Below, piece by piece: positions 1 to 32,000 of a DNA stretch of 32,000 nt. Both the position numbers and the translations under genes were made by a program. The stretch comes from Pyrobaculum aerophilum str. IM2 (GTDB lineage Archaea; Thermoproteota; Thermoprotei; Thermoproteales; Thermoproteaceae): the NCBI RefSeq assembly GCF_000007225.1, contig NC_003364.1:2070001-2102000 (forward strand), read 5' to 3'. The number at the start of each line of letters is the position of its first letter. The stretch's first letter is position 1. The notes beneath the pieces were generated by a model, which was not told the DNA's origin, searched no databases, and saw only the letters and a list, made by a program, of their open reading frames with translations.

Positions 1-159
1 GTAGGGGTCGCAACAATTCAATTACTTGTTTATACTCCTGGAAAAACTGAGGATCTAGATCCGGATTAGTGGTCTCCCTCACAAGAGCTGCCTTAACGCC
101 GTGGGGTAACTCCGTCGGCCCCGGCGTGAGAATTCTGCGTTGGGCAAAGCGTTTAAACA

Positions 160-645
160 CTATTTCCTAAGATATGCAACTATAAATATTGCTAAGGCGA
201 TTATTAGTGCAAATACGCCTAGTGCCGCTATGTAGACGCTTTGAGGATCCGCCTCTCTCACAATTTTAGTCTCTGTTACTGTATAAGTCTCGGTGACAGT
301 CACCGGCCTAATTGCCGTCTCAGCGACAGTTTTAATAGCCGTAGAGGTTATTACCTCAGTGGCGGTAATTGTAGACGTTTTCGTCGTTGTTACGGTTATA
401 GTTGCCGGCGCGTTGGACATGTTGCCGACAATTTCAACTTTCCAAGGCGAGGGGGCGGCCATGTGAAAAACTAGTTTTATGATATAGTCGTCGCATGGGT
501 TCAAGCCCCGTATGGACAACGTCTTTGAGATCGTGTAGTTATTGCTGTGGAAAACAGCCGCTATAGTGTTAAACGTTATGGATCTAAGGGTTAAAACTGC
601 GGTGGATCGCTGGTAAGAAGTAGTCCGGTTTAAGACGTATATCAT
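160..645 (-). CDS. Predicted surface protein with Thr-rich stalk and C-terminal transmembrane anchor, function unknown
   Basis: The ORF track gives 160..687. I prefer the internal ATG at 645 because it overlaps the stop of the upstream ORF as ATGA (plus strand 642-645 = tcat). The C-terminus has a T/V/I-rich linker (TITVTTTKTSTITATEV...TETYTVTETKIVREAD), then a hydrophobic helix (AALGVFALIIALAIFIVAY) and a basic tail (LRK). There are several N-x-S/T sequons. Confidence 0.6.
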   Translation of the reverse strand: MIYVLNRTTSYQRSTAVLTLRSITFNTIAAVFHSNNYTISKTLSIRGLNPCDDYIIKLVFHMAAPSPWKVEIVGNMSNAPATITVTTTKTSTITATEVITSTAIKTVAETAIRPVTVTETYTVTETKIVREADPQSVYIAALGVFALIIALAIFIVAYLRK

Positions 646-962
646 CGGCGTCGCGCTACAAGTGGCGTTTCGAGGACCCACCCCCATATCTCAATTCTAT
701 CAACCTCTACGCCGTTGTGATAAAGCACGAGCGCAACGGCGCTGGAGGCGTAGGGAATGGAACATATATTATACGCCTCTGTCCCGTTTCCCACGTTACA
801 AGCTCCCTGCCAGCCGCCATCATACCAGTACAGCTTTAAGGCCCCGGCACCGCCGCTCACGTGCGCCCACACGTCGAGATACAGCCACTGCGGCTCCATA
901 CAAAGGCATCGTTTCAGGACAATGACGGCGTTGTCAATATAAGGAGTGGCCGATAAAGACAT
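642..962 (-). CDS. Hypothetical protein (106 aa), translationally coupled to the downstream anchored protein
   Basis: ORF track. Its stop overlaps the ATG of the next gene (ATGA). It contains one N-x-T sequon and several Cys and Trp residues. I recognise no family. Confidence 0.45.
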   Translation of the reverse strand: MSLSATPYIDNAVIVLKRCLCMEPQWLYLDVWAHVSGGAGALKLYWYDGGWQGACNVGNGTEAYNICSIPYASSAVALVLYHNGVEVDRIEIWGWVLETPLVARRR

Positions 963-1009
963 AACTTAATATCAGTAGGAACAAAAGAGTCTTTACGCTT
1001 TGCAAGATG

Positions 1010-1219
1010 CTAATTTTTAAAAACTTGTAGTGCGTGTTCAATTTGATCCTCTAGGAACCACTCTAGTATATAGTCAAGCTTGTTAGCTAGGTACACGGCC
1101 TTTTTATACGCCTTTTCCCAAGAGGCGTATTTACCGATGAGCGCCCAGCCGTTTTCTACAATTTTGAATTTAGTTACGAGAACTCTTTCCTCTTTGGGAT
1201 TTAGATACACCCGGTACAT
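1010..1219 (-). CDS. Small hypothetical protein (about 69 aa)
   Basis: The ORF track gives 1010..1420, but the 5' part overlaps mobA by 116 nt. An internal ATG at 1219 (MYRVYLNPKEE...) lies about 19-26 nt downstream of an A/T box (minus-strand ttttaaat, plus 1238-1245). This matches the leaderless spacing seen elsewhere in the window. Confidence 0.4.
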   Translation of the reverse strand: MYRVYLNPKEERVLVTKFKIVENGWALIGKYASWEKAYKKAVYLANKLDYILEWFLEDQIEHALQVFKN

Positions 1220-1304
1220 ATACGTATACGTACACTGATTTAAAAAGCCGCGGTAATACGGCTTCCAATTATCTTCTGAGTATATTAAAACTTTTTGTTT
1301 ACTC

Positions 1305-2099
1305 TTACCGCGCTTTTTCGATGTCCACAGCGCTATAAATAGCCTCTGCAAGCACAGCGAATCCTCTGAAAATAGAGGAGAGATCCTTAGCCACATGAGC
1401 CGCCATTGAGAGAAGGCCAACTTCTACATACTTAAAGAACTCCTCCCGGAGGGGATCTACCTCCCCCCCGCCCAACCATTTAAACAACGGCGGATCGGGC
1501 CAGGAGAGGAGGATATCCCTTAGGAATACCTCTTCACCTAAGGTGACAGCCATCCCCTCTAAGTCAGCCGGCCTATTTACGTTAAGCAACCAGGCGGGCT
1601 CTATGCCGTGCTGAGCCGTCGAGAGGAATAAAGTGGGAGTTGTCCTAAACAAGTCGTCAAGTCTATTCCGCTTGTGTAAAGCCAAGGCGTTGAGTACGGG
1701 CTTAACCGCTTCGGGACTCGCCTTAAAAATAGTGGACTCGACACGGCCGTTTGGAAAGACCCATACGGCGACTGGGGCGCGGGCGCTGAGGAGATCCTCA
1801 AAAACCCTGGGCTTTACATTAGGAACGTCGCAGGGCGCGAATAAAAGTTCTTCATTAAACATATTTACGGCGGCATCAACCGCGGCCAAAGGCCCTGAGA
1901 ATCGGGCGCTGTCTTGTAAGATCCTCTCCCCGGGATATAGGGAGGCGTTATTGCCAGCGGCAATCACCACGCCATCGGCCACTTCTCTACCCGCCTCAAT
2001 AACGTAGTCTATAAGCCGCCTCCCCCCTATTTGGTAAGTGCACTTCTCCCGTCCAAATCTCCTTGACCGTCCGCCAGCGAATACCACTAGAAGCGCCAT
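1305..2099 (-). CDS. mobA: Molybdenum cofactor guanylyltransferase (MobA-like) with a C-terminal extension of about 70 aa
   Basis: The N-terminus MALLVVFAGGRSRRFGREK matches the MobA nucleotide-binding signature (LAGGxSxRMG-type). A NTP-transferase-fold sequence follows. Mo-cofactor genes (two moeA) lie in the same window. Confidence 0.75.
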   Translation of the reverse strand: MALLVVFAGGRSRRFGREKCTYQIGGRRLIDYVIEAGREVADGVVIAAGNNASLYPGERILQDSARFSGPLAAVDAAVNMFNEELLFAPCDVPNVKPRVFEDLLSARAPVAVWVFPNGRVESTIFKASPEAVKPVLNALALHKRNRLDDLFRTTPTLFLSTAQHGIEPAWLLNVNRPADLEGMAVTLGEEVFLRDILLSWPDPPLFKWLGGGEVDPLREEFFKYVEVGLLSMAAHVAKDLSSIFRGFAVLAEAIYSAVDIEKAR

Positions 2100-2120
2100 T
2101 TACATAACGGGAGGCAGTGA

Positions 2121-2130
2121 TATTTAAAAA
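2121..2130. promoter_or_regulatory. Shared A/T (TATA-like) box between divergent mobA and amylopullulanase genes
   Basis: tatttaaaaa is centred about 26 nt from both the mobA start (2099) and ATG 2150. Confidence 0.45.
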
Positions 2131-2149
2131 TTCATCATTACAGTTTTAT

Positions 2150-5149
2150 ATGAAATGGACATTTCTCCTAACACTCTTTGTAATATTCCTAGCGGCGGAG
2201 CCTATTAATATTATTTTTATTTTCCACAACCACCAGCCGTGGTACCTAGATTTTTCAAAAAACGAATTGGCGTTGCCGTGGGTGAGAATGCACGCGGTTG
2301 GCAATTATTTAAAAGTCCCCCTTCTTATAAACCAAAGCGGCGTCTCCGTGGCGTTCACGCTCTCAGGAAGCCTTATAGAGCAGTTAAACTGGTACTCCAA
2401 CGGGACATACACCGACGCCAGATTTCGCATTTCTGAAAAAATCGCAAGGGGGGAGCCCTTAACTATTGAGGAGAAATACGCCATGTTGGCCGTGCCAGGA
2501 GGGTTTTTCGATATCAACTGGCAAAACATCTTAAACAAACATCCCAGATATGCAGTATTGCTGGGAGTTAGAAACGACGCGTTTAATAAATGCCCGCCTG
2601 GCAACATGACTTGTGTAGTTTCGAGATTTAGCGACCAAGATTTTATAGATCTCGCAACTCTGTTTAACCTCCTCTGGATAGATCCCTATATAGCGAGACA
2701 GAACCCAGAGATATGGGCTTTGAGAAATAAAACTAACTACACCAGGGAAGATCTCAAAAAAGTATTACAAATACACTTAGAGCTCATAAAACAAGTGCTC
2801 CCTGTCTATAAAAAATTGGCTGAACAGGGGAGAATTGAACTGGTGCCAGTGCCGTATTCCCATCCTTTAATGCCGCTATTAGCCGATATGGGCGCTATTT
2901 ACGACTTAAAACTTCACGTAAATCTCTCCAATAGCCTCTTTAAGAGATATTTGGGCGTCACGCCCACTGGCGTATGGCCGCCTGAGCAAGCAGTTAACGA
3001 CGAGGTATTGAGGCTATTCGCCAATGCCGGGTATATCTGGACTGTGACCGACGAAGATGTTTTAAAGGCCACAGCGCCCGGCGCCAGTCACTTTAAGCTC
3101 TATTTTGTCCAATACGGCGATCGCAAGCTATACGTCTTCTTCAGGGATAAGACGCTTTCAGACAACATTGGGTTTAGATATTCTTCATTAAGCCCTGAAG
3201 CGGCCTTAGCCGATTTCGTTAACTATTTAAAACGCGTGCCCAGGGAGAAATGCTCAGTAGTAGTAATTGCGCTAGACGGGGAAAACCCCTGGGAGAACTA
3301 CCCCAATTTCGGCGACGACTTCCTCAGAGTCTTCTTCCAGGGCTTGGCGCAGTTGGAGAAGAACGGCACCGTGAAGATATGGAAGCCTAGCGATTTTATA
3401 AAAGCGTGTGGCAACGAAGCGGCGGAGTTGCCTCAAAGAGAATTTAAGTACTTCGACTTGCACTTAGATCTCTCGTTTTATAAGTCAATAAGAGATCTCC
3501 CAACGCGTTTAGTTAATGGGAGGATTGCCGAGGGCTCTTGGTCAGGCGGCGGCAGTCTTGCGGTGTGGATAGGGGATCCGGATGAAAACGTGTGGTGGAT
3601 GTGGTTAAAAAAAGCGAGAGAGGAGGTGGGCGTAAACCGCACGTGGGATGTAATATTCCCGTTGTTAATAGCCGAGGCTAGTGACTGGCCTTTCTGGTAC
3701 GGCGGCGACATGGGGTCGCCGATTACCTTCGACCCAATCGCCAAATCGGCTTTAATAACATACTATAAGCGCGCGGGGCTTGAGCCGCCCCGGTATTTAC
3801 TATCCCCGGCTTATCCTGCGGGCACGCCGCGGGAGGATAAGGTGGCGGGCAGGGGAGACGGGAGAATAAGGACGTATCAAGGCTTAACGGTCCATGTAAA
3901 TACCACTCACATATGGGCAGAGGGCGCGCCATGCGGCGTTTTGTACATATCAAATCCTGATATTCCCAGATCGCCGTATATATTTAGAGGGGCTGTCAGG
4001 GGGATATACGGCGAGAGTTTAAACATAATAGCCGACATGGCCATTGACACTTGTAGCGGAGTTGTATATCTGTCAGACGGCGGCGTGTTCTACCCTGTGG
4101 GCAGAGCCGCATCGCTGAGCTTCATTGGGGCCAGGCCAGGAGGCCGGCTTTACTTGGAGTTTAAAGGATTAGTTTACATAGTAAACATACCAGAGGCAGA
4201 GGTTGCCCAGCAACTCCTGTTAAAAGCCGCCGATCCTGTGGGCGACGACTTCGGGCCTGGAAGATATCAATATCCCAAAAACCCAGTTTTTAAACCAGGG
4301 GTGTTTGATCTCACAGAGTTTTCTCTTTACGACGTGGGGGACAAATTAAGATTTGTCTTTAAAGTCAGGGAGCTGGGGGACAACCCATGGGGCGGGCCCG
4401 CCGGTTTTTCCTTACAGTTTTTCCACGTCTATATTAATAGGGGGAGCGGCAGTAGAAACGACACGCTCGGGCTAAGAGTTGCTTTGTGTAGAGACGCGGC
4501 TTGGGACGTAGCCCTACTCATAGGGCCTGGCTGGAGCGGAGGTAATAGAATAGTTTACTCAGACAATACTTATGTAGACGACGCCATGTCAATAAAAGTA
4601 GCCCCTAATAATACTGTTGTTGCAGACGTGCCTAAGAGATACATAGGGGAGTTTAATAGTAGTTGGAAAATTACTGTATTTTTAACATCGTGGGACGGCT
4701 ATGGGCCTGATAATATTAGGAACTTCGGCGTAGTTTCCGATGAATGGACTGCAGGCGGCGCAGACCCCGTCGCCGTGTTGGCTAACGTAGCGCCTAGAGT
4801 TTTTGACCTCCTTGCGGAGACGGCTGAGCAACAAATTAAGGCTTTGACATCTTATCAAGTCACGAGATTGCCTAATGGCACATATTTGGGAAGGCCGACG
4901 AGGGTATGCGCATACATCTCCGGGGGTAAAGCGACAGAGACTTACACAGTTACGCAAACTATCACTATTACACAGACAGAGGTGTCCACAACAACGAAGA
5001 CTATCGCCACAAGGGAGACAATTACGTCAACATATGTAACGACGGCCACACAAGTCATTAAAGAGGCCGACTGGACAACTGCCTCTTTAATAGGCATACT
5101 GGCATTAACAATCGGCCTAGTTGCAGGCTTATTAACTAGGCGAAGATAA
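2150..5149 (+). CDS. apu: GH57-family amylopullulanase / alpha-amylase, secreted, with glucodextranase-like C-domain, Thr-rich stalk and C-terminal TM anchor
   Basis: GH57 conserved regions are seen in order: FHNHQP, GRIELVPVPYSHP, GVWPPEQAV (nucleophile-Glu region), ALDGENPWE, AEASDWPFWYG. The PVGDDFGPGRYQYP...FDL...NPWGGPAGFSLQ block resembles the glucodextranase-like C-terminal domain. The ORF track starts at GTG 2117. I prefer ATG 2150 (MKWTFLLTLFVIFLAAEP, signal-like) because the A/T box at 2121-2130 sits 20-29 nt upstream. Confidence 0.9.
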   Translation: MKWTFLLTLFVIFLAAEPINIIFIFHNHQPWYLDFSKNELALPWVRMHAVGNYLKVPLLINQSGVSVAFTLSGSLIEQLNWYSNGTYTDARFRISEKIARGEPLTIEEKYAMLAVPGGFFDINWQNILNKHPRYAVLLGVRNDAFNKCPPGNMTCVVSRFSDQDFIDLATLFNLLWIDPYIARQNPEIWALRNKTNYTREDLKKVLQIHLELIKQVLPVYKKLAEQGRIELVPVPYSHPLMPLLADMGAIYDLKLHVNLSNSLFKRYLGVTPTGVWPPEQAVNDEVLRLFANAGYIWTVTDEDVLKATAPGASHFKLYFVQYGDRKLYVFFRDKTLSDNIGFRYSSLSPEAALADFVNYLKRVPREKCSVVVIALDGENPWENYPNFGDDFLRVFFQGLAQLEKNGTVKIWKPSDFIKACGNEAAELPQREFKYFDLHLDLSFYKSIRDLPTRLVNGRIAEGSWSGGGSLAVWIGDPDENVWWMWLKKAREEVGVNRTWDVIFPLLIAEASDWPFWYGGDMGSPITFDPIAKSALITYYKRAGLEPPRYLLSPAYPAGTPREDKVAGRGDGRIRTYQGLTVHVNTTHIWAEGAPCGVLYISNPDIPRSPYIFRGAVRGIYGESLNIIADMAIDTCSGVVYLSDGGVFYPVGRAASLSFIGARPGGRLYLEFKGLVYIVNIPEAEVAQQLLLKAADPVGDDFGPGRYQYPKNPVFKPGVFDLTEFSLYDVGDKLRFVFKVRELGDNPWGGPAGFSLQFFHVYINRGSGSRNDTLGLRVALCRDAAWDVALLIGPGWSGGNRIVYSDNTYVDDAMSIKVAPNNTVVADVPKRYIGEFNSSWKITVFLTSWDGYGPDNIRNFGVVSDEWTAGGADPVAVLANVAPRVFDLLAETAEQQIKALTSYQVTRLPNGTYLGRPTRVCAYISGGKATETYTVTQTITITQTEVSTTTKTIATRETITSTYVTTATQVIKEADWTTASLIGILALTIGLVAGLLTRRR

Positions 5150-5150
5150 T

Positions 5151-5160
5151 CTATAAAAAC
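5151..5160 (+). promoter_or_regulatory. TATA-like box for the SBP/permease operon
   Basis: ctataaaaac is centred about 26 nt upstream of ATG 5181. Confidence 0.45.
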
Positions 5161-5180
5161 TATAATTTTCTATATTGGAC

Positions 5181-6455
5181 ATGAACAGAAATCTCTTAAT
5201 AAGTCTAATTATAGCGTTAATCATAATAGCCGTAGCCGTTGGCTACATATCAACTAGGCCGTCTCCAACTCCGACAACGAGTCCCTCGCCAACCTCCACG
5301 CCAAGTCCCTCGCCGACAATATCTCAAACCACGCCGACGCCTACAACTCCGCCTCCTGCACAAAAAGTAACTATTAGGATATGGCATGCCCTTAACCCAG
5401 AGGAGGAGTCTGTGTTTAAACAAATAGCAGCGATGTATACACAAACGCATCCAAACGTCCAAATAGTTTTTGAAAATAAGGCTCCAGATTTGCAAACTGC
5501 TGTTTTAGCAGCTATATCAACCGGGGAGAAGTTCGACCTCTTTATATGGGCTCACGACTGGATTGGATTAATGGTAGAAGCCGGCGTATTAAAGCCTGTT
5601 GATAACGAAGTAGCCGACGTGTTGTCGAGATTTTCGGCGCCTATACCTCAGTATAAAGGCCACATATACGGCCTGCCCTTTGCTGCCGAAACAGTTGCGT
5701 TAATATGTAATAAGCAAATGGTGTCACAACCGCCTAAGACCTTTGCCGATTTATTGGCGATTATGCGTCAATTTAACAAGCCGCCGCAGACTTATGGAAT
5801 AGCTTATGTTGTGAACCCCTATTTCATATCGGCGTGGATTCACGGCGCTGGCGGTTATTATTTTGACGACGAGACAGAAAAACAGGGGCTGACAGATCCC
5901 AAGTCAATAGCAGGATTCACTTTCTTTAAGTCCTACATTATGCCCTACGTAGGCCCCAATCCCACTGATTACAACACTCAAGTAAATCTCTTCCTGTCGG
6001 GACAGGCGCCGTGTATGGTCAATGGGCCTTGGAGCATAGGCGCTGTTAAGCAGAGGGGAATTGACGTATTTGTGGCGCCACTGCCCCCTGTAAATGCCAC
6101 GTATATCCCCAAGCCCTATGGGGGGATGAAAATGTTCTACGTGACGATATATGCGTCTAAAGAGGCAATAGACTTTATGAAGTGGTTTACCACAGACCCA
6201 CAAGTCGCCAAGATATTAATGGATCAACTGGGATATGTGCCAGTGATTAAAGATGTCCAGATACAAGATCCGGTGGTGCAGGGATTTTACGAGGCGGTGA
6301 AAAACATATACTTAATGCCAGTGTCGCCTAAGATGCAGCCCGTATGGGGAACTGTTGACTTAATAATACAAAACTCCATAGTGTCAGATCAGAAAACTAT
6401 CTCCCTAGCTGTTAATGATGCCGTTAAAGATTTATGCGCCAGAGGCCTCTGTTAA
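5181..6455 (+). CDS. ABC sugar (maltose/maltodextrin-type) substrate-binding protein with N-terminal TM anchor and Ser/Thr/Pro-rich linker
   Basis: Family-1 SBP-like sequence (KVTIRIWHALNPEE...FDLFIWAHDWIG...) follows a TM helix and an STP-rich run (PSPTPTTSPSPTSTPSPSPT...). It lies directly upstream of two permease genes. ATG 5181 is 21-30 nt downstream of ctataaaaac (5151-5160). The ORF track starts at TTG 5175. Confidence 0.85.
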   Translation: MNRNLLISLIIALIIIAVAVGYISTRPSPTPTTSPSPTSTPSPSPTISQTTPTPTTPPPAQKVTIRIWHALNPEEESVFKQIAAMYTQTHPNVQIVFENKAPDLQTAVLAAISTGEKFDLFIWAHDWIGLMVEAGVLKPVDNEVADVLSRFSAPIPQYKGHIYGLPFAAETVALICNKQMVSQPPKTFADLLAIMRQFNKPPQTYGIAYVVNPYFISAWIHGAGGYYFDDETEKQGLTDPKSIAGFTFFKSYIMPYVGPNPTDYNTQVNLFLSGQAPCMVNGPWSIGAVKQRGIDVFVAPLPPVNATYIPKPYGGMKMFYVTIYASKEAIDFMKWFTTDPQVAKILMDQLGYVPVIKDVQIQDPVVQGFYEAVKNIYLMPVSPKMQPVWGTVDLIIQNSIVSDQKTISLAVNDAVKDLCARGLC

Positions 6456-7379
6456 ATGAAGCCCCAATGGTTAATATTGCCGGGGCTTCTACTTTTCCTC
6501 TTTTTTAACATCTGGCCAATTGTCTTCTCTATATACATATCTTTTACTAACGCTAACATCAAGAATTTCCCCCCGCCCCCTCCATGGGCCCCTGAGGAAT
6601 TAAAACAAGCCAGGCCGCCGCCCGACTTCACGGGGCTTTCCAATTACGCCTCTATCTTTTTAGGGCCAGCCTCAGCCGGATTTATTGGCGCCGTGTTTTG
6701 GAGTTTAGTATTTGTCGCATTGTCCGTGCTTGCAAAGGTTGCCCTGGGCACTTTTATCGGTTTGTTGATGTCCTCAGATAAAGTCTTGGGGAAATCGGCA
6801 ATGCGCGCCTTATTAATAGTACCCTGGGCCCTCCCCCTTATATTATCAGTAGTGGCGTGGCGTTATGTTTTTGATCCCACTTATGGCGTTGTAAACCAGT
6901 TGTTATATTCTCTCGGCGTATCCAAGCCTCCTGACTGGTTTGTAAATAAAGATTATGCATACGCGGCGATGGTGGTAATAGAGGCATGGCTTGCATATCC
7001 CTTTATTATGACTGTAGTAATTGGCGCCTTGGCCAACGTCCCGAGGGCGGCATACGAGGCCGCTTATATAGATGGGGCGGGCAGATGGACTATTTTTCTA
7101 CAAGTAACTCTGCCTCTTATAAAAAGGCCTCTTATTTACGCGACGGTAATGACGACGGCGGCTTCATTGCAGTTCTTCCTAGTAGCCTATTTGTGGAATT
7201 TTATCCAGTTATACGACCGCTTTATACTAGCCTACGGCTATTACTGGGCCTTCGGTTCGCCTTTTAGAGAATACGGACTAGCCGCGGCGGTTTTAACGCT
7301 GTCTGCATTGATAATTTCAGCGTTTATGATCGTGGCAATAAAACTCACAGGGTTAATGAAGGGGATGTATGAGGGCTAG
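6456..7379 (+). CDS. ABC sugar transporter permease (MalF-like)
   Basis: Multi-TM protein with an EAA-type loop (EAAYIDGAGRWTIFLQVTLP). It starts 1 nt after the SBP stop. It carries a Pro-rich insertion (PPPPPWAPEELKQARPPPDF) after TM1. Confidence 0.9.
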   Translation: MKPQWLILPGLLLFLFFNIWPIVFSIYISFTNANIKNFPPPPPWAPEELKQARPPPDFTGLSNYASIFLGPASAGFIGAVFWSLVFVALSVLAKVALGTFIGLLMSSDKVLGKSAMRALLIVPWALPLILSVVAWRYVFDPTYGVVNQLLYSLGVSKPPDWFVNKDYAYAAMVVIEAWLAYPFIMTVVIGALANVPRAAYEAAYIDGAGRWTIFLQVTLPLIKRPLIYATVMTTAASLQFFLVAYLWNFIQLYDRFILAYGYYWAFGSPFREYGLAAAVLTLSALIISAFMIVAIKLTGLMKGMYEG

Positions 7380-8175
7380 CCTTTTACAAACCACGACGGC
7401 TGTAATAGCTACTGCGTTGCTCTTTTACCCAGTATTTCAGATAATTCTACTGTCACTGAACAAACTGCCCTATTTTAGAATCGGCGGCGAGTTCATACCC
7501 ACATTAGACTCATTTATGTGGGTGTTACAACAGCCAGAATTTTGGAGAGGCCTTTTAAACAGCTTAATAGTCTCGCTGGCCACTGTGGCTATAGTAATTG
7601 CTTTGTCGTTGCCAGGCGCATACGCCTTTAGTAGATATAGATTTAAGGGAAGAGACTCGTTACTTTCCTTCTACGTAGTTTTTACGCAGATGGCAGGCGG
7701 GCTCGGAATAGCTGGCTTAATAGCGCTATTTGCAATAGTATCTGCCCTGGGTTTAAGAAACAACCTCTTAGCGCTTGCCGTGATTTATGCCGCTGGCGCC
7801 ATACCGTATCACACTTGGCTACTTAAAACTTACATAGATACCATCCCTAAGTCTGCGGAAGAAGCGGCATTAATAGACGGGGCTGGCATCAATACCCTCT
7901 TGATAAGAGTAGTGCTTCCGCTAATGGCCCCCGCGCTCGCCGTGTCTGCAATACTTACTTTTATCGGCGCGTGGGGGGAGTTAATCCTGGCAAATTTATT
8001 CCTCTCCGGCGAAAACAGGACGTTAATCTTGTGGATTTACTCGCTAATGTCTAACGTGTACTCCGTACAGTGGAATCGTTTTGCGGCAGCTGCGCTACTA
8101 TATGCAATACCCCCAGTGGCTTTATACGTCGTTTTGCAGAAATTCCTCAGGAGAGGCCTTGCCTTTGTCTACTAG
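7369..8175 (+). CDS. ABC sugar transporter permease (MalG-like)
   Basis: Multi-TM protein with an EAA loop (EEAALIDGAGINTLLIRVVLP). It overlaps the preceding permease by 11 nt. Confidence 0.9.
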   Translation: MRASLLQTTTAVIATALLFYPVFQIILLSLNKLPYFRIGGEFIPTLDSFMWVLQQPEFWRGLLNSLIVSLATVAIVIALSLPGAYAFSRYRFKGRDSLLSFYVVFTQMAGGLGIAGLIALFAIVSALGLRNNLLALAVIYAAGAIPYHTWLLKTYIDTIPKSAEEAALIDGAGINTLLIRVVLPLMAPALAVSAILTFIGAWGELILANLFLSGENRTLILWIYSLMSNVYSVQWNRFAAAALLYAIPPVALYVVLQKFLRRGLAFVY

Positions 8176-8432
8176 CCCCACTCTATAATATACTCAAACC
8201 TCTCGGCGTACCACCGCGCTGCCCTCATGGCCAGGACTTCGCTTTTAAACCTCGCCACCGGCTCCCACCCCTCTTCCACTAATTCTAAATCAACCTCCTT
8301 TCTGGCAACGAAGATCCTCCCCGCTTTAATAAAGAGCGTGGGCACGGCCACCTCTAATGACTGTTTTAAATGCCTAACAGGCAATTTAACCGAAAGACTT
8401 TCTAATTGGTTGAATCGAGAAGGACTCCACAA
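8172..8432 (-). CDS. Hypothetical protein (86 aa), possibly the displaced 3' part of the upstream ORF
   Basis: ORF track. It overlaps ORF 8386..8814 by 47 nt in another frame. The segment VPTLFIKAGRIF resembles the C-terminal strand region of thioredoxin-fold proteins, but no CxxC motif is present. Confidence 0.35.
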   Translation of the reverse strand: MWSPSRFNQLESLSVKLPVRHLKQSLEVAVPTLFIKAGRIFVARKEVDLELVEEGWEPVARFKSEVLAMRAARWYAERFEYIIEWG

Positions 8433-8814
8433 CTACCTCGCCCAAAACACCCCTTAAGATTTGTTCCACTACCTCCTTGCCCACGTCTGGAACTGTCACA
8501 ACGGCTCCCCTGCCGGAGCGGGGGTAGTACTCCGCCGCGACAATAAACGGATGTTGTTCCAGTCTCGTCACCACAACTCTGTCGTCCATCCCCTTCTTTG
8601 CGACAAAGACGTAAACTGGCAACGCCAACTCATGGCCTAGGTCTAAGATCAGCCTGGTTACTTCAGCCGGCGAAGCGTCATCTGCCAGCTCAACCACTAT
8701 TTTATCGCCCTCTCTGTATATATTATACACGCCGCCTTGCGCCACGAGAAAGTCAGCTAGAATCTCCACGTCGCCATAGCTGGAATAAGTGGGAGTTAAT
8801 ACAAGCCTCCTCAC
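8386..8814 (-). CDS. Hypothetical protein (142 aa)
   Basis: ORF track. The GTG start at 8814 lies about 26 nt downstream of an A/T box (plus 8835-8845). No family recognised. Confidence 0.5.
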   Translation of the reverse strand: MRRLVLTPTYSSYGDVEILADFLVAQGGVYNIYREGDKIVVELADDASPAEVTRLILDLGHELALPVYVFVAKKGMDDRVVVTRLEQHPFIVAAEYYPRSGRGAVVTVPDVGKEVVEQILRGVLGEVVVESFSIQPIRKSFG

Positions 8815-8838
8815 GGAGAAAAAAAGGGATTGGATTTT

Positions 8839-9882
8839 TTAAAACTGGAGCTCGTCTAAGAACTTAAGCCTTTTTGGAATCGGCGGGTGTGTGGAGAATA
8901 TTTCTTGAAAGACCGAGTAGCTGGACCTCTTAATTTCCTCAAGATCGCTCCTAGTGACAGAGACAAAGGGATTGGCCACTGCGTTAACAAGGGCGTATAT
9001 AAACAAAGCTCTGAATTTGCTATCTCTAACAACTTCGTGAGCCTCTGGATTAGCGAAGTAGAATTTATGAATCTTGGCCAGGGCGAACTGCATGGCCTCT
9101 TTCCCAGCCGCCTTCGCCCCGGCCGTATCGGCGTAGTACTCTCTCAACCTGCTGAAAGCCAGCACTAAGAGCTGTATTAGGAAGGAGACTATTACAGCGG
9201 CGATTCCCACAGCGGCTAGAATTGCAGGGTTGCCGCCTCTATTTCCAGAAGATGCCATTGCCATATGTACTGCGGTGACCCCTAAGTAATAGACAATAGA
9301 TGGCAGAATGCCGAATAACAACATTATAGCGTTGTCTCTGTGTAAGTGGTGGCCAATTTCATGTCCTATCACCGCCTCAAGCTCTCTTCTATCAGTAAGA
9401 GCCAACATGCTGCTTGTCACAGCAACATATCTTCCAGTTAAGAAATTCCCATAGGCAAAAGCGTTTGGAGGTCCATCTACTACCACGGCCTTTAATTTAA
9501 ACGGCGCGCCAAGCCTTGCGGCCACTTCGTCTACAATTTGTTGCAAGCGGGGATCCGGCCTAGCGCCGTATGAAAGGTTAATTAAATAGGGCGACGCGAA
9601 ATACGTAATTATGTTCATAAGCACGACGAAGAAAATTAAGCCGAGTAAGAAACTCAAGCCATACGCCCCCATGTGAGGTAGCGCTACGGTTACAAACAAG
9701 TAGATTATAAAGGCAGTTGTTAAGACTACTAATACGGCGGTTAGCGCCATTGCGCCATATAATGTAAAGCGCCCCGAAATAGACTTAGCCACTTTTGGCG
9801 CAATAGTTGCAGCAATAATTAACATAAATATATATCCCACTATATAGAGTCCCAACGCCACTGGGTCAAATATTGGGAACAT
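8839..9882 (-). CDS. htpX: Membrane Zn-metalloprotease HtpX homolog (peptidase M48)
   Basis: HEIGHH zinc motif embedded in a multi-TM protein. Overall HtpX-like architecture, ending ...STHPPIPKRL. Confidence 0.9.
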   Translation of the reverse strand: MFPIFDPVALGLYIVGYIFMLIIAATIAPKVAKSISGRFTLYGAMALTAVLVVLTTAFIIYLFVTVALPHMGAYGLSFLLGLIFFVVLMNIITYFASPYLINLSYGARPDPRLQQIVDEVAARLGAPFKLKAVVVDGPPNAFAYGNFLTGRYVAVTSSMLALTDRRELEAVIGHEIGHHLHRDNAIMLLFGILPSIVYYLGVTAVHMAMASSGNRGGNPAILAAVGIAAVIVSFLIQLLVLAFSRLREYYADTAGAKAAGKEAMQFALAKIHKFYFANPEAHEVVRDSKFRALFIYALVNAVANPFVSVTRSDLEEIKRSSYSVFQEIFSTHPPIPKRLKFLDELQF

Positions 9883-10433
9883 GTGGTGCTATATACCTTT
9901 TGCTTAAAAACTTTTTTCGCTATAGTTGAATTGCAGATTGTCCCGTGTTTTGGACTTTCGCTCGCCGCGGTCGCCTTTAACGGCAAATCTCGCCATTTCA
10001 TGCCGAAGTTTGGCCCTTCTTTCCCAGCCTCCTATTGCATTGCTACTATGTTTTGAGCCGCCGCTAGTACCTATTTGACTCTCTCTTACTACGTGCAGAT
10101 CCTCTCCGGCGCACTGGCCTACGGATTAGCCATATTCAACGAACTCGTACCACGCTGGCTATAACATTGTCCTATTTACCGCTACGACGCCGTTAAACTT
10201 CACTCCGGCAAGTGAGAAGGGGTCGGAGAACATCGATCCAAGGGCCCAATGCACCATAAAGGTAAGTCACTAGTGCCATGACGACAGACAGCTACGGAAA
10301 TGTATAGAGAGGTAACATTGTCAGTGGTTTTTAAACTACCCTTTGGCGTGCAAGTTCAGGCGGTACGTGATATCTTCACCCCTCTGATACGGAGGCTCCA
10401 ATCATTTTAAATTTAAGTTAATAAATTGAATTT

Positions 10434-10739
10434 ATGTCTTGTGTTGATGAGTCAACGGCGGAAAAAATAGCAAGGAAAAAGGCGCTAGGGAGGCTGGGTA
10501 TCTTGAGGAGGTCAATAATGGTCTTCAAGGTGAGAGTCGGCGAGGACTGGCTTTTCGGCTTTGTGAGGACGAAATTTAAAGAGGAGGGTTTTCAAATAGC
10601 GGTAAAATTAGCGTACGTTGATTGTAAAGGCATAGCTCTGGAAAAGATCCCCTCTGAGATAAACGAAAGTATTAGGGAGTACATAGAGAGGCATGTGGCT
10701 ATGCTGTTGGAGAGAGAGTTAAGTAGTCTAGTCAAATAG
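10434..10739 (+). CDS. Hypothetical protein (101 aa), probably co-transcribed with moeA
   Basis: ORF track. The ATG lies 20-29 nt downstream of ttttaaattt (10405-10414). It ends 4 nt before moeA. Confidence 0.55.
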   Translation: MSCVDESTAEKIARKKALGRLGILRRSIMVFKVRVGEDWLFGFVRTKFKEEGFQIAVKLAYVDCKGIALEKIPSEINESIREYIERHVAMLLERELSSLVK

Positions 10740-10743
10740 ATCA

Positions 10744-12663
10744 ATGGCCAAGCGGGTAATTTTCCACGAGCTAGTTTCTCTCGACCAAGCCTCGGAGATA
10801 TTGTTAAAATTCGCCAGACCGCTCGGAGAGGAAGAGGTGGACATCGCCCAGGCGTATGGGCGGATGTTGGCTAGGGACATCACGGCGCCAATAGACGTGC
10901 CGCCTTTTGACCGCTCTACAGTGGATGGATACGCCGTAGTGGCCGAGGCCACTTACGGCGCGTCTGAGTTAACGCCTGTGGAATTTAAACTAGTGGGCAG
11001 AGTTGAAGCCGGCGATTGGCCCGCAGGGGAGGTAAAGCCGGGAGAGGCCTTTGAGGTGGCCACTGGGGCCCCCCTCCCCAGAGGTGCCAACGCCGTCGTT
11101 ATGGTCGAGTTCACTCAGACGAGGGGGGATCTTGTTAAGATATTCCGCGCCGTTGCCCCGGGGGAAAACGTCATGAGCGCGGGCTCCGATATATCCGCGG
11201 GAGAGGTGGTGTTGAGGCATTGCACTAAGCTCACGGCGAGGGAAATTGGAGTCTTAGCTGCCTTAGGACTTAGAAAAGTGCCCGTTATGAAAAGGCCTAT
11301 CGTGGGAATAATATCTACGGGAAACGAGCTGGCCGCCCCGGGGGAAAGGCTGGGGCCGGGGATGCTGTACGACGTAAATAGCTACTCGCTCGCCGCAGCT
11401 GTACAAGAGGCAGGCGGCTTGCCCGTTATATACGGCATAGTTAGAGACGAGGAGAGTAGCTACAAGTCGGCGTTGTTAAAGGCGCTGTCAGAATCCGACG
11501 TAGTTCTAATCAGCGGCGGCACTTCGGCCGGGGTAGCCGATTTGACGTATAGAGTATTGGGAGAGCTGGGGGACGTTTTGTTCCACGGCGTAATGGTCCG
11601 GCCGGGTAAGCCTACGTTAGCCGCCGTTATAAACGGCAAAATAGTAGTAGGCCTCCCCGGCTACCCCTCCTCTGCGCTTATGATATTTCACACTGTGGTG
11701 AGGCCGTTTCTCTTAAAACTACAGTGCGTAGAGCCGAGCCCGCCCGCTGTATACAAGGCGAAGTTGGCATACGGAGTAGAGGGCGCCAAGGGGAGGCGTG
11801 CTCTCTACCCAGTGGTCCTAATAGCGAGGAAAGACGGGTACAAGGCCTATCCCCTATACGCCGAGTCCGGGGCCATATCTGTGCTGGCGAGGGCGGACGG
11901 CTATATTGTCATACCGGAAAACGTGGAGTTTATGACTGAGGGAGAGGAAGTGGACGTGTATTTATTTGAGAAGTTCAAGCCGGCGGAGCTCTACTTTATT
12001 GGTAGCCACGACCCCCATTTAGATACAATATTGGCCCGACACAACGTAAAGACGGTGTATGTGGGATCAATGGGGGGTTTAATGTCTATTAAAAGAGGCG
12101 AGGCCGATTTCGCAGGGACGCACATATTAGACTTGGAGACTGGGGTTTACAACGTGCCAGTTGTCCAAAGACTGGGGATCAAGGGGGCGGCGGTCATAGG
12201 CCTATACAGGCGGGAACAAGGCCTTATTATTCAAAGGGGCAATCCCAAGGGGATAAAGGGGGTGGAGGACCTCCTTAGAGACGACGTGGTGTACGTCAAT
12301 AGGCCTAGGGGCACGGGCACGAGGGCTCTGCTTGATATCCACCTCTCTAAACTCGCCCAGAGGCTGGGCACTCCCTTTGAGGAGTTAATCCGCAAGATAA
12401 GGGGGTATACCTATGAGGTAAAAACCCATACTGCTGTCGCGGCGGCTGTAGCCCAAGGCAGGGCGGACGTGGGCATGGGGGTTAGGTATGCCGCTGAGCT
12501 CTACGGCCTGGACTTCATCCCCCTGGGCTGGGAGGAGTACGACTTAGTGGTAAGAGTTGACGTTTTGGACAAAGTCTTTGAAATTGTCCGCGAAGCGCTA
12601 GAAAATCTCCCGCGAGGTTATGAAAAGTATGAAATGTCAGGCAGAGTTAAGTGGGAGGGGTAG
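10744..12663 (+). CDS. moeA: Molybdopterin molybdo/tungsto-transferase MoeA fused to a C-terminal periplasmic-binding-protein-like (ModA/LysR-substrate-type) domain
   Basis: The N-terminal 400 aa or so have MoeA hallmarks (PPFDRSTVDGYAV, ISTGNEL, ISGGTSAG, RPGKP). The C-terminal 220 aa or so (ELYFIGSHDPHLD...GTGTRALLD...) look PBP type-2-like. Confidence 0.9.
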   Translation: MAKRVIFHELVSLDQASEILLKFARPLGEEEVDIAQAYGRMLARDITAPIDVPPFDRSTVDGYAVVAEATYGASELTPVEFKLVGRVEAGDWPAGEVKPGEAFEVATGAPLPRGANAVVMVEFTQTRGDLVKIFRAVAPGENVMSAGSDISAGEVVLRHCTKLTAREIGVLAALGLRKVPVMKRPIVGIISTGNELAAPGERLGPGMLYDVNSYSLAAAVQEAGGLPVIYGIVRDEESSYKSALLKALSESDVVLISGGTSAGVADLTYRVLGELGDVLFHGVMVRPGKPTLAAVINGKIVVGLPGYPSSALMIFHTVVRPFLLKLQCVEPSPPAVYKAKLAYGVEGAKGRRALYPVVLIARKDGYKAYPLYAESGAISVLARADGYIVIPENVEFMTEGEEVDVYLFEKFKPAELYFIGSHDPHLDTILARHNVKTVYVGSMGGLMSIKRGEADFAGTHILDLETGVYNVPVVQRLGIKGAAVIGLYRREQGLIIQRGNPKGIKGVEDLLRDDVVYVNRPRGTGTRALLDIHLSKLAQRLGTPFEELIRKIRGYTYEVKTHTAVAAAVAQGRADVGMGVRYAAELYGLDFIPLGWEEYDLVVRVDVLDKVFEIVREALENLPRGYEKYEMSGRVKWEG

Positions 12664-13908
12664 CTAGGCGTCTTCAACCGGCGCTAACAATATCACATCT
12701 ACTTCATCGCCTTCGTCGTATCCCTCGCGGTTTTCAGGGATCACTAATAAGCCGTTTCCCCGCGTCAGCGTGGACAAAACTCCGCTTCCAGTCACCGCCA
12801 GAGGCTCAGCGTATAAAACTCCCCCTTTGCGGAATACGCGCACTCTTACAAAACTGCGCACATTTATAGGCGTGGTCACCCTCCTAGTGAGCACCGCCCT
12901 TACCACGGGGGCTGGCTCCTCCTTGGCCCCCACCATGTGGAGTATAATAGGCTTTACAAAGACCTCAAATCCCACTATTGAGGCCACGGGGAAGCCTGAA
13001 AGCATGACGATAGGTTTGCCGCGCACCACGGCAGCGCTGTTAGGCCTGCCGGGTCTCGCCGCAATTCCATGGACAAGAACCTCCGGCCTGAGGCGAGACA
13101 CTGCTTTAATTACATAGTCCGGCTCCCCTACGGAGACGCCTCCTGTAGTAATTACAATATCAAATTTTGCAAGGGCTTCCCTCACTGCGTTGTAAATGGC
13201 CTCTTCGTCGTCGGGGACAAGGCCTAGGTAAAAAGACTCAGCGCCTAGTTCTCTCAACAAGGCGGAAATGACGTGTCTCGTGCTGTTGACAATTTTCCCA
13301 GGAGGCGGCGGGGCGTCTTCAAGCTCCACCAGCTCGTTGCCCGTTGAGATAATAGCCGCAGATATTTTAAAGACAGACACTTCCCTAATCCCCACCGAGG
13401 TCAACACGCCTACATCCCAGGGCTTTATCCTCCTTCCCTTTTTCACCACCACCTCGCCAGCCGCTACATCTTCCCCGCGCCTAGAGACGTAGTAAAACAC
13501 GGGAACTGGCTTGTACACCTCTACGTACTCCCCCCTCGCCGCGGCCTCCTCATAAGGCACTACGGCGTCAGCGCCTTTTGGCAGAGGGGCGCCCGTGGCT
13601 ATTTCAACAGCCTCTCCAGGCTTTAACTCGCTGGGGTATTCACCGCCGGGAAGGACTTTGCCTACGATTCTCAGCAAGATCGGGTTAGTCCGCGAGGCGC
13701 CTAAAGTATCAGCTGACCTTACGGCATATCCATCAAAAGCAGCTCTATCAAACGGCGGGACGTCTATAGGCGAGGCCACGTCCTCAGCGGCGTAAAGCCC
13801 CACGGCGGAGGGCGTAGGAATTCTTTCCACTGTTGGCGTGTGCCTCAAGGCGCTTAACACCACTTTCTGCGCCTCGGCGATGGGAGTAAGGGCCTTGAAA
13901 CCCCGCAT
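12664..13908 (-). CDS. moeA: Molybdopterin molybdo/tungsto-transferase MoeA (second paralog, no PBP domain)
   Basis: [37 protein letters not shown]. Its stop abuts the stop of the other moeA with zero spacer. Confidence 0.9.
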
Positions 13909-13920
13909 GAAGTGGATAGT

Positions 13921-13937
13921 TATATTGATATTTATAG
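13921..13937. promoter_or_regulatory. A/T-rich bidirectional promoter region (moeA paralog / hypothetical gene)
   Basis: tatattgatatttatag lies 13-29 nt from the moeA ATG (13908) and 15-31 nt from GTG 13952. Confidence 0.35.
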
Positions 13938-13951
13938 TTGGTCAAATACAC

Positions 13952-14974
13952 GTGGACCTTGTCCTCATAGAGGCACGGTACCAAAGAGCGGTTTTCCAAG
14001 GGAGTGAGGAGGTGTTGAAGAGGGACTTCCAGTTGAGATATGGCGATAAGTGGCAGAGCATTTGGGAGGCCTCAGACAACGCGTCTGAGGAGGATATTAA
14101 AAAGGCCGAGGAGCTCGCTGAGGGGCTGGCGGAGTTGGTTTCGGCCAGAATTGATGACTTAGAAACCGCTGCGCTTTATGCCAAATATGGAAGGAATCTA
14201 ACCCTTGAGCCCCAGGTCAAGTTAGGAATGGAGCTACTGGGCAAGGCGGAGGCGTTGGAAAAAATGTTGAGGTGGGGCCTTGTGATGCACTTCAGCGACG
14301 AGGTGATCTCAGCGCCGCCGTATTTAGCTAAGCTGCTATTAAAATTAATACAACACGACGTAAAACTCGACGTGGATTTGTGGGAGGAGCTAGAGCGATA
14401 TTCGCGCGACTACTCTTCAATGGCGTTTCTCGAAGGACTTCTCACGGGGGATTTCGACGAGGAGCTTCACAAGGCCTTATACGGCGCCCCAGCCTCCCAG
14501 TTGAAAATAGGAAGGGCTACTGTGTATACAAGCGATGTGGGACTCGTCGTAAACCCCGCGTACTCCCCCGAGGAGCTCTTAGGCGTTTTACTGCAAATAA
14601 AAAAACGCCGCGCCGATATGTTAGCCAGGGCGTTATCGTTACACGGCGAGTACGAATTTTCCGAGGAGTATAGATGTGGGTCTCAATATATCTCTCTGGA
14701 CGGATCGGCTGAGAAAAGCGGAGTAATTGCGATATGTCCATGGCTTTCTTACTCCCGGAGGCTGTGGAGGAGGGCCCGGAATTTAATTCTAATAGTTGAG
14801 GGCTCAAGACCTCCGCAACTGCGCCAGTTTAAATATGGCGTAATTTTTATAAGAGGCGGGGAGGCAGAAGTTATCAAACCGTATACTCCGTCAAAAATAT
14901 TTGAGTATATAATTGACGTGTTATACGGCGCAGGTTTCTACGTCTTAGAAGGCGAGGAGAGTTCCGCTTTTTAA
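13952..14974 (+). CDS. Hypothetical protein (about 340 aa), no recognisable family
   Basis: The ORF track gives 13838..14974, but its 5' part overlaps the moeA start. The in-frame GTG at 13952 lies downstream of the A/T-rich box at 13921-13937. The start is uncertain. Confidence 0.55.
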   Translation: MDLVLIEARYQRAVFQGSEEVLKRDFQLRYGDKWQSIWEASDNASEEDIKKAEELAEGLAELVSARIDDLETAALYAKYGRNLTLEPQVKLGMELLGKAEALEKMLRWGLVMHFSDEVISAPPYLAKLLLKLIQHDVKLDVDLWEELERYSRDYSSMAFLEGLLTGDFDEELHKALYGAPASQLKIGRATVYTSDVGLVVNPAYSPEELLGVLLQIKKRRADMLARALSLHGEYEFSEEYRCGSQYISLDGSAEKSGVIAICPWLSYSRRLWRRARNLILIVEGSRPPQLRQFKYGVIFIRGGEAEVIKPYTPSKIFEYIIDVLYGAGFYVLEGEESSAF

Positions 14975-15604
14975 CTCCTCGCCGCTGTATTCTATGTGTC
15001 TTAACAGCGTTGAGGAAACCACAGCGACGGCTCCCCCCTCTTTTATTAAATACATGGCGTAATATTCGCGAGGTCCTCTATAATATGTATAGGCATATGC
15101 CCTCAGCGACGGAAACTCCAAAACGGCGAGGTTAAGCGCCGTTTTTACATATCGCATTGCGTTTTCAACAGCTTTATCGGGATTGCCCCAATTTTTCGCG
15201 AGGAAAAGCGTTAACACAAAGCTGTCTGTATAACCGGTGGGATCAATGCCCAACTCCGCCGCTAAGGCCTTTTTATCCACTGATCCGTTATGAGCCACAA
15301 ATATAATCCTCCCGTCGTCTAAATGCGCCATATAGGGGTGTGAATGTGCCGGCCCCACAGGCTCGCCGGGAGACGCCGCCCTGGCGTGGGCCAACACCGC
15401 CTCTCTCATGGGCACTACTGTGGGATCCTCCCAGGCGGGCAGGCCGGATTTATAATAGAAAAATTCCCGTTGAGACATGGCAACAAACCCCCAGCCGTCG
15501 CCGTGTTGTTTCCTGTCGCTGGGCATGTAGGGATCGTATTTAGCCGCTAGTTTTAACGCGTTAGATAGATCTATAGAACCTTTAGAAATATATAATCTGC
15601 ACAC
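14945..15604 (-). CDS. Class-II (Ntn-type) glutamine amidotransferase-like protein (YafJ/EgtC-like)
   Basis: The initiator is followed by Cys (MCRLYIS...), the Ntn nucleophile position. Also present: HARAAS...HPY and VAHNGSV segments typical of GATase-2. The GTG start shares one nucleotide with the upstream stop (TAGTG). Confidence 0.75.
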   Translation of the reverse strand: MCRLYISKGSIDLSNALKLAAKYDPYMPSDRKQHGDGWGFVAMSQREFFYYKSGLPAWEDPTVVPMREAVLAHARAASPGEPVGPAHSHPYMAHLDDGRIIFVAHNGSVDKKALAAELGIDPTGYTDSFVLTLFLAKNWGNPDKAVENAMRYVKTALNLAVLEFPSLRAYAYTYYRGPREYYAMYLIKEGGAVAVVSSTLLRHIEYSGEELKSGTLLAF

Positions 15605-15861
15605 TAGGCGTGTGGCGGCGAAGTTTTCACGTGGGACTTGGCGACCACAAGAGTGGTCGTTGACCTAATTCCCTCTATTTTCCTCACTTTATCCCTCACA
15701 ATACTTCTAATTTTTTCTATGTCTGGCGCGTCAATCTTAATAATAATGTCATAAGGCCCATAGACAAAGTACACGGCTTTTACCTCCGGTATTGCGGCCA
15801 GTTCTTCCATTACTCTATCCTCAGCCCCAATGTCCACGTTTAGAAACACTACAGCCTCCAT
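15604..15861 (-). CDS. Stand-alone Lrp/AsnC ligand-binding (RAM) domain protein
   Basis: The 85-aa protein (AVVFLNVDIGAEDRVMEELAAIPEVKAVYFVYGPYDIIIKI...) matches the AsnC C-terminal domain pattern and has no HTH. Confidence 0.75.
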   Translation of the reverse strand: MEAVVFLNVDIGAEDRVMEELAAIPEVKAVYFVYGPYDIIIKIDAPDIEKIRSIVRDKVRKIEGIRSTTTLVVAKSHVKTSPPHA

Positions 15862-15891
15862 AAACTATCTAGATACATCACATTTTAAAAT

Positions 15892-16191
15892 TTATCTACT
15901 ACGTGATTCAAGATATCTCTTAATAACCACAGCTGTTGATAAATCAACTCTGTGTTTTTCAGTTAGTCCAGTGTCAGTATCTGTGAACTCAACTATATAC
16001 TCGGCCCCCTCGCCCTCCCCCTTGTAGATTTTAATTAGCGTATTGGGTTTACACATAGCAGTAAGCGACGTTGCGCTTTTCTCCACAACTGAGCAGTCGA
16101 CATATTTAAACACCTTGGCCTCTGCCGGCGTTCTGCTAATGGGACCTATTGGAGTTTCCTCGTAGTAGTACATCTTACGCCTTCGGCTCAC
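15892..16191 (-). CDS. Hypothetical protein (99 aa)
   Basis: ORF track. The ATG at 16191 lies about 26 nt downstream of ctttataaa (about 16211-16220). Confidence 0.55.
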   Translation of the reverse strand: MSRRRKMYYYEETPIGPISRTPAEAKVFKYVDCSVVEKSATSLTAMCKPNTLIKIYKGEGEGAEYIVEFTDTDTGLTEKHRVDLSTAVVIKRYLESRSR

Positions 16192-16418
16192 TAACTAGAC
16201 GATAGACACCCTTTATAAACTTAGTCTCTTCTTAATCTTCTGAGGATCCTCCGGCATACAGTTGGGAATTCGTGCTGAAGGTACGGCACTCGCGTAGCGG
16301 GGTTGACCGATCAAAAGATCGCGGCGGGTTTTAACGCGCTGTTGGAGGTGCTCTGCCGGCGGAGATTGCTGAAGGCGTCCGCGGAGGGTCGGCGCTTATA
16401 TTATTCGCCAGCGTTTAA

Positions 16419-16925
16419 CTACCCCGTTGTGGCTGGAGGCATTACGCGCCTCCGCCAGTCGTCTACAATCTCTAGGACAATCAAAGTCTCCGTTCTCTGG
16501 ATGTCTGGATTTGACGCCAGGTAAGTCACGAGGAAAGTGGAGAGTTGTTTTACATCGCGTGACCACACTTTAAATAGCAAGTCGTAGGGGCCTGTGATGA
16601 CATAAGCCTCTTCGACGTAAGGCAATCCTCCCTCGCCGTTGCACTCCGCGAGCACTTTTTCGGCTACTTCTAATTGAAGCGGTTTTGCCTCCTTCGGCGC
16701 CGCGCCTCTTCTCACGCTCACTAGGACAAAGGCGAGGAGTTTATACCCCAGGGCAAAGGGATTTACAACGGCTTTATAGCCAATAATAACTCCATCGTTT
16801 TCTAATTTTTTAATTCTTGCGGCGAGCGTCGTTTTGGGCTTTCCAATCTCTTCGCTGAGTTCTTGTAAGGTTTTTTTGCCGTTTGCCTGGAGGAGCGTTA
16901 TTAGTTTACGATCAATTTCGTCCAT
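16419..16925 (-). CDS. Lrp/AsnC-family transcriptional regulator (HTH + RAM)
   Basis: The N-terminus MDEIDRKLITLLQANGKKTLQELSEEIGKPKTTLAARIKKLENDGVI is a classic AsnC HTH, followed by a RAM domain. Confidence 0.9.
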   Translation of the reverse strand: MDEIDRKLITLLQANGKKTLQELSEEIGKPKTTLAARIKKLENDGVIIGYKAVVNPFALGYKLLAFVLVSVRRGAAPKEAKPLQLEVAEKVLAECNGEGGLPYVEEAYVITGPYDLLFKVWSRDVKQLSTFLVTYLASNPDIQRTETLIVLEIVDDWRRRVMPPATTG

Positions 16926-16965
16926 GTATGGGATTACGTCCTTATTAATAAGTTTCGGCGTGGAT

Positions 16966-16977
16966 AAAATTTATATT
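16966..16977 (+). promoter_or_regulatory. TATA-like box for rps3ae
   Basis: aaaatttatatt is centred about 28 nt upstream of ATG 17000. Confidence 0.45.
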
Positions 16978-16999
16978 CGGGCAGATGTTGTCATTCCCA

Positions 17000-17665
17000 A
17001 TGGCCGAGAAGCAGAAGGCCGTTGCTAAGCAGGAAAAAGTCGCTATTTCAAAGAGGGATCCATGGGCCTTGAAGAAATGGTTCAGCGTCTACGCCCCTTC
17101 ATACCTTGGCGGAGTCTTCCTGGCAGAAGTCCCGGCAAACGAGGCGCAGAAATTACTAATGCGCACGTTAGAAGTCTCCCTATACGACATCACAAAGGAC
17201 ATATCGCACCTCCCCATAAAGCTGAAATTTCAAATTCACCGAGTCGAGGGGCTTAAGGCATTGACCCGTTTTAAAGGCCTCGAGCTGACAAGGGATTACA
17301 TAAGATCGCTTGTAAGAAAGGGGACGAGCAAAGTAACTGCCATTACCGAGGTAAAAACTAAGGACGGAATGGTCATGAGAATTGCCGTTTTGGGAATTAC
17401 TACACACCGTATTGGTACCGCCCAGAAATCCGCCATGAGGAAAAAAATGATAGAAACGCTGGTAAAAAAAGCCGCCGAGCTAGATTCGGGGCAGTTCTTA
17501 AAAGAGATTCTGGAGGGGACTCTTGCGGCTGATCTCTTTATAGTTGCCAAGAAAATAGCGCCTATGCGGAAGGTCGAGATTGCTAAGATAAAAGTGCTTA
17601 AGTATCCGCCGGAGGAGGAGCAAATAGTTGTGAAAGAAGCCGTCGCCGAGGTTACCTCGGCTTAA
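17000..17665 (+). CDS. rps3ae: 30S ribosomal protein S3Ae (eS1)
   Basis: MAEKQKAVAKQEKVAISKRDPWALKKWFSVYAP... is S3Ae-like. ATG 17000 lies about 26 nt downstream of the A/T box at 16966-16977. The ORF track starts at 16985. Confidence 0.9.
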   Translation: MAEKQKAVAKQEKVAISKRDPWALKKWFSVYAPSYLGGVFLAEVPANEAQKLLMRTLEVSLYDITKDISHLPIKLKFQIHRVEGLKALTRFKGLELTRDYIRSLVRKGTSKVTAITEVKTKDGMVMRIAVLGITTHRIGTAQKSAMRKKMIETLVKKAAELDSGQFLKEILEGTLAADLFIVAKKIAPMRKVEIAKIKVLKYPPEEEQIVVKEAVAEVTSA

Positions 17666-18189
17666 CGCCTCCTTTTCACACTCTGGATAAATTTATATAC
17701 CGTTCCGTGCTTCTTACCTTCAATTATCATCTCGACGGCTCTCTTTGCTATCTCCACGTCGTCTAGTTTTCCTAATAGCGCCACGTAATTGTCTCCAACC
17801 ACCATAGACACCTCTGCTAGGTTTTCAATTGTCCTTTTCGCCCTCCCCTCCTCGCCGATTATCCTCCCCTTAATTCTCCTCAAGTGATTCGGCTTGTCAG
17901 TATACTCCTTTAACTCTATCACCGCCAGCGTATATTCATCGTTTTCTAACATGAGGGCCTTCTCCGGGTCGAACCCTAGGGCGATGGCCCGCGCCATATC
18001 TCTTATTTTTAATATAGAGTCCACTGTGGCCTCGGGGCCTGGGGTTATCTTAATGTACAGCTGTTTTTCGTCCAGCTCCACTCTATGTCCATATTTTCCG
18101 TCTACTAACTTGACGAACTCCCTCGCGGCTCTCAGTCTCTTCTTGTCAATTGGCTCGTAGATTATCCCCCTTAGATACTCCGACGCCAC
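17662..18189 (-). CDS. KH-domain RNA-binding protein (archaeal Dim2/Pno1-like)
   Basis: KH GXXG motif (GRIIGEEGRAKRTIENL) and a two-KH layout. It is divergent from a RIO kinase gene, an arrangement common in archaea. Confidence 0.8.
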   Translation of the reverse strand: MASEYLRGIIYEPIDKKRLRAAREFVKLVDGKYGHRVELDEKQLYIKITPGPEATVDSILKIRDMARAIALGFDPEKALMLENDEYTLAVIELKEYTDKPNHLRRIKGRIIGEEGRAKRTIENLAEVSMVVGDNYVALLGKLDDVEIAKRAVEMIIEGKKHGTVYKFIQSVKRRR

Positions 18190-18207
18190 AGAATAATTGG
18201 AGTAAGG

Positions 18208-18215
18208 ATATAAAA
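18208..18215. promoter_or_regulatory. Shared TATA-like box between the divergent KH-protein and rio1 genes
   Basis: atataaaa lies 19-26 nt from both start 18189 (minus strand) and GTG 18234 (plus strand). Confidence 0.45.
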
Positions 18216-18233
18216 CCGTTTGCTAGAAAACTC

Positions 18234-19034
18234 GTGGGGTGCGTGAGGAGCGAGAAAGACAGCGACTACTACAAAGTGGTAGATGACGCTATAAACTCCT
18301 ACGCCTGGGCCGCCGTGGTTAAATTACAAGAGAGGAGAGTCATAACAGACGTTCTGGGGCCTATAGGCCAGGGAAAGGAAGCGAAAATTATATTAGCAAG
18401 GGGAGCTGACGGCAGATACGCGGTATTGAAAATATTCTACCCAGTCCCAGTCCGATTTAAGAGGAGATCTCCCTATATATTGGGAGATCCCCGATTTAGA
18501 AATCTGAAAATAAGCGACCAGCTCCATTTGGTGGAAGTTTGGTGCAGGAAGGAGTTCGGCAATCTCTCCAGGGCTTATGAGGCAGGGGTTAGGGTGCCAA
18601 GGCCTCTGGGGTTTTATAGAAACGTCTTGGCCATGGAATTCATAGGCGTTGACCGCAACCCAGCCCCCCTACTCGCGGAGGTTGGCTTGGAAAACATAGA
18701 GGATCCCTACGGCCTTTTCTACGACATTCTGAAAAATTTAGAAAAGACATACGTGCTGGCGGGGCTTGTCCACGGAGATCTCAGCCCCTTTAATATCCTA
18801 TATGATGGCCAAAACCCCTGGATAATTGACTGGGGCTCTGCTGTGAGGCGGGGCCATCCAAAGGAGTTTGAATACTTGAGGAGAGACGTGGAGAGAGTCC
18901 TCGAGTTCTTCGGATATCCGCTTGACGCTGAGGCGCTTTTTAAAAAGCTTGTGGAGAGGGGGGCTTGGCGGGGCAGAGTTGAGGTGGATGAAGAGGGGTG
19001 GTTATTAATAGGGGGCAAGAGAATTATAGACTAG
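18234..19034 (+). CDS. rio1: RIO-type serine protein kinase (Rio1-like)
   Basis: GQGKEAKI (STGKEA-like ATP loop), LVHGDLSPFNILY, IDWGSAV. The short N-terminal region has no Rio2 winged helix. The ORF track starts at 18150 and overlaps the KH gene. The in-frame GTG at 18234 lies about 23 nt downstream of atataaaa (18208-18215). Confidence 0.85.
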   Translation: MGCVRSEKDSDYYKVVDDAINSYAWAAVVKLQERRVITDVLGPIGQGKEAKIILARGADGRYAVLKIFYPVPVRFKRRSPYILGDPRFRNLKISDQLHLVEVWCRKEFGNLSRAYEAGVRVPRPLGFYRNVLAMEFIGVDRNPAPLLAEVGLENIEDPYGLFYDILKNLEKTYVLAGLVHGDLSPFNILYDGQNPWIIDWGSAVRRGHPKEFEYLRRDVERVLEFFGYPLDAEALFKKLVERGAWRGRVEVDEEGWLLIGGKRIID

Positions 19035-19550
19035 GGCTCCCCTGCGGAAAGCCTCTCTATTCCGCTCGTCTAGGCTCGGGGGCATGGGCAGGCCGGCCAG
19101 CTGGGAGAAGAAGCCCAACATAACAGCGTTTTCGTAGAGAGGAGAGCCCAGTTCTATTGCTATGTCAAAACAAGGTACAATGTAGCTCTTCAAGCCGGAT
19201 GTCAAAATTGCTTTGAATACCTCCTCCTCTTCCAACCAGTTTCCCGGCGGCTGAATTACCCGCCTATTTACAATTAACTCGCCGCCTCTTTTTAAATACT
19301 TATAGGCGCGTAACGCCTCCAGGGCCTCCAGCGCTATTACATAGTCGGCGCCGCCCTCCTCTACTATGGGGGCGTATATATCCTTTCCGTACCTCACGTG
19401 GACCTCTACAGAGCCCCCGCGCTGGCTCATTCCATGTACTTCTGCGATCCTCACGTCGTATCCCTCCGCCAGAGCTGCCTCGCCTATCCACCTGGCCAGA
19501 GTTAAAACTCCCTGCCCTCCTACGCCGACAATAACTAGGCTTGTCGCCAT
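19005..19550 (-). CDS. iorB: Indolepyruvate:ferredoxin oxidoreductase beta subunit
   Basis: IVGVGGQGVLTLARWIGEAALAEGYDVRIAEVHGMSQRGGSV is the typical IorB / OFOR gamma-like N-terminus. It overlaps the 3' end of iorA by 16 nt. Confidence 0.85.
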   Translation of the reverse strand: MATSLVIVGVGGQGVLTLARWIGEAALAEGYDVRIAEVHGMSQRGGSVEVHVRYGKDIYAPIVEEGGADYVIALEALEALRAYKYLKRGGELIVNRRVIQPPGNWLEEEEVFKAILTSGLKSYIVPCFDIAIELGSPLYENAVMLGFFSQLAGLPMPPSLDERNREAFRRGALVYNSLAPY

Positions 19551-20743
19551 AATTCAAGCCATGCCTCTCTCTTCCCCTCTGGCTTAAAGGCGTTAAAGGG
19601 ACACACCTCTGCGCAGATGCCGCATCCAACGCACAGAGCCGGGTCTACATGAGCCTTTCTATCAGGCCTCTTGTAAATAGCGCTACACTTCAACAAATTA
19701 TAACACAAGCCGCATCCTGTGCATTTATTTACATCCACTTGGTACTTCGGCAATTGTATGCCCGCCCTCCTCGCCTTTCTCACGCCTATTAACGCACAAG
19801 GCCTCCGGGACACAACTACCGCGGGCCTTCCGCTTTTCACAATTTCAACAGCCTTTTTAATAATTTCGACGCTTTTTTTAACATCAATTGGGTCAATTAC
19901 AAATGTAGATATTCCAAAGGCCTCTGTTATTCTCTCCGCTGGGATAGCCCTGCTGGGGCTCGGCTGGCCGCCTGTCATTGCAGTATAGGCGTTGTCCATA
20001 ACCACTATTAAAATCGGCACTGACCTTGTCGCAATATCCACAAGTTGCGGCAAAACCGCGTGGTAAAAGGTGGAGTCCCCCACAGTGGCCACTACAAATT
20101 GCCCAGTCGCCAAGGCAATGCCCGCGCCTAGGCCTACTGAGGAGCCCATGTGCGTAATTAAGTCTTGTTGCCCCGTATTTATCCCGAGGGAGTAACACCC
20201 AATGTCACCAGACCACACGGGGTTCAGCCCCGCGGTGGCCAGTCTCAATATGTAAAACGTGGCCATGTGAGGACAGCCGGGGCACAGCACAGGGGGCCTG
20301 GGAGGCGGCTCCAAGGGCGGCTTTAGAGGGGTTGGCGGGGCGTAGGACAGGCCTAAGGCCTTAGCTAAGCCTAAAGCTGTTTTATTAATATCAAGCTCGC
20401 CGTGTTTTGGAAAGTAGCCGTCGATTTTACCCCTAGTGTTAATCCCCAAGGCCCTCAGCTGTATTTCAACTACGGGATCGCCCTCCTCAACGACAACTAC
20501 CTCCCCGCCCCTGGCTATTTCCCTCACCTTTGGAGGCACCGGAACGGATATGCCCAGTTTCACCACAGTAGCTCTGATATTAAGACGGCGCACTGCCTCT
20601 TTGACATAGTTATACGCTACTCCCGATGTTACTATAACAACATCGCCTGAGCCCTCTATTTGTAAGAAATCGGAAGATAACTTCTCTAATTCACGCCATT
20701 TATCCACTAGCGCTATTTTGCGCTGTCTGGCATTCCCGGGCAC
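19535..20743 (-). CDS. iorA: Indolepyruvate:ferredoxin oxidoreductase alpha subunit, C-terminal part (TPP-binding plus 2x[4Fe-4S]); the frame stays open upstream to about 20863
   Basis: CPGCPH, GDSTFYH, and two ferredoxin motifs (CTGCGLCYNLLKC, CVGCGICAEVCP). It begins at GTG only because of a frame change relative to the N-terminal part (see findings). Confidence 0.8.
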   Translation of the reverse strand: MPGNARQRKIALVDKWRELEKLSSDFLQIEGSGDVVIVTSGVAYNYVKEAVRRLNIRATVVKLGISVPVPPKVREIARGGEVVVVEEGDPVVEIQLRALGINTRGKIDGYFPKHGELDINKTALGLAKALGLSYAPPTPLKPPLEPPPRPPVLCPGCPHMATFYILRLATAGLNPVWSGDIGCYSLGINTGQQDLITHMGSSVGLGAGIALATGQFVVATVGDSTFYHAVLPQLVDIATRSVPILIVVMDNAYTAMTGGQPSPSRAIPAERITEAFGISTFVIDPIDVKKSVEIIKKAVEIVKSGRPAVVVSRRPCALIGVRKARRAGIQLPKYQVDVNKCTGCGLCYNLLKCSAIYKRPDRKAHVDPALCVGCGICAEVCPFNAFKPEGKREAWLELWRQA

Positions 20744-21315
20744 TAAATTAAACCTCTTAATATCTCGCGTGAAACGGCCCCACTTCGGGGGGCGGGGGGC
20801 TCTACCTCCACCGGGGCCCTCACGTGGCTCACACGGGTTACTGTCCTGAGCATAAATGGGTGTTTAAACTTTTCACTCATATCAAATCCAAGCTTTACAT
20901 ATCTATATGCCTCAGAGGGATCGGACGGCTCTAAAACTGGCACATATGCTTGTAAGCCATACCACCTGGTGTCTTGCTCATTTTGAGAAGAGTGCATCCA
21001 CGGGTCGTCGGCTGTGACAATTATAAAGCCGCCCTCCACTCCAGTATACGCAGCGCTGTGTAGAGGATCCGCGGCGACGTTTAACCCCACGTGTTTCATT
21101 GCCGTCAAAGCCCTTGCCCCCGCCAGCGCCGCCCCGTAGGCCAGTTCAAACGCCACTTTCTCATTAGAAGCCCAGTGTACTACTCTGTCTTTAAACTCTA
21201 TGAGCGTTTCTAAAATCTCAGTAGATGGCGTTCCAGGGTACGCAGTGGCCAAGGCCACTCCACTTGAAAGAGCGCCGTATGCAATGGCCTCATTCCCCAG
21301 CAACAACAACTTCAC
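20743..21315 (-). CDS. iorA: Indolepyruvate:ferredoxin oxidoreductase alpha subunit, N-terminal part (pyrimidine-binding domain), ending prematurely after a frameshift
   Basis: [36 protein letters not shown] is the canonical IorA N-terminus. The 190-aa ORF ends in an out-of-frame tail ([13 protein letters not shown]) after the G6-C-G6 tract at 20787-20799. Confidence 0.8.
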
Positions 21316-21398
21316 AGATATTTACTACTATATATATTATAAAGTTTTCTATAGTCGTAAGACGTTACACTTAAATACCAGTAAATGAGATACTCGGA

Positions 21399-21668
21399 AT
21401 GCGCTTCTGCCCAAGAGACGGCACGTTAATGGTGCCGTATAAAAAAGACGGGGTCACTGTGTTGAAGTGCCCTAAATGTGGCTATGAAGTTAAGCTCTCT
21501 GAAAAGGTAAAAGAGGCATATAGGCAAAAGGCTGAAGTAGCTGAGGATAAGAAGAGGGGGGTTATGATAGCCGAGGAGAGGAGGGCTGAGTACGACCAGG
21601 AGGAAATGGAAGAGTTAAGGAGACAGCTCTTAGAAAATCTGCAAGAGACAGAGAGAGAAGGGGAGTAG
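21399..21668 (+). CDS. Zn-ribbon protein resembling the N-terminal ribbon of RpoM/TFS, with a charged K/E-rich tail
   Basis: MRFCPRDGTLMVPYKKDGVTVLKCPKCGYEV is one Cys4-type ribbon. There is no second (catalytic) ribbon. The ATG lies about 26 nt downstream of cttaaatac (about 21370-21378). Confidence 0.6.
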   Translation: MRFCPRDGTLMVPYKKDGVTVLKCPKCGYEVKLSEKVKEAYRQKAEVAEDKKRGVMIAEERRAEYDQEEMEELRRQLLENLQETEREGE

Positions 21669-21716
21669 TCAGCCTGGTTTAGGACTATTCACAGATCATA
21701 AGCCGTTTTTCATCAC
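21669..21716 (-). ncRNA. Candidate C/D box sRNA (weak)
   Basis: The minus strand reads GTGATGA-aaaacggcttat-gatc-tg-tgaatag-tcctaaaccagg-CTGA. It has a perfect C box and a perfect D box 48 nt apart in an intergenic spacer. The internal D'/C' boxes are poor. Confidence 0.25.
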
Positions 21717-21787
21717 AATGGCAAAAAACGCCGAAGTTTAAAAACAAAGCGCGTGAAGACATTTAAAGGCGTAGCATAGTGATTATA

Positions 21788-22249
21788 ATGGTTAGGTATC
21801 TAAAGGCCGAACTAGTCGGCCTTTTAGAAACAGTGGATTCCTACGGCCAAGTCGTGGGCATTATGTTAATCGGCGCGGAGGAATGGGGAGACAAGGCGGT
21901 GCCGATTATCATCGGCGCCGCTGAGACGCTGTCTATTAAAAAAGGGATGGGGGAAATCGACTTCCCCCGCCCCCTCAGCCACGACCTCTTTATAGACATT
22001 TTAGAAGCCCTCGGGGCCACGGTGGAAAAAGTGACAATTGACGCATTAGTGTCGAGCACGTACACGGCCACTGTATATATCAAAGACAAGGACGGAAAGA
22101 CGCACTCTTTTGACGCAAGGCCAAGCGACGCCGTTGCGCTGGCCGTCAGAGTAAACGCGCCTATTTTCATTGCCGATAACTTGGAGAAATACGCCGAGGA
22201 CTTGAGGAAATATATTCCGCCGCCGAGCGGCAAAGTCACTGAGGAATAG
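21788..22249 (+). CDS. Bifunctional nuclease domain protein (DUF151/BFN family)
   Basis: PIIIGAAETLSI, FPRPLSHDLFIDILEALG and DARPSDAVALAVRVNAPIF are DUF151 signature blocks. ATG 21788 lies about 24 nt downstream of catttaaag. The ORF track starts at GTG 21779. Confidence 0.8.
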   Translation: MVRYLKAELVGLLETVDSYGQVVGIMLIGAEEWGDKAVPIIIGAAETLSIKKGMGEIDFPRPLSHDLFIDILEALGATVEKVTIDALVSSTYTATVYIKDKDGKTHSFDARPSDAVALAVRVNAPIFIADNLEKYAEDLRKYIPPPSGKVTEE

Positions 22250-22481
22250 ACCTTTCAATTACTTGAAGAGCCCTGATAATCTCGTCGATAGTATTCTTCA
22301 GCGTCAGTAAATCCTCTGGCCTCTTAATTTTATATGTTATATGTATCTGCCATCTCCCCTCTACGCATTGGTGAGCTATTTCCATGCCCTCGGGGAGGTC
22401 GACGTCGTCTGGCTTAACCGCGTTAATATACTTGCAGTCAAACGGCGTCTCTATCTTACTTCTTAATTCTCTCATATTCAC
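22236..22481 (-). CDS. Hypothetical protein (81 aa)
   Basis: ORF track. It overlaps the upstream gene by 26 nt (same strand, operon-like). No family recognised. Confidence 0.45.
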   Translation of the reverse strand: MNMRELRSKIETPFDCKYINAVKPDDVDLPEGMEIAHQCVEGRWQIHITYKIKRPEDLLTLKNTIDEIIRALQVIERSIPQ

Positions 22482-23499
22482 GCAGAAAGTCGGTATACTT
22501 GTTAGACTCTATATATGCGACTATATGGGTGGGGAATTCCAAGACTTGGCCAAGCTCTGCCAAGGCGCTGGCTACAGTTTTTAACTGCGCCTTTTCGCCG
22601 AAGGGCGGGATTAGGGCTATTACGTATCCTCTAGGCGCGTCGTATTTAAGCGCCACGTAGTTGGCGAGTTTCATATAGTATGACAAATATGGGGGGATTT
22701 TGTATATATAAAATGGATTTTGAACTGGTATAACATCCTCTTTAACCTTTTTTAAAATCATGTAAAAATTTTCCGCGAGGTTAGAGACATATACCTCAAC
22801 GCCCTTATCTATAAAATTGGCTAAGTCAGCCTCAAGCCTCTCGGCCACATCAGCCGCCTTAATCTCGGGGGAGTAATACCTAACGGCTTTGTCTAAAATA
22901 GCTGTGTGAAACCCCTCGCTTGCCACGGCGCCTAGCGCCCAGTCAAGCAACCTTATTTCGTCCTCCGGGACGGAGTCAAATTCGCGGCCAGTCACCCCGG
23001 GGATTATTGGTAGAGTGGAAAGTGGTAGCGCCTTGTTGGCGGGGAGTTCTCCCACAAAGGGGAACACAATGGCTAATTTCTCATCGCCCCTGTTCAATTC
23101 CCTGGGCGGGGGGCATTTATACTCACAGTAGTCTACGCTCCAAGAGTAATGCCCTATGAAAAGCGCCTTGTATACGTCTTCTTCAAGCGGCGACAGCGAG
23201 GTTATAATGTGGGCAACTATATGGCTCATTGACGTAAAATCGGAAGTATATACCTTGTCGTCTAGCCCAATACCTCTCTCCGTAATGTATAAGCCTTCGC
23301 ATTTAAAGCCGATGCAGATCCCCACTTGTGGAGGCCAGTCTACCACTGCCACTTGGGCTGTTTCCCCCAACGACGCCGCTAGGGAATACGCGGCGAGATA
23401 GGCGTCTACGCTTCTCCGGGCGTAAATATAGAGGGGGTTCTGTTTTAAGTATTCAAGTATCCTGTCAATATTGTCAATGATAAAATTCTTGATATCCAC
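22456..23499 (-). CDS. Hypothetical protein; possible catalytically inactive DHH/RecJ-like (Cdc45/RecJdbh-like) protein
   Basis: 347-aa ORF immediately downstream of rps15, with its own A/T box (about 23514-23528). Segments sit where DHH motifs I-IV would be, but the Asp/His residues are replaced: YARRSVDAYLAAYSLAASL, VAVVDWPP, SHIVAHII, ALFIGHYSWSVDY. The functional call is tentative. Confidence 0.6.
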   Translation of the reverse strand: MDIKNFIIDNIDRILEYLKQNPLYIYARRSVDAYLAAYSLAASLGETAQVAVVDWPPQVGICIGFKCEGLYITERGIGLDDKVYTSDFTSMSHIVAHIITSLSPLEEDVYKALFIGHYSWSVDYCEYKCPPPRELNRGDEKLAIVFPFVGELPANKALPLSTLPIIPGVTGREFDSVPEDEIRLLDWALGAVASEGFHTAILDKAVRYYSPEIKAADVAERLEADLANFIDKGVEVYVSNLAENFYMILKKVKEDVIPVQNPFYIYKIPPYLSYYMKLANYVALKYDAPRGYVIALIPPFGEKAQLKTVASALAELGQVLEFPTHIVAYIESNKYTDFLREYERIKK

Positions 23500-23527
23500 G
23501 TGGGTAAACTCCTGTAATTTATAAAGC

Positions 23528-23983
23528 CTAGGTCGCTAAGTGCGACAATGCTTGTGGATTATACACGAAATCCGGCGGCAGTTTCCCAACTCTTTTGTAA
23601 TACTTGACTAGGCGGTGTATTTTAGACTCCACCAGTTGCAACCCCCTCCTAGACGCCATGTCCTTTGGGTGTTCTTCTAAGTGTTTACGAATTCTCAAAG
23701 CCCTCCTGATGAGATTTAATAAGTCCTCTGGAAGCTCGTATTTAATGCCGTGTTCTTCAAGTATTTTAGTAAGCTTCTTGCCAGTAATTGGCCTCACTAG
23801 AGGAATGCCGTACTGATCCCTAAGGATAAGCCCGATTTGAGATGGTTGGAACCCGCGCCTTGCCAGCTCTACGACTAACTGCTCCACCTCCTCAGGCGTG
23901 TACTGTATCCAAGTGGGCACTGTGGGATGTGCTGGCCTTACAGAGCGCGACCTGCCCTTCTTATCGCGCGACCTATGGGGCAC
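23528..23983 (-). CDS. rps15: 30S ribosomal protein S15 (uS15; S15P/S13e)
   Basis: ...[36 protein letters not shown]...[30 protein letters not shown] is unmistakably S15P/S13e. Confidence 0.92.
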
Positions 23984-24050
23984 GGCGTTATTATTTCACA
24001 CGGTATATAAGTTTTACCAGAGGTTATATAAAGAGGGAGTAGTTTTGAAC

Positions 24051-24782
24051 GTGGCCGAACCGCCTCCCTGGCTGTGGGACTTGCCTCTGATAAATATTTA
24101 TAACACAGACGTTATTGGCTTTATGTACGACGTGCCCTTCGTGGCGACCCCCGAGGTGGTTGTTAGAAGGATGTTGCAACTCGCCAGGGTCCAGCCTGGG
24201 GAAGTGTTATACGACCTAGGGTCTGGGGATGGGAGAATTGTCATTATAGCCGCTAAAGAGTTCGGCGCCAGAGCCTTCGGCGTTGAGATCAGAAAAGACT
24301 TATTTGAGCAGTCCATGGCCAGGATTAAAGACATGGGCCTGGCCGACAGGGCCACTATTATAAACGCCAGTTTTTACGAGGTGCCTCTCACAGACGCCGA
24401 CGTGGTGACTATGTATTTATTGACGAGCGTAAACGAGAGGCTCAGGCCCAAGCTGGAAAAAGAGCTGAGACCAGCGGCGCGAGTGGTAACACACGACTTT
24501 GAAGTGCCGGGGTGGAGGCCAGCCGTGGTGGAGGAAGTGTATGAAGACTGGCGGTCTCACAAAATTTATTTGTACAAAATGCCGGGGAAGGAAATCCCCG
24601 TTCCTGGCAAGTCTATCCCGGTGAATGACAAGTGGCTTAGACAAGTGGTTGAGCTAATCGACGGTGTGAGATCTCTAGAGGATATCGCGGGGAAGCTCGG
24701 CGTTCCGATTAGAAAAGTTAGGGAGGCGGTAGAGGAGTTAAAAAAACTAGGCGTTGTGGATGAGATCAAGGTCGTTAGATGA
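24051..24782 (+). CDS. Class-I SAM-dependent methyltransferase (possibly crenarchaeal protein-lysine MTase aKMT-like) with a C-terminal winged-helix-like extension
   Basis: VPFVATPEVVVRRMLQLARVQPGEVLYDLGSGDGRIVIIAAKEFGARAFGVEI contains motif I (DLGSGDG). The tail ...LRQVVELIDGVRSLEDIAGKLGVPIRKVREAVEELKKLGVV looks like a wHTH. The ORF track starts at 23898 inside rps15. GTG 24051 (or TTG 24045) follows ttatataaa at 24024-24032. Confidence 0.8.
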   Translation: MAEPPPWLWDLPLINIYNTDVIGFMYDVPFVATPEVVVRRMLQLARVQPGEVLYDLGSGDGRIVIIAAKEFGARAFGVEIRKDLFEQSMARIKDMGLADRATIINASFYEVPLTDADVVTMYLLTSVNERLRPKLEKELRPAARVVTHDFEVPGWRPAVVEEVYEDWRSHKIYLYKMPGKEIPVPGKSIPVNDKWLRQVVELIDGVRSLEDIAGKLGVPIRKVREAVEELKKLGVVDEIKVVR

Positions 24783-25657
24783 GGGAAATTATAGAGTTGT
24801 ACCGCAAAGTCGGCGGTTTTCAAGCGCTACACGTCGCTGAGGCTTACGACGTTCTAAAAGAGGCAGTTGAAGCGGCAGATGTGCGTTTTCTGTCCTTCAC
24901 GGGGAATTTAGTCGCCACTGGGTTAAGGGAGTTTATAGCTGATGCTATACGCAGAAGGCTTTTTAACGTAGTGGTGACGACCGCTGGGGCTTTAGATCAC
25001 GATATTGCAAAGAGCATGGGGGCTGTATACGCCCCTGGCTCTTTTGATTTAGACGATGTTGATTTAGCCGCGAAGGGCTACCACAGGCTTGGGAATGTGG
25101 TGATTAAGAAAGAGGAGTACGGCCCCTTGGTGGAAAAATTTATTCTAGCGCACTGTGAGAAACTGTGGGGAAAGACGCTGGCCACATATGAACTGGCATA
25201 TTTATTAGGGGCGGAGTTGCCAGAGGACTCTATCCTCGGCGCGGCAGCGAGGGCAGGGGCAAAGGTCTTTGTGCCGGGTATTGTCGACGGGGCCGTGGGG
25301 ACAGCCCTTATGACTTGTAACGACTTGGCGAGGACTAAAAGAGGAGGATCTAGGGCTTTTATAGACGTGTTAAAAGACGAAGAGGAGCTGAGGGAAATAG
25401 TACACAACAGTAAGAAATTAGCAGCTTTAATTGTGGGAGGCGGCATTAGTAAACACCACGTAATTTGGTGGGCCCAGTTTAAGGGGGGACTCGATTACGT
25501 TGTCTATATATCAACCGCAGTGGAATACGACGGCTCGTTAAGCGGCGCCCGGCCCAGGGAGGCCATTAGCTGGGGGAAAGTTAAACCATCAGCGAAATCT
25601 GTCTTCATCTTTGCAGATGCCACGTTAGTGCTTCCAGTGCTTCTCAAAGCCCTTTGA
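24779..25657 (+). CDS. dys: Deoxyhypusine synthase
   Basis: VVTTAGALDHD, GGGISKHH and EAISWGK (catalytic-Lys region) are DHS signatures. Its ATG overlaps the preceding stop (ATGA). Confidence 0.92.
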   Translation: MREIIELYRKVGGFQALHVAEAYDVLKEAVEAADVRFLSFTGNLVATGLREFIADAIRRRLFNVVVTTAGALDHDIAKSMGAVYAPGSFDLDDVDLAAKGYHRLGNVVIKKEEYGPLVEKFILAHCEKLWGKTLATYELAYLLGAELPEDSILGAAARAGAKVFVPGIVDGAVGTALMTCNDLARTKRGGSRAFIDVLKDEEELREIVHNSKKLAALIVGGGISKHHVIWWAQFKGGLDYVVYISTAVEYDGSLSGARPREAISWGKVKPSAKSVFIFADATLVLPVLLKAL

Positions 25658-25658
25658 C

Positions 25659-26621
25659 ATGCTAATTCAAGTGCTTTCTATAGTGCTGGCATTCACGGCA
25701 GGAGTAGCCTTTGGCAAGTGGTGGGTTCAGTTCCAGAAAAGGCGGGGAATTACTTCCCGGGATGTTTACAAGGGTATTGACGGAGTGCCCAGGGCGGGGG
25801 GGCTTATAGCCGTGGCGGCCTCTGCGGTAGGATACGGCGTTGCGGCCCTTGTGGCTGAGGAGGCCGCCGTTGTTTTAGTAATATCTCTTATTATAGGTCT
25901 CTTGGGCCTTTTAGACGATTTGCGGGGAGTGAGCGAATATGTGCGCGTTTTAGTCCCAGTGTTTTTGGCCATAGGCTTGGCTAGGGCGGTGGGCCAAATG
26001 AAATTGACTGTACCAATGGTGGGCCTTTTCTACGGGGCGACTGGATGGTTTGCCGCGTTGGCGTTGCCCGTTATGACAAACGCTTTTAATATGTTGGATC
26101 CCGTGAACGGGTATTTGCCCGCTGCAAATATTATCATAGGCCTCGCCCTGGCCGCGGTGGCAGTAATTAGGGGACAGGCAGATGCGGCGTTTCTACTGGC
26201 TATTCACGTGGCAGCGTCGTTGGCCCTGTTTCTGTACAATAAGTACCCCGCCAAGACTTTTAACGGCAACGTGGGGAGCTACTTCCTAGGCGCCAGTATA
26301 TCCACAATAGCTGTTTTATACGACCTCGTGGCGTATTTAATTCTAACAGGCCTGCCCTTTGTGATAAACGGGGCGTTGATAATATTCTCCTCGGGGGGGA
26401 TAAAGGGGCGTGAGAAAATACAGAGGCCCACTGTTTTAAAAAACGGAGCGGTCTACCAAGAGTGTAACTCCCCAATCTTGTCGCTTGTGAGATTAGCCGT
26501 AGCCGACAAGCCGTTGACTGAATACGAGATATTTAAAACGCTAGTTATCTTGACGGCTATTACATCGGCGCTGACAATAGTTTTGGCCGCGTTATTGCGC
26601 CTCTTCGCACTGCCGATATGA
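25659..26621 (+). CDS. GT4-family polyprenyl-phosphate sugar-1-phosphate transferase (MraY/WecA/AglH-like)
   Basis: Polytopic membrane protein with LLDDLRG (DD motif) and NAFNMLDPVNG (NxxNxxDGxDG-like). It starts 1 nt after the dys stop. Confidence 0.85.
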   Translation: MLIQVLSIVLAFTAGVAFGKWWVQFQKRRGITSRDVYKGIDGVPRAGGLIAVAASAVGYGVAALVAEEAAVVLVISLIIGLLGLLDDLRGVSEYVRVLVPVFLAIGLARAVGQMKLTVPMVGLFYGATGWFAALALPVMTNAFNMLDPVNGYLPAANIIIGLALAAVAVIRGQADAAFLLAIHVAASLALFLYNKYPAKTFNGNVGSYFLGASISTIAVLYDLVAYLILTGLPFVINGALIIFSSGGIKGREKIQRPTVLKNGAVYQECNSPILSLVRLAVADKPLTEYEIFKTLVILTAITSALTIVLAALLRLFALPI

Positions 26622-26833
26622 AAAAGGCGCTTATCGTCGTGGGAGCGTCGTACTTAATACTGCTGGCGTTTTTTGCCATTGCGACTTGGCTCCTGCCCTT
26701 GTTAAGACAGAGAGTTCTCGGCGGGTTTACAATTGGCGATGTGGTGACAATAATAGTGGTTTTACTCTACGGGCTGTTTATATATTTAGCCGGGTTTTAT
26801 CTAGTACGTGGCAGTTGCAAGAGCGGATATTGA
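26618..26833 (+). CDS. Small membrane protein (71 aa, two predicted TM helices)
   Basis: ORF track. Its ATG overlaps the GT4 stop (ATGA). Two hydrophobic helices. Confidence 0.55.
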   Translation: MKKALIVVGASYLILLAFFAIATWLLPLLRQRVLGGFTIGDVVTIIVVLLYGLFIYLAGFYLVRGSCKSGY

Positions 26834-26954
26834 AACGCTAAAGTGTATCCGCGGAGAGAGCAATTGGGATTTTTGTCTAAGGCTTAAAAAGGCCAAGGAA
26901 GCCCTGGCGGAATTAGAAACTAAGATTGAAAAACTTCTTGAGAAACTGCCGTGA
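26808..26954 (+). CDS. Possible micro-ORF (48 aa, helical/coiled-coil-like)
   Basis: Not in the ORF track because it is under 60 aa. I translated it by hand: GTG 26808 ...ADIETLKCIRGESNWDFCLRLKKAKEALAELETKIEKLLEKLP. Its stop TGA (26952-26954) overlaps the GTPase GTG start (GTGA). It fills the only apparent gap in an otherwise gap-free operon. Confidence 0.3.
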   Translation: MAVARADIETLKCIRGESNWDFCLRLKKAKEALAELETKIEKLLEKLP

Positions 26955-27436
26955 GGAAGGCGTCTGTAGCAGTCCTGGGGGTGGGGGGCGTGGGGAAGAC
27001 GACGTATGTATTTAGACTTCTGGGCCTCTCCCTAAAGCCCAGGGCCACCCTACGCCCAGGGATATACCGCATGTATCTAAGCGATAAGGAAATTGATTTT
27101 ATCGACGTTCCGGGCCAAGTGGCCACTGAAGTGGCGAGGAATTTCGCAAAGGCGTGGACGTTTTATGTGGACTTAATGATTTATATGTACGACGTGACAG
27201 ATCAGTCCTCTCTTTACGCCATTGCGGAGCTCCACAGCGCGTTGCTTGACAGAGGGATTAGGCCTTATAGAAAAGTAGTGTTAGTGGGGAATAAGCGGGA
27301 CCTCGCCGAAGAGCTCGGCCTTTTTGTAGAAGGCGATGAGATAGCCACGGCAGTTGGCGCCTCTAAAATATATTATATATCTGCCCTTAAAGACAATATT
27401 GAGGTTTTATACAAGCCGCTGGAAGAAAACATATGA
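26951..27436 (+). CDS. Ras-superfamily small GTPase
   Basis: All G motifs are present: G1 GVGGVGKT, a G2 candidate Thr in RATLRPG, G3 DVPGQ, G4 GNKRD, G5 SAL(K). 161 aa. Confidence 0.85.
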   Translation: MRKASVAVLGVGGVGKTTYVFRLLGLSLKPRATLRPGIYRMYLSDKEIDFIDVPGQVATEVARNFAKAWTFYVDLMIYMYDVTDQSSLYAIAELHSALLDRGIRPYRKVVLVGNKRDLAEELGLFVEGDEIATAVGASKIYYISALKDNIEVLYKPLEENI

Positions 27437-28290
27437 TCCCCCGTGAGGATATTATCACAGGGATTTTAGCCACCCCATTGGTTGCCCTCCTCCAGGAAAT
27501 TGACGAGGTAAAGCCCAGCCCCAGGGTAAGGCCTCTGTTTGATCTCATTTCGGAAACGGGGGTGTTGCAGAAAAAGGGGGATAAGTACAAAAGGGGACAG
27601 GCGCCCCCGGTAGGCGAAGTCTCTCCCATTGCAGAGGCCGTGGCTGAGCTCTTTCAACACATAGTTTTTCCCTACCTAGCGGCCGACAGACAAGCGGTGA
27701 GGCTAAGCCGCGAGCTCCAGAGGGCTTTGTATGTATACACATCGGCTTACCAAGCGTTTAGAATTACGGCAGTTCAGGAGCTTTTAAAATTCGGAGGGCT
27801 CACCCTTGTGGCGGGGTGGTTCCCCTGTGCCTTTTCCTCAGAGCTAATGTCAATAGCAGGCCGCGATGTGGTAATAGTAGAAGAGCGCGAAGACATATTA
27901 ACGCTTGAAATGGACCGTCTCTCTTTAATCCCCCTAGCCCCGTCGCCTCCTGGGCGGGAGCTCGCGGCGGCTGGTTTTTACGCCTTTGAAATCACGCGGC
28001 TGGACGACTTAGAGCAAGTGGCGGAGAAATACGGCAAATTCGACACGGCAATAGTCTGTAACAGAGGTGTCGACGTGACGAGGTTAGGCGGGCTGGCAGA
28101 CGAGATTTTTTACATAATGCCCAAAGACAAGGTGATTTTTCAATTAAACGACGCGTTATTGAGAGGACTGGGCCTCACGGCCCCTGCCCAAGACGCAGAT
28201 AAGGCGCTGAGAAAAGCCGAGAGGGAGGAGCTGGGGCCTTTTGAGATATATATATATATTAAGGAGCGCAGGCACCGCCTGACAAAATAA
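27433..28290 (+). CDS. Uncharacterised protein (285 aa) translationally coupled to the small GTPase
   Basis: ORF track. Its ATG overlaps the GTPase stop (ATGA at 27433-27436). The N-terminus is wHTH-like (LFDLISETGVLQKKGDKYKRG). The C-terminal half looks alpha/beta (GRDVVIVEEREDIL...FDTAIVCNRG). No family recognised. Confidence 0.65.
   Translation: MIPREDIITGILATPLVALLQEIDEVKPSPRVRPLFDLISETGVLQKKGDKYKRGQAPPVGEVSPIAEAVAELFQHIVFPYLAADRQAVRLSRELQRALYVYTSAYQAFRITAVQELLKFGGLTLVAGWFPCAFSSELMSIAGRDVVIVEEREDILTLEMDRLSLIPLAPSPPGRELAAAGFYAFEITRLDDLEQVAEKYGKFDTAIVCNRGVDVTRLGGLADEIFYIMPKDKVIFQLNDALLRGLGLTAPAQDADKALRKAEREELGPFEIYIYIKERRHRLTK
28246..28259. repeat. (AT)7 dinucleotide microsatellite
   Basis: atatatatatatat read directly. 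It lies in the last codons of ORF 27433..28290 (EIYIYIK) and abuts the stop of the convergent HAD gene. Confidence 0.9.
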
Positions 28291-28945
28291 TCTCCACGGC
28301 CTCCTTAAACCCTATGCCGCTTGGCCCGTCTACCACTACTTTTGCCGCTTTTTTCGCCGCTGGCGTCGCGTTGCCCACGGCAAACCCCCAGGAGACGCTT
28401 AACATGCCCACGTCTACATCGCTGTCTCCCACTGAGGCCACTTGAAAACACGGCACTCCCAGCCTCTGACACAGCCACTTTACCGCAGTGCCCTTGTCGA
28501 CGCCTGCAGGCCTTACGTGTATGGCATATCCGCTAGACTCCACGACATAGCCCGGCCCCAATACGTCTCTTAAGCGCTCTACCGCGTCCTCTCTAAGCGG
28601 TATATACGCCAAGTCGTATTTCCTACACTTATTCTGATGGCTGGGCTTGACGACGCCCGTTGATAATACAAGGCGATCTACCTCTGCCATATCCCCAGAG
28701 CATAGCTCGTACGTAACGCCGTCTAGGTGGACGAGACATCCGTTTTCAGCTATGACATCTCTAATCCCCAGGTACCTGGCCACAGTTAACGCGAAATCTA
28801 GGCCGTTGGCGGTGGCCAAGACTACTCTAATCCCCGCGTCGCGCGCCCTTCTCAGAGCTAGGAGAGCCTCGGCAGATAGCTCGTATGTGTTTCTGCCAAG
28901 AGTCAGCGTCCCGTCTAAATCTACTACAAGCACTTTACACGCCAC
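28259..28945 (-). CDS. HAD-superfamily phosphatase (archaeal phosphoglycolate phosphatase / Cof-like)
   Basis: Motif I VVDLDGTLT and motif IV GDSDVDVGM. The ORF track extends to 29011, but that extension would contain the tRNA promoter. GTG 28945 lies about 24 nt downstream of minus-strand ttttataaag (plus 28964-28974). Confidence 0.8.
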   Translation of the reverse strand: MACKVLVVDLDGTLTLGRNTYELSAEALLALRRARDAGIRVVLATANGLDFALTVARYLGIRDVIAENGCLVHLDGVTYELCSGDMAEVDRLVLSTGVVKPSHQNKCRKYDLAYIPLREDAVERLRDVLGPGYVVESSGYAIHVRPAGVDKGTAVKWLCQRLGVPCFQVASVGDSDVDVGMLSVSWGFAVGNATPAAKKAAKVVVDGPSGIGFKEAVEIILSGGACAP

Positions 28946-28988
28946 GTCGCCTAAGAACAGCGCCTTTATAAAAGCTATTGTTTTAGGC

Positions 28989-29000
28989 AAAAATTTTTTA
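28989..29000 (+). promoter_or_regulatory. TATA-like box for tRNA-Asn
   Basis: aaaaatttttta is centred about 28 nt upstream of the mature tRNA 5' end (29023). Confidence 0.4.
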
Positions 29001-29022
29001 AGTGGCCGCATCCATCAACCCA

Positions 29023-29110
29023 GCCGCCGTAGCTCAGCCCGGTTAGAGCGGCGGGCTGTTAACCTAAGGCGGACACCCGTAGGTCCCGGGTTCAAATCCC
29101 GGCGGCGGCG
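29023..29110 (+). tRNA. tRNA-Asn (anticodon GUU) with a 13-nt intron at the canonical 37/38 position; CCA not encoded
   Basis: Folded by hand. Acceptor GCCGCCG/CGGCGGC with discriminator G. D arm GCTC-AGCCCGGTTA-GAGC. Anticodon stem GCGGG/CCCGT with loop CT-GTT-A[intron 29062-29074]A. Variable loop AGGTC. T arm CCGGG-TTCAAAT-CCCGG. Confidence 0.9.
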
Positions 29111-29115
29111 CTGGA

Positions 29116-29520
29116 CTACTCTGTTAATATAACTTTGGCGTATTCGGCGAGGGAGTTTCTCAACTGCGCGTCCTCTGTCTGCAAGGCAATTGCTAAAATC
29201 AGTTGGGCCAATATTGGCTTTCTATCTTCTTGCGGCAAGGCGTTTAACAAATTAGCCGCTGCCGTGGAGATTAAGCCTATGGCCTCGTCTACTTTTAACT
29301 CGATGTTTGAGAGGAGGTCTATGACGCGATCCTCGGTTTTATATAACGTGTATATAGTGGTTAGCATTAAAAAGTCCGTGTCGCTGATTTGTAGCCTCTC
29401 GGCCCACTCTTGTACTTTTACCGGGTCTGACAACATATACTGTACAAATTTTTCAAGCTCACTCCTTGGAATTTGAAACATTTTCTCCGCGTCGTTGAGG
29501 AATTTCTCAACCCAATCCAC
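29116..29520 (-). CDS. Hypothetical helical protein (134 aa)
   Basis: ORF track. The ATG at 29520 lies about 23 nt downstream of an A/T box (plus 29537-29548). Confidence 0.6.
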   Translation of the reverse strand: MDWVEKFLNDAEKMFQIPRSELEKFVQYMLSDPVKVQEWAERLQISDTDFLMLTTIYTLYKTEDRVIDLLSNIELKVDEAIGLISTAAANLLNALPQEDRKPILAQLILAIALQTEDAQLRNSLAEYAKVILTE

Positions 29521-30298
29521 ATCTAAGACTATAATTCTATTTAAATTGAGAGTTTTTATAAATTCGGTGTTTTCAAAAGCGGGAGTCGGCTGGGTTTACG
29601 AGGGTTTTTTCGGCGTAGACGTCCCAGAGGACGTGGACGTGCAAATAGTCCTTGTCACGCACTACCACGAGAGACACATCGCCGGGACCAGGTGGGCGAA
29701 GAAAGTAATTATCAACCCGATAGAGTACAGCATGGCGACTGATCTGCAGAGGGCGTTGAGGTATTCAGAGGTGGTGTTAAGGCGGGCTGGGGCGCCTAAA
29801 GACGTAAAGCCAGCCGTTGTGGCGGCCCCTTTCCGCGGCTCTGTGTATAAATTCACCGCTGGGTGGGTAGATCTGGGGGACTTATCCGTCCGCGTTTTGC
29901 CCTGCGGCTCGCACACGTGGGGACACACTTGCTACGGAGTGGAGAACGCAATATTTGTAGGCGATTTAGACAGCTGGATTGTAAGCGTGGGAGTTTTCAT
30001 AAACGTCTTGTCTTCCCTGAGAGGCCTCAAGGGGTATGTTGTTTATACAGGCCACGGCGGGAGAGAGCCCGTGGAGGAGTTCGTGGAGAGAATCAGCGCC
30101 AGTTTTAAAAAGCTCACTGAAAAATACGTGGAGTGTCTTGGCGAGAAAGTGCCCTACAGAATAGCTCTTTGCGCCAGGGGAGGCGGGGACGTCTTAAGGC
30201 TGTCAGAAGAGGGAATTGCTTTTGTAAAATACCTGGCAGAAAACGGCTACGCTAAGATTGTCAACACGTTTCCTTACACAGTCAAGCCCACGTATTGA
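29495..30298 (+). CDS. Divergent metallo-beta-lactamase-fold protein (start uncertain)
   Basis: MBL motif order is seen: VTHYHERH (HxHxDH with Asp replaced by Arg), GSHTWGHT, FVGDL, TGHGG. The 5' part of the ORF-track model overlaps the divergent gene. I found no good start codon at the expected distance from the A/T box at 29554-29565. Confidence 0.55.
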   Translation: MRNFSTQSTSKTIILFKLRVFINSVFSKAGVGWVYEGFFGVDVPEDVDVQIVLVTHYHERHIAGTRWAKKVIINPIEYSMATDLQRALRYSEVVLRRAGAPKDVKPAVVAAPFRGSVYKFTAGWVDLGDLSVRVLPCGSHTWGHTCYGVENAIFVGDLDSWIVSVGVFINVLSSLRGLKGYVVYTGHGGREPVEEFVERISASFKKLTEKYVECLGEKVPYRIALCARGGGDVLRLSEEGIAFVKYLAENGYAKIVNTFPYTVKPTY

Positions 30299-30639
30299 AG
30301 GACTTCGTCTAGCTGACAACGGAAGAGGTGGCTGGGGCTGTCGGGATCGTCCGTGGAGCCGAAGCCGGGGATGTAGTCGCACCTGCTGGCCAGGGCCTTC
30401 GCCACCTCCCTCTCACACAGCGGAAGCACTACGGCATATAGAGCCGCGCAGTTTAAGAAGTCGACGTGCCACCTCTTTTTAACAGGCCGGTTTAAATGCC
30501 GAGTAACTCTCTTGAGGCAGGACTTTCCACAAGAGCCCACATATGCGTATACGCCGCTTTTTATTACAAATTTTGCCGCCACGTGAGGATCGCAGAGGAA
30601 AAAGACCACATAGCTTTTAAAACACTTTGTATGCGACAT
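30274..30639 (-). CDS. GIY-YIG-superfamily DUF123 domain protein
   Basis: SGVYAYVGSCGKSCLKRVTRHLNRPVKKRWHVDFL matches the DUF123 pattern (GxYxYVGSA...R..RH....K..WHIDYL). It lies 30 nt downstream of the Sir2 gene with no A/T box of its own. Confidence 0.7.
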   Translation of the reverse strand: MSHTKCFKSYVVFFLCDPHVAAKFVIKSGVYAYVGSCGKSCLKRVTRHLNRPVKKRWHVDFLNCAALYAVVLPLCEREVAKALASRCDYIPGFGSTDDPDSPSHLFRCQLDEVLQYVGLTV

Positions 30640-30669
30640 GTGCGATGAGGAGCCGATGGCTGGCGCAAC

Positions 30670-31419
30670 TCATGGCGTTAAAGCTTGGCGGGTTCTGAGC
30701 CTCCTCTTTACCTCCTCCACGAGGCGCGGGAGCACCTCCCCCGCCCTCCCCTGAATGAATACATCTGCTATTGGCGTTATGGCGGAGGGCTCGACGTTTA
30801 TTTCCACAACCCTCGCCCCGGCCTCTTTAGCTATCCGCGGGATATACGCCGCGGGGTATACCACGCCTGAGGTGCCGACGACTAGCAAGACGTCTGAAAC
30901 TGAAGCCAGCTCCACGGCGGCTCTCCAAGCCTCTTGAGGCAACGGCTCTCCAAACCAAACGACATCCGGCCTCAACAGCCCACCGCATTTTCTGCACAAG
31001 GGGGGCACCTCCTCCACTGGCTTGTCCAATATATACACAGAACCGCATTTTACACACCGCGCACGCCAAATAGAGCCGTGTAACTCAACCACCAGCCTGC
31101 TCCCAGCCCTTTGGTGCAAGCCGTCAACGTTCTGAGTTATGACGCCCCTCACCACGCCCATGGCTTCAAGCTCGGCGATGGCATAATGGCCAGGGCTAGG
31201 CCTTGCGTTGTAAATAACCTCCTGGCGCCATTTATACCACCGCCACACTAGCGCCGGATCTCTCGCAAAAGCCTCCGGCGTGGCCAGCTCCTCGGGCTTA
31301 TACCTCTCCCACAAGCCCCCCGGCCCTCTGAACGTAGGAACGCCGCTTTCGGCGGAGATACCCGCGCCGGTGAAAACTACACAATGACGAGAAGAGGCCA
31401 ATAAGTCTGCAACGTTCAT
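30670..31419 (-). CDS. cobB: NAD-dependent protein deacylase, Sir2 family (CobB-like)
   Basis: [22 protein letters not shown], a Zn-ribbon Cys pair set (CVKCG...CRKCGG) and [12 protein letters not shown]. An A/T box tttataag (31440-31447) lies upstream. Confidence 0.92.
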
Positions 31420-31628
31420 AAATACACCTCACATATTTGTTTATAAGTAATGAGCCAGGCGATTAGGATACGCTACGTCCTCCCCCCTAATAGTTCCTAT
31501 CCACGTCGACGAATACAATGGGCCAGATATACGACTCGTCCATCCTCCAGCCTGTTAGTGCCCCGCCCCTTTTGAGACTGCGTTTTGGTATAACTCCTCC
31601 GCTTGCTAGGCATTATAAGAGGGCCAAG

Positions 31629-31865
31629 TTATGCCGTTTTGTCATTGTCATGTATTTTTCTCTTTACTAAACAGAATCGTGTTCTAATTGAACAAAAATG
31701 ATTGGGTTTAATAACAAAGGTTTGAACCGGGGTGAAAACGTCTTGTCTATTAGAAACGTCAAAGCCTAGTTCCATACGGCGGTAGTTTAACAAAACGGCC
31801 CGCTGTTTAGTTAATTTAACCAAACCGCGGGCAGTGTGGTTGCGTAATATTTCCGCTTTTTCCAT
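31629..31865 (-). CDS. Questionable small ORF (78 aa) in a low-GC segment
   Basis: ORF track only. No recognisable family and no well-spaced A/T box. Local composition is atypical for the window. Confidence 0.3.
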   Translation of the reverse strand: MEKAEILRNHTARGLVKLTKQRAVLLNYRRMELGFDVSNRQDVFTPVQTFVIKPNHFCSIRTRFCLVKRKIHDNDKTA

Positions 31866-32000
31866 TTCTTTCTCCGCTTATTTTCCGGTTATCTTTTGCC
31901 CGCAGTGTGCGCAAGCTTATAAACCTCACCAAGGGGGATCTATACGCCTTTACGGGATTTGAAAGTATCTTACGGGGCGTGTGAATGCTGTGTTTGTCTT

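Follow-up and report, generated by a model that had tools for sequence, protein, structure and literature searches.

The analysis of a 32,000-nt window of the Pyrobaculum aerophilum IM2 genome (the whole stretch of DNA under study; positions are counted from its first nucleotide) revealed that a Ras-type GTPase, assigned by its sequence to Rup group 2 (Rup2), and the 285-aa protein encoded next to it constitute a conserved two-gene module. This protein is the first candidate partner for the already known Rup2 family and can be classified, on the basis of its structural model, as a winged helix combined with a class I SAM-methyltransferase fold. As to function and mechanism of the partner, which we infer, we lean towards a module in which this dedicated methyltransferase-fold protein would bind an adenosyl ligand and act as a regulator or effector of the GTPase.

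Locus structure and gene overlaps

The open reading frames of this locus, the GTGA and ATGA overlaps joining them and the G1 to G5 motifs of the GTPase were all found where the initial annotation had placed them (Table 1). P. aerophilum is a hot-spring archaeon, and the genes in this part of its genome are tightly packed. Four of the six junctions between positions 23898 and 28290 are 4-nt overlaps, which are thus usual in this compact stretch, and for this reason an overlap by itself is weak evidence of a functional link. The signal that exceeds chance is the adjacency of the GTPase and partner families in unrelated neighbourhoods. An Rfam scan detected only a tRNA gene and no known RNA in the GTPase/partner region, and PADLOC yielded no match (0) to a defence system, the partner included.

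Table 1. Features of the GTPase/partner locus and of the partner protein (nucleotide positions in the window unless residues are given).
Feature	Position	Strand	Remark
GT4 glycosyltransferase gene	25659-26621		stop overlapped by start of 71-aa ORF
71-aa two-TM ORF	26618-26833	+	neighbourhood context, outside the core pair
Putative TATA-like box TTTATATATTTA	26777-26788	+	~26 nt upstream of the GTG at 26808
48-aa small-protein gene	26808-26954	+	GTG start
GTGA overlap	26951-26954	+	48-aa ORF stop / GTPase start
Rup group 2 GTPase (161 aa; assigned by sequence)	26951-27436	+	GTG start
ATGA overlap	27433-27436	+	GTPase stop / partner start
Partner protein, 285 aa	27433-28290	+	ATG start
tRNA	29023-29110		Rfam
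Partner, winged helix	residues ~1-55		model
Partner, two long helices	residues 65-117		model
Partner, class I methyltransferase-like Rossmann domain	residues 123-276		model
Partner, loop	residues 159-179		strongly conserved, low model confidence

Assignment of the GTPase

The GTPase possesses the motifs GVGGVGKT (G1), DVPGQ (G3), NKRD (G4) and SAL (G5). Its P-loop corresponds in pattern and numbering to Ras G10-S17, the G3 motif has the form DxxGQ with the catalytic Gln retained, and the G1 to G5 motifs as well as the switch-I residue T33 are invariant in 19 orthologues and paralogues. With the Pfam Ras model (PF00071) the protein reached 33.5 bits (cut-off 21.6), and its AlphaFold model (pLDDT 91) gave Rab3A, Rab21, Rheb and Rac as best PDB matches in Foldseek, with TM values of 0.7-0.79. 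By motifs, score and fold the protein is a complete Ras-type switch and a member of the Ras superfamily. A lipid-anchor tail is absent from its sequence.

The initial annotation had considered that the GTPase might form part of an undescribed module. The GTPase itself, however, is already known; it belongs, judged by its sequence, to Rup group 2, a Ras-like family confined to the Thermoproteaceae that was described in 2015 (PMC4316618; see also bioRxiv 10.1101/2024.02.28.582541). Rup2 proteins are single-domain Ras-like GTPases of less than 240 aa that occur in Thermoproteaceae as several paralogues per genome, have Asp and Gln in G3 and are not coupled to MglB. The GTPase agrees with this definition in organism (P. 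aerophilum IM2), paralogues, size and motifs. Its sequence and that of the P. aerophilum IM2 protein P0041 are identical (100%), and the Rup2 paralogues of this strain include P0118. Table S2 of PMC4316618 contains six P. aerophilum members of Rup group 2, among which PAE3492 is the sole entry of 161 aa for the strain. Based on length and organism only, the GTPase gene is probably PAE3492. No mention of PAE3492, PAE3493 or TTX_0725 was found in the papers searched, and the 2015 survey reported no conserved neighbours for Rup group 2 (PMC4316618).

Two other families were considered and rejected. The protein is not an MglA since its G3 motif reads DVPGQ instead of TxxGQ and no mglB gene lies nearby; a Pfam search of the neighbouring genes gave no Roadblock match (PF03259), and MglA structures did not appear among the best matches by sequence or by fold. 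The Arf/Sar-like GTPase ArvA was discarded because the downstream protein, unlike ArvB (DUF2073) and ArvC (DUF2072), has no Pfam match.

Fold and conserved residues of the partner protein

The AlphaFold2 model of the partner (pLDDT 85, pTM 0.85) agrees with the winged helix followed by a Rossmann-like domain that the initial annotation had proposed. The order of its secondary structure elements fits a class I SAM-methyltransferase, comprising seven strands with an antiparallel hairpin of strands 6 and 7. Foldseek comparisons with the PDB retrieved SgvM, MppJ, PrmA, COMT-type O-methyltransferases and Rv2258c with E values down to 4e-7, and all of the best 50 matches (50/50) were methyltransferases or other SAM-using enzymes. 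Thus, a protein first called unrecognisable can be classified, at least in its modelled fold. At the sequence level, no Pfam, NCBIfam or PADLOC family was matched, and no relative was found among PDB sequences. When 16 partner members were scanned, none (0/16) reached a Pfam methyltransferase model at E <= 10, and an hhalign comparison with the real methyltransferase encoded in the neighbourhood gave a probability of 0.2%. A search of PDB sequences with the family profile yielded, as best matches, non-significant ones to FAD- and NAD-binding motifs. Weak matches of the family to MICAL and SAH hydrolase were dismissed as they reflect a generic dinucleotide-binding strand-helix-strand motif. The initial statement that the partner is neither a Roadblock/LC7 (MglB) nor a longin protein holds, since it has no Pfam match and its model has a different fold.

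The partner family is very small, with 13 clusters among 1.84 billion (1.84e9) proteins. All named members originate from Pyrobaculum or Thermoproteus, and the family is found essentially only where Rup2 occurs. Residues R110, V126, G128, P131, C132, G143, P167 and C209 are invariant throughout the family, the two cysteines being located after strand 1 (C132) and after strand 4 (C209). The GxGxG signature of motif I after strand 1 is not present; its place is taken by G-W-x-P-C-G (G128-W-F-P131-C132-(G/A)), and depending on the family member F, L, A, Y or H stands where the second motif I glycine would be. The large W and F side chains in this cofactor loop may block the pocket. In class I methyltransferases, the acidic residue ending strand 2 binds the ribose hydroxyls. 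The equivalent position in the partner (E150), which was assigned from the secondary structure of the model and not by superposition, is E or D in essentially all of the 16 aligned members, and strand 3 usually ends in an acidic residue as well. The residues at pocket positions, including the strand-2 acidic residue, C132, C209 and R211, form the most conserved part of the family and are retained down to 22-30% overall identity. The hairpin KKGDKY of the winged helix is conserved as well.

Pairing of GTPase and partner across genomes

In seven of eight distinct partner clusters examined, the partner gene adjoins a Rup2 GTPase gene, and this adjacency occurs in at least five different neighbourhoods and in three arrangements. 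The GTPase gene precedes the partner gene with the 4-nt ATGA overlap in all eight Pyrobaculum loci (8/8), in the different neighbourhoods of L015 and L017, and in L020, whose partner shows an identity of only 22%; in L016 a 32-nt gap takes the place of the overlap. The order is swapped in L018/L019 and L021, in which the genes overlap by 11 and 17 nt. In two Thermoproteus lineages the partner gene is adjacent but convergent, lying inverted on the opposite strand, so that the ATGA overlap is missing. T. tenax has a single Rup2, which is the partner-linked one. The distance matrices of GTPase and partner correlate (r = 0.84, Mantel p ~2e-4). The most divergent partner member, P0171 (175 aa, lacking the winged helix), has no GTPase gene within its 1.7-kb contig. 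The five other Rup2 paralogues of Pyrobaculum have no partner neighbour; the contexts of three partnerless paralogues were inspected and none held a partner-like neighbour. Hence, the partner is specific to a single Rup2 paralogue lineage, next to which uncultured relatives have another lineage with swapped gene order.

Since the adjacency is maintained across neighbourhoods and arrangements, the GTPase and its partner represent a real module, which upholds the initial notion of a conserved, presumably interacting pair. By contrast, co-translation in a fixed ratio, which the overlaps had initially suggested, is dispensable, as shown by the inverted gene in Thermoproteus and the swapped order in two other lineages. 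As to the two observations that had been named as jointly speaking against a module, a confident match of the partner to a known enzyme family was found (by fold) while a loss of synteny was not. With only the former of the two at hand, the idea of a module survives.

The 48-aa and 71-aa open reading frames

In Pyrobaculum and Thermoproteus, the pair is part of a collinear block consisting of genes for a methyltransferase, deoxyhypusine synthase (DHS), GT4, the 71-aa ORF, the 48-aa ORF, GTPase, partner and a HAD hydrolase. The 48-aa ORF represents a real gene and is subject to purifying selection. Its open frame and GTG start are kept in eight of eight Pyrobaculum loci at 48-58% identity, with a dN/dS of ~0.26 in frame versus ~1 in shifted frames, and its NTGA overlap with the GTPase gene is preserved at all eight loci (8/8) and in T. 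tenax. The product, annotated by NCBI as a hypothetical protein (P0188), carries the motif DIETL(R/K)CI..W(D/E)xC.RLK followed by a helix. The positional homologues in Thermoproteus comprise 58-61 aa and do not have the Cys/Trp motif, and outside the Pyrobaculum/Thermoproteus block the ORF was not found in contexts of the pair. The 48-aa protein is an accessory specific to these two genera, outside the core pair.

The 71-aa ORF with two TM segments is conserved in Pyrobaculum and Thermoproteus, too. The initial annotation had suggested that the module might be membrane-associated through this protein. Such tethering was rejected because the gene is coupled to GT4, whose stop codon it overlaps, and is missing from all of the pair's other contexts. 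Within the coding sequence of the 71-aa ORF lies a T/A-rich box, which occurs at equal distance in all eight Pyrobaculum loci (8/8) even though the encoded residues differ. This sequence, TTTATATATTTA, is a putative promoter from which the 48-aa ORF might be transcribed together with the GTPase and partner genes as a leaderless transcript.

Proposed mechanism and alternative explanations

It is quite likely that the GTPase and its partner are functionally and physically coupled. They would form a complex, with contacts likely made by the conserved low-confidence loop, by the KKGDKY hairpin of the winged helix or by both. The chances are about even that the partner's pocket binds SAM or a related adenosyl ligand, SAM or SAH being the likeliest candidates. 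As a cognate regulator or effector, the partner may couple the state of its ligand or of catalysis to the GTP/GDP cycle. For the ways in which this might be accomplished, expectations have to be lowered. A GAP or GEF function of the partner in the cycle, possibly exerted by R110 or R211, is rather doubtful, and we would not readily expect an active methyltransferase gated by the GTPase either. Still less probable is a sensor of SAM/SAH or of the redox state, the latter by the two invariant pocket cysteines, that binds Rup2 directly as GAP or GEF.

Different roles of the pair are conceivable. The partner could be a real methyltransferase or another SAM-using enzyme of the translation apparatus, acting on rRNA, tRNA or a ribosomal protein, with Rup2 as targeting, assembly or checkpoint factor. 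Analogies are the interplay of Era and KsgA as well as MnmE-MnmG, in which a GTPase is paired with a Rossmann-fold enzyme containing catalytic cysteines. In four of five independent long contexts, genes for ribosomal proteins or translation lie within ~4 kb of the pair, namely uS15, eS1 and deoxyhypusine synthase in the collinear block, eS4, TrmI, ProRS and eS26 in L017, uL18 and eL19 in the order-swapped L018/L019, and eS8 and SRP19 in L020. The best fold matches include the L11 methyltransferase PrmA, active-site positions of the partner hold invariant Cys residues and an Arg, and the GTPase is very highly conserved (80-93% identity within the genus). On the other hand, the chance of such a gene context, only ~0.01-0.02, is a rough estimate, motif I is degenerate, no methyltransferase family was matched by sequence and, to our knowledge, single-domain Ras-like GTPases do not serve as ribosome-assembly factors. 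On balance, we consider a role in translation unlikely.

Even less probable is that the partner, controlled by the GTPase and devoid of a small-molecule ligand, is a catalytically dead scaffold (pseudoenzyme) or a winged-helix transcription regulator binding DNA. The loss of GxGxG and the N-terminal winged helix with its conserved hairpin are compatible with these roles, but the pocket-position residues are the most conserved ones, which is not expected of a pure scaffold, and in COMT-type methyltransferases the winged helix serves dimerisation and not DNA binding. Precedents exist for both roles, since the Rossmann pseudoenzyme GFOD1 is described as binding the small GTPase NKIRAS2 (PMC11612644) and group 3 MglA is linked to proteins with receiver domain and winged helix-turn-helix (PMC4316618). 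Finally, the genes might be neighbours by inherited synteny without being linked in function. In favour of this, Pyrobaculum and Thermoproteus share the whole block in collinear order, and gene overlaps are common in the P. aerophilum genome. However, the pair persists although its surroundings and even its order or orientation change, which makes plain synteny very improbable. Our preference thus remains with the ligand-binding regulator or effector.

Significance and comparison with known systems

We know of no experimental study on the Rup2 family to date, for which the conserved co-encoded partner provides the first experimental handle. A regulatory role of the partner would place a methyltransferase-fold protein beside the known partner types of small GTPases (Roadblock, longin, TBC, Sec7 and others) and would mean that a hyperthermophilic archaeon uses ligand-coupled Ras-type signalling. 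As only a single archaeal family possesses the system, its scope is narrow.

The GTPase shares with the described Rup2 proteins the organisms, the size, the G1 to G5 motifs with Asp and Gln in G3, several paralogues and the lack of MglB; the difference is that one paralogue lineage has a conserved partner. The pair resembles MglA-MglB in that a prokaryotic Ras-like GTPase is encoded adjacent to, and often overlapping with, its cognate partner. By contrast, MglA has Thr in place of the G3 Asp, and its partner is a Roadblock/LC7 GAP and not a protein with methyltransferase fold. In ArvA-ArvB-ArvC (PMC10927574), an archaeal small GTPase gene is similarly followed by conserved partner genes, which are co-transcribed with it and have an unclear biochemistry. 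ArvA, however, is Arf/Sar-like and absent from Thermoproteales (of 970 Thermoproteota genomes, only 8, all from Korarchaeota, were reported to have it; PMC10927574), and its partners DUF2073 and DUF2072 have unrelated folds.

COMT-type enzymes (SgvM 8rxg, MppJ 4kic, Rv2258c 5f8e and plant O-methyltransferases) are the best matches over both domains of the partner. They also have an N-terminal winged-helix or helical dimerisation domain followed by a seven-stranded methyltransferase domain, but the identity is 8-13%, TM values are only 0.45-0.49, motif I differs and the partner does not match the Pfam families Methyltransf_2 or Dimerisation. No winged-helix methyltransferase of this type is known to us to pair with a GTPase. 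A precedent for the mechanism that we favour is SAMTOR, a further protein with methyltransferase fold, whose motif I is degenerate (GSCF/YN) but which retains SAM binding and feeds into the Rag GTPase/mTORC1 pathway (PMC10883374). It shares with the partner a helical region at the N-terminus, a class I methyltransferase domain and a degenerate GxGxG with Cys and an aromatic residue, and in its small-GTPase pathway it is a ligand sensor, not a known enzyme. Unlike the partner, SAMTOR is eukaryotic and acts through GATOR1-KICSTOR without binding the GTPase directly; no homology was detected between the two proteins, and SAMTOR is not among the best 50 fold matches. Should the partner prove to be a sensor that binds Rup2 directly as GAP or GEF, it would constitute a new structural class of small-GTPase regulator and, together with Rup2, a one-step metabolite-gated Ras-type switch of Crenarchaeota, a prokaryotic counterpart of the SAMTOR-to-Rag logic.

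Linkage of the GTPase and its partner

The main result of the analysis is that the Rup2 GTPase and the 285-aa protein encoded next to it (the partner) are a real pair. Inspection of the ORFs and the sequence agreed with the positions and the GTGA and ATGA overlaps claimed in the initial annotation (see the table), and the 161-aa ORF is 100% identical to a P. aerophilum IM2 protein. Overlap alone is weak evidence of a link since short overlaps are common in the co-directional array 23898-28290, where 4-nt overlaps occur at four of the six junctions. The proposed synteny, however, held across genomes: the partner adjoins a Rup2 GTPase in seven of the eight distinct partner clusters examined and in several unrelated neighbourhoods, the one exception, which lies on a contig of 1.7 kb, being both the shortest and the most divergent member of the family.

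Positions of the features discussed (nucleotides of the window unless a comparison locus, L, or partner residues are named)
Feature	Position	Remark
Two-TM ORF, 71 aa	26618-26833	
48-aa ORF	26808-26954	GTG start
GTPase ORF, 161 aa	26951-27436	GTG start; GTGA overlap with 48-aa ORF
Partner ORF, 285 aa	27433-28290	ATGA overlap with GTPase ORF
Winged-helix-like N-terminus	residues about 1-55	AlphaFold model
Two long helices	residues 65-117	AlphaFold model
Alternating strand-helix domain, final beta-hairpin	residues 123-276	AlphaFold model
Segment with pLDDT <50	residues 163-179	AlphaFold model
Swapped-order pair	L018 4001-5270; L021 333-1602	second lineage, uncultured relatives
Inverted partner homologue, Thermoproteus	L010 5470-6312 (-); L023 3970-4767 (-)	beside Rup2 GTPase
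Translation-gene contexts of the pair	L010, L017, L018, L020 flanks; window 23528-23983 (-)	

All eight Pyrobaculum genome loci show the order GT4 glycosyltransferase gene, 71-aa ORF, 48-aa ORF, GTPase and partner (the contig of locus L002 ends before anything upstream), with identical spacing and the 4-nt GTPase-partner overlap in all seven loci possessing a complete GTPase gene. At locus L015, whose GTPase is 67% identical, the surroundings are unrelated, yet the GTPase gene again overlaps by 4 nt a downstream partner gene, here of 245 aa; L017 repeats this arrangement in yet another neighbourhood. The L017 partner (4001-4817) is split into ORFs of 204 and 63 aa, probably by a frameshift, otherwise as a pseudogene or through an assembly error. 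Directly upstream of the L017 GTPase lies a 120-aa fragment that, judged by eye, resembles the C-terminal region of methyltransferases. At L016 (GTPase 46% identical) the partner lies downstream after a 32-nt gap, and at L020 a partner of just 22% identity is preceded, with a 4-nt overlap, by a GTPase fragment containing DxxGQ and NKxD. The order is swapped at L018/L019 and L021 (overlaps of 11 and 17 nt), where the GTPase resembles P0152, a partnerless paralogue of P. arsenaticum (59% identity). In two Thermoproteus lineages the partner adjoins the GTPase but is inverted, the two genes converging and sharing 17 nt at their 3' ends; this single-gene inversion has stayed in place.

Three partnerless Rup2 paralogues (P0118, P0129, P0152) reside in unrelated contexts; ribosomal-protein and translation genes near paralogues include L40e, NFACT and Pelota. 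The GTPase and partner identity matrices correlate (r = 0.84, Mantel p about 2e-4), which is what joint inheritance of the pairs would produce. Since the GTPase is far more conserved within Pyrobaculum than the partner (80-93% versus 51-68% identity), it seems to be under more constraints than the partner interaction alone.

Small ORFs and a putative promoter

The 48-aa ORF proved to be a real gene. All eight Pyrobaculum loci keep it open, with its GTG start and an NTGA overlap at its end; it shows a median dN/dS of 0.26 in frame versus 0.95-1.09 in shifted frames, and is already present in the NCBI annotation. In its product, a helix comes after the motif DIETL(R/K)CI..W(D/E)xC.RLK. Both Cys and the Trp are invariant in Pyrobaculum and absent from the Thermoproteus counterparts, ORFs of 58-61 aa at the equivalent place that align gap-free with only about 20% identity. 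The Cys pair may form a disulfide, as intracellular disulfide bonds are a known trait of P. aerophilum. Neither the 48-aa nor the 71-aa TM ORF was found beside the pair in contexts outside the Pyrobaculum/Thermoproteus block; each is either an accessory confined to that lineage or just a neighbour. The 71-aa ORF more plausibly belongs with the GT4 (AglH/MraY-like) gene, whose stop it overlaps.

A TATA-like box, TTTATATATTTA (26777-26788), is located about 26 nt 5' of the GTG at 26808, and a T/A-rich box is found at the same distance in 8/8 Pyrobaculum loci. Since the box sits inside coding sequence, we only infer from it a possible internal promoter, whose leaderless transcript would span the 48-aa ORF, GTPase and partner.

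Elsewhere in the window (23898-25657), the gene of a DOT1/CMAS-like methyltransferase that ends in a winged helix-turn-helix shares a 4-nt overlap with the start of the deoxyhypusine synthase (DHS) gene; the methyltransferase-DHS-GT4 arrangement is also kept in Thermoproteus. A tRNA gene (29023-29110 (+); Rfam RF00005, 61.7 bits) lies between a HAD hydrolase gene and a 134-aa ORF, and the long ORF overlapping it (28647-29132 (+)) is probably spurious.

The GTPase, a Ras-type switch of the Rup2 family

The GTPase is a canonical Ras-type switch. It matched Pfam Ras (PF00071) with 33.5 bits (cut-off 21.6), Arf and MMR_HSR1 more weakly. The full set of Ras-superfamily G motifs initially read from the sequence was borne out, as G1 (LGxGGVGKTT), switch-I T33, G3 (D52-x-P-G-Q56), G4 (G-N-K-x-D-L) and G5 (S144-A145) do not vary among 19 aligned orthologues and paralogues. 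The P-loop GVGGVGKT corresponds to Ras G10-S17 in pattern and numbering, and the protein also has the catalytic Gln. The closest PDB folds to the AlphaFold model (pLDDT 91.3) are Rab3A, Rab21, Rheb and Rac (TM 0.7-0.79); MglA structures are absent from the top 50 matches.

Wuichet and Sogaard-Andersen defined Rup group 2 as a clade of Crenarchaeota only, with up to six copies per genome (PMC4316618). Their Table S2 contains six P. aerophilum members, PAE3492 being the sole 161-aa one, and a single T. tenax member, TTX_0725 (161 aa). A 2024 preprint (bioRxiv 10.1101/2024.02.28.582541) named the family Rup2 and placed it, as Thermoproteaceae-specific, within the Rab/Ras/Rho/Ran plus RasL clade. 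Because of these two descriptions the family is already known, though experimentally unstudied. Hence, of the undescribed crenarchaeal GTPase plus effector or regulator module suggested initially, the GTPase is not new, while the partner type is. The 2015 survey reported no conserved proteins in Rup group 2 neighbourhoods (PMC4316618), and the partner family, its fold and its Rup2 linkage are not described there, in the 2024 preprint or in the literature found naming these genes.

Fold and conserved residues of the partner

The partner had no Pfam, NCBIfam or PADLOC family match and no PDB sequence relative. A word-indexed search yielded 40 homologues, those with organism names all from Pyrobaculum and the others metagenome sequences, and searching 1.84 billion representatives exhaustively with a profile gave only 13 clusters, fragments included, whose named members are Pyrobaculum or Thermoproteus. 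With 19 sequences as input, AlphaFold gave a confident model (pLDDT 85, pTM 0.85). Foldseek against the PDB returned 184 matches at E <= 1e-3, the best 50 being all methyltransferases or SAM-using enzymes; these 50 include SgvM, MppJ, PrmA, COMT-type O-methyltransferases, Rv2258c, Trm5a, nicotianamine synthase and CntL (best E 4e-7; TM 0.45-0.49 versus two-domain COMT-type proteins). The initial guess of a winged helix followed by a Rossmann-like domain was thus right, and the predicted structure narrows this domain down to the class I methyltransferase type. The label "unrecognisable" holds for sequence families but not for the fold. Sequence methods found no link to curated methyltransferase families; weak profile matches to a MICAL FAD motif (E 0.02) and SAH hydrolase (E 0.3) reflect only the generic nucleotide-binding strand-helix-strand signature.

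Placed via the secondary structure of the model, the most conserved residues lie at predicted cofactor and active-site positions. R110, V126, G128, P131, C132, G143, P167 and C209 are invariant family-wide, down to 22% identity, and G43, E137, D145, E159, G201, F203, R211 and G247 nearly so. In the loop after strand 1, G-W-x-P-C-G stands in place of GxGxG; an acidic residue ends strand 2 always (E150) and strand 3 usually (E186). C209-x-R211 comes after strand 4, where the catalytic or substrate position of methyltransferases lies. The conserved E159-x-x-R-L-S-L-(I/L)-P167 leads into the low-confidence loop, and such segments often order upon binding.

Possible role of the pair

Ras-like GTPases with G12, G13 and Q61 equivalents normally need a GAP, and the cognate regulator of a prokaryotic GTPase is typically encoded by the adjacent gene, e.g. 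MglB, the Roadblock/LC7 partner of MglA. We infer that GTPase and partner would form a complex in which the partner, with an adenosyl ligand (most likely SAM or SAH) in its pocket, would act as cognate regulator or effector; R110 and R211 are candidate arginine fingers. The partner might be a ligand-gated regulator or, alternatively, a GTPase-gated enzyme. One lead points towards the enzyme: four of five long independent contexts have ribosomal-protein or translation genes no more than about 4 kb from the pair, and PrmA is among the fold matches. However, the chance estimate for this context, about 0.01-0.02, is only a rough one. Translation genes near the pair include uS15, eS1, DHS, eS4, TrmI, ProRS, eS26, uL18, eL19, eS8 and SRP19.

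The system is restricted to one archaeal family, and its proposed role comes from sequence and predicted structure. It fits a known category, the prokaryotic small GTPase with a co-encoded partner, with a partner of a new type. A ligand-gated regulator would follow a logic like that of SAMTOR, the SAM sensor of the Rag GTPase/mTORC1 pathway, which shows that a protein with a degenerate motif I (GSCF/YN) can still bind SAM at micromolar affinity (PMC10883374).
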